Positions 1 to 64,000 of a DNA stretch of 64,000 nt are shown here, piece after piece. The position numbers were made by a program, and so were the translations under genes. The notes beneath the pieces were generated by a model. It saw nothing but the letters and a program-made list of their open reading frames with translations, searched no databases and had not been told where the DNA came from. The DNA lies in contig CAWCPV010000007.1 in NCBI GenBank assembly GCA_963797555.1, forward strand, positions 288,001-352,000, given 5' to 3'. The stretch is from an uncultured Gammaproteobacteria bacterium (GTDB taxonomy: Bacteria; Pseudomonadota; Gammaproteobacteria; CAWCPV01). The first letter of the stretch is position 1. Each line of letters begins with the position of its first letter.

Positions 1-13
1 GAGGTAAGAGACG

Positions 14-466
14 ATGGAAGTCATTCTGCTTGAAAAGGTGGAAAATCTTGGGAAGGTGGGCGACCGCGTGGCGGTGCGTCCCGGATATGCGAGGAACTAT
101 CTGTTGCCGAGGCGTAAGGCGCTGCCCGCCACCCCTGAGAATCTGGCTACGGTCGAAGCCCGGCGCGCCGATCTGGAGCAAGCTGCGTCGGACCACATGG
201 GAGCCGCCAAGACCCGCAGCCAGGCATTGAAGAACGTCACGGTGACCATTGCCCGCAAGGCGGGTACGGAGGGCAGGCTGTTTGGATCGGTGGGCGCCGC
301 GGACGTTGCAGAGGCCCTCACGGCGACGGTGGGGTTCCCCGTGCAGAAGCATCAGGTTCGTCTGCCGGCCGGGCCGCTGCGCGAGCTGGGCGACTACGAG
401 GTGGTGATTCACCTGCATGCGGATGTGAATGCCACGGTGAAGGTCAGTATCGTCGCTGAGGTCTGA
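14..466 (+). CDS. rplI: 50S ribosomal protein L9
   Basis: MEVILLEKVENLG...GYARNYLLP N-terminus, GRLFGSV motif; directly upstream of dnaB. Confidence 0.98.
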   Translation: MEVILLEKVENLGKVGDRVAVRPGYARNYLLPRRKALPATPENLATVEARRADLEQAASDHMGAAKTRSQALKNVTVTIARKAGTEGRLFGSVGAADVAEALTATVGFPVQKHQVRLPAGPLRELGDYEVVIHLHADVNATVKVSIVAEV

Positions 467-529
467 GTCGAATCGGGCCGGCACCGGAGATCCGAGGCTT
501 TCTCGGGATCCGCGGGAGGATGGCGCCCG

Positions 530-1931
530 ATGGGGGTGGCGAACGACGGGGGGGAACTGCTAGCAGCGCCGGATACGGCCACGGAGGCGCTGCGGTTACC
601 ACCGCACTCCATTGACGCCGAGCAGTCCGTGCTGGGCGGGCTGATGCTCGACAACAACGCCTGGGACACGGCGGCGGACCGGGTGTCGGAGGCGGATTTC
701 TATCGGCGCGACCATCGTCTCATCTTTCGAGCCATCCATGCGCTGGCCGAGAAAGGCAGCCCGTTCGACGCAGTGACCCTGTCGGAGTGGCTGGGCGGTC
801 AGAACCTGCTGGCGGAGACGGGCGGCCTGGCCTACCTGGGAGCCTTGGCCAAGAACACCCCTAGCGCGGCCAACATCCGGGCATACGCCGACATCGTCCG
901 GGAGCGCGCCGTCCTGCGGCGGCTCATAAGCGTCGGGACGGAGATCGTCGACAGCGCCTTCTACCCCGCGGGCCGCGACAGCAAGACCCTGCTGGATGAA
1001 GCGGAGCAGCGCGTCTTCCAGATTGCCGAACAGATCGCCCGCCACCGCAGCAGTGTTCGGTCCATCAAGGAGTTGCTGGTCAAGGCGGTCGAGCGTATCG
1101 ACACCCTTTTCCAGCTCGACAACCCGATCACCGGCGTGCCCACCGGCTTCCCCGACCTCGACCACCTCACGGCGGGACTGCAGCCTTCGGATCTCGTCAT
1201 CGTCGCAGGGCGCCCGTCCATGGGAAAGACGGCGCTTGCCATCAACATGGCCGAACATGTCGTGATCAAGACGCACCGGCCAGTGGTGGTGTTCAGCATG
1301 GAAATGCCGGGGGAGCAGCTCGCCATGCGCATGATGTCGTCGCTCGCGCGCATCGACCAGCACAAGGTGCGCACCGGCAAGCTCGAAGACGAAGACTGGC
1401 CGCGCCTGACCTCCGCTGTCAGCTTGCTCGCCGACGCCCCGCTGTTCATCGACGACACCGCGGCCATGACCCCCACCGAGATCCGAGCCCGTTGCCGCCG
1501 CCTGAAGCGGGAGCATGATCTCGGCTTGGTGGTGGTCGATTATCTCCAGCTCATGCAGGTTCCGGGCGGCAAGGAGAGCCGCGCCATGGAGATCTCGGAG
1601 ATCTCCCGTTCGTTGAAGGCGCTGGCCAAGGAGCTGGATGTGCCCGTCGTCGCGCTGTCCCAGCTCAACCGCAGCTTGGAGCAACGTCCGGACAAGCGCC
1701 CGCGCATGGCGGACTTGCGCGAGTCCGGCGCCATCGAGCAGGATGCAGAACGTCATCGTGTTCATTTACCGCGACGAGGTCTATAACCCCGACAGCGCGG
1801 ACAAGGGGAAGGCCGAGATCATCGTCGCCAAGCAGCGTAACGGGCCCATTGGGACTGTCCCGCTGACCTTTCTCGGCCAGTACACCCGCTTCGAGAGCTA
1901 CGCCGCACAGGGCTACAGCGACAGGTTCTGA
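530..1931 (+). CDS. dnaB: Replicative DNA helicase DnaB; apparent frameshift near 1748
   Basis: PPHSIDAEQSVLGGL, GRPSMGKT, DYLQLM, DLRESGAIEQDA; C-terminus (VIVFIYRDEVY...KQRNGPIG) continues in ORF 1638..1931. Confidence 0.97.
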
Positions 1932-1933
1932 GC

Positions 1934-3055
1934 ATGGCGCGCGCCCGTGAGGCGATTATCGACCTGGGCGCACTGCGGCTGAATCTCCAGCGCGTGCGGC
2001 GCGCAGCGCCCCGCTCGCGCGTCGTCGCCGTCATCAAGGCCGACGGGTACGGGCACGGTATCGTTGCCGTGGCGCGCGCGCTTGAGGGGGCCGACGCACT
2101 CGGTGTGGCTTGCATGGAAGAGGCCATGGCGCTTCGCGGTGCAGGGATCGCGGCGCCCATCCTGCTGCTCGAGGGCGTCTTCGCCGCGGGTGAGCTGGCG
2201 GACGCCGCTGAGCACGCCCTGACGGTCGTGGTGCACATGGAAGAGCAGATCGCCATGCTGGAGGGCGTGCGGCTCCCGCGCCCGCTGGAGGTATGGGTCA
2301 AGGTCGACACCGGCATGCACCGCCTCGGTTTCCCGCCGCAGGCCGTGCCCGGGGCATTGCGGCGCCTGCGGGCCTGCCAGCAGGTCAGTCGCGTGTGCGG
2401 CCTGATGACCCACCTCGCCTGCGCCGACGATCTCGATCATCCGCTGACTCGCCAGCAGTGGTCCTGCCTGTCGAATGTTGCCGGCGGAGTGCAGGGGGAT
2501 CTCAGCGTGGCCAACTCCGCCGCCATCCTGGGCTGGCCCGACATGCACGTCGACTGGGTGCGGCCGGGCATCATGCTGTACGGGGTCTCTCCGTTTGCGG
2601 ACCGGGTTGGCACCGACCACGATCTGTCGCCGGTCATGACCCTCGGCTCGAACCTCATGGCGATAAAGCAGTGCAAGGGCGGGGAAGCGATCGGCTACGG
2701 GGCGAGCTGGACCTGCCCTGAAGACATGGCGGTCGGCGTGGTCTCCATCGGTTACGGCGACGGCTATCCGCGCCATGCGCCCTCCGGCACCCCGGTGCTC
2801 GTGAACGGCCGGCCCGCTGCGCTCATCGGCCGGGTCTCCATGGACATGCTCTACGTGGACCTGCGCGGCCACCCGCAAGCCCGCGTCGGCGACCCGGTCG
2901 TGCTGTGGGGGCGCGGCTTGCCGGTGGAGACGGTCGCACGCCAAGCCAACACCATCGGTTACGAGCTGCTGTGCCAGGTGACCCGCCGGGTGCCCAGGCG
3001 CCTGCTGGACGACGAAGCGGCTTCCAGCGGTGTCGCGAGTGCTCGATGGGCTTAA
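1934..3055 (+). CDS. alr: Alanine racemase
   Basis: AVIKADGYGHG PLP lysine motif, KVDTGMHRLG, GRVSMDM. Confidence 0.97.
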   Translation: MARAREAIIDLGALRLNLQRVRRAAPRSRVVAVIKADGYGHGIVAVARALEGADALGVACMEEAMALRGAGIAAPILLLEGVFAAGELADAAEHALTVVVHMEEQIAMLEGVRLPRPLEVWVKVDTGMHRLGFPPQAVPGALRRLRACQQVSRVCGLMTHLACADDLDHPLTRQQWSCLSNVAGGVQGDLSVANSAAILGWPDMHVDWVRPGIMLYGVSPFADRVGTDHDLSPVMTLGSNLMAIKQCKGGEAIGYGASWTCPEDMAVGVVSIGYGDGYPRHAPSGTPVLVNGRPAALIGRVSMDMLYVDLRGHPQARVGDPVVLWGRGLPVETVARQANTIGYELLCQVTRRVPRRLLDDEAASSGVASARWA

Positions 3056-3115
3056 CCCGTCATGGCGCGATTCGCTGCCCCGAACCATGAAAACGGTTGA
3101 AGCGCCAAGACGGGT

Positions 3116-3225
3116 TCCCTCACCCTTCCTCTCCCGCACCTTACCCCCGGCCCCTCTCCACAATCGTGAAGAGGGGTGCGATCGCACTCTTCTCCACTTC
3201 GTGGGGAAGGGTTGGGGAAGGGGCC
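3116..3225. repeat. Intergenic imperfect inverted repeat (CCCTCACCC...CCTCTCCC / GGGGAAGGGTTGGGGAAGGGG type, REP-like)
   Basis: C/T-rich arm at 3116-3160 is roughly complementary to G/A-rich arm at 3201-3225, between alr and radA. Confidence 0.45.
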
Positions 3226-3287
3226 GGGACAGGGGATTTTGCGGCGCCTTCGGCGCATTTTCATATTGATCATTGCACCCCGCGCCG

Positions 3288-4646
3288 ATGGCCCGCGCTA
3301 AACCGAATTACGCCTGCACCGAGTGCGGTGCCCACCTCACCAAGTGGACTGGCCGCTGCTCGGAGTGCGGCGCCTGGAACAGCATCGAGGAGGTTCCCGC
3401 CGCACCGGTGGCCGCTGGACGCGGCCGCGCGGGGGGCTACACGGGGCACGCGTCCGAGGTCGTCCTGCTGCAGCAGGTAGAGACCGCGCCGGAGATGCGC
3501 AGCTCCAGCGCCAGCGCCGAGCTCGACCGCGTGCTCGGGGGCGGACTCGTGTCGGGCTCGGTCGTGCTGATCGGCGGGGACCCGGGCATCGGCAAGTCCA
3601 CCCTGCTGCTGCAGACCACGGCTGCCATGTCCGCACAGATGCCCGTGCTGTACGTCACGGGCGAGGAGTCCCCGCAACAGGTGGCGCTGCGGGCGCGCCG
3701 GCTCGGCTTGGGCGGGGACGTGCGCCTGCTGAGCGAAACCGGGATCGAGCCCATCCTGATGGCGGTTGCGCGGGAACGGCCTCAGGTCCTGGTCATCGAT
3801 TCCGTCCAATCCGTGTACACCGAACAGCTCGCCTCTGCGCCCGGCACGGTGGGGCAGGTGCGGGAGAGCGCTGCGGTGCTGGTGCGGCTCGCCAAGCAGA
3901 GCGGGACCGCCATCTTCCTCGTGGGGCACGTCACCAAAGAGGGAACTCTGGCCGGGCCCCGAGTACTCGAGCACATGGTGGACACGGTGCTCTACTTCGA
4001 AGGGGACGCGAGCAGCCGCTACCGCGTCATCCGCTCGGTCAAGAACCGCTTCGGGCCGGTCAACGAGATCGGCGTGTTCGCGATGACGGACCGGGGCCTG
4101 CGGGACGTGAGCAATCCTTCCGCCATCTTTCTGTCCCGCCACAGCGATCCGGTGCCGGGAAGCGTAGTGATGGTCACCCGGGAGGGCAGCCGCCCGCTGC
4201 TCGTGGAGGTCCAGGCCCTGGTCGATGAAAGTCACGGCTCCAGCCCACGCCGGGTGACGGTCGGCCTGGAGCAGAACCGCCTCGCCATGCTGCTGGCGGT
4301 CCTGCACCGCCACGCAGGGGTGGTGAGCTACGACCAGGACGTGTTCCTGAACGTGGTCGGCGGGGTGCGCGTCACCGAGACCGCGGCGGACTTGCCAGCG
4401 CTGCTCGCCATCCTGTCGAGCCTCAGGAACCGCCCGCTGCCGCAGGATCTGGTGGTGTTCGGGGAGGTCGGGCTGTCGGGAGAGGTCAGGCCCGTTCCGG
4501 GAGGCACCGAGCGCCTGCAGGACGCGGCCAAGCACGGATTCCACCGCGCCCTGGTGCCGCGCGCCAACGCCCCGCGCCGCGATTCTGCATCCGGGATCGA
4601 GTGCACGGCCGTGGACCGGGTGGCCGATGCGCTGGCGGTGCTCTGA
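3288..4646 (+). CDS. radA: DNA repair protein RadA/Sms
   Basis: CxxC...CxxC Zn finger, GGDPGIGKS, KNRFG motif, Lon-like C-terminus. Confidence 0.98.
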   Translation: MARAKPNYACTECGAHLTKWTGRCSECGAWNSIEEVPAAPVAAGRGRAGGYTGHASEVVLLQQVETAPEMRSSSASAELDRVLGGGLVSGSVVLIGGDPGIGKSTLLLQTTAAMSAQMPVLYVTGEESPQQVALRARRLGLGGDVRLLSETGIEPILMAVARERPQVLVIDSVQSVYTEQLASAPGTVGQVRESAAVLVRLAKQSGTAIFLVGHVTKEGTLAGPRVLEHMVDTVLYFEGDASSRYRVIRSVKNRFGPVNEIGVFAMTDRGLRDVSNPSAIFLSRHSDPVPGSVVMVTREGSRPLLVEVQALVDESHGSSPRRVTVGLEQNRLAMLLAVLHRHAGVVSYDQDVFLNVVGGVRVTETAADLPALLAILSSLRNRPLPQDLVVFGEVGLSGEVRPVPGGTERLQDAAKHGFHRALVPRANAPRRDSASGIECTAVDRVADALAVL

Positions 4647-4704
4647 CCGGCTGTGACGGTCGGGCACAACGGCCCGGTCCAACGGCCCGACCCGGCTTCT
4701 CGAA

Positions 4705-4850
4705 CCCGAGTGGGATGGGTGGGACGAAGGGCAAGCCATCGGCACTCCTTCGCCGAAACCCTCCCCCGGACGGATCGGCGCATCGCTTTCCCCATCTAAC
4801 GGGCAAACGTAGCGGTGAAACGTCGAATACGGCCAGTCCAAAGAGCCGCG
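4705..4850 (-). pseudogene. 3' remnant of a REP-associated tyrosine transposase (RAYT) with adjacent REP-like hairpin
   Basis: DWPYSTFHRYV...GFGE matches the RAYT C-terminal signature; GATGGGT...GCCATC hairpin at about 4712-4740. Confidence 0.6.
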
Positions 4851-4904
4851 TCCTCACGCGGTCAGCGCCCTGCCTGACGGGATCTCCCCTCGAAAGGCGG
4901 CATG

Positions 4905-5125
4905 CCGCCCTTGACATTCCCCGTGTGGGCTGTGCAAGCTTGTGCGCGTGGCGCTGACTGGCTTCCTGGTGGCAAGCTCCGTTGGGAGAGCCGGGTCCGG
5001 GAGTGCGTAGAAGGTGGCGGAAAAGACCACCGGGGAGGTGCAATGGGAGGCAACACCGCAACTTCAAGGTGTCCGTCAGGCTCGGGCGGTCCGCGCCGAG
5101 GCCCGGATCACCAAGGCGCGCCGTG
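4905..5125 (+). mobile_element. Probable terminus relic of an IS91-like (integrase + Y2 transposase) element
   Basis: CCCCGTGTGGGCTGTGCAAGCTTGTGCGCGTGGCGCTGACTGGCTTCCTGGTGGCAAGCTCCGTTGGGAGAGCC resembles, from memory, ends of such elements; followed by a short tyrosine-recombinase-like fragment (VRQAR..ARITK). Confidence 0.35.
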
Positions 5126-5304
5126 CGGCTCCAGTCTCTCCAGTGCAGATAGGCGGAAGATGTCCGCCTTTCCCCGGAAGGGGCGTCCGCTGTGCCGGCG
5201 TCGTTAGTGCTCGAGTATCACTCAAGTGTCTGTTCGTCTGGGCGAACCACTCGGTCGGCGGCCACCTGAGCGGTCCGGCGGCCGGCCCGTGGTCTGCGGG
5301 ATAG

Positions 5305-5360
5305 GCGGACAATGTCCGTGTTTAAACACGGACAACGTCCGTCTACTCATATGTTAGGGC
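5305..5360 (+). other. attI-like site at the head of the cassette array
   Basis: Palindrome TGTCCGTGTTTAAACACGGACA then GTCCGTCTACTCATAT-GTTAGGGC; the core is complementary to GCCCTAAC of the first attC; no attC-type hairpin upstream. Confidence 0.55.
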
Positions 5361-5381
5361 GATCAAGAGAAGGGACGTAAT

Positions 5382-5999
5382 GTGACAACACTAGATAAAG
5401 AACGACCCGCACAAGACATCGATCCCGATCCGCTTTCCGCATTGGTGATCGCACTTGGTGCCGTCGGATCCATTGCCTCTATCTATGCCGTAGTGGACTC
5501 AAGAGTTTCGAAATACAGGCAAGAGCGCCAAGCCAATTGCAATGCTATTCGTGATGCCGTGATGGGGGTGGAGACATCACTCAATGAGCTACGAGGGTAC
5601 GTTAAGTCTCTCGAAATCAGCTTCTTGACGGGAACCCAGTCAAGATCGCCTGATCGAAACTCGATGTTGTCGATGGCTCAGTTCGGAAGCGTTCGACTCG
5701 TTTTTACAAGAGATGGATACGAGAGATGGCGAGAGATCGAAGAGGGAATACTTGTCGCCGTTGGTAGGATGAATAAACATGTGAACGACTTGATTCGCCA
5801 TTTTGCCACGTCTGATATTGCTTTACCTAGCGAAATCGCCAGCCGACTACAGAATACAATTGGTCGCATGAATGAAATACTTCACGGAATGAGTCAAATG
5901 CATTTCGAACGGTTGTTCGGCCTCTTGGAGGCGGTAATGGGAGAATGCATGGAAGTTATGGGCCGATTCAGAATGACCATATATGAGATCTGCAGATGA
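5382..5999 (+). CDS. Gene cassette 1: hypothetical protein, N-terminal TM helix, helical body
   Basis: 205-aa lower-GC ORF bounded by GTTAGGGC (5353) and GCCCTAAC (6001). Confidence 0.75.
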   Translation: MTTLDKERPAQDIDPDPLSALVIALGAVGSIASIYAVVDSRVSKYRQERQANCNAIRDAVMGVETSLNELRGYVKSLEISFLTGTQSRSPDRNSMLSMAQFGSVRLVFTRDGYERWREIEEGILVAVGRMNKHVNDLIRHFATSDIALPSEIASRLQNTIGRMNEILHGMSQMHFERLFGLLEAVMGECMEVMGRFRMTIYEICR

Positions 6000-6000
6000 A

Positions 6001-6061
6001 GCCCTAACCAGGCGCTCCAGCGGACCGCTCCTAACGTCGCGGCCGCTGAGCTTTATCGTTA
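6001..6061 (+). other. attC site 1, with R' core interrupted by the intron
   Basis: GCCCTAAC-CAGGCGCTCCAGCGGACCGC...GCGGCCGCTGAGC-TTTATC-GTTA; the rest of the core (GGC) resumes at 6858. Confidence 0.85.
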
Positions 6062-6857
6062 TCGCGCTGGGCAAAGCTCGGCGCTTCTTGCAGGGTGAGA
6101 GTCCCTGTCGGGAGAGAGGTCTAAGGCATCTTCATAAGGGCTAGCCACCCACCCGTATCGAAGTCTTGGGTCCGTGGCGGAGTCGTCGAGAGGCTGCGAA
6201 CAAGACGGGCTAAGCGTAGACAGAGTATCCTGTAGGCCGTAGGGGAGGCCGCGCTCCCTGAAGTGCTGGTACAGCTTCGAGATAAGCTTGTTGCGGACGC
6301 CGAGGGTTTTAACGTGCACCGAAGGCAACACAAGAGCATCCGTCTGTGGCGAGGGTGTGAAGGTCCGCCGGAGTCCTCAGGCCGTGGCATGCAGGAAGAG
6401 AGGCGTCAGAGAACCCAGGAGGCCCCATCGGCTCCTGGCCGGAGGGAAGCCGGACAGACGGTATACGGCTATTGAGGCACGGAAGGGGAAACCCGGGAAC
6501 AGGGTTAGGCCGGAACCTAAGTGGACGGAGGGAACCCGGAGCAGGAAGGCGGAGAAGTACTGTAGAAGGGAAAGCCTGCCAGATGCGGTTGGGGAGTCTT
6601 ATCAGGCATAGTACTCGGAGGTGGGGAAAGCCCACCACAAGGGGAAGGACCTGACGGAAGTACGCAGCCTGTAAAGGAAACTTGCACCGGACAGAGTCGG
6701 GCCGGAGAATGTAAGCGAACCTCACTGCGGGCAATAGCAAACAGACGGCGAGTCGTCGTCTGCGCGGAAGCGAGTACAACCGAGGAACCGGATGCGGAAA
6801 AACTGCACGTCCGGGTCTGTGCCGGGGGCGGCGGGTGACCGCCGTCCCTACGGCGGA
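6062..6857 (+). ncRNA. ORF-less group II intron (class E-like), non-autonomous
   Basis: 5' end TCGCGCTGGGCAAAGCTCGGCGC; domain V GAGGAACCGGATGCGGAAAAACTGCACGTCCGGGTCTGTGCCGGGG at 6782-6827; domain VI hairpin ending CCCTACGGCGGA; DIV holds only IEP end stubs (TSLRAIANR); removing it restores GTTAGGC. Confidence 0.85.
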
Positions 6858-6897
6858 GGCGTCACAATTTCCTTGACATCACTGCGAAGGCCGCATC

Positions 6898-7533
6898 ATG
6901 GAACCAGCAAACTATTTCACCACTGCAGCAAGTCTCATGGAGTTCCTAAATTCCACGGAAACTGGCCTGTCTCACCGAACGGCTGGCGCCCGTCTCTTAA
7001 GACTCGGATGCAAGGCGCTTCGTGACCTGAGTCGGGACATGGAACCCGATGGAGACATTGCGTGGGCGCTGAATCATCTAGCCGTCGTAGATAAGACGGG
7101 CCGACAGCTAGACGACTTTGAAGATTCCGGCCGTGCAATCTTTGACGTGTTTATCGCCGCCGAGTCCAGTCTCTTCGAGAAGATCGGCATGCCCCCTGAC
7201 ATTCGGCGGTTCGTGATGAATAGAGCGACCGATCTCAAGCATGAGTACTGGAATCTGGAGAACATACCGCCTGCTACTTGGACGCGAATGCAACAAGAAG
7301 TGCAGGCCCTTGCGGCTGAAATTTGCAGCTACGCTGAATCTTTCGTCGAACTCGAAAAATGGCGCCATGCTGGCAACAGAAGTGCATTTGTGCTCATTGG
7401 TGGCGGGATCATTACTCTCAACGCTTCTCCAGCGGCGCTTGATCTCGGCCTTACAACTTGGATGACTGCAAAGTCCGGAAAATTGGGAAGCTGGATCATG
7501 AAGATGGGAACACGCGAGAGCGAGATGAAGTGA
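6898..7533 (+). CDS. Gene cassette 2: hypothetical protein
   Basis: 211-aa ORF whose stop codon abuts the attC R'' GCCTAAC. Confidence 0.75.
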   Translation: MEPANYFTTAASLMEFLNSTETGLSHRTAGARLLRLGCKALRDLSRDMEPDGDIAWALNHLAVVDKTGRQLDDFEDSGRAIFDVFIAAESSLFEKIGMPPDIRRFVMNRATDLKHEYWNLENIPPATWTRMQQEVQALAAEICSYAESFVELEKWRHAGNRSAFVLIGGGIITLNASPAALDLGLTTWMTAKSGKLGSWIMKMGTRESEMK

Positions 7534-7534
7534 G

Positions 7535-7611
7535 GCCTAACCACTCGTCGCAGCGGACAACACCCGTGCGTTCGCACGGGTGTTGTCCGTTGAACTCACA
7601 CGGCGTTAGGT
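7535..7611 (+). other. attC site 2
   Basis: GCCTAAC...CGGACAACACCCGTGCG-TT-CGCACGGGTGTTGTCCG...GTTAGGT. Confidence 0.85.
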
Positions 7612-7618
7612 CTGTAAA

Positions 7619-8221
7619 TTGATCTACGCCCAAACTCCATCAAGAATCACCAAGGAAATTGAAGAGGTATGCGCACAAATCACAACAGCGCATAAGCCCA
7701 TATTTCTGCGGGTCACCCAGCAACCTTGGAGTGCACTTCAAGAGTGTTACCAGAATGTAAAGATTGCCGTTGATCATCACGGCGGCTCTCTTGTATATGG
7801 CTAGAATATATTTCTTTGGCCTCGGGTTTGGATTGAACGTGAAGCTCATGCTGCCTGGAAAAACGAAAAAGGCGAGCTTGTTGAAGTAACTCCACGTCCG
7901 GACAATGAGGAAATTCTGCTATTCCTTCAGGATGACAGTGCAGAATATAAAGGCATAAGGCATGATAATCTTCGGTTTTCATTAGCTTCCTCGCCTATTG
8001 TTCATGAGCTTATAGCGGTATCTCAGGAAAGGTTTAAGGTACTTACGCAATATGCAACGCCGCTCTCAAACCAAGTACAGGTTGCTGTTGTTGCATTCCG
8101 AGCAATTGAGCAGAAATTCCAACAACTACATGAAGCCATAAATTGGAAACCTCAACGTAATGATTTGTGTCCATGCGGCAGCAGAAAGAAATACAAGCAT
8201 TGCCATGAAAAACAAACCTAA
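7619..8221 (+). pseudogene. Gene cassette 3: SEC-C motif protein, interrupted by a stop and frameshift(s)
   Basis: Low-GC ORF 7619..7804 stops at TAG; downstream sequence encodes RNDLCPCGSRKKYKHCH (SEC-C) ending at the TAA inside R''. Confidence 0.75.
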
Positions 8222-8337
8222 CAATGCGCTGCAGCCGACCGGCCATGAAGCGGCTTCGTTTTCCGTCTGCTCGTCACTCACTCTCGGCTCTCCTGTTGCG
8301 CTCAGCGCCGGGCCGGCGGCTGAGCTTGGCGTTGAAC
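8216..8337 (+). other. attC site 3
   Basis: ACCTAAC-AATGCGCTGCAGCCGACCGGCC...GGCCGGCGGCTGAGC-TTGGC-GTTGAAC; R'' is complementary to GTTAGGT at 7605. Confidence 0.8.
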
Positions 8338-8515
8338 TAAACCGCTTACGCGGTGGTTTCGTTTCCTTAGCGTTTCCGCTTTATTTCTGGCTGAATTTCC
8401 ACCCCATTTCGACGCTGTCATGCACCCCGACATTCACCGGGGCACCATTTTGCCTGACGTTTTGCGAGGTCTCATGACCGCTCTGCCAAGCTGTATGTGT
8501 AGCCGAATGGAGCCG

Positions 8516-9474
8516 AATGGGGTCAGACACGATATCTGTGCTATCCTTCGTGCAGTCAGTTCACGACCTGAACCGCCATGGCCCGCCTTCCCGGCTACGT
8601 CATCCCCGGGCAACCGCAGCACATCATCCACGCGGCAACAACCGCCAGGGTATACCAGGGTATATCGGGGGTCAGTTCCCGCCTTGTAGCCTGCCGAGGA
8701 CATGGTGTCGTGCGGGCCATGGCGAGACGGCCGCGCATCGAATTCTCCGGGTGCACGGTATTATGTGGCCTCTCGCGGTGATCGGCGCGAGCCATCTTCG
8801 ATGATGACGGAGATCGTCAGAGGTTTCTGAGCACGCTGGCCGAGGTGGTCCAGCGGTTCAACTGAGGCGTTTAGAGGCAAGCGTCGGCATCAGCGCGGCC
8901 ACCTGTTTCAGGGGCGGTTCGCTGGCGAGAACGTGATAGAGCGAGGTCAGAATGGGGTCAGACACGATAGCGGTGCTATCCTTCTTGCAGTCAGTTCACG
9001 ACCTGAACCGCCATGGCCCGCCTTCCCGGCTAACGTCATCCCCGGGCAACCGCAGCACATCATCCACGCGGCAACAACCGCCAGGGTATACCAGGGTATA
9101 TCGGGGGTCAGTTCCCGCCTTGTAGCCTGCCGAGGACATGGTGTCGTGCGGGCCATGGCGAGACGGCCGCGCATCGAATTCTCCGGGTGCAGGGTATTAT
9201 GTGGCCTCTCGCGGTGATCGGCGCGAGCCCATCTTCGATGAGGACGGAGATCGCCAGAGGTTTCTGAGCACGCTGGCCGAGGTGGTCCAGCGGTTCAACT
9301 GGTTGTGCCATGCGTACTGACCAATCATTACCACTGGTAATGTGAACCCCGCAGGACAATCTGTCCAAAGGCATGCGGCAGCTCAATGGCGTTTACACGC
9401 AGGCGTCGAACCGGCGGCATCAGCGCAGCGGCCACCTGTTTCAGGGGCGGTTCGCTGGCGAGAACGTGATAGAG
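8516..9474 (+). repeat. Tandem duplication (8516-8941 and 8951-9474) of chimeric RAYT/Y1 transposase fragments
   Basis: Each copy has AATGGGGTCAGACACGAT + MARLPGYVIPGQPQHII + GGGGTCAGTTC + MARRPRIEFSG...RGDRREPIF; copy 1 has an internal deletion. Confidence 0.8.
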
Positions 9475-9981
9475 TGAACAGATCTGGGGCCTCGGAGGCA
9501 CCGTGCTAGATGGCGAACGGACCCGATCACCTGGCACCTGAGCGGTGATCCACAGCGCGAGGGACATGGCCATGTCTGACTGGATTGTCGTGAACGTCAT
9601 TGACGTGTGTCCTCAGGTCGGCCTCGTCCCGTTGGGAACGCCACTGCGTCGATAGTCCGTTAGGGCTGCGGGCTAGCGCGACTCCTGATGACCGACTGAG
9701 TAGCGGGCCGTGGCCGGTCCGGGTTCTCGCAGCAAATGCAGTGGGAGGATGCGTGATCCCGGCCGAATCGGGATATCATGAAACCGAACCGTTGCCGAAA
9801 TCTTGGAAGCTACTTTGACCGGCGCTGCCGAGGACGAGGTCGTCTCTTGGTCGCGGGCAATTTGCATCGCGTGGCCTGGCCGCACATCGGAGGATTCATG
9901 GGATGAACTCCTATCGCCTGGCGTCTGACATTGTCGTCCGGACGCGTTAGCCGGAATGTCCTGCTTACTTGCCGACGTTTG

Positions 9982-10061
9982 TCCTAACCATAACCAGCCG
10001 ATGGACAGCGACCGGCGAACCCGCTGCGCGGCTTCCCCGACGCGTCTCGGCGACATTGGGC
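9982..10061 (+). other. Degenerate attC-like site upstream of hicBA
   Basis: TAAC box, imperfect GC hairpin, ends ATTGGGC (mutated GTTRRRY). Confidence 0.35.
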
Positions 10062-10100
10062 GGTCGAACACAGAATGAATCTCTGCGGGAGGTGCTAACC

Positions 10101-10316
10101 TTGGGCAATACGTACACCGCGATTTTCGAGCGCGATGGTGAGTGGTACATCGCATATTGTCCTGAAATCCCCGGGGCGAATGGCCAGGGCCACACGAAGG
10201 AAGAGGCTCGGAAAAGCCTGGCCAGCGCGATCGAACTCATCTTGCGGGACCGGCGAGAAGACGTGCTGCGAGGGTTGCCAGCCGATGCCGAACGGGAGAC
10301 GGTGACTGTGGAGTGA
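10101..10316 (+). CDS. hicB: HicB-family antitoxin
   Basis: YTAIFERDGEWYIAYCPEIPGANGQGHTKEEA; GGAGGT RBS before TTG. Confidence 0.9.
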   Translation: MGNTYTAIFERDGEWYIAYCPEIPGANGQGHTKEEARKSLASAIELILRDRREDVLRGLPADAERETVTVE

Positions 10317-10504
10317 AGAGAGGTGTCCTTCTGCGGCATCTCCGGCAGCACGGTTGCTACCTCAAACGGGAAGGGTCATCCCATTCCTTATGGTGCAATC
10401 CTAACACTGGAGCGGTAGAAGCCGTGCCCCGGCACTCTGAGATCCCCAATCGCATGGCAAGAAAGATCTGCCAAGCGCTGTCCGTTCCAGAGATCGGCGG
10501 ATGA
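10313..10504 (+). CDS. hicA: HicA-family toxin
   Basis: LLRHLRQHGCYLKREGSSHSLW...VPRHSEI; GTGA overlap with hicB. Confidence 0.9.
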   Translation: MKRGVLLRHLRQHGCYLKREGSSHSLWCNPNTGAVEAVPRHSEIPNRMARKICQALSVPEIGG

Positions 10505-10777
10505 ACTCGCCCGGGGGCACATCGAGTCAGTCCTCCCCGTGTAATCTCTGTTGGAGTCGTGTTCGTGCACCAGGACGAACCAGGACGAATGGGGTCAGAC
10601 ACGATATTTGTGCCATCCTTCGTAGGAGCTAGGGGGTCAGTTCTCGCTTCGTAAACTCTGGGGAGGACGCGGTGCGGTGGGAAAAATCCGGGGCTCCGGA
10701 GCCACCGGGCCCAGACCTAAGAGACTGGGATCCCGCCGGGTTGCATCCAGTGTGCGCTCGCTGTGCAGCGGGCAGGG

Positions 10778-13700
10778 TTAGGCCGATTCGGCGAGCTGAG
10801 CGAGGGGTGCACGGTTTCCCGCGCCAGACCCCCGATGCGAGCTACGGGCCGACGCCTCTCCAGATGGAGAAGCATCGATGCCGAAGACCCGAACCTCAAT
10901 GGGGCCGAGTTGGTTCCTTTCGAACGCCACCGCGATCTTCCGCAGGCGCTCGATCAGGTCGCCAAAGCTCATGGCCGCTCGCGTGTCCGGGTCGTGCCAT
11001 GTACGCCGTCCGTGGTGCGATACCACCAGGACACCGTGTCGCCGCGTCGCGGGCTTCAGATAGTTCCTAGCGAGTTGCCAGGTTAGCGCCCGTTCCAGGG
11101 CTCGAACGGTCCAGGGCATTCCGCCGTGTTTCACCTCCACCGCGACCTCGAACGGGGCGGCGGTGGAAGAGACGATGATGTCCGGCTTGTCACCGCGCGC
11201 GACTTGAGCCTCTCGATGGACGTGAAAGCGGCCATTCGCGCGGAGACTCATCTGTTCGGCGATCCACTTCTGGACCTCGTCTTCGTTCTGTGCGCGTGCG
11301 ACCAACGGCCGCGATGTGGCATCGGCATGAAACAGACCAGACTGAATATCCGACAGCACATCCATGACGACGCGCAGCAGCGCCTCGCCCGACTTTACCG
11401 GCGCAACGTGGCACCGCTCCAAGGCAAGAACCTCGGCCGGTGTCCAGGCCGGTGGCTCGGCGTCTTGCTCCGCCTTGCCGTGCGCGAGCTCTCTGAAACG
11501 GATAGCGCGAGACGGGAATGCCTCGTCGGCGGCCAGCATGCGCATGGCTCGGTAGGCCTCGACACCGGGCCGGTCGAGCAGGGTGCCAAGGAGGGTGTTG
11601 CGCGCTGCCTCGGCTTCGTCCCGTGCGTCCGGCGTGTACGGGCCCTCACGCCTCCGGTCTTCCTCGGGACGTACGTACCGGTAGGCGAGGCGCACAAGTG
11701 CTTCCAAGGAAGATACCGATGCGCCGTGGAGAGTGCCTGCCGCCAGCGGCTCGTGCCGCCCGAACAGCGCACCGAGGCAAGCTTCGGCACGGGCGTCGCG
11801 CAGACTCGGCGCAGCACCGTCGAGCCAGTCGGCCAGCTCACCCGTGGCGCGATTCTGCGTCGACTAGGAACAACATTGCGAGGTAGCGCCGCACGCCTCC
11901 GTCCTCGTTCGCGACTTTCGCCGCTCGCAGTCTTCGGAGCGCAAGCGTTGCCGTACGGCGCCGTTGAGCGTCGTTCAGGTCCAGGTACCGAAGAATCCGC
12001 AGCGCGCAGTCGAGCATCTCCCGGTTTTTCGGCGTTTTCCCGGTGACCGCCTCGAACAGAAGCTGTTGTACAGAGGGCGAGACGGGCCTGTCGGACCAGC
12101 CGTAGTGAGAGAGGAGGTCGGTGCGGCTTCCGTATCGTCCCGACCACTCCTGCTGCAAGGTCCGACGCACGATCGGCAACGTTACCCCCGGTTGCCGGTC
12201 GATGAGTGCCTCGATCCAGTACGGGTAGCCCTGCTCGGAGAGGCAGCCGTGCAGGGCGGCGCGCTCGGCCTCGGCGGGAACCAAGCGCGACGCCCAGTCT
12301 GGATGCTCCGCAGCTTCGACCCCCAACCCGGCGACCGACAGGATGGTCGCGTACTTGACGGTCACACGGTTGTCCTTTGTGTGTTTTGGGCGTTCCGGCG
12401 CTGTGACGCGCCAGAGCGCCTTCATGCCGTCGCGGTACGCCTCGGCGACGGCCCGACCGAATGCCTCTTCCAGCAGTCGCCATTGGAGAACCGCTTCCGC
12501 CTCTCCATCCTTAGTTCTGTGCCGAAGCCAGTTGGTCAGGTAGTGGAGCCTGGATGCCCCCTTGGCCCAATTGGCCAAAAGAACGGGATCGCACAGCACC
12601 GACGGGTCTGCCCTGATCTCGTCACGAAATTCTACCCAGGACGCCCTGTCCTTGCGCTCCTTTTCTTCCCATTGGCGTTGTATGGTGCTCTGCCTCCGGC
12701 GTAAGCGGAGAGCTTCTTCACTTTCGACCGGAGGTGCGAGGTAAGCATTCAGGTCCCTCTCCAACTCGCCCCAGCCCGCGACCCGCCTGCGTAACCTGGG
12801 CGCTTCAGCGCCGAATGTACCGGCATTCGTCAGCACGGCAACGAGGGCACTGAGCGCAACGCGCCTGTCAGGCTCGAAGGGACGCGCGGCGAGGTCTTCG
12901 TAAAGCCAGCTCAGATCCTCGGGGCCGAGTCGCCATAACCTGCCGCCGTGGACATGCACCTGCCAAACGCGTGTCGGGTGCTCCTCTCCAAGATTGGCAT
13001 TTCGCCGGGTTTCGTCAACGTCCGCCCAGAAGAGCCTGCGCTGTAGGCGCTGGTTGGCGGACACCAGGGTGCTGAGCGGCGGCCCTTCCTGGTCGGCGGC
13101 CGCGCGCGGTTCGGCGCGCTCGATCACCATCAGCAGGCGGACCAGGCCATCGCAGGGCTCCGCGCCTCCTAAGGCCAGCACCGCGTCACGTCCTAGCGCC
13201 GTTATGTTCGCAGCGAAACCGTAATGGTGTGCGGAGATTCGCAAGTGATGAGCCGCGAAAGGCGGCGCAAGGCACAGGTCCGCAACGCCCGCGATGAAAC
13301 GCTCACGGGCAGCGGCATCGGGACAAGCTTCCCAGAGCGCGCGAGTCACATCGCCGAAGCCTTCGTGGGACCGCTCGTTCGGTGAGGGAAAGCGCTCGAT
13401 CAGGTCGAGCAGTTCGTCGACCGAGAGATAATGCGGGAACAGCACCTTGGCGAAGTGCGGGGCGAGCCGGGCAGTGGCCGGCGCGGAAGCGGCCACCAAC
13501 CAACGCGCGGCCGCGGCCAAGCCCTCGACATCGCCGCAGACGTCGACAGCTTCCAGCGCGACCATCCGTAGGTAGTCGTCGCCCGCTTCATCCACCAGCG
13601 TTCCGCGTGCTAGGTCCACGCAGGCGCGGATCGCCCCTTCGCGGACGACGCGCAGGAGATCGATCCGAAAATCTCTGCGGTCGTTGATGGTCCAGCTTCG

Positions 13701-14695
13701 ACGGATAGCGCCGGCGAGGTCCGGTGTGGCGAACATCCACAGCGCACGGCGGTCGAGACTGTCATTGGCGATCTCCCCGGCCCGGTGGCGCTCCGCGTAG
13801 GTGAATAAAAGGCGTTCCTTGGCCTCCAAAGGGAGCGAGCGCGAGTCGCCGTAACGCAGAAGCACCAGCGGCTCGCGCCGGATCATCTCGTCGCGGATAT
13901 CCCGGTGGTCCAGAGCGAGCCAGGCCGCGGTCCCATGGAGCGACGGCACAAGGGTCTCGATGCCGTAGCGATCGGCGAAGATTAGCTCCCACACGGCATC
14001 TCGGGCATCTCGCGGAGAGCCAGGCTGAAGGAGCCGGTTCAGCCACTTCGCGGTCAGGTACTCCTGGGTGGCCCGATGGTGGAAGCGGACTCGCCCGTAA
14101 GTCGAGGGCGCGAACACGCCGCGGCGGATCAGGGCATTGCGCTCGGCGTCCGCCCAATCGTCGAGTACGGAGACGGGATCGAGGGCACCAGCGGCGAGGG
14201 TCGGGTCGGGGTCGTGTCCCGGCGCACGAAGCGTAAACGACTTGGCCAATGTCAGCGCGGCGGCGAGTCGCTCGCCGCCTTGGCGCGCCCGTTCGAGTGA
14301 AAGATCTCGGTTGTCGGGCCGGAACTTGTCCCGCTCGGTGAGCTTGCGGGTAACGCCCTGCTCGGTCATCTCGACCAGCGAGCCGAAGCGGTGCTGGTTC
14401 TTCCAGTACTCGGCGAGGTCGAGAAGGTCGCCGGGGCGCTCTGCCAGGGCGTCGAGCCCGTGCCGCTCGATCCCCTCGACGAATGCGTCCGTGCGTTCGA
14501 CTCCGGCCGCGGCGGCGAGCGCCTGTCGCTGCTCCGTGGTCAGGGGGACGAGTTGCACGACGAGGAGGTCCTCCGGCTTGTGCTCAGGCTCTTTCGCGGC
14601 GACGGCGTTACGGGCTTCGTTCTGGTTCGCGAAGATGGGGCCGAGCAAGGCGTGACTTCGATCGCGCTGGACCCCGATCACGCCGCTCCGACGCA
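10778..14695 (-). pseudogene. 5'-truncated STAND/NACHT-like protein with helical repeats and a C-terminal PD-(D/E)xK nuclease-like domain; frameshift near 11850
   Basis: LAERPGDLLDL and VRFHHRATQEYLTAKWL are post-NTPase motifs; C-terminal REAQVARGDKPDIIV...VAVEVKHG; no Walker A/B, and the 5' end joins an attC half-site. Confidence 0.65.
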
Positions 14696-14752
14696 TCAAT
14701 GCACCGGACCTGCGCGAAACGCCGCGCAGGCCATTGATTTCAAATGTTAGGT
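14694..14752 (+). other. attC site lacking R'' (truncated on the left)
   Basis: CATCAATGCACCGGACCTGCGCG-AAACGC-CGCGCAGGCCATTGATTTCAAAT-GTTAGGT hairpin plus core, 35 bp before the next ORF. Confidence 0.65.
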
Positions 14753-14787
14753 TGCACGCTGGCGTGTTGCTATAGGCCGATGGCGCT

Positions 14788-15465
14788 ATGCAGAAGCTGA
14801 GTGTAAGGGCATGGCCCGCACTCGCGGTGCTCGCCGTTGTGATGGGTCTTCTGCTGTTTGTCCCTGCGGGGACCGTTCACTATTGGCAAGCATGGGTGTA
14901 CTTGTCCATCTTCACTGGCGCATCGGGCGTCACTACGCTCTATCTCATGAGAAAAGACCGGGCTCTTCTTGAGCGTCGGATGCGCGGCGGTCCGACGGCG
15001 GAGAAGCGACCAGCTCAAAAGCTCATCATGCTGGGTATGTCAATCGGCTTCATAGCGCTTCTTGTCGTACCAGCGTTCGACCACCGCTTTGGGTGGTCCC
15101 CCGTACCGCTCGGCGGTGTCGTGGCGGGGGACGCGCTCGTCGCGATCGGGTTTTATCTCATTTTCCTGGTGTATCGAGAAAACACGTTCACGTCGGCGAC
15201 CATCGAGGTTGCTGAGAATCAGAGGATCATTTCGACCGGGCCGTACGCAATCGTTCGGCATCCGATGTACGCGAGTGCGTCCCTGTACCTTCTCGGCACG
15301 CCGCTCGCGCTTGGCTCGTACTGGGGGCTCGTACCGATCGCCGCGATGGCGCCATTTCTGATATGGAGGCTCTTTGACGAGGAGCGCTTCCTGGCCGGGA
15401 ATCTGCCCGGATATACCGAATACCAGGAAAAGGTCCGGCATCGTCTTGTGCCATTCGTGTGGTAG
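14788..15465 (+). CDS. Isoprenylcysteine carboxylmethyltransferase / PEMT-family membrane protein
   Basis: Multiple TM segments; ENTFTSATIEV...STGPYAIVRHPMY; EERFL. Confidence 0.9.
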   Translation: MQKLSVRAWPALAVLAVVMGLLLFVPAGTVHYWQAWVYLSIFTGASGVTTLYLMRKDRALLERRMRGGPTAEKRPAQKLIMLGMSIGFIALLVVPAFDHRFGWSPVPLGGVVAGDALVAIGFYLIFLVYRENTFTSATIEVAENQRIISTGPYAIVRHPMYASASLYLLGTPLALGSYWGLVPIAAMAPFLIWRLFDEERFLAGNLPGYTEYQEKVRHRLVPFVW

Positions 15466-15554
15466 TCGAGCAAGCCGGTTGCCCTGAGATATGGAACCTG
15501 TACAGGCGCCTCGGGTCAGTACTCGCCCTGTGGCGAGGGTGGTATCGTGCGAGC

Positions 15555-15935
15555 CATGACGACTTCGCATCGAATTCTTCGCTGCACTGTAGCTTATGAC
15601 TTCTCGCGCTGATCGGCGCGACCTCCATCTTCGAGGACGATGGAGATCGGCAGAGGTTCCTAGGGGCATCACCGGCAGTTCGTTCGTCAGGGCATTGGGA
15701 GGGAGAGCCTCTGGAGCGGGTTGCGACCGCAAGATCTATCTTGGGGATGAGCGGTTTGTCGAGCGCATGCAGGCCAAGGCGCAGGTTCAGGGCGATGAGC
15801 TGAGTATTCCGCGCGCCCAAAGGCGAGCTCCACCCGCCTCGCTGGCGTCCATTGCGGCGAAGTCCCGAGCACACGGGACGAGGCGATGCTCGCAGCTTAC
15901 GCGACGGGTGCCTAACAGCTATCGAGATATCGCCC
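15555..15935 (+). pseudogene. Degraded RAYT/Y1 transposase
   Basis: CGCATCGAATTC 5' part matches the 8720/9157 copies; C-terminal IYLGDERFVERMQ...SIPRAQRR...SYRDIA. Confidence 0.65.
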
Positions 15936-16063
15936 AGAAGTCGGGAGGCTGCCCGTCAAGGTGGGCCGGCGACCGCCAGACCGGCCTATTCGGTCAGCGG
16001 CGGTGCCGGCCGCTGTGGCAGCCGCAGGCCGCGAATTTCCCGCGGCCCCTGTCGTTCCCGACC

Positions 16064-17182
16064 TTATTGCACCACCCCGCGCTCATGGGCCAGGGCCGTC
16101 TGCGTCTGCTCGGCATTACCCGGAGTACTGAAACGAATGAGTGAAAAAGCGACCCCCGCATGGTCGGGACCTTCACGGCCCGCCGCGTTGGAATCCGAGA
16201 CCTCCGGCATCGCAACACGAACGAATCCGGAAGTGGCGTTACTGGGCCGAGCCAGGGTGGACGGATCGATCACGTTCAACATCTTGCTCAGGTTCAGCTC
16301 GCCGGCCAGGGAATTGCGGTCGCTATCAAAAGTCCTGACCGGGACGTGCAGACGGTCGCACCCGTCAGCGCCGGCCCGACAGTTCTGGTCCAGCCACACC
16401 ACGAGCTGAGTGGAGCCGTTCAGGCTGGGATCGAGGAAGTAGCGCATGTCGAAAAATACGGTATCGTTCGCAGCGCCGTCGTCGTTGTCCAGCCCCATGC
16501 CGGAAGTCAGGGGCGAATAGTTGGTAGGTTGCCCACCGGTATAGACGATTTCCGCGAATCCTTGACGCAGCGGGGGGGTGTTTCCAAGGTTTGCCATCGG
16601 CAGCACCGGGATGTAAGCCGCCGACTCCCAGTTGCCGCGGATGATAGCGGCGTCTCCATAGATGCCGAACGCGGGGTCGAATGCCCCAAAGGTCGCCGAA
16701 TCGTTGCCAAAAACCAGGAAACCGCTCATGCCATCCAGCGCACTCATGCCAGAGCTTTGCACCGCAGAACCCCAATCGAACGGCACGAAGTCGTCGCAGC
16801 CGGTGTTCATCTGGCCCTGGGCCTGGATAATGCCCGTGGCGTTGAAGAACCACCAATCGATGGTGCCGGTTGCTCCCGTGTTATTGGGTGCACCGACCAA
16901 GTCGCAGTCGGTCGCATTCTCCTGCGGCGCCGAAGTGAAGCCGGGTCCGGTATAGTCACCGCCCCCCCTCTCCGTCTGGTTGGGATCATCCCCCAGGGTC
17001 GAGGGGATGGTGAGCCCGACGAGGGTATTGACGTTATTGGCGGAGTCGTACACCACATACGGGACGAGCACGGCCTCACCCGGCTCGGCCTGGCTGATGG
17101 CCTGGGAGGTGCCTGCGTAGCTCAGAGCACAGATGACGCTTGCCATGATCAGGGTTTTTTTGCGGACGCTAGGAATTGTCAT
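16064..17182 (-). CDS. Exported hypothetical protein (signal peptide; D/G/N/T-rich)
   Basis: 372 aa; VRKK + hydrophobic + SQA signal; GAGGAG RBS; paired cysteines. Confidence 0.8.
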   Translation of the reverse strand: MTIPSVRKKTLIMASVICALSYAGTSQAISQAEPGEAVLVPYVVYDSANNVNTLVGLTIPSTLGDDPNQTERGGGDYTGPGFTSAPQENATDCDLVGAPNNTGATGTIDWWFFNATGIIQAQGQMNTGCDDFVPFDWGSAVQSSGMSALDGMSGFLVFGNDSATFGAFDPAFGIYGDAAIIRGNWESAAYIPVLPMANLGNTPPLRQGFAEIVYTGGQPTNYSPLTSGMGLDNDDGAANDTVFFDMRYFLDPSLNGSTQLVVWLDQNCRAGADGCDRLHVPVRTFDSDRNSLAGELNLSKMLNVIDPSTLARPSNATSGFVRVAMPEVSDSNAAGREGPDHAGVAFSLIRFSTPGNAEQTQTALAHERGVVQ

Positions 17183-17774
17183 TTCACGTACTCCTCAAGA
17201 GATGCCTGTTTGCCATTGAACCACGAGACCACGATGCCCGACAGGCAACCCCAAACACCCGCCTTGCTCACAGGCTAGCCCTTTTTGGTTGCCCGCTTGT
17301 CTGGTTGCCCGAGATCGTGGCCCGACCTGCGGCGCACGACACCGGTCGCTGGCCTTTACGGAGTATAACGATAATTGCGTCTGGCGCCATCCCGGACGCT
17401 GCAAGGGCAGGCTCAAGGCTTTCACACCGAAGCTGGGGGTTCGAACCCAACGAATCAGCCACCCCGCGATACAGGACCTAGCACTGCGATATTCGCGATG
17501 ACTTGCCGCCATTCTGCGGCGCGCAATATCGCGTTCAGAGGGGCATCGCGGTGGCCGGTCGAAGCTGGTCTGGCCGGGCGATTGCCGCGCAACAGCTCGC
17601 AATCTTGCCACGCACAAAACGGTAGCGCGCGTCGATAGTCAGCTTGCTCCGGCCCAACCCGCGCACCCAATGACAGCTCATACAATCGCCTTGGAACAAG
17701 GCGAGACTTCGCCACACCGCAGCGGCAACCGTCCCGGCGGCCTGACGGTGCCACCCGCGGCGTCTGAAGAACTG

Positions 17775-18147
17775 CTAGCCCAGCTCGCTCAGCTCCCGCA
17801 TCAGGGCCGCCTCGTCGCCCAGGTTCAGCTCCAGCAGACGCCGCAGCGTCGTGAAGCTCTCCAGGTCCGTGGTGGTGCGCGCGAAGCCGCCGCGCCGGCC
17901 ATCGAGGTGGGCCAGGCGCGTTTCCATCGTGATGCCGAAGCTGCCATCGCCCAGGCGAATCTGAAGCTGCACCGGGTCGCCTCCCTGGCCCGGCCAATCC
18001 GCCGGCAACTCGACCAGTGCCCCTTTCAGCGAAACATCGAGCAGGGTCCCTTGCCAGATGCCGCGGAACGTCGCGGATCCGCACGTGGGCGTCGAAGGGG
18101 ACGCGGGTGAACCGCCTGCGCTCTTCGGTGTCGTCGCCTTCCGGCAT
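17775..18147 (-). CDS. PilZ domain protein; apparent frameshift near 18065
   Basis: ERRRFTR (RxxxR) and LLDVSLKG (DxSxxG) in adjacent frames; LRRLLELNLGD C-terminus. Confidence 0.85.
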
Positions 18148-18209
18148 CGGCTTTGTTTCTCGATGACCCACCGGGTCCGTGCTACTGTCGAGGTGCGCGC
18201 GTCAGAGCC

Positions 18210-19568
18210 TCATGCCGCCACCTTGGGCAGGTGGTCCAGCGCCTGGCGGATAGCCGCGTCGGGGTACTCGTAGTCCTCCAGCTCCCCGCTGAAGTACTTG
18301 TCGTAGGCGGCCATGTCGAAGTGGCCGTGCCCGGAGAGGTTGAAGAACAGCGTCTTGGGCTCGCCGCGTCTTCTTGCACCTGAGGGCCTCGTCGATGACG
18401 GCACGGATGGCGTGGCAGGACTCGGGCGCCGCGATGATGCCCTCGGAACGGGCGAAGGTGACGCCCGCCTCGAAAGTGGCCACCTGTGGCACGGCCAGCG
18501 CGTCCACCAAGCCCTCCTTGTGGAGCTGGGACACCAGCGGCGAGTCGCCGTGGTAGCGCAGCCCGCCCGCGTGGATGGCCGGCGGAACGAAGTCGTGGCC
18601 GAGGGTGTACATGAGCATGAGGGGAGTCAGGCCCACGCTGTCCCCGAAGTCGTAGGCATAGTGGCCGCGCGTCAGGGTAGGGCAGGAGGCTGGGCTCCAC
18701 CGCCACGAGCCGCACCTCCTTGCCCGCCGCCTTGTCGGCGAAGAACGGGAACGCCGAGCCCCCGAAGTTCGAGCCGCCGCCGCACGACGCGAACACCATG
18801 TCGGGGTATTCGCCGATCTTCTGGAACTGCTTCTTGGCCTCCAGACCGATGACCGTCTGGTGGAGCAGCACGTGGTTGAGCACCGAGCCCAGGGAATAGT
18901 TCGTGTCCTTCCGGGAGGCCGCCTCTTCGACCGCCTCGGAGATGGCGATTCCCAGGGACCCGGGCGAGTCCGGGTCCTGGGCCAGGATCTGGCGGCCCGC
19001 CGCGCTCAGGTCCGTCGGGCTGGCGAGCACCTCGCGCGCCCCATGCCTGCATCATGGAGCGGCGGTAAGGCTTCTGGTGGTAGCTCACCTTCACCATGTA
19101 GACCCGCACCTCGATCCCGAACATCTGACCAGCCAGGGCGAGCGCCGACCCCCATTGCCCCGCCCCGGTCTCCGTCGCGAGCCGGCGGATGCCCGCCTGC
19201 TTGTTGTAGTATGCCTGGGCAACTGCCGTATTGGGTTTGTGGGAGCCGGCGGGGCTCACCCCCTCGTACTTGTAGAAGATCTTGGCCGGCGTTCCCAGCG
19301 CCTGTTCGAGGCGGTGGGCGCGGTACAGGGGTGACGGGCGCCACAGCCGGTAGATTTCACGCACCGGCTCGGGGATCGGGACCCAGCGCTCGCCCGAGAC
19401 CTCCTGGCCGATGAGCGCCTCCGGAAAGATGGCCAGCAAGGCGTCGGGGCCGATGGGCTTTCCGTCCGGGCCCAGCGGCGGCGCCGGCGGGTTGGGCATG
19501 TCCGCGATGACGTTGTACCAATGAGTGGGAATCTCGGACTCGTCCAAGAGGACCTTGGTTTGCGGCAT
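18210..19568 (-). CDS. trpB2: TrpB2-type tryptophan synthase beta chain; apparent frameshifts
   Basis: [53 protein letters not shown] across four frames. Confidence 0.93.
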
Positions 19569-19699
19569 GCGCTGTGTCTCCTCCTCGGTGGGATCGGCGG
19601 GCGGGTGCCGTGCTGGGTAGTTATCCCGACGGTGCGACGGGGATTGTAACCGATGGTCCGGCGTTGGCGAGAACGACCCCCCGCCGTGGGACGCGATTC

Positions 19700-20678
19700 C
19701 GGGCTCGCGCGCCGGGCGATGGTCTGAAATGTGCGCCGCCAGGAACGCCGGAATGCGTTCCTCCAGCCAGTAGCTCGGACGCCAAGGGGGGCCGGCGACA
19801 AATCCTACATGACCGCCCCGCGCGCTCAACTCCAGGGTGACGTCGCCGGACAGTTCATCGGCCTCGGGCACCGAGTCCGGGGTCATGAACGGGTCGTCCA
19901 GGGCGTGCAGGATGAGGGTCGGTACCCTGATGTCCCTCAGATAGCGCCGGCTGCTCGATCGCGCATAGTAGTCGTCCGCGCCCAGGAAGCCGTGCAGCGG
20001 CGCGGTGACGTGCTCGTCGAATTGCCTGAAGGTCTTCAGAGGCGAGACGTAATCCAGGCCGTCGGGTGCCGGCAAGACGGCGAACTTGCGTGCAGTCTTG
20101 CGCCGCAAACTGCGCAACAACTTCCACTGATACAGGGTGGAGAGCCCACGCTCCAGACGCCACGCCGCGCGCGACAGGTCGAAGGGGACCGATACGGCGA
20201 CCGCGGCTTGGACCGGAGCGTCGGCGCCGCGCTCCCCCAGCCACTTGAGCAATACGTTGCCTCCCAAAGAATAGCCGACCACCGCCAGGCGGCGCACTCT
20301 GCCGCTGCGCCGAAGGCGGCCCACGACGAAGTCCAGGTCGCCGGTCTCTCCGGAATGGTAGCTGCGCGCCAGACGGTTCAGCTCGCCGCCGCAGCCGCGG
20401 AAGTGCATGACCACAGCCTGGTAGCCTTGCGTGCCTAGAGCGCGCACCAATGCGCGCGCGTAAGGGGATCGGCTCGATCCTTCCAGGCCGTGCAGTACCA
20501 GCACCAGATCGGTACCCCCGCCCGGCGTCCAATCCAGGTCCAGAAAGTCTCCGTCAGGCAACTCCCAGCGTTCCCGCTGCAGTGGGACGCCGCGCGGGCG
20601 TCGGGCCACGTTCGCCCAGAGCGTCTGCAGGTGCCCGCCCGGCAGCCACCAGGCCGGCCTGAACACACTGTCCGTCAC
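19700..20678 (-). CDS. yheT: YheT-like alpha/beta hydrolase (no stop codon before trpB2; 3' end approximate)
   Basis: [21 protein letters not shown] nucleophile, DDPF, GGHVGF. Confidence 0.85.
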
Positions 20679-20711
20679 CGCAAGCGGCCGAGCTCGGGCA
20701 GCGGCTGCGGG

Positions 20712-22649
20712 CTAGGGGGAGGCGCGATGCGTTACGAGCTCCTCCACTACCGCGGGGTCGGCGAGGGTGCTGGTGTCTCCCAGGCTGGCCAGGTCGTTTG
20801 CGGCGATCTTTCTCAGGATGCGGCGCATGATCTTGCCGGAACGGGTCTTGGGAAGACCGGGTGCCCACTGGATCACGTCCGGGGTGGCTATCGGGCCAAT
20901 CTCGCTGCGCACCTGTTGGATCAGCTCCCGGCGCAGCTCTTCGCTGGGCTCCTCTCCGGCCATGAGGGTGACGTAGGCGTAGATGCCTTGACCCTTGATC
21001 TCGTGCGGAAAGCCGACCACGGCGGCTTCAGCCACCTTGTCGTGCAGCACCAAGGCACTCTCGATTTCGGCGGTGCCCAAGCGGTGCCCGGAGACGTTGA
21101 TCACGTCGTCCACGCGCCCCGTGATCCAGTAGTACCCGTCGCCGTCCCGTCGCGCACCGTCTCCTGTGAAGTAGTAGCCGGGATAGATCCTGAAATAGGT
21201 GTCCACGCAGCGCCGGTGGTCACCGTAGATTGTGCGCGTGATTCCGGGCCAGGGGCGAGCGATGACCAGGTTGCCCGAACCCACCCCTTCCATCGGTTGG
21301 CCCGAGGCGTCCATGAGCGCCGGTACGATCCCGAAGAAGGGGCGCGTCGCCGATCCGGGCTTGAGCCGGGTCGCTCCGGGGAGGGGTGTGATGAGGATGC
21401 CGCCGGTCTCCGTCTGCCACCAAGTGTCCACGATGGGGCAGCGGCCTTCTCCCACCACCTGGTGATACCATTCCCAGGCCTCGGGATTGATGGGCTCGCC
21501 TACCGATCCCAGGAGTCTGAGGCTCTGGCGGCTGGTGCGCTTCACGGACGCGTCCCCTTCGCGCATGAGTGCCCGGATAGCCGTGGGAGCGGTGTAGAAG
21601 ATGTTGACCTGATGCTTGTCCACCACATCCCAGAAACGCGACGGCGACGGGTAGGTGGGAATTCCCTCGAACATCAAGCTCGTCGCCCCGTTGCAGAGCG
21701 GCCCGTAGACGATATAGGAGTGCCCGGTGATCCAGCCGACGTCGGCGGTACACCAGTAGATGTCGCCATCGTGGTAGTCGAAAACGTACTTGTGGGTGAT
21801 GGCGGCGAACAGCAGGTAGCCGCCAGTGGTGTGAAGCACGCCCTTGGGTTTCCCGGTGGACCCCGACGTGTAGAGGATGAACAACGGGTCTTCCGCGTCC
21901 ATGGCCTCCGGCTCGCAGACCTCCGATGCCTGCTGCATGGCCTCGTGGTACCAGACGTCACGCGCTTCGTGCCACGGCACCGTGCCACCGGTACGGCGCA
22001 CCACGAGCACCGTGTGTACGTTGGGGCACGACTGCAGGGCCTTGTCGGCGTTCTGCTTCAGGGCGACCGCGCGGCCCCCTCGCAGCCCCTCGTCTGCCGT
22101 GATCAGAACTCGGCAGTCGGAGTCCAGCATGCGGTCCTTCAGAGCCTCGGGGGAGAAGCCGCCGAACACGACCGAGTGGACCGCACCGATGCGCGTACAG
22201 GCGAGCATGGCCACGGCCGCCTCGGGGATCATGGGCATGTAGATACACACACGGTCGCCCTTGCGGACGCCCCGTGCCTTGAGAACGTTGGCGAAGCGGC
22301 AGACCTGCTGGTGCAGCTCCCGGTACGTCAGCCTGCGTTCGACGGCAGGGTCGTCGCTCTCCCAGAGGATGGCGATCTGTTCCGCGCGGCCCGGCAGATG
22401 GCGGTCGAGGCAGTTATGGCTGACGTTGAGTTGACCGCCTTCGAACCAGCGGATGTGGCCCCGGGAGAAGTCCCATTCGAGGACCTTGTGCCAGGGTTTG
22501 GACCACTCCAGAAAGGATGCGGCCTGCTCGGCCCAGAACCCTTCGGGGTCCCGAACCGAGTATGCGTACAGCTCCTGGTAACGGGCTTCGTCGACATGGG
22601 TGTGTGCCGCGATCTCGGGCGGGACCTCGTATACCCTTTCTTGAAGCAT
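20712..22649 (-). CDS. acs: Acetyl-CoA synthetase
   Basis: [33 protein letters not shown]. Confidence 0.98.
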
Positions 22650-22901
22650 GGTGGCTCTCCTTCCTGCGGTCGTTGGCGTGCCGTGGGGAGCGGGGTGATT
22701 TGCCGCGCTCAGGCGCGTAGCCGACGCTTCGCGGCCCGCAATGCGGCTGGGACAGTCGTCACCGGCCCTACGGGCCCCACCGTGGTGAGGGAATCCACCC
22801 GGTCCTGCCTGGCCAGGCGGAAGGGCCGGGCGCTGGACGCGGGGACAGCGGAGCCGGTGCCGTGTCCCGGCGTGTTTGTCCTTTCCCGATCGGCGCTGGC
22901 G

Positions 22902-23333
22902 TTAGCCCTTCTGTCGCTCGCGGATCTCGTCCAGCGTCTTGCACTCGAAACAGAGCATGGCGGTCGGTCGCGCTTCGAGGCGACGCACACCGATCTCGCC
23001 CCCGCAAGATTCGCAGTGGCCGTACTCGCCGCGACTGATCCGTCCTAGGGCCTCGTCGATTTTCTTGATCAGCTTGCGCTCCCGATCGCGGGCGCGCAGC
23101 TCCAGCGTGAATTCGGACTCCTGGCTGGCGCGATCGTTGGGATCCGGGAAGTTTGCCGCGTCATCCCGCATGTGGTGGACCGTCCTATCCACCTCCTGCA
23201 TCAGCTCCTGCTTCCACTCCAGCAGGACGCTGCGAAAGTGTGCGAGGTGACGCTGACTCATGTACTCCTCCCCCGGTTCCTCCGTCCATGCGGCGGTAGG
23301 AGACCCCGGCGGGGTCGACTTGGTCTCCGGCAT
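22902..23333 (-). CDS. dksA: RNA polymerase-binding protein DksA
   Basis: NFPDPNDRASQE, RDRERKLIKKI, C4 Zn finger. Confidence 0.97.
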   Translation of the reverse strand: MPETKSTPPGSPTAAWTEEPGEEYMSQRHLAHFRSVLLEWKQELMQEVDRTVHHMRDDAANFPDPNDRASQESEFTLELRARDRERKLIKKIDEALGRISRGEYGHCESCGGEIGVRRLEARPTAMLCFECKTLDEIRERQKG

Positions 23334-23581
23334 GAGCCTGACTCCTAGGGATTGACCATAAAACAGTGTTGTATAGCAGAAAACGCGCCCGCGTTTCAAC
23401 CGCTCCGCCAACGCGGCAACCGCATGCCGGTTGGGACGGTCGCCACGTGCCCCTCGCCGCGCCCCGTCACGTTCGCCTTTTCGTTCCCTGGGGGACAGCC
23501 CGAGTTACAATGAGCCGCGTTCGCTGCCTGCGCGGAGCGGGCGACGTACCGGCCGCCACCATTTCCTGGAGTCCGTCCTGG

Positions 23582-24754
23582 GTGAGCCAGTCTGGAAAGC
23601 CAGCAGAACGCATTCGGTCGATCCAGCCCTTCCTCGCCATGGAGCTGCTGGCCCGGTCCCGCGAGTTGGAAGCGCGCGGGCAGTCCATCGTGCACATGGA
23701 GGTCGGCGAGCCCGATTTCCCCACGGCTGCTCCCATCGTGGAGGCGGGCAAGAGGGCGCTGGAGCAGGGCTACACACACTATAGCCCGGCGCTCGGGCTG
23801 CCCGAGCTGCGGGAGGCGATCGGCGCGTTTTACGCAGAGCGCTACGGCGTTACCGTGCCGGCGGCCCGCGTGGCTATCACCCCCGGCGCCTCCGGGGCAC
23901 TGCTCGCCGTGGTGAGCGTGTTGGTCGACGACGGCGATCAGGTGCTGCTCGCCGACCCCGGTTATCCCTGCAACCGGAATTTCGTGCGACTTCTCGGGGG
24001 AGAGCCGGTCGCTGTGCCCGTCAGCGCGGGGTCGGGGTATCAGCTCACCCGCGACCATGTGGCGCGCCACTCGACCCGCAGGACTCGGGCGGTGCTGCTG
24101 GCTTCTCCGTCCAACCCCACCGGGACCTTATTGCCGAGGACCGAGCTGCAGGCCATCCTGGGCTGGGCGGGAAAACGCGGCGCAGCGGTCATCGTGGACG
24201 AGATATACCACGGGCTGACTTACGGGGGCCGGGCCGAAACGGCCCTGGGTCTGTCCGAGGACGTTTTCGTCATCAACAGCTTTTCCAAGTACTTCGGCAT
24301 GACGGGCTGGCGCATCGGCTGGCTCGTAGCGCCTCAGGCTTACGTGCCGGCGTTGGACAAGCTGATCCAGAACATCTTCCTGGCAGCGTCCACCCCGGCC
24401 CAACACGCGGCGCTTGCGGCGCTGGAGCCGGACACGCTGGCTATTCTGGAGACGCGGCGTGATGAGTTTCGGAGGCGCCGGGACTTTCTGGTACCCGCCC
24501 TGCGTCGCCTCGGGTTTGATGTTCCGGTGATGCCCCAAGGGGCGTTCTACGTGTACGCCGGTTGCGCCGGCCTCACCGACGACAGCCATGCGTTCGCCAT
24601 GGACCTGTTGCAGCGTGCCGGCGTGGCGGTGACGCCCGGTCGCGACTTCGGGGACCACGGGCCCGAGCGGCACCTGCGTTTCGCCTACACCACGTCGATG
24701 GAGCGGCTCGAAGAGGGGGTGCGGCGTCTTGCAGACCACCTGCAGCGGCTGTGA
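23582..24754 (+). CDS. PLP-dependent aminotransferase class I/II
   Basis: GEPDF, SPSNPTG, DEIYH, SFSKYFGMTGWRIG. Confidence 0.93.
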   Translation: MSQSGKPAERIRSIQPFLAMELLARSRELEARGQSIVHMEVGEPDFPTAAPIVEAGKRALEQGYTHYSPALGLPELREAIGAFYAERYGVTVPAARVAITPGASGALLAVVSVLVDDGDQVLLADPGYPCNRNFVRLLGGEPVAVPVSAGSGYQLTRDHVARHSTRRTRAVLLASPSNPTGTLLPRTELQAILGWAGKRGAAVIVDEIYHGLTYGGRAETALGLSEDVFVINSFSKYFGMTGWRIGWLVAPQAYVPALDKLIQNIFLAASTPAQHAALAALEPDTLAILETRRDEFRRRRDFLVPALRRLGFDVPVMPQGAFYVYAGCAGLTDDSHAFAMDLLQRAGVAVTPGRDFGDHGPERHLRFAYTTSMERLEEGVRRLADHLQRL

Positions 24755-25761
24755 CGCGCACCCTGACCCTACTGGCTCCGGGGCTGCTGGCGCCGGACGG
24801 GGCGCCGCGCATCGCGGGGTCGCCGGGTCTCCGGGCCCTGCTCGCTCGGGCGCGCCGAGCCGCACTGCGGGAGGACGGCTACGAAGCGGCCTTGTGGCGC
24901 CGGTTCGGTCTGCCCGCAGCGCCCGGCGCCGAGATCCCGGTGGGCGCGGTCACCTGGGTGGCGGATACCGGTTCGGGGGAGACCGGTGGTTGGTGGATGC
25001 GGGCAGACCCGGTGCACCTTCGCGCGGACCGAGACCGGGTTCTGGTGTTCGGCGGCGCGCCCCTGGACTTGCGGGAAGAGGAGGCGGCCGAACTGGTCCG
25101 GGAGATTACTCATACTCTCGGACAAGGGCGCTGGTCGCTCGAAGCGCCGTGTCCGCAGCGGTGGTACCTGCGATTGCCGGAGGATCCGCAGATCCAGACC
25201 CAGCCTTTGCCCGAGGTGTTGGGAAGGACTGTCGGAAGCCTCCTCCCCGCAGGCGCGAAGGCGGCTACCTGGCAGCGCCTGCTCACGGAGATCCAGATGC
25301 TTCTGGCCGGTTCGGCGACCAATGAATCCCGGCAGGCGCGCGGCGTACTCCCGGTCAACAGCCTCTGGCTGTGGGGGGCGGGCCGACTGCCGGAAAGGGT
25401 GCAAGGCCCTGACGCAACGACCTGGGGGGAGGAGCCGATGCTCCGGGGACTGGCGCGTCTAGCCGGGATGGGTTGCGCTCCGTGCCCTGCGGACGCCGAA
25501 GCCTGGCTCGCCGTCGCCAATGCGGGAAACCATCTGGCGGTTCTGGGCGACCTGCGGGGCGCAGCGTGCCTGGACGCCGGGGATGTCAGCGCCACGGCCC
25601 GCGCGTGGGATGAAAACTGGCTCCGGCCCCTGCTCAAGGCGCTCACGCGGCGCCGGCTGCAGCGCCTGACGTTCTACGGAGGGGACCGGGACGAATACGA
25701 GCTGACGCCCGCTGGCGCCTGGCGCTGGTGGCGTCGTCCGCGACCAGAGCGGCACCCTTGA
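24751..25761 (+). CDS. Conserved phosphoglycerate-mutase-like protein typically found upstream of recJ
   Basis: WMRADPVHLRAD, EIQMLL, PVNSLWLWG motifs; translationally coupled to recJ. Confidence 0.75.
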   Translation: MTRTLTLLAPGLLAPDGAPRIAGSPGLRALLARARRAALREDGYEAALWRRFGLPAAPGAEIPVGAVTWVADTGSGETGGWWMRADPVHLRADRDRVLVFGGAPLDLREEEAAELVREITHTLGQGRWSLEAPCPQRWYLRLPEDPQIQTQPLPEVLGRTVGSLLPAGAKAATWQRLLTEIQMLLAGSATNESRQARGVLPVNSLWLWGAGRLPERVQGPDATTWGEEPMLRGLARLAGMGCAPCPADAEAWLAVANAGNHLAVLGDLRGAACLDAGDVSATARAWDENWLRPLLKALTRRRLQRLTFYGGDRDEYELTPAGAWRWWRRPRPERHP

Positions 25762-27551
25762 TGCTGCGTCCAGGCGGCGCACACGGAAGCCTCGGGACCG
25801 CGCGCCGGACCATCGTACGGCGGGCGGTTCCGGCAGTGCGCGATGACCTGCCGCAGAACCTGCACCCGGTCGTGCGTCGGGTTCTGCTGGCGCGCGAGAT
25901 CACTTCCGCCGCCGATCTCAGCCGTTCGGCAGCGGACCTGCACGGCTACGAGACACTGCTCGACATCGGGAAAGCCGCAGATCTCCTGGGGGTGGCGGTG
26001 GAGCAGCGGCGCAGCATCCTGGTGGTGGGAGATTTCGACGCCGACGGGGCGACCGCTTCGGCTGTGGCGGTTCGCGCCCTGCGCGCAATGGGCGCCCAAG
26101 CGGTGGACTACCTGGTGCCGAGCCGGTTCCGCTTCGGTTACGGGCTGACGCCCGAACTCGTCGAGGTGGCCGCCCACCGCTCGCCCGACCTCATCGTGAC
26201 GGTCGACAACGGAATCGCCAGCCTCGATGGGGTCCGCGAGGCAAAGCGCCGTGGCATTCAGGTCATCGTGACCGACCACCACTTGGCGGGAGCGGAGCTT
26301 CCCGCGGCCGACGCCATCGTGAACCCCAACCGGCCGGGCGATCCTTTTCCGAGCAAGCAGTTGGCCGGCGTCGGCGTCATCTTCTACGTGATGCTGGCGC
26401 TGCGCGCCCACCTGCGGGACCGCCGCTGGTTCGAGAGGCGTCGCCTTGCCGAGCCGAACCTGGCGCAGCTCCTGGACCTGGTGGCGTTGGGCACGGTAGC
26501 CGACTTGGTCCCGCTCGACCGCAACAACCGCATCCTGGTGGCCCAGGGCCTGGCCCGCCTGCGCGCCGGGACGTGCTGCCCCGGGGTCCGCGCGCTGGCC
26601 GAGGCAGCGGGGCGTGCCCTGCCGCGTCTGACCGCTCAGGACCTCGGCTTCGGCCTCGCGCCCAGGCTAAACGCCGCCGGGCGTCTGGAGGATATGTCTC
26701 TGGGCATCGCCTGTCTCCTGGAGGAGGAGGGTGCGAGGGCCGGCGAGCTTGCGCGCACGCTGGACGCGCTCAACCGCGACCGGCGCGCCATCGAGGAGGA
26801 CATGCACCGCGCGGCTTTGGAGGTCCTGGCCTCGCAGGTTCATGCGCAGGCCGGTTTGCCGCACGGACTATGTCTGTACGACGACACCTGGCACCAGGGG
26901 GTCATCGGGATACTGGCCTCGCGCATCAAGGAGCAAGTCCAGCGTCCGGTCATCGCTTTCGCCCCGGGCAGCGACGGCGAGATCAAGGGGTCGGCACGCT
27001 CGGTACCCGGTCTGCACATGCGCGATACCCTGGCGGCCATCGCCGCCCGCATGCCGGACCTCATTCGAAAGTTCGGCGGACACGCCATGGCCGCCGGTCT
27101 GGTACTGTCCGGCGATCGGCTCGCCCCGTTCGCCCAAGCCTTCGACGAGGAGGTGACGCGGCGCCTGGGGCTCGCAGAGCCCGTCGGGGTGGTGCACAGC
27201 GACGGCGAGCTGGCGCCCGACGAGATCAATGTCGAGCTGGCGCAGGCGCTGCGGGGTGCCGGTCCCTGGGGACAGGGATTCCCGGAGCCGGTTTTCGATG
27301 GGCTGTTCGAGGTCGCGGACATCCGCACGGTAGGGCAGCGCCACCAGAAGCTGGTCGTGCGGCAATCCGGTGACTCGCGTACGGTCGTCGCTCTGGCCTT
27401 TCGGACCGAGGCTGCGCCATGGATGGAGCGGGGATCGGCGCTTCGTATGGCGTACCGTCTGGACCTGGACCACTACCAGGGACGGGTCAGTCCGCGGCTG
27501 GTGGTCGAGCACATCGAGCCCGCCGTCCGCGGCCCGGCGGAGGCCGACTGA
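25761..27551 (+). CDS. recJ: ssDNA exonuclease RecJ
   Basis: GDFDADG, TVDNG, TDHH, PRLNAAGRL, GGHAMAAG, PWGQGFPEP. Confidence 0.97.
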   Translation: MLRPGGAHGSLGTARRTIVRRAVPAVRDDLPQNLHPVVRRVLLAREITSAADLSRSAADLHGYETLLDIGKAADLLGVAVEQRRSILVVGDFDADGATASAVAVRALRAMGAQAVDYLVPSRFRFGYGLTPELVEVAAHRSPDLIVTVDNGIASLDGVREAKRRGIQVIVTDHHLAGAELPAADAIVNPNRPGDPFPSKQLAGVGVIFYVMLALRAHLRDRRWFERRRLAEPNLAQLLDLVALGTVADLVPLDRNNRILVAQGLARLRAGTCCPGVRALAEAAGRALPRLTAQDLGFGLAPRLNAAGRLEDMSLGIACLLEEEGARAGELARTLDALNRDRRAIEEDMHRAALEVLASQVHAQAGLPHGLCLYDDTWHQGVIGILASRIKEQVQRPVIAFAPGSDGEIKGSARSVPGLHMRDTLAAIAARMPDLIRKFGGHAMAAGLVLSGDRLAPFAQAFDEEVTRRLGLAEPVGVVHSDGELAPDEINVELAQALRGAGPWGQGFPEPVFDGLFEVADIRTVGQRHQKLVVRQSGDSRTVVALAFRTEAAPWMERGSALRMAYRLDLDHYQGRVSPRLVVEHIEPAVRGPAEAD

Positions 27552-27552
27552 A

Positions 27553-28524
27553 GTGCGCGGGCAGCCGCTGACGGCCGGACGCCTTCGGTTTCAGGACCAG
27601 CATCCGCCCCCTTCCAGCCTGCGCGACGAGGTGCTGCGCGGCCTGGCTCGGCGCCCGCGCGCCATTCCGCCCAAGTTTTTTTACGACGCCCAGGGCTCGC
27701 TCCTGTTCGAGGCCATCTGCGAGCTGCCCGAGTATTACCTGACGCGCACCGAGATCGGGATCCTGGAGGCGCACGCGGGCGAGATCGCAGCGCTCGTCGG
27801 CACCGACAGCGTCCTGGTGGAGCTAGGCAGCGGCAGCAGTCGGAAGGTGCGCCTGCTCCTGGAGGCCATCCGGCCGGCGGTCTGCATGCCGGTCGACATC
27901 TCGCGCGATCACCTCCTCGAGGCGGCCAAGGGCCTGGCACAGGACTATCCGTGGCTCCAGGTGCACGCGGTGTGTCTCGATTACTCGCGGTCCCTGAGCC
28001 TGCCTGCCTGCGGCTCGGGAAGCCGCAAGGTGGCGTTCTTCCCGGGCTCCAGCATCGGCAACTTCGATCCCGAGGAAGCCGCTGCGCTGCTGCAGACTGT
28101 TCGAGAGGTGGTGGCCCCGGGCGGTGGGCTGCTGATCGGGGTCGACCTGAAGAAGGACCCGGCGGTCCTGCACGCAGCGTACAACGACGCCCACGGCGTG
28201 ACCGCTGCCTTCAACCTGAATCTCCTCGCCCGCATCAACCGGGAACTGGGTGCCGACTTCGACCTGCAGGCATTCCGCCACTCGGCCTTCTACAACGAGC
28301 GGCGAGGACGCATCGAGATGCATCTGGAGAGCGTCCGAGCGCAGACGGTGATCGTGGACGGGCAGCGCTTCCGCTTTACGGCCGGCGAGCGCATCCATAC
28401 CGAAAACTCGTACAAGTACGACTTGGGGGAATTCCGAGACCTGGCGCGCAGTGCCGGCTTCGAGCCCGTTCAGGCCTGGACCGACCCCGACCGGCTGTTC
28501 AGCGTGCATTACCTCACGGCCTGA
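27553..28524 (+). CDS. egtD: L-histidine N-alpha-methyltransferase
   Basis: PKFFYD..GS.LFEAICELPEYYLTRTE, ELGSG, AYND..GVTAAFN, IHTENSYKY. Confidence 0.93.
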   Translation: MRGQPLTAGRLRFQDQHPPPSSLRDEVLRGLARRPRAIPPKFFYDAQGSLLFEAICELPEYYLTRTEIGILEAHAGEIAALVGTDSVLVELGSGSSRKVRLLLEAIRPAVCMPVDISRDHLLEAAKGLAQDYPWLQVHAVCLDYSRSLSLPACGSGSRKVAFFPGSSIGNFDPEEAAALLQTVREVVAPGGGLLIGVDLKKDPAVLHAAYNDAHGVTAAFNLNLLARINRELGADFDLQAFRHSAFYNERRGRIEMHLESVRAQTVIVDGQRFRFTAGERIHTENSYKYDLGEFRDLARSAGFEPVQAWTDPDRLFSVHYLTA

Positions 28525-28757
28525 GCGCGTCAGGACGGCGGGTAGCGACGAGGGCGGGGATAGGCGGGCAACCCATCTACTCGTAATGCGTGCTTCTTCC
28601 GTGCTGCATCTTCAGTGACCGCTATATGTGTATGGATTCGTATCGATTAGCTCGTGGATGCAGACCCGCACAGGCATGTCGTCAAAAACCATCCGGATGA
28701 AGATGGACGAGTCCCTGCCCAACGATGTGGAGCGCTTATGCGCTCAGCTCCGCCGGC

Positions 28758-28982
28758 TCACCGCAGCTTCAGAAATTCGTCTACAGTGAAGCCGGCATCC
28801 TTGAGAACCCGCGCTGCCAGGCCGCGGCCCACGTCCCCCGAGTGAATTGGGACGGTCACAGCCACCTTGCGGTCCTCATGCCATAAGGTCAGGTGACTGC
28901 CCGATTGGCGGTCCTCCACGAAGCCCTGTGCCTTGAGAAACCGAACGAGATCGCGCGCCGAGAGCTGCCGGAGGCGCGTCAC
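28758..28982 (-). CDS. hicA: HicA-family toxin
   Basis: GFVEDRQSGSH...VTVPIH. Confidence 0.9.
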   Translation of the reverse strand: MTRLRQLSARDLVRFLKAQGFVEDRQSGSHLTLWHEDRKVAVTVPIHSGDVGRGLAARVLKDAGFTVDEFLKLR

Positions 28983-29218
28983 GCCGGTACGCCGATCGTA
29001 AGTTCTCCGACGTGCACCAAGTGCTCATTCTGGGGAATCGGCTGGCCGTGGGCAAGCAAGGCGTCGATGTGCTGGGAGACAGCCAGCCGCATGTTCCGCT
29101 TGGCTTCCTCGATCGTCTTTCCGTTGCCAAGACATCCCGGGAGGGTCGGGCTGTAGGCGTAATAGCCTTCGTCGTCGGGTTCCTTCTCGATAAGGATTTC
29201 GAAGGTGTAATAGTTCAT
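28979..29218 (-). CDS. hicB: HicB-family antitoxin
   Basis: GYYAYSPTLPGCLGNGKTIEEA. Confidence 0.9.
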   Translation of the reverse strand: MNYYTFEILIEKEPDDEGYYAYSPTLPGCLGNGKTIEEAKRNMRLAVSQHIDALLAHGQPIPQNEHLVHVGELTIGVPA

Positions 29219-29529
29219 TCTCGGCCCGCTTGCTGACCATCGTACAGGTCCATCATGGCACGCCGGTAAATTGTCGAGCAACTCCCCGTTTCTTGAATGG
29301 TATGTGCCGACGTTGCTCGGTGGAAAGGCCGACTCGGACCAGTCGTAGCCGCAAGAGTGGAACCTCCCCGCCCCATGCAGGCTTACGAAGCTTGGCAGGC
29401 AGGAGACCCCGTGCCCTCGCTAGCCCGCCAGCAGCCCGCGTGCTGGTGTGCCAAGCATTGCGCCAAATCTCCGCCCCTCGCGGGATTTACGCGGGTAGCG
29501 GTCCTCGGCCGCAGCGTCCACGGCCGACG

Positions 29530-29670
29530 GTGACTGTGCCCGCCCAGTCCTCCGGAAGGAGCCTCAACCTGACATAGCGGTGGAACGACGAGAACCGCCA
29601 GTCCCGCCGCGAGAAGTCGGCCTTGATGCGCCGCCACCGGCCCGGATAATCCGCATCATCGGCCGGCGCC
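29530..29670 (-). pseudogene. Internally deleted RAYT remnant
   Basis: DDADYPGRWRRIKADFSR joined directly to DWRFSSFHRYVRLRLLPEDWAG. Confidence 0.7.
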
Positions 29671-30030
29671 CGTTCCACGCGGGAGTTCCTCGCCGCTTCA
29701 CCCGCAAACGCAAGCGGACCCGGTGCCGAGGACGAGGCAGAGCTGGGAGCCCAAAACCCCGGGGCTGTTCGCGAGCGATGCGGTTCCCTTCGTTCACCGC
29801 ATCCTACGTGGGCTGCAAACAAGGAATATTGAAGGTGGCCGAATAGGGTCAATCCGTAACCGGCATAAGACGAACGCGTTAACGACGTGTGGAAGCTTGC
29901 GTTGCTAGTTGCTCAGACGCTAGCTCCTCCTGTAGACTTCGGCTCTCAACTCTACGGTCTTTTTCCCCTCCTTGCGGTCCGTCCTGAATAACTCGACCCT
30001 GGCCCCTTTAACTCTCTCTTCTGGCCCCTT

Positions 30031-31136
30031 TACTAATCCTTTCTTAAGTAAGGCCATATCAGACAGCGTAGCAGCAATGCGGATGCATGAAAAAGCCTTT
30101 GACGATTTCTGGCAGCTTCTGGAGCCGGCGCAAAGCACCGAGGAGTTTGCTCTTGAGATCCTCTTTGCTTTCCACCCGGCGCTTGGCGACGCGGGCTTTC
30201 ACATGCCCCCAAACCTGTTCGTCGGGATTGAGTTGGGGCGAGTACGGGGGGAGGAAGAACAGCTTAAGGCGCCCGTTCTGTTCGCCGATGAAGTCCTGGA
30301 TCAATCGTGCCTTGTGGATGGGATGGCCATCGACGATGAGGAAGACCGGCCGGGTGGCGCCCACCAGCAGGCGCTTGAGGAATTCCTTGAACACCGCGGC
30401 GGTCACCGTCCCCTCGTGCACCATGAAGCGCAAGCCCCCGCGGGCGCTCACCGCCGAGAGCATGGCGAGCGAGAACCGCGCCCCGGTCACCGCGACCACC
30501 GGGGTCTTGCCCATCGGCGCCCAAGTGGTGCCGGCGTGGTAGTCGGAGCGCATCCCCGACTCATCCCCAAAGTAGATGGTCGCCCCCACGCGCTTGGCCT
30601 CGGCCTGGATGGCGGGAAATTGCTCTTTCTGCCAGCGCTCGACCAGCACCGGATCGCGCTGCCAGGCACGGTAGAGCGGCTTCTGGGCAGTGAATCCCAG
30701 CACCCGCATCACCCGCCTGACGGCGGAGTCCGAAAGGCGCTTGTTGAACCGCCGCTCGATCAACCTGCCGATGAGCGGCAGGGTCCACAGCGCAAACTCG
30801 AATCGGAACTGCTGCGGCGTGTGCTCGCGCACCGCCCCCGCCAGCCAGCGCATCTCCTCGGCGCCAAGCAGCGGCGGGCGGCCCGGGATCGGCTTGGCCA
30901 ACAGCGCGTTCTGTCCCCCCGAGGCAAATGCCGAGAGCCAGCGAAACACGGTGCGAATGTTCAACCCGAAGGCCTGCGCTACGCTCTGTACCGTCTGTCC
31001 GTGACGCACCGCTTTCACGGCTTGCTGGCGCAGCACCTGCAGGCTCCTATGATCGAGCTTGCGCCCGTCCGATTCGCGCTTGCATTTCATGCCCCCATTG
31101 TACCAACATATGGCTTTACTTAAAATGGACTTAGTA
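30031..31136 (-). mobile_element. IS630-family insertion sequence, apparently intact
   Basis: 29-bp imperfect terminal IRs starting with TA (TACTAATCCTTTCTTAAGTAAGGCCATAT / ATATGGCTTTACTTAAAATGGACTTAGTA). Confidence 0.92.
30059..31090 (-). CDS. IS630 transposase
   Basis: HTH; YFGDESG, LIVDG..IH, LPPYSPQLNPDE. Confidence 0.95.
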   Translation of the reverse strand: MKCKRESDGRKLDHRSLQVLRQQAVKAVRHGQTVQSVAQAFGLNIRTVFRWLSAFASGGQNALLAKPIPGRPPLLGAEEMRWLAGAVREHTPQQFRFEFALWTLPLIGRLIERRFNKRLSDSAVRRVMRVLGFTAQKPLYRAWQRDPVLVERWQKEQFPAIQAEAKRVGATIYFGDESGMRSDYHAGTTWAPMGKTPVVAVTGARFSLAMLSAVSARGGLRFMVHEGTVTAAVFKEFLKRLLVGATRPVFLIVDGHPIHKARLIQDFIGEQNGRLKLFFLPPYSPQLNPDEQVWGHVKARVAKRRVESKEDLKSKLLGALRRLQKLPEIVKGFFMHPHCCYAV

Positions 31137-31242
31137 ACTCTTGCTGCACCGCTCGGTCAGAGGGACCGCAAGGCGTTTGCGGACGAGCTGGACCGGTTCC
31201 TCAGCAAGCTTCGGAACGACTGACCTGAAACCGAACTCTGCC

Positions 31243-33153
31243 ATGCCGTTGCTGCGCTTCGACAAGGTCTCGCTGGAATACAGCCACCGCCCCCTGCTGG
31301 ACAAGGTAGATCTCGAGGTCCGCCGTGGGGAGCGGGTCTGCCTGGTCGGACGCAATGGCGAAGGCAAGTCTTCGTTGATGCGCATCGCCGCTGGCGAAGT
31401 CACCCCCGATGACGGCACCGTCTGGGTGCGCCCCGGTGCGCGCATCGCCCATCTCCCGCAGGTAAGCGCAATCGACAGCCCCGAGTGCGTCTTCGACGTT
31501 GTTGCCGGTGGGCTGCCGGAGTCGAGCGAAGTGCTTTCCCGCTACCACCGTGCGGCCGAAGAGCTCGCACGCACGCAGACGCCATCCGGGATGAGCCAAC
31601 TGGCCGATTTGCAGCAGGAGCTTGAAGCCGCGGCCGCGTGGCAGCTCGAGCAGCGGGTGGAGAAAGTGCTGTCTCGTTTGGCCCTGGACGGGAGCCTGAG
31701 CCTGCATGCCCTATCCGGCGGCTGGCGGCGGCGCGCCATGCTGGCGCGGGCGCTGGTGTGCGAGCCGGACCTCCTTCTGCTGGACGAGCCCACCAACCAC
31801 CTCGATATCGACGCCATCACGTGGCTGGAAGACTTCCTGGCGAGTTACGCGGGAGCGCTGCTCTTCGTCAGCCACGACCGGGCATTTCTGCGGCGGCTGG
31901 CAACGCGCATGATCGAGCTGGACCGGGGCCGGCTCTCGTCCTGGCCCGGAAATTACGACGCGTATGCGCGCGGGAAGGAAGAGCAACTGGAGGTCGAAGC
32001 ACGGCACAACGCCCTATTCGACAAGAAGCTTTCCCAAGAGGAACGGTGGATCCGCCAGGGCATCAAGGCGCGCCGCACGCGCAACGAGGGGCGTGTCCGC
32101 GCCCTAAAAGCCTTGCGCGAGGAGCGCCGCCGGCGCCGGGAGCGCGTCGGTCAAGCTAACCTGCACCTGGGACAGGCCGAGCAGTCGGGAAGGCTGGTGT
32201 TCGAGGCCGAGCACCTCGACTACGGGTATGGGGATAGTCTGATCGTGCGGGATTTCTCCACCACCGTGATGCGGGGAGATCGGATCGGCATCATCGGGCC
32301 GAACGGGGCCGGCAAGTCCACCCTCATCAGGCTCCTGCTCGGTGAGCTCTCTCCGCAGTGCGGTGACATTCGTCGCGGCACCCATCTGCAGACGGCCTAC
32401 TTCGACCAAGAGCGGCAGCAGCTCGATCGATCGGCCACGCTGATGGACACGGTCGGTGGGGGCCGGCTGACGGTGACGGTCAGCGGTCGAACTCGCCACG
32501 TCTCGGGTTACTTGAAGGACTTCCTGTTTCCCCCGGACCGCCTGCAGTCTCCCGTGAGCACGCTTTCCGGCGGCGAGCGTAACCGGCTGCTGCTCGCGCG
32601 GCTGTTCACCCAGCCAGCCAACCTCCTGGTGCTCGATGAGCCGACCAACGACCTGGATGTCGAAACACTGGAGCTACTGGAGGAGCTGCTGGTGGATTAC
32701 CAGGGCACACTGCTCGTGGTGAGTCACGACCGGGCCTTTCTGGACAATGTGGTCACCAGCACCCTGGCCTTCGAAGGCGGCGGTCGGATCGGAGAGTATG
32801 TGGGCGGCTATGCCGACTGGGTCCGGTACCGGGAGGCCAGCGCCGGGGAGGTAGTCGACGGCGAGCGTCCCGCCAAACCGGCGAGGGAGGCCGGGCCGCA
32901 GAAGCGCAGTGCAAGGCCCCCCAAGCTCTCCTACAAAGACCAACGCGAGCTGGCGGGCCTGCCCGCGAGGATCGAAGCTCTAGAGGTAGAGCAGTCGAAG
33001 CTCCATGCGACGGTAAGCGACCCAAGCTCTTACCAACGACCGGCCGAGCAGATCACGGCCATTCTCCAGCGACTGGACACCGTCACCGGCGAGCTGGAAG
33101 CCTGCTACGCCCGATGGGAAGCGCTGGAATCGGCCGCTGCCGACTTGGCATGA
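31243..33153 (+). CDS. uup: ABC-F ATPase Uup
   Basis: Two ABC cassettes, WIRQGIKARRTRNEGRVRALK linker, KLSYKDQREL C-terminal coiled coil. Confidence 0.95.
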   Translation: MPLLRFDKVSLEYSHRPLLDKVDLEVRRGERVCLVGRNGEGKSSLMRIAAGEVTPDDGTVWVRPGARIAHLPQVSAIDSPECVFDVVAGGLPESSEVLSRYHRAAEELARTQTPSGMSQLADLQQELEAAAAWQLEQRVEKVLSRLALDGSLSLHALSGGWRRRAMLARALVCEPDLLLLDEPTNHLDIDAITWLEDFLASYAGALLFVSHDRAFLRRLATRMIELDRGRLSSWPGNYDAYARGKEEQLEVEARHNALFDKKLSQEERWIRQGIKARRTRNEGRVRALKALREERRRRRERVGQANLHLGQAEQSGRLVFEAEHLDYGYGDSLIVRDFSTTVMRGDRIGIIGPNGAGKSTLIRLLLGELSPQCGDIRRGTHLQTAYFDQERQQLDRSATLMDTVGGGRLTVTVSGRTRHVSGYLKDFLFPPDRLQSPVSTLSGGERNRLLLARLFTQPANLLVLDEPTNDLDVETLELLEELLVDYQGTLLVVSHDRAFLDNVVTSTLAFEGGGRIGEYVGGYADWVRYREASAGEVVDGERPAKPAREAGPQKRSARPPKLSYKDQRELAGLPARIEALEVEQSKLHATVSDPSSYQRPAEQITAILQRLDTVTGELEACYARWEALESAAADLA

Positions 33154-33188
33154 GCCTGGTAGGCACCCGGATGCGAGCCCGGGGTGCT

Positions 33189-33466
33189 GGTGTTCCAGTT
33201 CGCGCCCGGGTGGTCTACGCCAAGAAGAGTCTTCAACACCTCGCAACCTGCGCCGAGTCTCTCGACGAAAAGGGGACGGATTTATTTTTCGCAGATCCTA
33301 CAAGGCGGGACCTGACCCCGGTCTGCGGGTGTTCCAGTTCGCGCCTGGGTGGTCTACGCCAGGAAGAGTCTTCAACACCTCGCAACCTGCGCCGAGTCTC
33401 TCGACGAAAAGGGGACGGATTTATTTTTCGCAGATCCTACAAGGCGGGACCTGACCCCGGTCTGCG
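33189..33466 (+). repeat. Two tandem 139-bp repeats; partial third copy at about 34298-34356
   Basis: Near-identical units containing AAGGGGACGGATTTATTT and CCTGACCCC. Confidence 0.9.
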
Positions 33467-33705
33467 CTATACCGAGGTCGCGGGCGATGCTCTGACCCTG
33501 CCCGACTTCTTGGAGCGGCGATTTCACGATGCCAGCCGGGTGCTGCGCTGGGCGAGCGCCGGCTTCACCCTGCTGTTCTTCACATTCTATGCGAGTCGGG
33601 ATTCGTCGCGGGCGGCAAGCTGTTTCAGTCGGTCTTCGGCTTGCCTTATGGCGAAGCGGTCGCCGCCGACGCGCTGGCGGTCATAGCAAGCGTACCCTGG
33701 GTGGA
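33465..33705 (+). pseudogene. Internal fragment of a Na+/proline symporter (PutP-like)
   Basis: YTEVAGDALTLPDFLERRF...LLFFTFYAS / GGKLFQSVFGL. Confidence 0.7.
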
Positions 33706-33780
33706 ACCAAGCGGAACCCAGGAATCAACGGTTCAGCCTAACTCGTGCTAGGCTAAATGCGAGCGAACCGAGATTGTTCC

Positions 33781-34110
33781 ATGAGCGTCGTGATCCGAGC
33801 CGATTCCCCGCCTTTGCACCAGGACCCCACGGGCGCCCTGCGCGTCGGCGCCTCTCGTGTCCTCTTGGAACTCGTCATCCGGGCGTTCCAGGACGGTGCA
33901 ACTCCAGAGACGATTGTCCAACGGTATCCTACGACGACACTGCCGGATGTTTACGCTGTCATCGCCTATTACTTGCGTCACCGAGAGGAGGTCGAAGCGT
34001 ACCTCACGCAACGAGAGAACCAGGCTGGCGAGACTCGGCAGCGGATCGAACATCGGCAGGGCGACCTTGGAGAGCTACGCCGCCGGTTGCTTGCCCGACG
34101 AGACGCATGA
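33781..34110 (+). CDS. DUF433 antitoxin-like protein
   Basis: LRVGASRVLLELVIRAFQDGATPETIVQRYPT..LPDVYAVIAYYL. Confidence 0.88.
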   Translation: MSVVIRADSPPLHQDPTGALRVGASRVLLELVIRAFQDGATPETIVQRYPTTTLPDVYAVIAYYLRHREEVEAYLTQRENQAGETRQRIEHRQGDLGELRRRLLARRDA

Positions 34111-34119
34111 GAATGGGCT

Positions 34120-34290
34120 ATGTTGCGTCTGGTGAGCGATGAAAACTTCAACGGAGATATCGTCCGCGGGTTGCTCCTACGCCGTCCGACCCTCGATCTA
34201 GTTCGCCTGCAAGACACCGGATTAGAGGGCGTCGAAGACCCGGCCGTATTGGCTTGGGCAGCGGAGCATAACAGGATTCTGCTGACCCAT
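34120..34290 (+). pseudogene. DUF5615 PIN-like toxin, 3'-truncated copy
   Basis: LVSDENF...DPAVLAWAAEHNRILLTH, then cut by a partial 139-bp repeat. Confidence 0.8.
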
Positions 34291-34367
34291 CCTTTCCCTA
34301 CGCCAGGAAAAGTCTTCAACACCTCGCAAAGATGCTATAAGGCGGGACTTGACCCAGCTGTCAGTCT

Positions 34368-35054
34368 CGGGCGGCAAGCTGTTTCAGTCGGTCTTCGGCT
34401 TGCCTTATGGCGAAGCGGTCGCCGCCGACGCGCTGGCGGTCATAGCAAGCGTACCCTGGGTGGAACCAAGCGGAACCCAGGAATCAACGGTTCAGCCTAA
34501 CTCGTGCTAGGCTAAATGGGAGCGACGAGATTGTTCCATGAGCGTCGTGATCCCGAGCCGATTCCCCGCCTTTGCACCAGGACCCCGACGGGCGCCCTGC
34601 GCGTCGGCGCCTCTGTGTCCTCTTGGAACTCGCCGACTCATCCGGAGTGTTCCAGGACGGTGTAACCCCAGAGACCATTGTCCAACGTATCCTACAATGA
34701 CACTGCCGGATGTTTACGCTGTCATCGCCGATTAATCTGCGTCACCGAGAGGAGGTTGAAGCGTACCTCACGCAACGAGAGAAGCAGGCCGGCGAGACTC
34801 GGCAGCGGATTGAACGTCGGCAGGGCGACCTTGGAGAGCTACGCCGCCGGTTGCTTGCCCGACGAGACGCATAAGAATGGGCTATGTTGCGTCTGGTGAG
34901 CGATGAAAACTTCAACGGAGATATCGTCCGCGGGTCGCTCCTACGCCGTCCGACCCTCGATCTGGTTCGCTTGCGAGACACCGGATTAGAGGGCGTCGAA
35001 GACCCGGCCGTATTGGCTTGGGCAGCGGAGCAGAACAGGATTCTGCTGACCCAT
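34368..35054 (+). repeat. Second, diverged copy of 33609-34290 containing a degraded DUF433 gene
   Basis: Colinear near-identity; the DUF433 copy (34538 to about 34874) has indels and an early stop. Confidence 0.88.
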
Positions 35055-35232
35055 GATCGAGCAACTATGCCCGATTTTGCATACGCCAGGATGGTGGGGT
35101 CAGCCAATGCCTGGCGTGTTCGTTGTAAATGATCGCCTCCCCGTACGGCAGGCGATTGATGAGTTGCTGCTGGTGGATGCTTGCAGCGAGCAGGCGGAGT
35201 GGGCCGGATTGGTGTTGTATCTACCCTTGTGA
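34884..35232 (+). CDS. DUF5615 PIN-like toxin, full length with one apparent frameshift
   Basis: DENF...ILLTHDRATMPDFA, then MPGVFVVNDRLPVRQAIDELLL...YLPL in the next frame. Confidence 0.75.
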
Positions 35233-35471
35233 GTCCCAGCCCCTGACCCACGTGCTATCACGCGAGAACTGACCGGAGCCGGCTAGAAGGGTGAGCCCAG
35301 CCCCTGCTGCTGATGCAGCGGTAGCACGGGGCTTGGAGCGGGGAACATATCGAGTACGACCCCATTTCATCCGACCCCATTTCATCCGCGCAAACTTCAG
35401 CCTACCCGTCGGCAAGGAACCGGCTTACTCAACGGTTGCTTCAGTTCCGGAGATTGGTGACTGACCGACAG

Positions 35472-35672
35472 TCACGGGATTCCACGGAGAAGACGAAATA
35501 AAAACCGAGCCAGCCGAAAAGGCGCCAAAAATAACGCCCTTACTACGTACGCCGCCAATGTGCCAACCATTTCTCCCCACCCCTCTTTTCCTAGGCTGAA
35601 TCTTCCCAACGCTACCAGCATGACAACCAACATGCCGCCGGCCACGAGTAATGGAAGTGCAGTCTCCTTCAT
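35472..35672 (-). CDS. Small two-helix membrane protein
   Basis: 66 aa, hydrophobic, GAGG RBS. Confidence 0.5.
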   Translation of the reverse strand: MKETALPLLVAGGMLVVMLVALGRFSLGKEGWGEMVGTLAAYVVRALFLAPFRLARFLFRLLRGIP

Positions 35673-35860
35673 CCTCTTGGTCCTCTCCTAAGATCCCGTT
35701 CATCCGACGCCAGCGGCAACGCAGCGCACGCATCTGTGGGTTAGCTTCGTCCGGCAATCGCAATACTGTTTCCCCGAGGTGGGAGAGGCCGTGGCCGTTC
35801 GCCGGTAACCGGTCCTGTGGGCGACGCGGGCGACCACATTTGCCAATCCGTGCAATCGCT

Positions 35861-35998
35861 TCACCGTTTTTTCTCGTACACGTAACCCGTCCCATTACAA
35901 TTAGGGCAAGTCTTCTCTTTTCCTGGTCCTAACAAACCACGGTCACGGACGGTCCCTTTGCCGCGACACCTTGGACACTCGATCTTCTTCTCGGCCAT
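35861..35998 (-). CDS. 45-aa standalone DnaJ-type zinc finger protein (not in the ORF track)
   Basis: Manual translation MAEKKIECPRCRGKGTVRDRGLLGPGKEKTCPNCNGTGYVYEKKR*; two CxxCxGxG motifs. Confidence 0.75.
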   Translation of the reverse strand: MAEKKIECPRCRGKGTVRDRGLLGPGKEKTCPNCNGTGYVYEKKR

Positions 35999-36050
35999 TT
36001 TTAAGGTTCCCTCACATTTTAACGTCGCAGATTCCATCTTGATCCGGTCC

Positions 36051-37514
36051 TCAGTATATCTCCATTTGCAGTAACGTCATGACCAGGTTCCCGCTTGCCT
36101 TAGCCAGAAGGTCCCCGTAAATCCCGGACTCTTCTCGCAGGTTCTTCTCCGCCATAGCACTGGTGTGCTCTTTTATAACAAACTGTGAAATAAGTTTATG
36201 TTTATTCGTTGAAAACGCCTTTACACGAACCTCTGCCGTATACTCGGTTGCTATTCTCCGCCCTTATTTAGGTTGCCTGCTACAACGTTTCTCGCCGGAC
36301 CAGACAATTCTGTAACGCCATCCTTTAGCCGTGCCAGATCTCGGCTCGTGTGAATATCTAAGACAAGGATGATTCTTATATCCTGTTTGCGAGATTCAGT
36401 AAGTAGCCTTTCCATATCCGTTGGGGATTCTCTCGCTTGGCGATTTCCCCGTTCTCCCATTAGAAACATTTCATGTATGCCAGTTTCTGACGCCTTTGCT
36501 CCAATAATATTGCCCACAAACATCGTGCCACTCTCGGGGCTAAACACCAGACCTACCTTCAAAGGTTGTCGCAATCGCTCGACCCAACGGGTACTATCTT
36601 CTCCCTCCTGGCTGCGCGGAACACGCCCCGCTAGTTGTCGGAATCCCTCTAGCGCGTGTTCCTTGTCGCCGTGAAAAAGTTGCATACCGCCACATAGAAC
36701 TTGGTAGAGAGATCGTCTGGAGCAAGCCGCTCGGCTCTTTCGAACGAATACAAAGCCTGAAAATAAGTTTTGTTCGTGAACTGATGTAGGCCCTTGTGAT
36801 AATAGGACTGGTATAACGCAAAATCAGAAATGTTGCTTTGATTTGTCAATGTGGCCAATCGCTTTATTTCCAGGAGCGAGTATAGTTCTTTCGGAGGGCG
36901 CTTCTCGAAATCCTTGATGATGTTCAGTGCGGCCCTTAAAGCCGCGGCGTAGGCTACCTTTCCTACTTGGTCCATGCCAGCCAAGAACGTTGTTACGAAG
37001 TTCAGCGTGCCGCTCTGGCTAGTGCCGGTACGTTCATCCTGCCATAGGACCCTGCCGCTCAAATCGTAGGCAGTTATCCGAAGTGTTATCGCGGCTTCAA
37101 TAGTTCCGCTGGCTATACCAATGGCATTCCCGTAGCAATATAGAACCTCAGGTACCACTACCGCTTCTACGTCGGGTTTATTGGCCCCTAGATACGGCGG
37201 CGCTTGCGATACGTAGACCGCGTCCTGGAACAGACTGCCCACCATCTGCCTAGAAATAGGCACGAGATACTCGCCAACGTTCATCCTAAATAACATACCA
37301 AGTTTTTGTTGAGTATATACGTAGTGTTTAAGATCATCGGCGATATAAATCCCAACCTTGGCAGGGATGATGCTTTGTCTCGGAAGAGCTAGCGCTAGGT
37401 CTCGCGAAACATCAGTTCGCAATGGTAGGTGTGGGCACACCCGGGAAGCGTGGCAAGTAAGGAAATGGCAAGCAAAGTCACCAGTGGCATACGGTGTCGT
37501 GTGAGATTGGGCAT
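36051..37514 (-). CDS. TPR-containing lipoprotein; several apparent frameshifts
   Basis: Signal peptide with lipobox LPG-C from ATG 37514; TPR-like YYHKGL...QALYSFERAERLAPDD; pieces 36649..37440, 36251..36685, 36051 to about 36250; low GC. Confidence 0.6.
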
Positions 37515-37730
37515 TGTAGAGTCCAGCCTTATGCTATAAGTCGTCTTTTGACTTCGGTGCAAAGCTCCGCCGTGTTATTTTTGGTGGCTTTGCGTGATTA
37601 GCATCTATGCCCTGAGGGACTATAAGTACAGGTGGTGCACCAAGAGGGGCTGGTCCAGATTGGGACACGACCGACGCTTCTTGATGTTGACCACGGATAA
37701 CTGCCTGTGAAGCCGCTGTGGGCTCAATCA

Positions 37731-39686
37731 CTATAGCAAGCGGGCACGCGTTGCCGTCACAGGTGGAGAAACACCAGAACACGTCCGAACGGAGCCCCAG
37801 TCCTTAGAGCGAAAGTACAGGATGACATGCGCAGAATCCTGTCGCATCGCACGCCTTCCGGTCTCCCAGTCGACATCGCCACGGCCGATGCGGAAGTAAA
37901 GTTCGTCGTAACTACTGCACATGAAGCCATATTGTGCGTTATTGTCGTCGGCCTTAATCGAGAATGACCAGAAGCCGCCAGACCCGGCTGCTTCTACGAC
38001 CGTTGTTATTCTTCCGGACAACGTCACGATTCCTTGAGCTAGGATCCTTTCGACGAGGCCAGCTTGTTGGTTCAGCCGAACGCGTTCGGCGACAAGTTGC
38101 CGCTTACTGGGCCTCGTTCGCAGCATCATTCTCCTGGACAACCCCAGGTACGCGCTCCGGCGCCCATGTAGTGGCGTCACGTGGTTTATTGCCAATCGTG
38201 TAGATGACTCCGATAACCAATGCCACCACAACCAAGGCCACGAAGCGCGGCCAAGTGGGTTTGGGCTGAAAAGGTGTGGTGGGGGCGGGAGGAGGAGTCT
38301 GCGTCGGCTGGTATTGGGCCGGGCGCTTGCGGGGCACCCCGCGGCCCGTACATCCGGTCGAGGCTGGCCTGTGCGCCCACATTGCCCTGCTCGGCAGCCA
38401 GCCGATACCACTTCACCGCGTCGACATCGTTCTGGGGCACGCCGCGGCCATTCTGGTACATGGCTCCAAGGTATTTCTGGCCGAACGCGTTGCCCTGCTC
38501 GGCCGCCAGCCGATACCACTTCACCGCCTCGGCATCGTTCTGGGGCACGCCGCGGCCGTTCTGGTACATCCAGCCGAGGTTGACCTCGCGCGTCCACGTC
38601 GCCCTGCTCGGCCGCCAGCCGATACCACTTCACCGCCTCGACATCGTTCTGGGGCACGCCGCGGCCATTCTGGTACATCAAGCCGAGGCTGTGCTGACCG
38701 AACGCGTCGCCCTGCTCGGCAGCCAGCCGATCCACTTCACCGCCTCGGCATCGTTCTGGGGCACGCCGCGGCCATTCTGGTACGTCGCTCCGAGGTTGTT
38801 CTGGCTGAACGCGTTGCCCTGCTCGGCCGCCAGCCGATACCACTTCAACGCCTCGGCATCGTTCTGGGGCACGCCGCGGCCGTCCTGGTACATGCAGCCG
38901 AGGTTGTGCTGCCCGTCAGCGTCGCCCTGCTCGGCCGCCAGCCGATACCACTTCACCGCCTCGGCATCGTTCTGGGGCACGCCGCGGCCGTCCTGGTACA
39001 TGCAGCCGAGGTTGTGCTGCCCGCCAGCGTCGCCTTGCTCCGCTGCCAGCCGATACCACTTCAGCGCCTCGACATCGTTCTGGGGCACGGCGCGGCCATT
39101 CTGGTACATCCAGCCGAGGCTGTTCTGGCCGAACGCGTTGCCCTGCTCGGCCGCCAGCCGATACCACTTCAGCGCCTCGGCATCGTTCTGGGGCACGCCG
39201 CGGCCGTCCCGGCACAGGACGCCCAGGTACACCTGCGCGTACGGCGTGGCCCTGTTCGGCCAGAGGTCGGAAGTTACTAAGCGCCGCCGCAAAGTCGCCC
39301 CGATTATAGGCTTCGAGCCCGGCTTGATAGCTTCCCTCGGCAGCGTCTGCAGTGCGGCGTCGACCCCGACTCGGAGTCGGTGAATGTCCCAGCACCCACA
39401 CCCAGGACTCCACCGCCCAGCGGGCCTTTTCGGGTGCCAGACCAAGGTGTTCTTCGAGCTGCCGGACCAAACGTGACTCCAGCAGGGCCTGCGGCGCGCC
39501 GGCCCCCGATGCGGAGAGTTGCTGGGGCACGCGCTCCCGCTGGGCACTCACCAGCAGGAAGATTTCTAACCGGTGCTGAGCGCACAGGTCTCTGAGTAAC
39601 GCCTCGCAGCGGCGGGGGTCGTCGCACAGCTCCGCGCCGTGCTGCGCGATAAGGTCACGCAGGATCTGGCGGGGCAGGTCGTTCAT
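37731..39686 (-). CDS. Sel1-like repeat protein: N-terminal helical domain, about 8 SLRs, Pro-rich linker, TM helix, C-terminal domain; apparent frameshifts
   Basis: 108-bp repeats encoding Q.NLG.MYQNGRGVPQNDAEAVKWYRLAAEQG; TM FVALVVVALVIGVIY. Confidence 0.85.
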
Positions 39687-40539
39687 CGGCCGGGTGTTCC
39701 CCCCTCACTGGCCACGCGATAGACGATGCCGACCGTGACATCGTCACCGCTGCCGCACCGTGACGCCTCCGCGAGCCAACCTTCAAGATTCTGCTCCACC
39801 ACTTGCGGGCCTTCGTCCCGAATCAGTTGCAGCAAATCCATGCCGACCCGCCGGAAGCTCTGTTCATCGCGGAAGGAGTTGGCATAGCCATCGGTGGAGG
39901 CCAGGATCAGCGCCGGCGGGGAACCCGCGATGAGGTGAAAAGTGGTCCGCACCTCGTGCCACGCGTGTTCCTGGCAAAGAGAGGAGGTTTCGTTGGCCAT
40001 CAACCGCTCGTCCCGCGGTAGCGGTCGCTCGACCTCGCCGCTTTCGGATACCGCCAGGATGTCGCCATCACCGAGCTGCAGGTAGAAGATGAAGGCGTCC
40101 GTCACTACTACCGAGAGCAGGGTGGAACCGTAGGCCAACCAGCGGCGCGAGCCGCCAGCGTCCAGAAGGCGCAGGGTCGACTTCTCCGCTTCGCTGAACG
40201 GGTGGACCCGATATCCCCGTCCACCCGCTCCCGCCAGCGCTGTACAAGTGCGCGCGGCAGGTCGTTTTCCGCCCAGTGCTTCACCCCTGTGAGACCTTGC
40301 CCCGTAGCGCACAGTCGGCGCGCCAGCTCGCGGGCCGCCAAGACCGCGAACCCGGCCCCCCGGTCGCTGCGGAAGCTCCTGGCGCTTCCGTGCCCGTCGG
40401 CGAGCGCCAGGATCAGCGGCTCGCCGGCTGCGGTGTTCGGAACATGCAGCCGATCCTGATTGGGCAATCCGCTGCGGCTATGAGCGGCACCGATGACACT
40501 CTTGCCGATGGCCCGCCACCGATGAGGGCTACCAGACAT
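39683..40539 (-). CDS. PP2C-family phosphatase (TerY-P type); apparent frameshift
   Basis: SVIGAAH..SGLPNQD, ALADGHGS, QLGDGD, ETSSLC, STDG, GDDVT. Confidence 0.9.
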
Positions 40540-41242
40540 CGTCCGCAGTATCTGGAGCCGGTTCGGGCGCGGCGGGTACGGGTACGTTCAGTCCGGAGCC
40601 GGTGTGTCCGGGTGCCTGGCTGGCCGGGGCGGAAGCCGATTTGAGCACGGCGGTGGACACCCACTTGATGTGCCGCACCAACGCCTCGGGGTTGGCGGCC
40701 TGCAGCGGCTTCAGCTCCGGATGGCCGATGAACTTCTGCAACACCTCGAGATCGGCGTCCCCTCCAATGGCGATGGCAATGCGCACGGCCTTCTTTCCCC
40801 AGGGTTCCTCCATCAGGGCGGCCAGCCCGCCGTTGAAGTCGTCCGTCGGCATGCCATCGGATACAAGCACCAGCACGGGCGGCAGGGCGCGGTCCGTCAT
40901 CGGGGGCATGCGGACTGTTCGGCCACCATCCTCAGCGCGTGTCCCATGTCGGTCACGCCCCCGGCTTCAAGGTTCTCCCAGCGGAAATGCGCCACCGGGG
41001 TCGGTTGGGAAATGTGCCACTGCGCACCGGAGGAGAACCGCAGGGCACGCACCAGAACGTCCGCGTTCGGGGTTTTCGTCGGCGACGCTTTGCATGTGGG
41101 GGATCGCCTCGCGGATTGCGTTGTTGAGCGTCTGGATCTTGCCGTCGATGTCCATGGAGCCGGAGCAATCGGCGATCCAGATGAAATGCAGCGGGCGCGT
41201 GGCCAGCTCGCCGCCGGGCCGTCGAACGGGATTGGTGGGCAT
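40529..41242 (-). CDS. terY: TerY-like vWA domain protein; apparent frameshifts
   Basis: RRPGGELATRPLHFIWIADCSGSM (MIDAS), LVLVSDGMPTDD, RIAIAIG. Confidence 0.88.
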
Positions 41243-41332
41243 GGTGGGCCTCGTTGGTCTCCAGGATCAGCGGATCGGGTTGGTCGGATTCGTTTCTTAT
41301 GGGCCTGTCGGGGGGTGCCGATTCCCTCCGGC

Positions 41333-42655
41333 TCAGCCCAGGATTTCGGCTTCGGCGTACCCGAAGTTTACCCGCGTGCCCACTGCCAGGCTCAGGCTGC
41401 GCCCCGGCTCCACATCGCGGATGGCACCCTCGGCGGTGGTGATTACGCAGCGCTCGTTTGACAGGTTCTTCAGTCCCCAGCGGTCGGGGTCCACCGGATG
41501 CCGCGTCACCTCGGCCACGGGCGCGGAAAAATCGTAACGGCGCTGAGGATCGGTGTGATCGGGAAAAATCCGCGTATCGTGGTTGAGCATCACGGTTGCC
41601 TTGCCGATCTGCAGCCGCGGCGGTGGAGCGCAACCCGTGTCTGCATGCCCAACAGGTGCCGGGTCGCCCAGGCTGCGTTTTCGGCCCTTCTGCCCCAAAG
41701 AAATTCTCCGCCCCGCAATGGGCGCAGTAGAAGATGGCGTCCCGGAGCCGCACCATGGCCCCCCGCCACTCGCTTTCGCGCACCCGGCCGTGGAGCGGAT
41801 CGTGGAGGCCGTCGGTAAACGCCTTCGTGAAGAGATCCTGCAGAAAGGGGGGATAGATCGCCCAGTACTCGATCGCATTGTCGTGGAGGCCCGGCACCGG
41901 GCGGTTGCTCGGTCGGCCAGGTCGTAGATAAACAGCGGCCTGTTCCGTGCCGTAGAGCTTGTTCATTGCCGGGAGATCGAAACAGCGAATGGCGCTCTCT
42001 TTCTTACCCTCCAAGGGGTGATGGACCACAAACAGATAGAACAGCAGCACCGCCAGCGAGTACAGGTCGGTTTCCGTGCTCGGTACGGCATCGCCCCGCA
42101 CCACCTCAGGGGCCATAAAGCGCGGTGTGCCCAGCACGCCCCCGGCTGCATGGCCATCGACGCCGACGTTGTCGTTATCGCAGATCTGCGCCTCACCGCT
42201 ATCGGGATCGCAGAACACATTCCCGAAGGGGGATGTCTCGATAACACATCCCTTTGGCGTGCGACTGGAGGAAGCTGTCGGCAAGCAGAAAACCTGCCGT
42301 CGCCAGCACCCGGAAACTGGGCTCGACCCGCCGCTTCATCAGATCGACGATGCTGCGGTAGTGCGCTTCGCGTAGCGGCATCAGATAGCCGAATCCCCGG
42401 CACATCGTTCGCCGTGAGCATTGCCATCGGCCACAGGAAGCGAGCGTCGGGCGCCCCCCGATTGATGAGGGTCTGCAGCATCTGCTGCTGCTCCGAAGTG
42501 GCCGTTTGGGGGAAATACCACTTCAGGGCCAGCGCCTTGTCTTCGATCTCGACGCGATACACCTCTCCCTGACCGCCACCGCCAAGAAACCGCTCCACGC
42601 GACAAGGCGTGGTCTCCGCCTGCAGCGTCGATCCGATCTTCAGGAGCTGATTCAT
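41333..42655 (-). CDS. Ser/Thr protein kinase (TerY-P type) with C-terminal Zn ribbon and FHA-like beta domain; apparent frameshifts
   Basis: LGGGGQGEVY, ALKWY, CYRDI, ICDNDN, GTPRFMAPE, HHPLEG; CAHC...CWAC. Confidence 0.9.
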
Positions 42656-42721
42656 TCCTTCGTGTCCTCTCGTTAGGGCCACCGGCCCCGGTCCTGGCGC
42701 CCAAGCTCGTCTGGGGCTGAT

Positions 42722-44777
42722 CTACCTCGAATCGCCGTTGCCATCCAAGGCGGCGCTCAGAAAGGCGCGGACCTTCTCCGGATTATGCCATCGCAGCCGA
42801 AGCTTCGGATCGTCCGCCGCGCAAGTGACGGACATTCCCTGCGCCAGCAGGAGATGCCGATGGCCACCCGCCGAGGCGTCGTAGTACCCCTCCGCTGTCT
42901 GCACCACCCATTCGCCATCGGAGAACGCCACCATGCAGGCCAACTCGTCCCCAGTCGCGATTCGCCATAATCGAGTAGTGCAATCGCCACCCCCAGACAG
43001 GGCAAAGCGGCCGTTGGGGGAGAAGGCGACCGAGCTGACCGAGAGCGTATGTCCCACGAAGCTCCGCAGCTCCTGCCCGCTGGCCACTTCCCACAGCTTG
43101 GGGGTCTTGTCGCTGCCTCCCGAGAGTGCGTAACGTCCATCGGGCGAGAAGGCGACCGAATCGACCCACTTGGCGTGTCCCGCGAAGGTACGGAGTTCCA
43201 GCCCGCTTGACACATCCCAGAGCTTTAGGGTTTTGTCCGAACTCCCGGAGAGTGCGTAACGCCCGTCGGGTGAGAAGGCAACCGCACTGACCCCCTCGGC
43301 ATGTCCCGCGAAGGTAAGGAGTTCCAGCCCACTGGCCACTTCCCACAGCTTGAGGGTCTTGTCGCTGCCTCCCGAGAGTGCGTGACGTCCATCCGGCGAG
43401 AAGGCGACTGAGTTGACGTAGGAGGTATGTCCCGAGAAAGTACGGAGTTCCAGCCCACTGGCCACTTCCCACAGCTTGAGGGTCTTGTCGCTGCCTCCCG
43501 AGAGTGCGTGACGTCCATCGGGCGAGAAGGCGACCGAATTGACCGAGCTGGTATGTCCCACGAAGCTCCGCAGCTTCTGCCCGCTGGCCACATCCCAGAG
43601 CTTTAGAGTGTTGTCCCAACTCCCGGAGAGTGCATAACGTCCATCGGGCGAGAAGGCGACCGAGTTGACGTAGGAGGTATGTCCCGCGAAGGTCCGCATC
43701 TCTCGCCCGTTGGCAAGGTCCCATAATCTGAGCATTTCGTCCTCACCCGCGGAGAGCGCATAACGGCCATCTGGCGAGAAGGTAATTAGGCGCTGCCAGC
43801 CCCATGCGCCGGAGAAAGTGCGTAGCTCGCGACCACTCCCCGTATCCCACAGCTTGAGGGTTTCGTCCTCGCTTCCAGACAGGGCAAAGCGGCCGTCGGG
43901 GGAGAAGACGACCGCACCGACCCCATCGGCATGTCCTGCAAAGGTACGGAGTTCCAGCCCGCTTGCCACATCCCACAGCTTGACGGTTCTGTCGTTGCCG
44001 CCAGACAGCGCAAAGCGGCCGTCGGGCGAGAAGGCGACCGATTTGACCGACTCGTATGTCCCACGAAGCTCCGCAGCTCCTGCCCGCTGGCCACTTCCCA
44101 GAGCTTGAGGGTCTTGTCGCCGCCTCCCGAGAGTGCATAACGTCCATCGGGCGAGAAGGCAACCCCACCGACCCACTCGGCGTGTCCCACAAAGGTACGG
44201 AGTTCCAGCCCGCTTGACACATCCCAGAGCTTGACGGTTTTGTCCGAACTCCCGGAGAGTGCGTAACGTCCGTCGGGCGAGAAGGCGACGGACCAGACCC
44301 CATCCGTATGACCACTGAATGTCCGTAGCTCCTGCCCACTGGCCCCTTCCCACAGGTTCACGATTCCGTGGGAGTTTCCGGACAGCGCAAAGCGGCCGTC
44401 GGGGGAGAAGGCGACCGCCTTCACGTAGCCGTGATGACACTGAGCGACCGTGAGGTGGGGTAAAGCTTCGTCTCTCCCGCTGAGCGTCCGCCGCAATACC
44501 TCTACCGCCCAACGGGCCGCCTCGTCGCTTAACCCAAAGTCGTCGCTCAGGCTTTTCGCGAGCTGGTCTACGAGTAGGGTGAGCGGCAAGCCGGTTGGCA
44601 TCCCGGCCAACCGGCGGGGATGCCGGCCTGCACCGCAACGCTGAGGACATTCGCCTCCCGGCGATACTGCGGGATAACGTCCCGCAACAGATTGGCGAAC
44701 CGGCGTGGGTCCAGAAAAAGCTGTTCGCCTTCGCGTTCATAGAGCGCCGCTAACTGTTCGAGCGCAAACGGGTCCAT
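42722..44777 (-). CDS. WD40 repeat protein (12 repeats) with N-terminal helical domain; apparent frameshifts
   Basis: 126-bp repeats encoding GH...V.SVAFSPDGR.ALSG..DKTLKLW; C-terminal GEWVVQTAEGYYDAS. Confidence 0.9.
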
Positions 44778-44935
44778 AGGTCATCTCGCCGTGCAACCAG
44801 CCAAATATACGCGCTCGGCAAGGGAAGCCTGCAGGAAGCCTGGGGTCAGTTCTCGCATCCTCGCATTCGGGGTGCGGACCATCTGCCACCCTATGCCATG
44901 GTAGGATGGATGCCACTTATGGCGGGAAGGATACC

Positions 44936-45202
44936 ATGACCACCCTACACGACTTTCGTGTCCCGTTACCCGAAGATGTCTACCGGCAGCTCCGCGAAGA
45001 AGCAGAGCGACTGCGTCAGCCTGCGACGCAGATTGCGCGGCATGCCATCCAAAGCTGGCTTCAAGATCAGCACAGAGACCTCTTGCACGAGGCGATTCGT
45101 GCGTATGCGGAGGAGCAGGGGGGCAGCCAAGCCGACATTGATGCGGATCTGGAGGCTGTTGCGGCAGAACACCTGGCAGACCTCGGAAAGGATGGTTCTT
45201 GA
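44936..45202 (+). CDS. RHH-type antitoxin
   Basis: FRVPLPEDVYRQLREEAERL; overlaps the toxin start. Confidence 0.75.
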   Translation: MTTLHDFRVPLPEDVYRQLREEAERLRQPATQIARHAIQSWLQDQHRDLLHEAIRAYAEEQGGSQADIDADLEAVAAEHLADLGKDGS

Positions 45203-45546
45203 AGCGTGGAGAGGTGTATTGGGCGGATCTGTGCCGCGCTCCGGTTCAGAGCAAGCAGGGCGGCGCCCCGTGATCGTGCTCTCTCACGAGGCCTTCAACC
45301 AAACGCCCTCTTGGCGCTCGGTGATCGTCGTTTCCCTTTCGACATAGGCGACCCAGGCTCGCCGCGGTCCGACAGCGATACTGTTGCCGGCCGGGTACCG
45401 GTGGGTTGAAGAAGGCAGGAGTTACACTTTGCCATCGAGTCACTACCCTGGATCGGTCGAAGCTGGCTCAACGCATTGGCACGATCCCCCCGGCTGCGCT
45501 GCAGCAGATCGAAGAAGGTTTGAAAACGGCGCTCGGGATGCGCTGA
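45199..45546 (+). pseudogene. PemK/MazF toxin with frameshifts and an internal TAG
   Basis: KRGEVYWADL, PRSGSEQAGRRPVIVLS. Confidence 0.8.
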
Positions 45547-45589
45547 ACAACGTCCAGAATCGCGCCCCTACGGTCTTGTTCGCAGCCTC

Positions 45590-46481
45590 TCAGTCCCGGT
45601 AACGCCTCAGCAGGTCCTGGTGGGCGTCAATGCGGCGGTCGCGCAGGAAGGGCCACATGCGCCGGACGCGTTCGCTGCGCCCCAGGTCGACCTCGGCCGC
45701 GAGGACCACGGGCGCGTCGGCCGGGGCCTGGGCAAGGATCTCCCCCTGGGGTCCCGCCACGAAGCTGCTGCCCCAAAACTCGATGCCCTGGCGTTGCCCG
45801 GAAGGGTCGGGCTCGCGTCCGGTGCGGTTGCATGCGACGAGGGGCAGGCCGTTGGCGACGGCGTGGGCGCGCTGCACGGTGACCCACGCGTCGCGGTGGC
45901 GCCGGCGCTCGGCGTCGTCGTCCCCCGGGTCCCAGCCGATGGCGCTGGGATACAGCAGCAGGTCGGCACCGGCGAGCGCCATGAGGCGGGCTGCCTCGGG
46001 GAACCACTGGTCCCAGCAGACGAGTACTCCCGAGACGTCCGACTGAAGTCTGAACCGGGTGAAAGCCGAGGTCCCCAGGAGCGAAATAGAATTTCTCGTG
46101 ATAGCCGGGGTCATCGGGAATATGCATTTTGCGGTAGCAGCCGGCGAGGCTCCCGTCCCGCTCCAACACGGCTGCCGTATTGTGGTGCAGGCCCGGCGCC
46201 CGGCGCTCGAACAGCGAGGCGACCACCACGACTTCCGGATCTGCCGCGAGCTTACCGAGCGCCTCCGAAGTGGGGCCGGGCACCGGCTCTGCCAGGTCGA
46301 AGCAGCCAGGGTCTTCCGTTTGGCAGAAATAGAGGCTGCTGTGTAGCTCCTGAAGCAGCACCAAGCGCGCACCGAGGCCGACGGCGGCGCGAATTCCGTC
46401 CAGCGAGGCGGCGAGATTGCGAGCTCGGTCCTCTTCGCAGGAGTGCTGGACGCAAGCGACGACCAAACGGTTTTCGTTCAC
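45590..46481 (-). CDS. aguB: N-carbamoylputrescine amidase, duplicate copy; apparent frameshift
   Basis: LLQELH, YRKMHIPDDPGYHEKFYF, VCWDQWFPEAAR. Confidence 0.88.
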
Positions 46482-46524
46482 CCTGTTTCTCCGTTACCGT
46501 CCATTCGCGTCCTGGAGACCGCTC

Positions 46525-46635
46525 TTACGGGAGCACGCCCTCGGCCAACTGCATGGTGACGCAGTGCAGGCTGCCGTGCTGCCGGGTCAGCGCACGGCAG
46601 TCGATGGGCACGATCTCCCGGTCCGGGAAACAACG
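46525..46635 (-). pseudogene. Duplicated 3' end of agmatine deiminase
   Basis: FPDREIVPIDCRALTRQHGSLHCVTMQL, near-identical to 49136-49245. Confidence 0.85.
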
Positions 46636-46805
46636 GCCGTGACCGACGTGCTCGTTGCTGATGGTTACGGTTACCTGGTATGACGAAAGCGCTGCTCGCG
46701 CTACTGAAGGTTTCGGTGGGGCGCGCTGATCCTCGCGATCGGCAGCTTTACATGAGCGACTACGAAGGTTACTGTGTAGATATAATTCTACACGTAGGGA
46801 AACCT

Positions 46806-47060
46806 ATGGCGCTCAACATTAGGAATCCCGAGGCGGAACGCCTCGCGGACGCGGTCGCAAAGCTCGCCGGCGAAACCAAGACCGAGGCGGTCACACGTGC
46901 GCTGCGCGACCGACTCGCCAAGCTTCGACGCGAACGGGCTGGGCGCCGGCTCGCCGACGACCTCGACGAAATTGCGCGTCACTGTGCCCGGCTGCCGGTC
47001 AAGGATTTGCGCCCGGCCGATGAGATCCTCGGATATGACGAGCACGGACTGCCCCGCTGA
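46806..47060 (+). CDS. vapB: VapB-family antitoxin
   Basis: MALNIRNPEAERLA...GETKTEAV...LGYDEHGLP. Confidence 0.9.
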   Translation: MALNIRNPEAERLADAVAKLAGETKTEAVTRALRDRLAKLRRERAGRRLADDLDEIARHCARLPVKDLRPADEILGYDEHGLPR

Positions 47061-47464
47061 TGGTCCTCGACACTTCCGCGCTGCTCGCGATCCTGCAGGA
47101 CGAGCCCGAGCGGCGCCGGTTCAATGAGGCGATCGAGATGGCCGACTCGCGGCGCATGTCGGCGGCTACGTTCGTCGAGGCTTCGATCGTGGTCGAGTCA
47201 CGGTTCGGCGCCGAGGGCCTCCAGGCTCTGGACCGCTTCATCGAACGGGCCGATATCGAGGTAATGCCGGTGGACTTCGAGCAGGCAAGGGCGGCGCGTG
47301 AGGCGTTCATGCGGTTCGGCAAGGGCCGCCACGCCGCCGGCCTCAATTTCGGCGACTGCTTTTCCTACGCACTGTCCCGTATACTCGCCGAGCCGCTGCT
47401 TTTCAAGGGGAACGACTTCGATCGCACCGACGTGATGCCCTTTGATCCGGGCCCGAACCCTTGA
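47060..47464 (+). CDS. vapC: VapC PIN toxin
   Basis: MVLDTSALLAIL, LNFGDCFSYAL, LFKGNDF..TD. Confidence 0.93.
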   Translation: MVLDTSALLAILQDEPERRRFNEAIEMADSRRMSAATFVEASIVVESRFGAEGLQALDRFIERADIEVMPVDFEQARAAREAFMRFGKGRHAAGLNFGDCFSYALSRILAEPLLFKGNDFDRTDVMPFDPGPNP

Positions 47465-47583
47465 TCCGACGCACCGTATCGGAGTCATCACGGCCCGAAC
47501 ACCGCTCGCCGTCCGCCCTTGGCGCGGGTCGTGTGCGGGTAAACACTGGCTACTGCCTGGCGCGGCCCTCCACGGACTTCTCG

Positions 47584-47880
47584 ATGTTCCGATCGCTTCT
47601 CCGCGAGCCGCTCGTCCACTTCCTGGTGCTCGGCGCGGCGCTCTTTGCCCTCGACGCATAGGCTCGCCCGCTACAGACACCGCCGGGGGCCGAGGAATCG
47701 TCCTCTCGGCGAGGCGCGCATCAGGAACCCCGCGTAGAACTTCCGCAGGACGTGGCAGCAGCCGCCCACGGGGGCCGACTCGACGGCCTGATTCAGGACT
47801 ACGTCCGCGAGGAGGTGCTCTATCGCGAGTGCCCTCACGCTCGGCCTCGACCGCGACGACACGGTCATCCGTCGCTCATC
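47584..47880 (+). pseudogene. 5' relic of a PpiC-type PPIase-associated protein
   Basis: LLREPLVHFLVLGAALF and LIQDYVREEVLYRE..LGLDRDDTVIRR, with stops. Confidence 0.55.
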
Positions 47881-48127
47881 CGCTCGACCAATAGCGACTC
47901 CCGCGCCGCTTGGCCAGATTCACCGTGAAAAACCACGTGGCTCCGGACACCCACGCACAGCGGTATTCGGTCACCGATCACCTTCTCTGGTCCGGCGCTT
48001 TTCGCGAGCGAAGCGGTTCTCTTCGCTCACCGCATCCGGTGCCGGCTATGCGGACTTGCCCCCTCTGTCTCATCCGGGAACGGCGCGGTGCGCACAGCAG
48101 CGCCTCCACGGTCTTGTTCACCGCCTC

Positions 48128-49019
48128 TCAGTCCCGGTAACGCCGCAACAGTTCCTGGTAGGCGTCGATGCGGCGGTCGCGCAGGAACGGCCATATCCGA
48201 CGCACACGCTCGCTGCGCGCCAGATCGACCTCGGCGGTCAACACCGAAGGGGCGTCGGCGGGAGCCTCGGCAAGGATCTCCCCCTGGGGTCCGGCCACGA
48301 AGCTGCTGCCCCAGAACTCGATGCCCTGGGCTCGCCCGGAAGGGTCGGGCTCGCGTCCGGTGCGGTTGCATGCGACGAGGGGCAGGCCGTTGGCGACGGC
48401 GTGGGCGCGCTGCACGGTGACCCACGCGTCGCGCTGGCGTTGGCGCTCGGCGTCATCGTCCCCAGGGTCCCAGCCGATGGCGGTGGGATACAGCAGCAGG
48501 TCGGCACCGGCCAAGGCCATGAGGCGGGCTGCCTCGGGGAACCACTGGTCCCAGCAGACCAGGACTCCTAAGCGTCCGACCGAGGTCGGGATCGGCTGGA
48601 AGCCGAGGTCCCCGGGCGCGAAATAGAATTTTTCGTGATAGCCGGGGTCGTCGGGAATGTGCATCTTGCGGTAGCAGCCGGCGAGGCTCCCGTCTCGCTC
48701 CAGCACGGCTGCCGTATTGTGGTGTAGGCCCGGCGCCCGGCGCTCGAACAGCGAGGCGACCACCACGACATTCAGAATCTGCCGCGAGCTGCCCGAGCGC
48801 CTCCGTCGTGGGGCCGGGCACCGACTCTGCCAGGTCGAAGCAGCCAGGATCTTCCGTCTGGCAGAAATAGAGGCTGTTGTGCAGTTCCTGAAGCAGCACC
48901 AAGCGCGCCCCGAGGCCGGCGGCGGCACGGATTCCGTCCAGCGAGGCGGCGAGATTGCGGGCCCGGCCCTCTTCGCAGGAGTGCTGGACGCAAGCGACGA
49001 CCAAACGGTTTTCGTCCAC
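48128..49019 (-). CDS. aguB: N-carbamoylputrescine amidase; apparent frameshift
   Basis: Nitrilase E-K-C motifs; directly downstream of aguA. Confidence 0.92.
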
Positions 49020-49135
49020 CCTGTTCCTCCGTTACCGACGGCCCGAACCGCGCCTCGTTGTGCGGATCGCGGCCCTCTCCGGATTCGGTATCGCGCCCGA
49101 ATTCAGGCGTCCATTCGCGTCCCGGAGACCCGCTC

Positions 49136-50200
49136 TTACGGGAGCACGCCCTCGGGCAACTGCATGGTGACGCAGTGCAGGCTGCCGTGCTGCCGGATCA
49201 GCGCACGGCAGTCGATGGGCACGATCTCCCGGTCCGGGAAACAACGACCGAGCCGGTCCAGCGCCACCCGGTCGGCGGCATCTCGGTACACCGGAACCAG
49301 AACCGCCCCATCGATGATCAGAAAGTTGGCGTAGGTGGCGGGCAGGCGCACCCCCGCCTCGTCGTGCTGGGCAGCGGGGATGGGCAGCGGGACGAGCCGG
49401 TAGGGCTCGCCTTCCGGGGTGCGCAGCCCGGCCAGCTCCCGCCCCATGGCCCGCAGCTCGGCGTAATTTGGGTCGCGGCGCTCCAGGCACGTCGTGTAGG
49501 CCAGCGTGGAAGGATCGCAGAACCGCGCCAGCAGGTCCACGTGGCTGTCCGTGTCGTCCCCCAGCAGAGTCCCGTGCGCGAGCCAAAGGATGCGTCGGGC
49601 GCCCAGCAGCTCTGCGAGCCGATCGGCGAGGGCCTCGCGGGAAAGCGCCGGGTTGCGCGTCGGTGCGAGCAGGCAGCGCTCGGTCGTGAGCAGCGTGCCT
49701 GCGCCATCCGTGTCGATGCTGCCTCCTTCCAGCACCAGGTCGACGGAGCGCACGGGAGCGGAGCCGAAGGCGCCAGCGGCGTGCAGGCGTCGGGTGACCT
49801 GATTGTCCAGATCCGCCGGAAATTTTACGCCCCAGCCGTTGAAGATGAAGTCGAGGATCTGGGGAGAACCGTCCCGGAGCACGGTGATCGGCCCGTGATC
49901 GCGCGCCCAGGAGTCGTTGGAGGGAGCGACGTGGCACGTCACCTGGCCGAGGTCCGCCCCTTCCTTCCTCAGCCTTGCTGCCACGTGGTCGCGGTGAGCC
50001 TCGTCCCTGCAGGCCACAAGCAGCCGCTCGTGCCGCGTGACCGCGAGCGCAATCGCCGCGAATACGGCCTCTGCCTCGTCCAGCCAACGCCCCCAGTCGC
50101 CGTCCGCGTGCGGCCAGGTCAGCAGCACGCCGCTCTGGCGGACCCACTCGGCGGGCAGGAGAACCGGCCGTGACTCGAGGTCGCTGCGGCGTTCCGGCAG
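49136..50200 (-). CDS. aguA: Agmatine deiminase (start codon uncertain)
   Basis: LPAEW, WARDHGP, LEGGSI, DDTDSHVD, GSLHCVTMQ. Confidence 0.93.
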   Translation of the reverse strand: MPERRSDLESRPVLLPAEWVRQSGVLLTWPHADGDWGRWLDEAEAVFAAIALAVTRHERLLVACRDEAHRDHVAARLRKEGADLGQVTCHVAPSNDSWARDHGPITVLRDGSPQILDFIFNGWGVKFPADLDNQVTRRLHAAGAFGSAPVRSVDLVLEGGSIDTDGAGTLLTTERCLLAPTRNPALSREALADRLAELLGARRILWLAHGTLLGDDTDSHVDLLARFCDPSTLAYTTCLERRDPNYAELRAMGRELAGLRTPEGEPYRLVPLPIPAAQHDEAGVRLPATYANFLIIDGAVLVPVYRDAADRVALDRLGRCFPDREIVPIDCRALIRQHGSLHCVTMQLPEGVLP

Positions 50201-50267
50201 GGCTCGATCCCGACCGGCCTCTGCCGCTGCGGCGGCGCCTTGTGATTTGTGGTCTAATGACCGGCTT

Positions 50268-51515
50268 ATGTTCCGACCCCTCGCCTTGTACGTCGGCCTT
50301 CGCTATACGCGGGCGAAGCGCCGCAACCATTTTATCTCGTTCATCTCGTTGACCTCCATGCTGGGCATCACCCTCGGCGTGACGGCCTTGATCACGGTGC
50401 TTTCGGTGATGAACGGCTTCGAGAAAGAGCTGCGGGAACGCATCCTGAGCATGGCAGCCCACGTCGCGGTGACCGGTTTGACGGGAAGGCTGCGGGACTG
50501 GCAGGGTGTAGCCCAGGTGGCGAGGGGGCAGCCCCATGTGCTGGGCGCGGCGCCATACATCGAGGGCGAGGCGATGCTGACTCACCGCCAGGCGGTCAGC
50601 GGCGCCGTGATCCGCGGCATCCTCCCGCAGGAGGAGCCGGCCGTGTCGCAGGTGGGGAGCAAGCTGGTAGCGGGAGCCCTGGGCGACCTGAGTGCGGGGA
50701 GCTTCGGCATCATCCTCGGCAAGGAGCTGGCGTGGACGCTCGGGGCACAGGTCGGAGATCAGATCACGCTGGTGGCGCCCGAGGCGACCGTGACCCCCGC
50801 CGGCGTGTTGCCGCGGCTGAAGCGTTTCCACGTGGTCGGGATCTTCGAGATTGGCATGTACGAGTACGACAAGGGGCTCGCGCTCGTGAACATGGAAGAC
50901 GCCGCACGCATGTTTCGTATGGACGGGGAGGTGACGGGGGTGCGGCTCAAGCTGGACGACATGTTCCTCGCGCCCGGAGCGGCCCGCCAGCTCGCCTTGG
51001 AGCTGCCCGCCTCCGACTTGGTGCGGGACTGGACCCAGCTTCACGCCAACTTCTTTCGGGCGGTCGGCACGGAGAAGACGGTGATGTTCATCATCCTCAT
51101 GCTGATCATCGCAGTCGCGGCCTTCAACATCGTTTCGACGCTGGTGATGATGGTCACCGACAAGGAGGGCGACATCGCTATCCTGCGCACTTTGGGTGTG
51201 ACGCCGCTCGGGATCATGCGCATCTTCGTGGTTCAGGGCAGCCTCCTAGGGGTGTTCGGGACGGTTCTCGGTGTGATTGGGGGCGTTCTGCTCGCGCTCA
51301 ACGTGGAGTCCCTGGTCCCCTTCATCGAGCACTTGTTCGGGATCCATTTCCTCTCGCCCGACGTGTACTACATCAGCGAGCTGCCCTCCGACCTGCACTG
51401 GCATGACGTGTCGCGCATCGCCGCAGTGTCGTTCGTGCTCAGCATTCTGGCAACCGTGTACCCCGCTTGGCGCGCCGCCCGCGTGCAGCCGGCCGAAGCG
51501 CTGCGCTATGAGTGA
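50268..51515 (+). CDS. lolE: Lipoprotein-releasing ABC permease LolC/E
   Basis: [43 protein letters not shown]. Confidence 0.93.
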
Positions 51516-52188
51516 CGCTCCGGTCCTGGAAGGCCGAGGTCTCGCCAAGACCTTCTCCGAGGGAGGATTGGTCGTCGAGGTGCTCAGGGACGTGAGCCTG
51601 AGGGTCGGCGCGGGCGAGAGCGTAGCGGTCGTCGGTGCCTCCGGGTCCGGCAAGAGCACCTTGCTGCACCTCCTGGGGGGGTTGGACGTGCCCAGCGCCG
51701 GCGAGGTCCTGGTCATGGGGCAGCAGTTTCTGGAGCTCAGCCAGGCGCGCCGGGGACGTCTGCGCAACCGCGCGCTCGGTTTCGTGTACCAGTTTCATCA
51801 CCTGTTGCCGGAGTTCTCTGCCCTGGAGAACGTGGCGATGCCGCTGCTCATCCGAGGCGCCACACCGTCCGAGGCGCAAGCCTCCGCGCGCGACATCCTG
51901 GAGCGAGTGGGGCTCGGGGAAAGGCTGCGTCACAAGCCCGGAGAGCTGTCCGGCGGTGAGCGGCAGCGAGCCGCCGTGGCCCGCGCCTTAGTGGCGCGGC
52001 CGCGCTGCGTGCTCGCCGACGAGCCCACCGGAAATCTGGACCCGAAGACGGCGGAGAGGGTATTCGGGCTGATGCTCGAGCTCAACTTGGAGCTGCAGAC
52101 CAGCTTGGTGGTCGTGACCCATGATCCGCGCCTGGCGTCTCGGCTGCACAGGGTTCTGACACTGGAGGATGGGACGCTGACGGGTTAG
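51508..52188 (+). CDS. lolD: Lipoprotein-releasing ABC ATPase
   Basis: [30 protein letters not shown]. Confidence 0.95.
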
Positions 52189-52199
52189 CGAGGGAGGCG

Positions 52200-52733
52200 T
52201 TACGGCACGCTCCGCAGGTTGCGTCGCCGGCGCTTGCGCAGCCGCCAACTGCGCAGCACCGAGATACGCCAGACGGCGCGTACCATGAGGTACCCGAGAG
52301 CCGCACTGACCGTCCCCAGGACCAGGCAGCCGAATAGAAATGGCTGCCAGATGACGGCCAGCTCGTTTCTGAGCCACGCCAGGGACATCTCGAAGTGGAA
52401 AGCGCGCGGCGGCATGTCCAGCAGACGCGCGCCCAGCTTGTAGGCGAGATAAAAGAGGGGGGGGATGGTCACCGGATTGGTGACCCAAACGAGGGCTACG
52501 GCGATGGGGAGGTTCACGCGCGCTGCGATGGCCCCTGCGCCTGCGATCGCCATGTGACCCGGTACCGGGATGAAGGCGGTAAACAGCCCGACCGCGAAGG
52601 CACCCGCCACCGAGCGGCGGTTCAGATGCCAGAGGTTCGGGTCATGCAGCAGACTGCCGAACACCCTGAGGTGCTTGTGAGCGCATATCTGCTGATGGCC
52701 AGGCAGGTAGCGCTTGATGAACTTCCGTGGCAT
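52200..52733 (-). CDS. DUF2062 membrane protein
   Basis: LWHLNRRSVAGAFAVG, WVTNPVT; conserved position between lolD and comEC. Confidence 0.88.
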   Translation of the reverse strand: MPRKFIKRYLPGHQQICAHKHLRVFGSLLHDPNLWHLNRRSVAGAFAVGLFTAFIPVPGHMAIAGAGAIAARVNLPIAVALVWVTNPVTIPPLFYLAYKLGARLLDMPPRAFHFEMSLAWLRNELAVIWQPFLFGCLVLGTVSAALGYLMVRAVWRISVLRSWRLRKRRRRNLRSVP

Positions 52734-52786
52734 GGGCAGAGGCGCTCTCGCCCGGCCATTATGCCCGATCTGGATCGGCGCGTGGC

Positions 52787-55087
52787 GTGCGTTTGACGGC
52801 GGTAGCCTTCCTCGCGGGAGTGGTCCTCTTCGAGCAACTCAGGGACCTCCCGGATGCCCGCTGGGCCTGGCTCTTGCCGCCCCTGGTCGCGTTGGCCGTG
52901 AGCGGGCGGCGGCGTTCGGCAGGATGGTCAAGTGCGGTGTGGGTCAGCGCCGGTTTCCTGTGGGCGTTGTTCCGTGCCGACATGCTCCTGTCCCATCAGC
53001 TTCCCTCCGCTCTGGAAGGACGCGACCTGGTCGCGGAGGGGACCGTGGCGTCGGTACCCGTTCAGGAGGCCGCCCGGGACCTTCGTTTCGACCTCGCCGT
53101 GCGCACCTTGAGCTACCAGGGGACGGAGGTGTCCAACCCCGGCCGGGTGCGCCTCACCTGGGTCGGCGACGCGCCGAGCGTGACGGCGGGCGACGAGTGG
53201 CGGCTGACGGTGCGCCTCAAGCGTCCCCGCGGATTCATGAATCCCGGCGGCTTCGATTATGAGGCGTGGCTGCTGGAACACCGGCTGAGGGCGACCGGCT
53301 ATGTCCGCAGCGGCGGCGACAACCGGCTCCTGGCCTCTGTCTGGTGGTCGCGGCCCGTGGACAGGTTGCGCCAAAAAATAGGCGCCGCCATCGAGGCGGG
53401 TGTTCCGCAGAGTCCGTTCGTCGGGGTCCTGAAGGCCCTGGCTATCGGCGAGCGCGGAGACATCGGGGCAGACCAGTGGGAGGTGTTCCAGCGCACCGGG
53501 ACGGCGCATCTCGTGGCCATCTCGGGGCTGCACATCGGTCTGGTTGCGGGGATAGTGTTCTGGATCGCACGCTGGGCTTGGGTGATCCCGCGGCGCTTGC
53601 CGCTGCTCTGGCCCGCTCCGAAGGCGGCCGCTGCAGTCGCCCTGGGGGCAGCGCTGTTGTACGCGGCGCTGGCGGGGTTCTCGATCCCCACGCAGCGATC
53701 GCTGCTTATGCTCGCTGCGGTGCTGTCCGGACTCATTGCCGGGCGCCATGTGACGCCTACCCACCTGCTCGGCGGAGCACTCCTGCTGGTTCTGGCCTGG
53801 GACCCGTTCGCGGTTCTGTCCGGCGGCTTCTGGCTGTCCTTCGCGGCGGTGGCCGTCATCTTCTACGGCATGACCGGCCGCACTGGGCGCCCGCGCCTGT
53901 GGTGGCGTTGGGGCAGGGTGCAGTGGCTGGTCGCCCTCGGCCTTCTGCCGCTCAGCGTGTTCCTGTTCCAACGGGCCAGCGGGGTGAGCGTGGCGGCCAA
54001 CCTGGTCGCGATACCCTGGGTGGGCTTCGTGGTGGTGCCGATGACCTTGCTGGCGAGCGCCCTCACGCTGCTGGCGCCGGCGTTCGCCGTGTGGCCGCTG
54101 TCCGTCGCGGACCACGCCATGGCGTGGCTGTGGGCGGTGCTGCGACCCCTGGCGGGGCTCACCTGGGTGCAGTGGGTGCAGCCCAGCCCCCCCGCCTGGA
54201 CGGTCGCGGCCGCTACCGTGGGCCTGCTATGGCTGCTGGCACCGCGCGGGGTCCCGGCGCGTTGGGTGGGAGCCCTGTGGCTGTTACCGCTGGTGCTTTT
54301 CCAGCCGGGTCGGCCGGCGCCGGGGGACCTGGAACTCACGGTGCTGGATGTCGGGCAAGGGCTGGCCGCGGTGGTACGGACGCACGATCATGCGCTGGTC
54401 TACGATGCGGGGCCCCGTTACGGTCCGAACTTCGATGCCGGTAGCGCCGTCGTGGTGCCGTACCTGCGCCATGCAGGCGTGAAACGGGTGGACCTCTTGG
54501 TGTTGAGCCACGGGGACAGCGACCACGTGGGGGGTGCGGCCTCCCTGGTCGGCGGGGTGCCGGTGAGCGGCATCCTGACCAGCGCCCCGGATGCCGCTCC
54601 AGGCTCGAGGCCCACGGTGTGCGCCGCAGGTCAACTGTGGCACTGGGACGACGTGACCTTCCGGGTGCTCCACCCGCCACGCGGATCGGCGCTGCGGGAC
54701 AACGACGCGTCTTGCGTGCTCTACGTCGAGTCGAGTCGGGCGAGCGTGATTCTCCCCGGTGACATCGGTGCCGCGGTGGAGACAGCTCTGGCAAGTGACG
54801 GCCAACTGCACCGCACCACGGTCGTGATCGCACCCCACCACGGCAGCAGCAAATCCTCCACGTCGGCGTTTGTCGCGGCGCTCCAGCCCCAGTGGGCGCT
54901 GTTCTCGGCGGGCTACCGCAATCGCTTCGGCTTCCCCAAGCGTGCGGTCGTGCGTCGCTACCGGGACAACGGTGCGCGAGTGCTGGATACGGCCACGGAA
55001 GGCGCGATCACGATGCGCTGGGAGGGCGAGCGGCTGTCCGTCGACAGTTTCCGCCGGTCGGGGCGCCACTGGTGGACCAGTCGCTAG
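52787..55087 (+). CDS. comEC: Competence protein ComEC/Rec2
   Basis: NPGGFDYE, HLVAISGLHIG, DVGQG, SHGDSDH, PHHGS. Confidence 0.95.
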   Translation: MRLTAVAFLAGVVLFEQLRDLPDARWAWLLPPLVALAVSGRRRSAGWSSAVWVSAGFLWALFRADMLLSHQLPSALEGRDLVAEGTVASVPVQEAARDLRFDLAVRTLSYQGTEVSNPGRVRLTWVGDAPSVTAGDEWRLTVRLKRPRGFMNPGGFDYEAWLLEHRLRATGYVRSGGDNRLLASVWWSRPVDRLRQKIGAAIEAGVPQSPFVGVLKALAIGERGDIGADQWEVFQRTGTAHLVAISGLHIGLVAGIVFWIARWAWVIPRRLPLLWPAPKAAAAVALGAALLYAALAGFSIPTQRSLLMLAAVLSGLIAGRHVTPTHLLGGALLLVLAWDPFAVLSGGFWLSFAAVAVIFYGMTGRTGRPRLWWRWGRVQWLVALGLLPLSVFLFQRASGVSVAANLVAIPWVGFVVVPMTLLASALTLLAPAFAVWPLSVADHAMAWLWAVLRPLAGLTWVQWVQPSPPAWTVAAATVGLLWLLAPRGVPARWVGALWLLPLVLFQPGRPAPGDLELTVLDVGQGLAAVVRTHDHALVYDAGPRYGPNFDAGSAVVVPYLRHAGVKRVDLLVLSHGDSDHVGGAASLVGGVPVSGILTSAPDAAPGSRPTVCAAGQLWHWDDVTFRVLHPPRGSALRDNDASCVLYVESSRASVILPGDIGAAVETALASDGQLHRTTVVIAPHHGSSKSSTSAFVAALQPQWALFSAGYRNRFGFPKRAVVRRYRDNGARVLDTATEGAITMRWEGERLSVDSFRRSGRHWWTSR

Positions 55088-55180
55088 CGCGGCGGCCCCG
55101 CAGGTCGCCGCCTTGCGTTTGGGTGTGCGTTTGTTAGAGTAGGCGCTTCCGCGAGGCGACTAGCAGAGGCATCACGGCGC

Positions 55181-55810
55181 ATGTTCGAGTTCATTCGGGC
55201 CGGCGGCTGGGTCATGTGGCCCATTCTGGCGTGCTCGGTCGTCGCTCTGGCCATCATCCTGGAGCGCCTCTGGACATTGCGCATGCGCCGCGTCTGCCCG
55301 CCGCGGGTGCGCAGCCAGCTTTGGCGTTGGATACGGCATCGTCAGCTCGACAGCGTCAAGATCGTCTGGTTGCGCGACAGCTCGCCGCTGGGGAAAGTCC
55401 TGGCGGCGGGACTGATCAACGCCAGCCATAGCCGCGAGGTCATGAAAGAGAGCATCGAGGAGACCGGGCGTCATGTCGTCCACGGGTTGGAACGATACCT
55501 GAACACCCTCGGCACCATCTCAGCGGTATCGCCCTTGCTGGGGCTCCTCGGAACGGTGATTGGCATGATGCGGGTGTTCGATGCCATCGCCGCCGTCGGG
55601 GTGGGGAATCCGCGCGACCTGGCCCCCGGCATCGCGACTGCCCTGATTACCACCATCGCGGGGCTGTGCGTGGCGATCCCGAGCCTGATCTTCTATCGCT
55701 ACTTCCGCGGACGCGTCGACGAGCTGGTGATTGCGATGGAGCGCGAGGCGCTGCGGATGGTGGAGGTACTGCACGGGGAGCGCGAGCAGAACGGGGAGGG
55801 CGAGGCGTGA
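55181..55810 (+). CDS. exbB: MotA/TolQ/ExbB family protein
   Basis: PLLGLLGTVIGM, GIATALITT. Confidence 0.88.
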   Translation: MFEFIRAGGWVMWPILACSVVALAIILERLWTLRMRRVCPPRVRSQLWRWIRHRQLDSVKIVWLRDSSPLGKVLAAGLINASHSREVMKESIEETGRHVVHGLERYLNTLGTISAVSPLLGLLGTVIGMMRVFDAIAAVGVGNPRDLAPGIATALITTIAGLCVAIPSLIFYRYFRGRVDELVIAMEREALRMVEVLHGEREQNGEGEA

Positions 55811-56226
55811 ACCTCCGAGGCTCGCGGCAGACGGAGGGTCCGGATATAATCCTCACCCCGCTCATCGACACCATGTTCCTGCTGGTGATCTTCTTCATGC
55901 TCTCCGCCACCTTCAGCCGCCAATCGGAGATCAGTGTCGAGCTGCCGGAGGCGAGCGCAAAGCCCCGCGCGGAGGAGAGCCCCCACACGGTGGAGATCGT
56001 CATCGACGCCCAAGGTCACTATTACATGAGCGGCCACCGGCTTCAGGATGAAAGCCTGGCGGCTCTGAGAACAGCCCTCACGCAGGCGGCTGGAACGGGC
56101 GACCGACCACCGCTGATCGTCAGTGCGGACGCGAGGACCCCCCACGGGGCCGTGGTCACCGCAATGGACGCCGCCCAGCAGACGGGCTTCCTCCATCTCT
56201 CTATCGCCACCAGCCAGCGGCCATAG
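55807..56226 (+). CDS. exbD: ExbD/TolR family protein
   Basis: LTPLIDTMFLLVIFFM, ADARTPHGAVVTAMD. Confidence 0.88.
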   Translation: MNLRGSRQTEGPDIILTPLIDTMFLLVIFFMLSATFSRQSEISVELPEASAKPRAEESPHTVEIVIDAQGHYYMSGHRLQDESLAALRTALTQAAGTGDRPPLIVSADARTPHGAVVTAMDAAQQTGFLHLSIATSQRP

Positions 56227-56634
56227 GCTGCTTTTGGTGCGGCGTATGGCGGCCCGCGGCCGTTCGCTCACCAACCGTGTCCTCTCCCGGCCGTGCCCTA
56301 GCCGGCGATTCCGAAGTGCCCGAGGGCGTGTCCGAAGTGTGGTGGCTCCCGCGTGTACGGGTGCTGGCGCCTGTTGCGGCTGCCCGCCGCTTGGTGGGCT
56401 GTGCGGCAAGCTGGCGTTAAGGGTGGACGAATCGCGCGGGCCGACGGCGGTCGCTGTCTCCGTCAGTGGAGCCCACCTCCTGTCAGCCGCTCGAAGGGGC
56501 GTCCCGGCGGTCGGCAGGCGTGTATGGACCGGGGAATTCAGGTGCGGCAGCGGGCGGACAGAGGCGTCGCCTGTTCTGGGAGAGTGCCGGCGGGGCGGCG
56601 CGACCGTGGAAGACTTCCTGGGGCGCGTCTACGA

Positions 56635-57666
56635 TTGTTGAGTCGTGACCTCGAGGATCTGTGGTACGGTGCCAGCCCCCTGGCCTGGCTGTTGTTGCCG
56701 CTGTCCGGTGCTTTCTGTCTGGCGGTCGGCGTCAGGCGTCTGGCCTACCGGCGGGGCTGGTTGCGGCGGGTGAGGCTGGCGGTGCCGGTGGTCGTGGTGG
56801 GCAACATTGTGGTCGGGGGTACGGGCAAGACGCCGCTGGTGGCCTGGCTCGCCCGATATCTGGCCGAGGAGCGCTGGCGGCCGGGCGTCGTGAGCCGCGG
56901 CTATGGGGGCCGTTCTCGCCACTGGCCGCGGGAGGTCCACGCGGACAGCGATCCTGCCGAGGTGGGCGACGAGCCGGTGCTCCTCGCCAGGCGCTGCGGC
57001 TGCCCGGTGGCTGTCGGTCCCGACCGGGTCGCGTCCGCCCAGCACTTGGTGCAGGCACGGGAGTGCAACCTGATCCTGTCCGACGACGGCTTACAGCATT
57101 ATGCTCTGGAGCGCCAGGTGGAGGTGGCGGTGATCGACGGCGTACGGCGGCTGGGAAACGGACACTGCTTGCCCGCCGGCCCATTGCGCGAGCCTGCGTC
57201 GCGCCTGCAGTGGCCGGGGCTCATCCGAGTATGCAACGGGGGCACCCCCGCTGCGGGCGAGCTGATCATGCGCATGCGGGCGGGACCTCTGTGGAGCTTG
57301 ATCTCTCCGCAGACCACCCGCCCGCTCTCGGCGTTCCGAGGGCAGGAAGTGCACGCCGTCGCCGCCATCGCTCACCCCCAGCGGTTCTTCACGGTGTTGG
57401 CGGATGCAGGACTGCGCGTGCGCTCTCATGCCTTCCGCGACCACCACCGCTTTCGCCAGACAGACATTGAATTCCCGGACCGGCTGCCGGTGCTGATGAC
57501 CGAGAAGGATGCGGTAAAATGCTCAGGGTTCGCCGCCCCTGGCTACTGGGTGCTTCCTGTGGAGGCGGTGCCGGAGGGATCTCTTCGAGAGGTCGTGGCG
57601 GAGCGCCTGCGCGCCTGGCGTGAAGAGGCGGGAACGAGCCGCCGAGAGCTTGTGAGACAACCGTAG
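56635..57666 (+). CDS. lpxK: Tetraacyldisaccharide 4'-kinase
   Basis: VGNIVVGGTGKTP, SRGYG, DDGLQH, MTEKDAVK. Confidence 0.96.
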   Translation: MLSRDLEDLWYGASPLAWLLLPLSGAFCLAVGVRRLAYRRGWLRRVRLAVPVVVVGNIVVGGTGKTPLVAWLARYLAEERWRPGVVSRGYGGRSRHWPREVHADSDPAEVGDEPVLLARRCGCPVAVGPDRVASAQHLVQARECNLILSDDGLQHYALERQVEVAVIDGVRRLGNGHCLPAGPLREPASRLQWPGLIRVCNGGTPAAGELIMRMRAGPLWSLISPQTTRPLSAFRGQEVHAVAAIAHPQRFFTVLADAGLRVRSHAFRDHHRFRQTDIEFPDRLPVLMTEKDAVKCSGFAAPGYWVLPVEAVPEGSLREVVAERLRAWREEAGTSRRELVRQP

Positions 57667-57816
57667 GGCGGTATCGATCCTGCACAGGCCGGATGAACCG
57701 AGCCTATGGATCGACGGGTCATGGGCCGTGATGAGCGAGCGGCGGCGGCCACGCCGGTCCGTGCACCCGCTCTGATGTCTGCGTTGGACATGCCGCGGGG
57801 CGTCCCCGGCTAGGAG

Positions 57817-58002
57817 GTGCCTGTGGATAGGAGGCTGCTGGACATTCTCGTGTGCCCCCTCTGTAAGGGCCCCCTGGTGTACAAGAAGGCGGAGCAGGAG
57901 CTCATCTGCAAGGCGTGCCGCCTGGCCTATCCGATTCGGGACGATATCCCCGTGATGCTCGAGGATGAGGCGCGATCGCTCGCGGCCGAGGAAGAGGTCT
58001 GA
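57817..58002 (+). CDS. ycaR: Trm112-family protein YcaR
   Basis: [12 protein letters not shown]...[12 protein letters not shown]. Confidence 0.92.
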
Positions 58003-58773
58003 TTGTCGTTTGACGTCATCATCCCCGCCCGCTACGGGTCGACGCGCCTGCCCGGCAAGCCGCTGCGGTTGATCGCCGGAAAACCCATGGTACAGCACGC
58101 CATCGAGCGAGCGGTGGCGAGCGGTGCCGACGCCGTGTGGGTGGCCACCGACGACGAGCGCATACGCACGGCGGCAATCGCCGCAGGGGTGCAAGTGTGC
58201 ATGACCTCCCGCGATCATCGGTCCGGTACCGAGCGCCTGGCGGAAGCGGTGCGCACGCTGGGACACGCCGACGAGGCCGTGGTGGTCAATCTCCAGGGAG
58301 ACGAGCCGCTCATGCCGCCGCGCTTACTGCGCCAGGTGGCCGAGGACCTCGACGCCAACCCCGCGGCGGCGATGTCGACCCTGTGCATGCCGATCACGGC
58401 GGCCGGGGACTTGTTCGACCCGAACGTGGTCAAGGTCGTCATGGACGCCTCGGGTCTTGCGTTGTACTTCAGCCGTGCGCCTATCCCGTGGCACCGCGAC
58501 GGGTTTCGCGATGATCGCACGGCACTGCCGGGAGGCGTCCGCTGGTACCGCCACCTCGGGTTGTACGCTTACCGTGTCGGTTTCTTGAAGGCAGCAGCCA
58601 GTTGGCCTTGCCCTGCGATCGAGCAAGCGGAAGCGTTGGAGCAGCTCAGGGCGCTTTGGCACGGTGTCAAGATCCGGGTCTCGATGGCGTTGGAGCCTTG
58701 TCCTCCGGGGGTCGACACGGAGGCCGATCTGTCCCGGGCGGAGACTTTCCTGTCACACGTCGCTGATGTCTAG
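58003..58773 (+). CDS. kdsB: 3-deoxy-manno-octulosonate cytidylyltransferase
   Basis: IPARYGSTRLPGKPL, NLQGDEP, LEQLRAL. Confidence 0.97.
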   Translation: MSFDVIIPARYGSTRLPGKPLRLIAGKPMVQHAIERAVASGADAVWVATDDERIRTAAIAAGVQVCMTSRDHRSGTERLAEAVRTLGHADEAVVVNLQGDEPLMPPRLLRQVAEDLDANPAAAMSTLCMPITAAGDLFDPNVVKVVMDASGLALYFSRAPIPWHRDGFRDDRTALPGGVRWYRHLGLYAYRVGFLKAAASWPCPAIEQAEALEQLRALWHGVKIRVSMALEPCPPGVDTEADLSRAETFLSHVADV

Positions 58774-59022
58774 CTGCAGGAAGTCCGCAGTGGGCTGTCG
58801 GCGCTCGGCGTCCCAAACGGGCAGTACCACGGTGCGCGGCACCAGGCGATGCGGGTCTCCGAACTGGTCGTTTTGCAGGGCCAGGTGACTGTCACAATCC
58901 CTCAGTACCAGGCTCGGTCCATCTTCCAGGACATCCACGACCAACCACAGAGTGCCTCGATGGCGTACATGATGCCCTACGAAGCCCCGCAGCTCTTCTT
59001 GGGAGAGCGCCGAATCCTTCAT
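58753..59022 (-). CDS. Hypothetical protein
   Basis: 89-aa ORF filling the gap, with a plausible globular composition. Confidence 0.6.
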   Translation of the reverse strand: MKDSALSQEELRGFVGHHVRHRGTLWLVVDVLEDGPSLVLRDCDSHLALQNDQFGDPHRLVPRTVVLPVWDAERRQPTADFLQLDISDV

Positions 59023-59072
59023 GGCGGCATTATGGTGGGCGCCGGGATGCCAGGAAAGCGCCGGAGGGATCG

Positions 59073-59558
59073 ATGATCCGAGTACTGTTCGTATGCACAG
59101 GGAATGTCTGCCGCTCACCCATGGCGCGTGGCGTGCTCGAGCGCGTGCTCGATCGAGCGGGTCTGATGGGTCGCGTGGAGGTGGACGCGGCCGGCACCCA
59201 CACTTTTCATCTCGATGCGCCGCCGGACCCTCGGGCGCAAGAGGCCATGGCGCGCCGCGGTATCGACATCAGTGGCCACCGTGCGCGCCGGTTGGCGCCG
59301 AAGGACTTTCAGCGCTTCGATTACATGCTCGCCATGGACCAGGACAATTACCGCTTCCTGCAGGAGTCACGCACCCCCAGCGCCGAGACGGTGATCCGGC
59401 TATTCATGGAGTATGCCCCGCACTTCCGCATGCTCGAAATCCCTGACCCTTACTACGGGTCCGGCTGGTGGTTCGACCGCGTTCTGGATATGATCGACGC
59501 GGCCGCGGAGGGTCTCTTGGCGGAGTTGCGGGAGCGTCTGGACCGGGAGCAGGGCTGA
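59073..59558 (+). CDS. Low-molecular-weight protein-tyrosine phosphatase
   Basis: VCTGNVCRS, DPYYG. Confidence 0.95.
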   Translation: MIRVLFVCTGNVCRSPMARGVLERVLDRAGLMGRVEVDAAGTHTFHLDAPPDPRAQEAMARRGIDISGHRARRLAPKDFQRFDYMLAMDQDNYRFLQESRTPSAETVIRLFMEYAPHFRMLEIPDPYYGSGWWFDRVLDMIDAAAEGLLAELRERLDREQG

Positions 59559-59591
59559 TCCGGCGGCAGGGGAATACCGGGTACCGAATGC

Positions 59592-60335
59592 TCAGGGGGA
59601 CAGCGCGCTTTGTCGCGCGACTGCCTCCTCGGCTTTGCGGACGGCGTCCAGATCCCCGAGATAATAGTGGTCGACCGGGCTCAATGCGTCGTCGAACTCA
59701 TAGACGAGGGGGATACCGGTGGGGATGTTGACGTCGTTGATGGCCTCCTCGGAAATCCGGTCCAGGTGCTTGACCAGAGCCCGAATGGTGTTTCCGTGGG
59801 CGGACACCAGGATGCGCCTGCCGGCCCGCAGCTCTTCGACCAGCACTTCATGCCAGTATGGCAGGAACCGATCGAACGTGTCCTTGAGGGACTCGCTCGC
59901 TGGAGGCTCGGCGATTCCCGCGTAACGACGGTCGAGCCGCGCATGGCGGGGGTCGTCAGGGGCGAGCGCCGGCGGGGGTGTCGCATAGCTGCGCCGCCAT
60001 ATCTGCACCTGTTCCGGGCCGAACTTCTGGGCCGTCTCGCGCTTGTCGAGCCCCTGCAGCGCCCCATAGTGGCGTTCGTTGAGTCGCCAGTGGCGGTGCA
60101 CGGGCAGCCACATCCGGTCGATTCCATCCAGCACGATCCAGAGGGTCCGGATGGCGCGTTTCAGCACCGAGGTGTAGGCCACGTCGAAATCCAGATCGGC
60201 CTCGGCGATCAGTTGTGCCGCACTATGGGCTTCCTGCATACCCCACTCGGAGAGATCGACATCGGTCCAGCCGGTGAAGCGGTTCTCCAGATTCCAGATA
60301 CTCTGACCGTGGCGCAGCAGTACGAGCTTGGTCAT
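59592..60335 (-). CDS. gpmA: 2,3-BPG-dependent phosphoglycerate mutase
   Basis: [31 protein letters not shown]. Confidence 0.97.
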
Positions 60336-60356
60336 GGTTGTTCTCCCCTGGGACTG

Positions 60357-62763
60357 CTACGCGTTTCCGGCGGAGTGCGTGTCACCAGTCTCCGCCACGG
60401 CGGGCTCCTCGGAGGGTGCCCCCTCCGCGGCTGCTCCGACTCCCGCTGCCCCTCTGTCATCGGCAGCCTTCGCAGCAGCGCTCCGACCGCCGCCACTCTT
60501 GCGTCGCCGTGGCGGTCGGCGGCGAGCCGGCTTGGCGGCGTGGGAAGGACGTTCGACCGAGCCGGCCTCGCCCTCCGCGGCAGCCTCCCGGGGGCGCTCG
60601 CCTTCCTCCGGCACCTGAGTCGGGCGGTCTACTAGGTCGGGTGGGGGCCGTGCCTTCGCGCCGAGCGCCGTGTCCCGCCCGCGTTCTGCAGTCGTGTCCT
60701 CGGGAGTAGCGGTCTCCGCAAGCGCTGGCGGTGGCTCGTGACGGGAACTCTCGGCAGGCTGCGGTGCTGTCTGCTGAGCGCCGACGAGCGGTGTGCCGAC
60801 GGATTGCGGCGAATTCGCCTCCCAAGCCGCTTCTCCGGCTGCTGAGGCCGCTGCCGGCTCCGGCCTGCGACGATGATGCTGTTCCCGGGTCGCAGCGGGC
60901 GGTGCGCCCCCTCCCTCCGGGGGAGCGGCACCGCGTTTTTCTGGCCGACCGCTGCCGCGGCGAGCGCGGCCGCGCCGCCCGGAGGCACCCGCGTGAGGAT
61001 GGGCGCGTGGGCGGGTCGAGTGAGTGACCGCCCGGCTCCGCAACTCGGACTCGGGCTCCGCACCGGAGGTTCCGAACAAGGACGCCCAAAGCCTGCGGAT
61101 GAATCCGGGGGTTGGCTTGTCCGGTGCTGACGTTGTTTCCCTCGGAGGCGGGGCGGGGGCCGCCGGCGTGATATCCTTGACAATCGGCTCCGGCAGCACA
61201 GGCTGGGCGGTGAGCGGGAGAGGCTCGGTAGCCTCTTCCGGCGGTGTGGTCAGCTCGTAGCTCGGTACCTCGCTCGAGGCTTCAACGTCGTCCAGACGGA
61301 CACGCTGCAAGCGGTAATGGGGCGTGTCCAGACCGGGGTCCGGTACGAGGACAACCGAGAATCCCGTGCTGCGCTTCGATACGTTCCAGGACGCCTCGCT
61401 TTTCGTTCAGCAGGTACGTGGCCGTGCTCACGGGGAGCTGCGCGATGACGCGCCCGGTGCGGTCTTTGATAGCCTCCTCTTGGAGCAGGCGGAGCACGGA
61501 GAGGGCAAGGGACTCCACGGTGCGGATATGACCCTCACCCTCGCAACGCGGGCAGACGGTGTGACTGCTCTCCCCGAGGGACGTTCCGAGCCGCTGGCGG
61601 GACATCTCCAGGAGACCGAAACGCGAGATGTGGCCCACCTGCACTCGGGCTCGGTCAGCCTTGAGGGCCTCTCGCAGATGGTTCTCGACCTGCCGCTGGT
61701 TTCGGGCCGCGGCCATGTCGATGAAGTCGATGACGATCAGGCCGCCGAGATCCCTCAGACGGAGCTGGCGCGCGATCTCATCTGCCGCCTCGAGGTTGGT
61801 GTTGAGCGCCGTCTCCTCGATGTCGCCACCCTTGGTGGCCCGTCCGGAGTTGACGTCGATGGCCACCATGGCTTCGGCGCGGTCGATCACTACTGCGCCG
61901 CCCGAGGAAAGCGGGACTTGGCGCTGGAACACGGTCTCGATCTGGCTCTCGATCTGGAACCGCGTGAACAGGGGCACGCGGTCCCGGTGCAGCTTGATGC
62001 GGCTGAGGTTCTGGGGAAGGACCTTTTGGGTGAATTCTCGAGCCTGCTGATATACCCCTTCGTCGTCGATGAGGACCTCGTTGATGTCCGGACGCAGGTA
62101 GTCGCGGATGGCCCTGACCACCATGCTGCTTTCCTGGTAAATCAGGGCGGGAGACTTGGCCTCGGCGTTCGCCCGCTCGATCGCTCCCCACAGGTGGAGC
62201 AGGTAATCGAGGTCCCATTGCAGCTCTTCCGGCGTCTTCCCAAGCCCGGCGGTGCGCACGATCAGCCCCATGCCTTCGGGGATGTTGAGCACGCTCAGCG
62301 CTTCTCTCAGCTCATTGCGCTCCGGGCCTTCGATGCGCCTTGAGATACCTCCCGCACGCGGGTTGTTGGGCATCAGCACCAGGTAACGCCCGGGCAGGGT
62401 GACGAAGGTTGTCAGAGCGGCCCCCTTCGTGCCTCGCTCCTCCTTCTCGACCTGAACGAGCAACTCCTGACTTTCCCTCAGGACATCCTTGATGGTGGGG
62501 CGACCGCTCGTCTCTTCCGGGGGGGCGCTGAAGTAGCTGCGCGCCACCTCCTTGAAGGGCAGGAAGCCGTGACGCTCGGACCCATAGTCGACGAATGCCG
62601 CTTCGAGGCTAGGCTCGATGCGGGTGATGGTGCCCTTGTAAATATTGGATTTCTTTTGTCCGCTGGACCGGGCCTCGATGTCGAGATCGGTCAACCGCTG
62701 GCCATCCACGATGGCCACGCGCAACTCCTCGCGCTGCGTTGCGTTGATAAGCATGCGCTTCAT
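60357..62763 (-). CDS. rne: Ribonuclease E; apparent frameshift near 61355
   Basis: [11 protein letters not shown]1 domain, IDVNSG, DFIDM, CPRC; disordered C-terminal half with membrane-targeting [11 protein letters not shown]. Confidence 0.96.
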
Positions 62764-63028
62764 AAGTCGTCATCTCGGTAGGGCTCAACCAACCCCGGGC
62801 GGCGTGCGGCGAGTGGCCTCCCCGGAAATCCTGGTCCACGCTCGACGCCCGGTCTGGGAGCTCGGTTATTCGTTTGCCCGTCGCTGTGAAGGTGGGGATC
62901 TGCCTCCGCGACCCCAATGACCGTCCGTCTCGGGCAGGCGGTGCAAGACGGTCATCTGCATGTTTGCACGGAAGAATACTATATCAGCGTTGGTCAGGAG
63001 CGACAAACTTCGGCTACACTCTGTGCAC

Positions 63029-63985
63029 GTGAGCGAAGGGTACGGCAGTCAGGTCCAGCGCATGGAGGTCGATGCACAGCACGCGGGCCAACGCATCGAC
63101 AATTTCCTGATCACGCACCTGAAAGGGGTTCCGCGCAGCCATATTTATCGGCTGCTGCGCCGCGGCGAGGTGCGCGTCAACAGCGGTCGCGTGAAGGCCG
63201 CCTATCGGCTGCAAGCGGGCGACCGGCTGCGGATTGCGCCGGTGCGCCGCGAAGTCAGGGAGGCGGCTGTCGGGCCGGCCGGACTGGGGTGGCTGGAGGC
63301 GCGCATTCTGTTCGAGGACGAATCGCTGCTCGTGCTCGACAAGCCCGCCGGAATGGCGGTGCACGGCGGCAGCGGGCAGAGCTACGGACTCATAGAGGCG
63401 TTGCGGGCGCTGCGCGCGCGGGCAGATTTGGAGCTGGTACACCGCCTGGACCGGGAAACCTCGGGGTGTCTGCTCGTCTCCAAGCGGCGCAGCCTGTTGC
63501 GGGCGCTGCATGAGATGCTGCGGGAGGGGCGGGTGGAGAAGCGCTACGTCGCGCTGGTGGAAGGACCCTGGCGGGGCGGATCGCGGACGGTGGAAGCGGC
63601 TCTGCAGAAGAACGTGCTGCGTTCGGGGGAACGGGTAGTGCGGACGAGTCCCGAAGGGAAGACGGCTCGCAGCGTCTTCTATCCGGTGCGGAGGGTTCGC
63701 CGGGCGACCCTGATGCATGTAGCGCTCCTCACCGGTCGTACCCACCAGATCCGCGTGCATGCGTCCCATATCGGGCACCCGGTGGCCGGTGACGACAAGT
63801 ATGGCTCGGCGCCGTTCAACGCGGCCCTGAAGGCGCATGGCCTGAAGCGACTGTTCCTCCATGCCGAGCGGGTAGCCTTCCGACGGCCGGATGTCGGGGA
63901 GACGGCGGAGTTCTGCGCGCCCCTTCCCGAGGACCTGGGGCGGGTGCTCGCTGCGCTCGATCCAGATGCGGGAAACCCCGAATGA
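63029..63985 (+). CDS. rluC: 23S rRNA pseudouridine synthase RluC
   Basis: S4 domain, HRLDRETSG, GRTHQIRVH; divergent from rne. Confidence 0.95.
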   Translation: MSEGYGSQVQRMEVDAQHAGQRIDNFLITHLKGVPRSHIYRLLRRGEVRVNSGRVKAAYRLQAGDRLRIAPVRREVREAAVGPAGLGWLEARILFEDESLLVLDKPAGMAVHGGSGQSYGLIEALRALRARADLELVHRLDRETSGCLLVSKRRSLLRALHEMLREGRVEKRYVALVEGPWRGGSRTVEAALQKNVLRSGERVVRTSPEGKTARSVFYPVRRVRRATLMHVALLTGRTHQIRVHASHIGHPVAGDDKYGSAPFNAALKAHGLKRLFLHAERVAFRRPDVGETAEFCAPLPEDLGRVLAALDPDAGNPE

Positions 63986-64000
63986 CGCCGCGTGCCGCCG

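Follow-up and report, generated by a model that had tools for sequence, protein, structure and literature searches.

An ORF-less group II intron inside an integron attC site, from a lineage that appears to home to the attC top strand by base pairing

A 796-nt group II intron without an open reading frame occupies positions 6062-6857 on the + strand of the window, by which we mean the whole 64,000-nt stretch of DNA that was analysed, and splits the attC site between two integron gene cassettes. We regard it as a non-autonomous copy belonging to a lineage that homes to the attC top strand, at GTTA|RRY, mainly by RNA-DNA pairing, and assign this reading a probability of about 0.85. In the proposed mechanism, EBS1, with the sequence UAACG(N), would pair with (N)CGTTA at the end of the 5' exon, a variable EBS2 would pair with exon positions -14 to -9, and the EBS3 base would pair with the first base of the 3' exon. 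The window copy, in which the ribozyme is conserved and the RT has been lost, would splice efficiently and move only with an intron-encoded protein (IEP) supplied in trans. The excised intron RNA and such a trans-acting IEP would reverse-splice into the single-stranded attC top strand after (N)CGTTA, and the IEP, being En-minus, would depend on host replication for priming, as described for En-minus introns in the available part of PMC4424553. These steps of splicing and mobility are inferred. The features to which the text refers are the following.

5382-5999, +: ORF of cassette 1, 205 aa, no Pfam family
6002-6061, +: 5' part of attC-1, comprising R'' (GCCCTAAC), the L''/L' stem, the spacer and the first four bases (GTTA) of R'; from sequence and the joined-exon fold
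6048-6053, +: candidate IBS2 (GAGCTT, positions -14 to -9), complementary to AAGCUU at 6284-6289
6057-6061, +: IBS1 (CGTTA), from covariation with EBS1
6062-6857, +: ORF-less group II intron, 5'-UCGCG...GGCGGA-3', from Rfam and copy comparison
6064-6084, +: 5' hairpin, IA-like, directly after the first two bases; both arms covary in relatives
6091-6107, +: conserved hairpin CAGGGUGAGAGUCCCUG, from sequence; part of the scan pattern
6122-6383, +: domain I core, from the RF02005 match
6284-6289, +: candidate EBS2 (AAGCUU), from covariation seen by eye
6299-6326, +: EBS1 hairpin, with EBS1 = UAACG at 6310-6314; from fold and covariation
6376, +: candidate EBS3, the bracketed C in GGAGUC[C]UCAGG, which pairs with G6858; from the covariation count
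6633-6703, +: remnant of IEP codons 1-24, with no ATG and an in-frame stop; from alignment to a longer relative
6704-6760, +: junction of the deletion of about 1.3 kb that removed the RT/maturase gene; from alignment to a longer relative
6784-6818, +: domain V (DV), loop AAAAA, with AAC (6786-6788) instead of the AGC triad; from RF00029 and fold
6820-6855, +: domain VI (DVI), with bulged A6850 7 nt before the 3' splice site; from fold
6858-6864, +: remaining R' core and start of cassette 2 (GGCGTCA), with G6858 = IBS3; from sequence, fold and covariation
6898-7533, +: ORF of cassette 2, 211 aa, no Pfam family
7535-7611, +: attC-2 (GCCTAAC...GTTAGGT), unoccupied despite carrying CGTTA

The first-pass annotation of this DNA had described a group II ribozyme of about 800 nt with domains V and VI, and had called for its classification with Rfam. 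Its identity as a group II intron is confirmed by the + strand match of RF02005 (group-II-D1D4-6) to 6122-6383, which scores 83.1 bits where the gathering score is 49, taken together with the DV/DVI fold and the borders at 6062-6857. With the DV/DVI model RF00029, positions 6783-6851 reach only 29.8 bits, under the cut-off of 40. In the predicted fold, which has an energy of -45.6 kcal/mol for DV plus DVI (z = -4.2), DV (6784-6818) has a 2-nt bulge and a 5-nt loop, AAAAA, and DVI has bulged U6849 and A6850, the latter 7 nt from the 3' end of the intron, within the 7-8 nt expected of a group II intron. Neither MFE nor alifold folding of the whole intron gave a trustworthy global structure, and only local helices are reported. 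The borders are fixed by comparison of the four near-full-length copies in the genome to which the window belongs (G000): their common sequence runs exactly from TCGCGC to GGCGGA, and the flanks are unrelated. An intron end at 6851, as the RF00029 alignment would place it, was rejected because all copies share sequence up to GGCGGA. The possibility that GTTA is part of the intron, which would then begin 5'-GUUAU..., was also ruled out, since identical copies differ at position -4, siblings have GUGCG directly after GTTA, and the exon covaries with the EBS1 loop. A promoter and terminator scan found no promoter-like or terminator-like site within the intron.

The history of the element was reconstructed from the other copies in its genome. 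A DNA search of the assembly (5.35 Mb in 20 contigs, 84.6% complete) returned 18 matches to the intron, four of them near full length: the window copy and the copies at C14:392959-393760, C3:686119-686925 and C4:743173-743972. Identity is 99.9-100% among the latter three, and 93.4-93.5% between them and the window copy. The closest longer relative in the genome, C4:299460-301484 (2025 nt, 81% identical), encodes an RT/maturase that Pfam recognises through RVT_1 and, in truncated form, GIIM. When the two introns are aligned globally, the window copy corresponds to positions 1-613 and 1929-2025 of this relative, with 614-1928 missing. The deletion of about 1.3 kb left only the equivalent of IEP codons 1-24, without the ATG and with a stop, in keeping with the initial description of mere IEP stubs and no RT. 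The ORF-less status is thus supported by the lack of an RT ORF, by the presence of several copies and by related IEP-encoding introns in the same genome. A search for full-length RT-encoding relatives, which had been recommended, found them in this genome, where their IEP genes are defective, and in public genomes.

An intact cognate IEP was not found in the 84.6% complete assembly. The IEP of the 2025-nt relative is frameshifted in the X domain, after the YYG.RGN motif, and continues in another frame that matches the C-termini of relatives; in a further IEP copy, on contig C5, a nested intron belonging to a different Rfam type interrupts the gene at YADD, and the remaining related matches are fragments. 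The missing protein may lie in the unassembled 15% of the genome, the frameshift may be an assembly error, or the IEP at C14:379124, which is of the same Rfam type and 42% identical, may act as a substitute. The three near-identical ORF-less copies at different sites show, at the level of sequence comparison, a recent multiplication, and such multiplication of ORF-less forms is inferred to require an IEP in trans. Because the window copy has diverged by 6.5% from these three young and recently active copies, it may itself no longer move. The most serious alternative to our reading is that the window copy is an inert fossil, that is, a decaying, immobile and unspliced remnant that merely disrupts attC-1. 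The absence of an RT, the want of an intact cognate IEP in the assembly, the 6.5% divergence from the active sub-lineage and a non-canonical catalytic triad all fit such a remnant, but the ribozyme does not look decayed: across the first 400 nt, 100 columns reach 95% conservation or more in a set of 37 non-redundant relatives, and the window copy departs at 0 of them; both DV and DVI are intact.

The insertion site is an attC site by the usual structural criteria. The intron is flanked by CGTTA on the 5' side and GGCGTCA on the 3' side, as had been read initially (an attC core split as CGTTA|intron|GGCGTCA), and the exons, when joined in a script, fold as a canonical attC. This fold (-17.5 kcal/mol) pairs TAAC with GTTA and GCC with GGC, leaves a spacer unpaired and includes an imperfect L''/L' stem, satisfying the attC criteria of paired R''/R' inverse cores around such a stem. 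The sequence TGAGGCCTAAC at 7531-7541 is the R'' of the next attC, and its reverse complement has one mismatch in 11 positions to the restored core GTTAGGCGTCA; the 10/11 match noted earlier is thus confirmed on the sequence, and the bases 3' of the intron can be attributed to cassette 2's own attC. Low-GC ORFs, all on the same strand, are separated by further attC-like sites at about 5352-5358, 7535-7611 and 8216-8337. A single integron integrase gene is present in the genome (TIGR02249, 502 bits, C7:47556-48500), and GCCTAAC...GTTAGGC sites of the same type adjoin it. As this IntI is 240 kb away from the window, the cassette array in the window is a CALIN.

The intron shares the + strand with the cassette ORFs on either side of it, and the earlier proposal of a top-strand, cassette-sense insertion within GTTA|GGC therefore stands. 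Owing to this sense direction, the intron could in principle be spliced from read-through cassette transcripts. It lies 3 nt 3' of G|TT, which we take to be the crossover point of the integrase, and would for that reason be carried at the 5' end of cassette 2; the suggestion that it travels with this cassette is supported to that extent. The intron separates the two halves of the R' box, and only TAAC/GTTA of the R box stays contiguous. We infer, in the absence of recombination data, that the split R' should weaken integrase binding at attC-1.

Recognition of the exons by base pairing is the central element of our reading. The sequence TAACG at 6310-6314, proposed in the first-pass annotation as an EBS1 complementary to CGTTA, lies within the loop of the hairpin at 6299-6326. 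Among the matches listed, 35 introns yielded both the loop sequence and 8 nt or more of exon; the loop contains the exact complement of exon positions -5 to -1 in 27 of these, with at least five contiguous pairs counted from -1 in 32. Four relatives with divergent exons have compensating changes in the loop (exon/loop TCCTTA/TAAGGA in L100, GCCATT/AATGGC in L127, AACGTTC/GAACGTT in L135 and TGTTCA/TGAACA in the C2 copy of the window's genome), and the loop base that comes next changes together with exon position -6 as well. The loop location, the compensating relatives and the exact complements together uphold the proposed EBS1, and the covariation confirms the predicted EBS1-IBS1 pairing. For EBS2, loop columns and exon positions covary by eye in L100, L127, L117 and the C2 copy of the genome; many sites of Desulfosarcina and other copies have no IBS2 match, and EBS2 is accordingly retained only as a candidate. 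The EBS3-IBS3 position forms 15 Watson-Crick pairs and one G.U pair among 27 introns, 6 of which are gapped at this column. In the window copy IBS1, IBS2 and IBS3 still match its EBS1, EBS2 and EBS3, which also argues against an inert fossil.

To place the element among its relatives, a pattern of the 5' ribozyme was scanned against public species-representative genomes and matched at least 114 stretches; 81 matches at 80 loci, among the matches listed, form our relative set. The listed relatives are found in Gammaproteobacteria (including many purple sulfur bacteria and their kin), Desulfobacterota, Planctomycetota, Nitrospirales and other groups. Among genomes related to that of the window, 5 out of 61 have a match, this genome counted; one of the five is unpublished, and none of our claims depends on it. 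The 79 listed matches with a 5' end begin with TCGCG in 62 cases, GTGCG in 6 and GCGCG in 2. Where at least 5 nt of 5' exon are available (78 listed relatives), the exon ends in CGTTA in 52 and CGTTG in 6, and GTT is present at positions -4 to -2 in 61. The six canonical GUGCG siblings directly follow CGTTA or TGTTG, which places the 5' splice site after GTTA, and on this comparison UCGCG is the lineage's version of GUGYG.

Target sites were evaluated with a crude attC test, which looks for AAC 35-140 nt upstream and a single enclosed hairpin of -8 kcal/mol or lower that reaches within 10 nt of both cores. This test was passed by 31 of 75 listed sites in comparison with 40 of 400 random GTTR sites from the same loci (Fisher p = 5e-10); the failures comprise 27 listed sites with GTT and 17 without. 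The test passes 10% of controls and misses sites that are attC by eye (for example L066 and L074), and because several failures are of this kind, the attC fraction of 41% is a floor. A recurring upstream motif, …YTGAGCTTNNCGTTA and its variants, is the L'/R' end of attC sites. These comparisons show a preference of the lineage for attC. The first-pass annotation had proposed to score the flanks for GTTA|RRY as in attC sites; the 5' side fits, with CGTTA or CGTTG in 58 of 78 listed relatives and at least 31 of 75 sites attC-like, and on the 3' side the exons often fail to restore RRY. With relatives in many genomes at CGTTA| of attC-like sites, the idea that the lineage can target many cassettes is supported. 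Tandem copies, in which a second intron directly follows the first, were found at L069, L115 and L094, as would be expected if an intact 5' exon can be re-invaded. Within the window's own genome, the window copy, a fragment on C2 and probably a fragment on C8 are at attC-like sites, and the three young copies are at non-attC sites ending in GCGTTA, ACGTTA and CCATTA; sequence pairing is evidently enough for such ectopic insertion.

The window copy has U6062-C6063 at its 5' end, A6786-A6787-C6788 in DV and G6856-A6857 at its 3' end, and so departs from both the 5'-GUGYG...AY-3' termini and the AGC/CGC triad consensus. We compared these positions in the 23 relatives with both ends, out of 26 in the listed set with DV found. 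All 19 UCGCG-starting relatives have AAC at the triad, and they end in GGA (7), GAGA (11) or CGA (1), in contrast to the four relatives that start with GUGCG or GCGCG, all of which have an AGC triad and end in GAU or UAC. Since many of the UCGCG/AAC introns carry long open IEP frames, the UCGCG/AAC/GA combination is a conserved state of the lineage and not decay. This weakens the one argument for an inert fossil that concerns the active site, because the unusual triad and 5' end, present in 19 of 19 relatives with that 5' end and in many with full-length IEP frames, are a trait of the lineage; we consider a fossil unlikely. None of U1, the final GA and AAC fits the consensus on which catalysis depends in the introns studied so far, and there are no splicing data for this lineage. 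The co-occurrence of the three features, set against the four canonical siblings, amounts to a natural covariation experiment on the group II active site.

Loss of the RT gene is not restricted to the window's genome. Among listed relatives with both ends defined, 6 of 23 are ORF-less (708-815 nt), and they are scattered on a quick tree of the 5' 400 nt for which no support values were considered, which suggests several apparently independent ORF losses. Repeated ORF-less origins of this kind could be read differently, as co-option of the RNA, which might serve as a protein-free, HYER-like nuclease guided by its EBS to single-stranded attC DNA, or might regulate how cassettes are expressed or recombined. 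Conserved positions have been kept, contigs from RNA libraries exist (see below), and ORF-less IIC introns can hydrolyse ssDNA (available part of PMC11754743). There is no direct evidence for any such function, however; repeated ORF loss with multiplication is typical of parasitic non-autonomous elements, and three of the four copies in the window's genome lie outside attC sites, so that we find co-option improbable. Mobility of a non-autonomous, trans-dependent intron remains the preferred reading.

The class of the lineage was approached through both protein and RNA. An intact lineage IEP (L122) was compared with four solved RTs and scores 135-136 bits with every one of them; they comprise two IIC RTs (including the GsI-IIC RT), LtrA (IIA) and the T.el4h RT (CL1). 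A true IIC IEP in the window's genome (C4:644476) scores 468 bits against the GsI-IIC RT, and the intron that encodes it is recognised at the RNA level by RF02001/RF01998 and not by RF02005. An ordinary IIC-attC intron deprived of its ORF would share the attC location, the small ribozyme and, in the canonical siblings, 5' and 3' ends that resemble the class C boundary consensus (available part of PMC4028801), but can be practically discarded, as the initial annotation had also held, given an IEP no closer to the GsI-IIC RT than to LtrA and the T.el4h RT, the RF02005 match, the 5-7 bp EBS1 pairing plus EBS2, the 5-nt DV loop and insertion in the top strand as opposed to the bottom strand used by IIC-attC introns (available part of PMC3001079).

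Intact lineage IEPs have an RVT_1 match and a weak GIIM (maturase) match, and no endonuclease domain. The 5-nt DV loop is AAAAA in the window copy and GAAAA in most relatives. Hallmarks of classes E and F are a 5-nt DV loop, alpha' at the tip of the DId3 stem-loop and a ribozyme of 450-700 nt (Nagy et al., PMC3753933, available part); of these, the DV loop and the ribozyme size are present. The hairpin that follows EBS1 contains a candidate alpha', GUGGC at 6346-6350, with the potential to pair with GCCAC at 6144-6148, as judged by eye and without a covariation count. Papers that name RF02005 give no class for it, and the 40 matches listed from a tblastn search of plasmids all have at most 43% identity and carry no class labels. 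Without a phylogeny that includes reference IEPs, a class E-like placement is plausible, with class F or an unclassified group as the alternatives. The lineage has in common with classes IIE and IIF the 5-nt DV loop, a small ribozyme, an En-minus IEP and EBS1 plus EBS2 in domain I (available part of PMC3753933). The characterised members of those classes have GUGYG...AY termini, whereas most of this lineage has UCGCG...GA and AAC.

Several described systems share some of these properties. In the available part of PMC3001079, IIC-attC introns occupy the bottom strand of attC, in antisense orientation relative to the cassettes, block Pc transcription and supply their own outward promoter; they reportedly depend on the DNA stem-loop, have only a short EBS1 and lack EBS2 (available parts of PMC3753933 and PMC8643678). 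The window element resembles S.ma.I2 and its kin in attC specialisation, an En-minus IEP and insertion beside the GTT/AAC core at the foot of the hairpin, but differs in its sense-strand position, in an IEP that is not class C and in the 5-7 bp pairing with (N)CGTTA together with EBS2. From the part of Sonbol and Siam 2021 (PMC7923331) that was available, UHB.I2 is an IIB1/CL1 intron, 5'-UUGCG...GU-3', that lies in cassette orientation immediately after an attC. It is similarly a non-IIC intron in a cassette array with a 5' U, but encodes a CL1 IEP and ends in GU. H.ha.F1 and H.ha.F2, given there as class E fragments downstream of attC-like hairpins in a CALIN, are likewise non-IIC and located in a cassette array, but are 5'-truncated, so that the insertion point is not visible. 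The available main text of that paper, without its supplements, does not describe lineage-wide site specificity, EBS1-attC pairing or an ORF-less form.

Bacteria are known, though rarely, to carry ORF-less introns alongside related copies that encode an IEP (available part of PMC4424553). In Thermosynechococcus elongatus, ORF-less IIB1 introns have multiplied beside related IEP-encoding introns and are trans-mobilised (available part of PMC8643678; see also PMC2882425). The likeness to the window's genome lies in this multiplication of ORF-less copies where related IEP-encoding introns are present, and the T. elongatus introns differ in being CL1/IIB1, with canonical termini and no attC targeting. 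In the literature outside subscription papers and supplements, we found neither a lineage-wide base-pairing specificity for the top-strand R' core, nor the UCGCG/AAC/GA syndrome, nor ORF-less attC-resident forms. A broader proposal can be built on these comparisons, namely a widespread, apparently undescribed, class E/F-like lineage that homes to the R' top strand of attC by EBS1, rides in sense orientation, has U1-C2 and G-A ends and AAC with a swapped purine-purine mismatch in the DV triad, and recurrently loses its RT to give small, trans-mobilised ribozymes. We put this forward tentatively, as its chances fall somewhat short of even.

Bacteria capture genes chiefly through integrons, in which attC sites are the only conserved handle. 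If another intron lineage has independently come to target attC, the attC core would be a recurrent niche for retroelements, here occupied on the opposite strand and by base pairing, not by hairpin recognition. If the broader proposal is true, the elements could gate cassette excision by splitting R', and would provide natural RNA guides for the conserved attC core. They would add a player to cassette dynamics that travels with a cassette, may be spliceable from its transcript, as inferred above, and splits the R' box. The small ORF-less forms, with a guide of 5-7 nt plus EBS2, are also of interest beside the HYER ribozymes.

Public sequencing data provide a final observation on RNA. The window locus itself is absent from public sequencing runs (best share 0.10). 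Four RNA-labelled runs, each from a different study (peat, leaf litter and soil), provide contigs that, at 85% identity or more, cover only 6048-6861. These contigs come from relatives and may include DNA, so they are weak evidence: they cannot show splicing, and the fact that the exons are uncovered is no evidence either way. Some cross the deletion junction, for example those covering 6641-6791 and 6637-6858, and they offer no more than a hint of ORF-less relatives that occur widely and may be abundant as RNA.

Three attC sites, one within the window (7535-7611) and two on contig C7 of the same genome (G000:C7:43755-43825 and 46217-46347), carry no intron and end in CGTTAGG(C/T). Judged by sequence match, they would be compatible with the EBS1 of the resident introns, making them potential homing sites that are still vacant. 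At three loci, L069 (3021 and 5118), L115 and L094, the attC-homing intron occurs in tandem, head to tail, and the second copy begins immediately at the 3' end of the first, an arrangement consistent with re-invasion of an already occupied site.

An optional additional segment of ~23-25 nt, located at 6113-6134 in the window, separates the GGGUGAGAGUCCC hairpin from the GCUAGCCAC hairpin; among the matches listed, it is carried by the window copy and by 31 of the 81, the 'long' matches, and is missing from the other 50. In the lower helix of domain V, as read by eye in the relatives, the middle triad base lies opposite a purine in both intron types, with A facing G in the UCGCG introns and G facing A in their GUGCG siblings. 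By this reading, the pair looks like a swapped purine-purine mismatch replacing the usual G.U.

Further group II introns were observed in the same genome. A full-length relative (L059, G000:C5:219774-224000) forms a twintron, its IEP gene being split at the YADD codons by a second group II intron that matches Rfam families RF01999 and RF00029 and encodes its own 398-aa IEP. At G000:C4:643000-647500 (L058) lies a genuine class C (IIC) intron whose 444-aa IEP is intact and scores 468 bits versus the GsI-IIC RT; this intron served as an internal control in the analysis.

Immediately past the cassette cluster, the window contains two direct repeats that are 96-99% identical:

8515-8864, direct repeat of ~350 bp, one copy
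8950-9301, direct repeat of ~350 bp, other copy

A start related to this repeat recurs near 10590.
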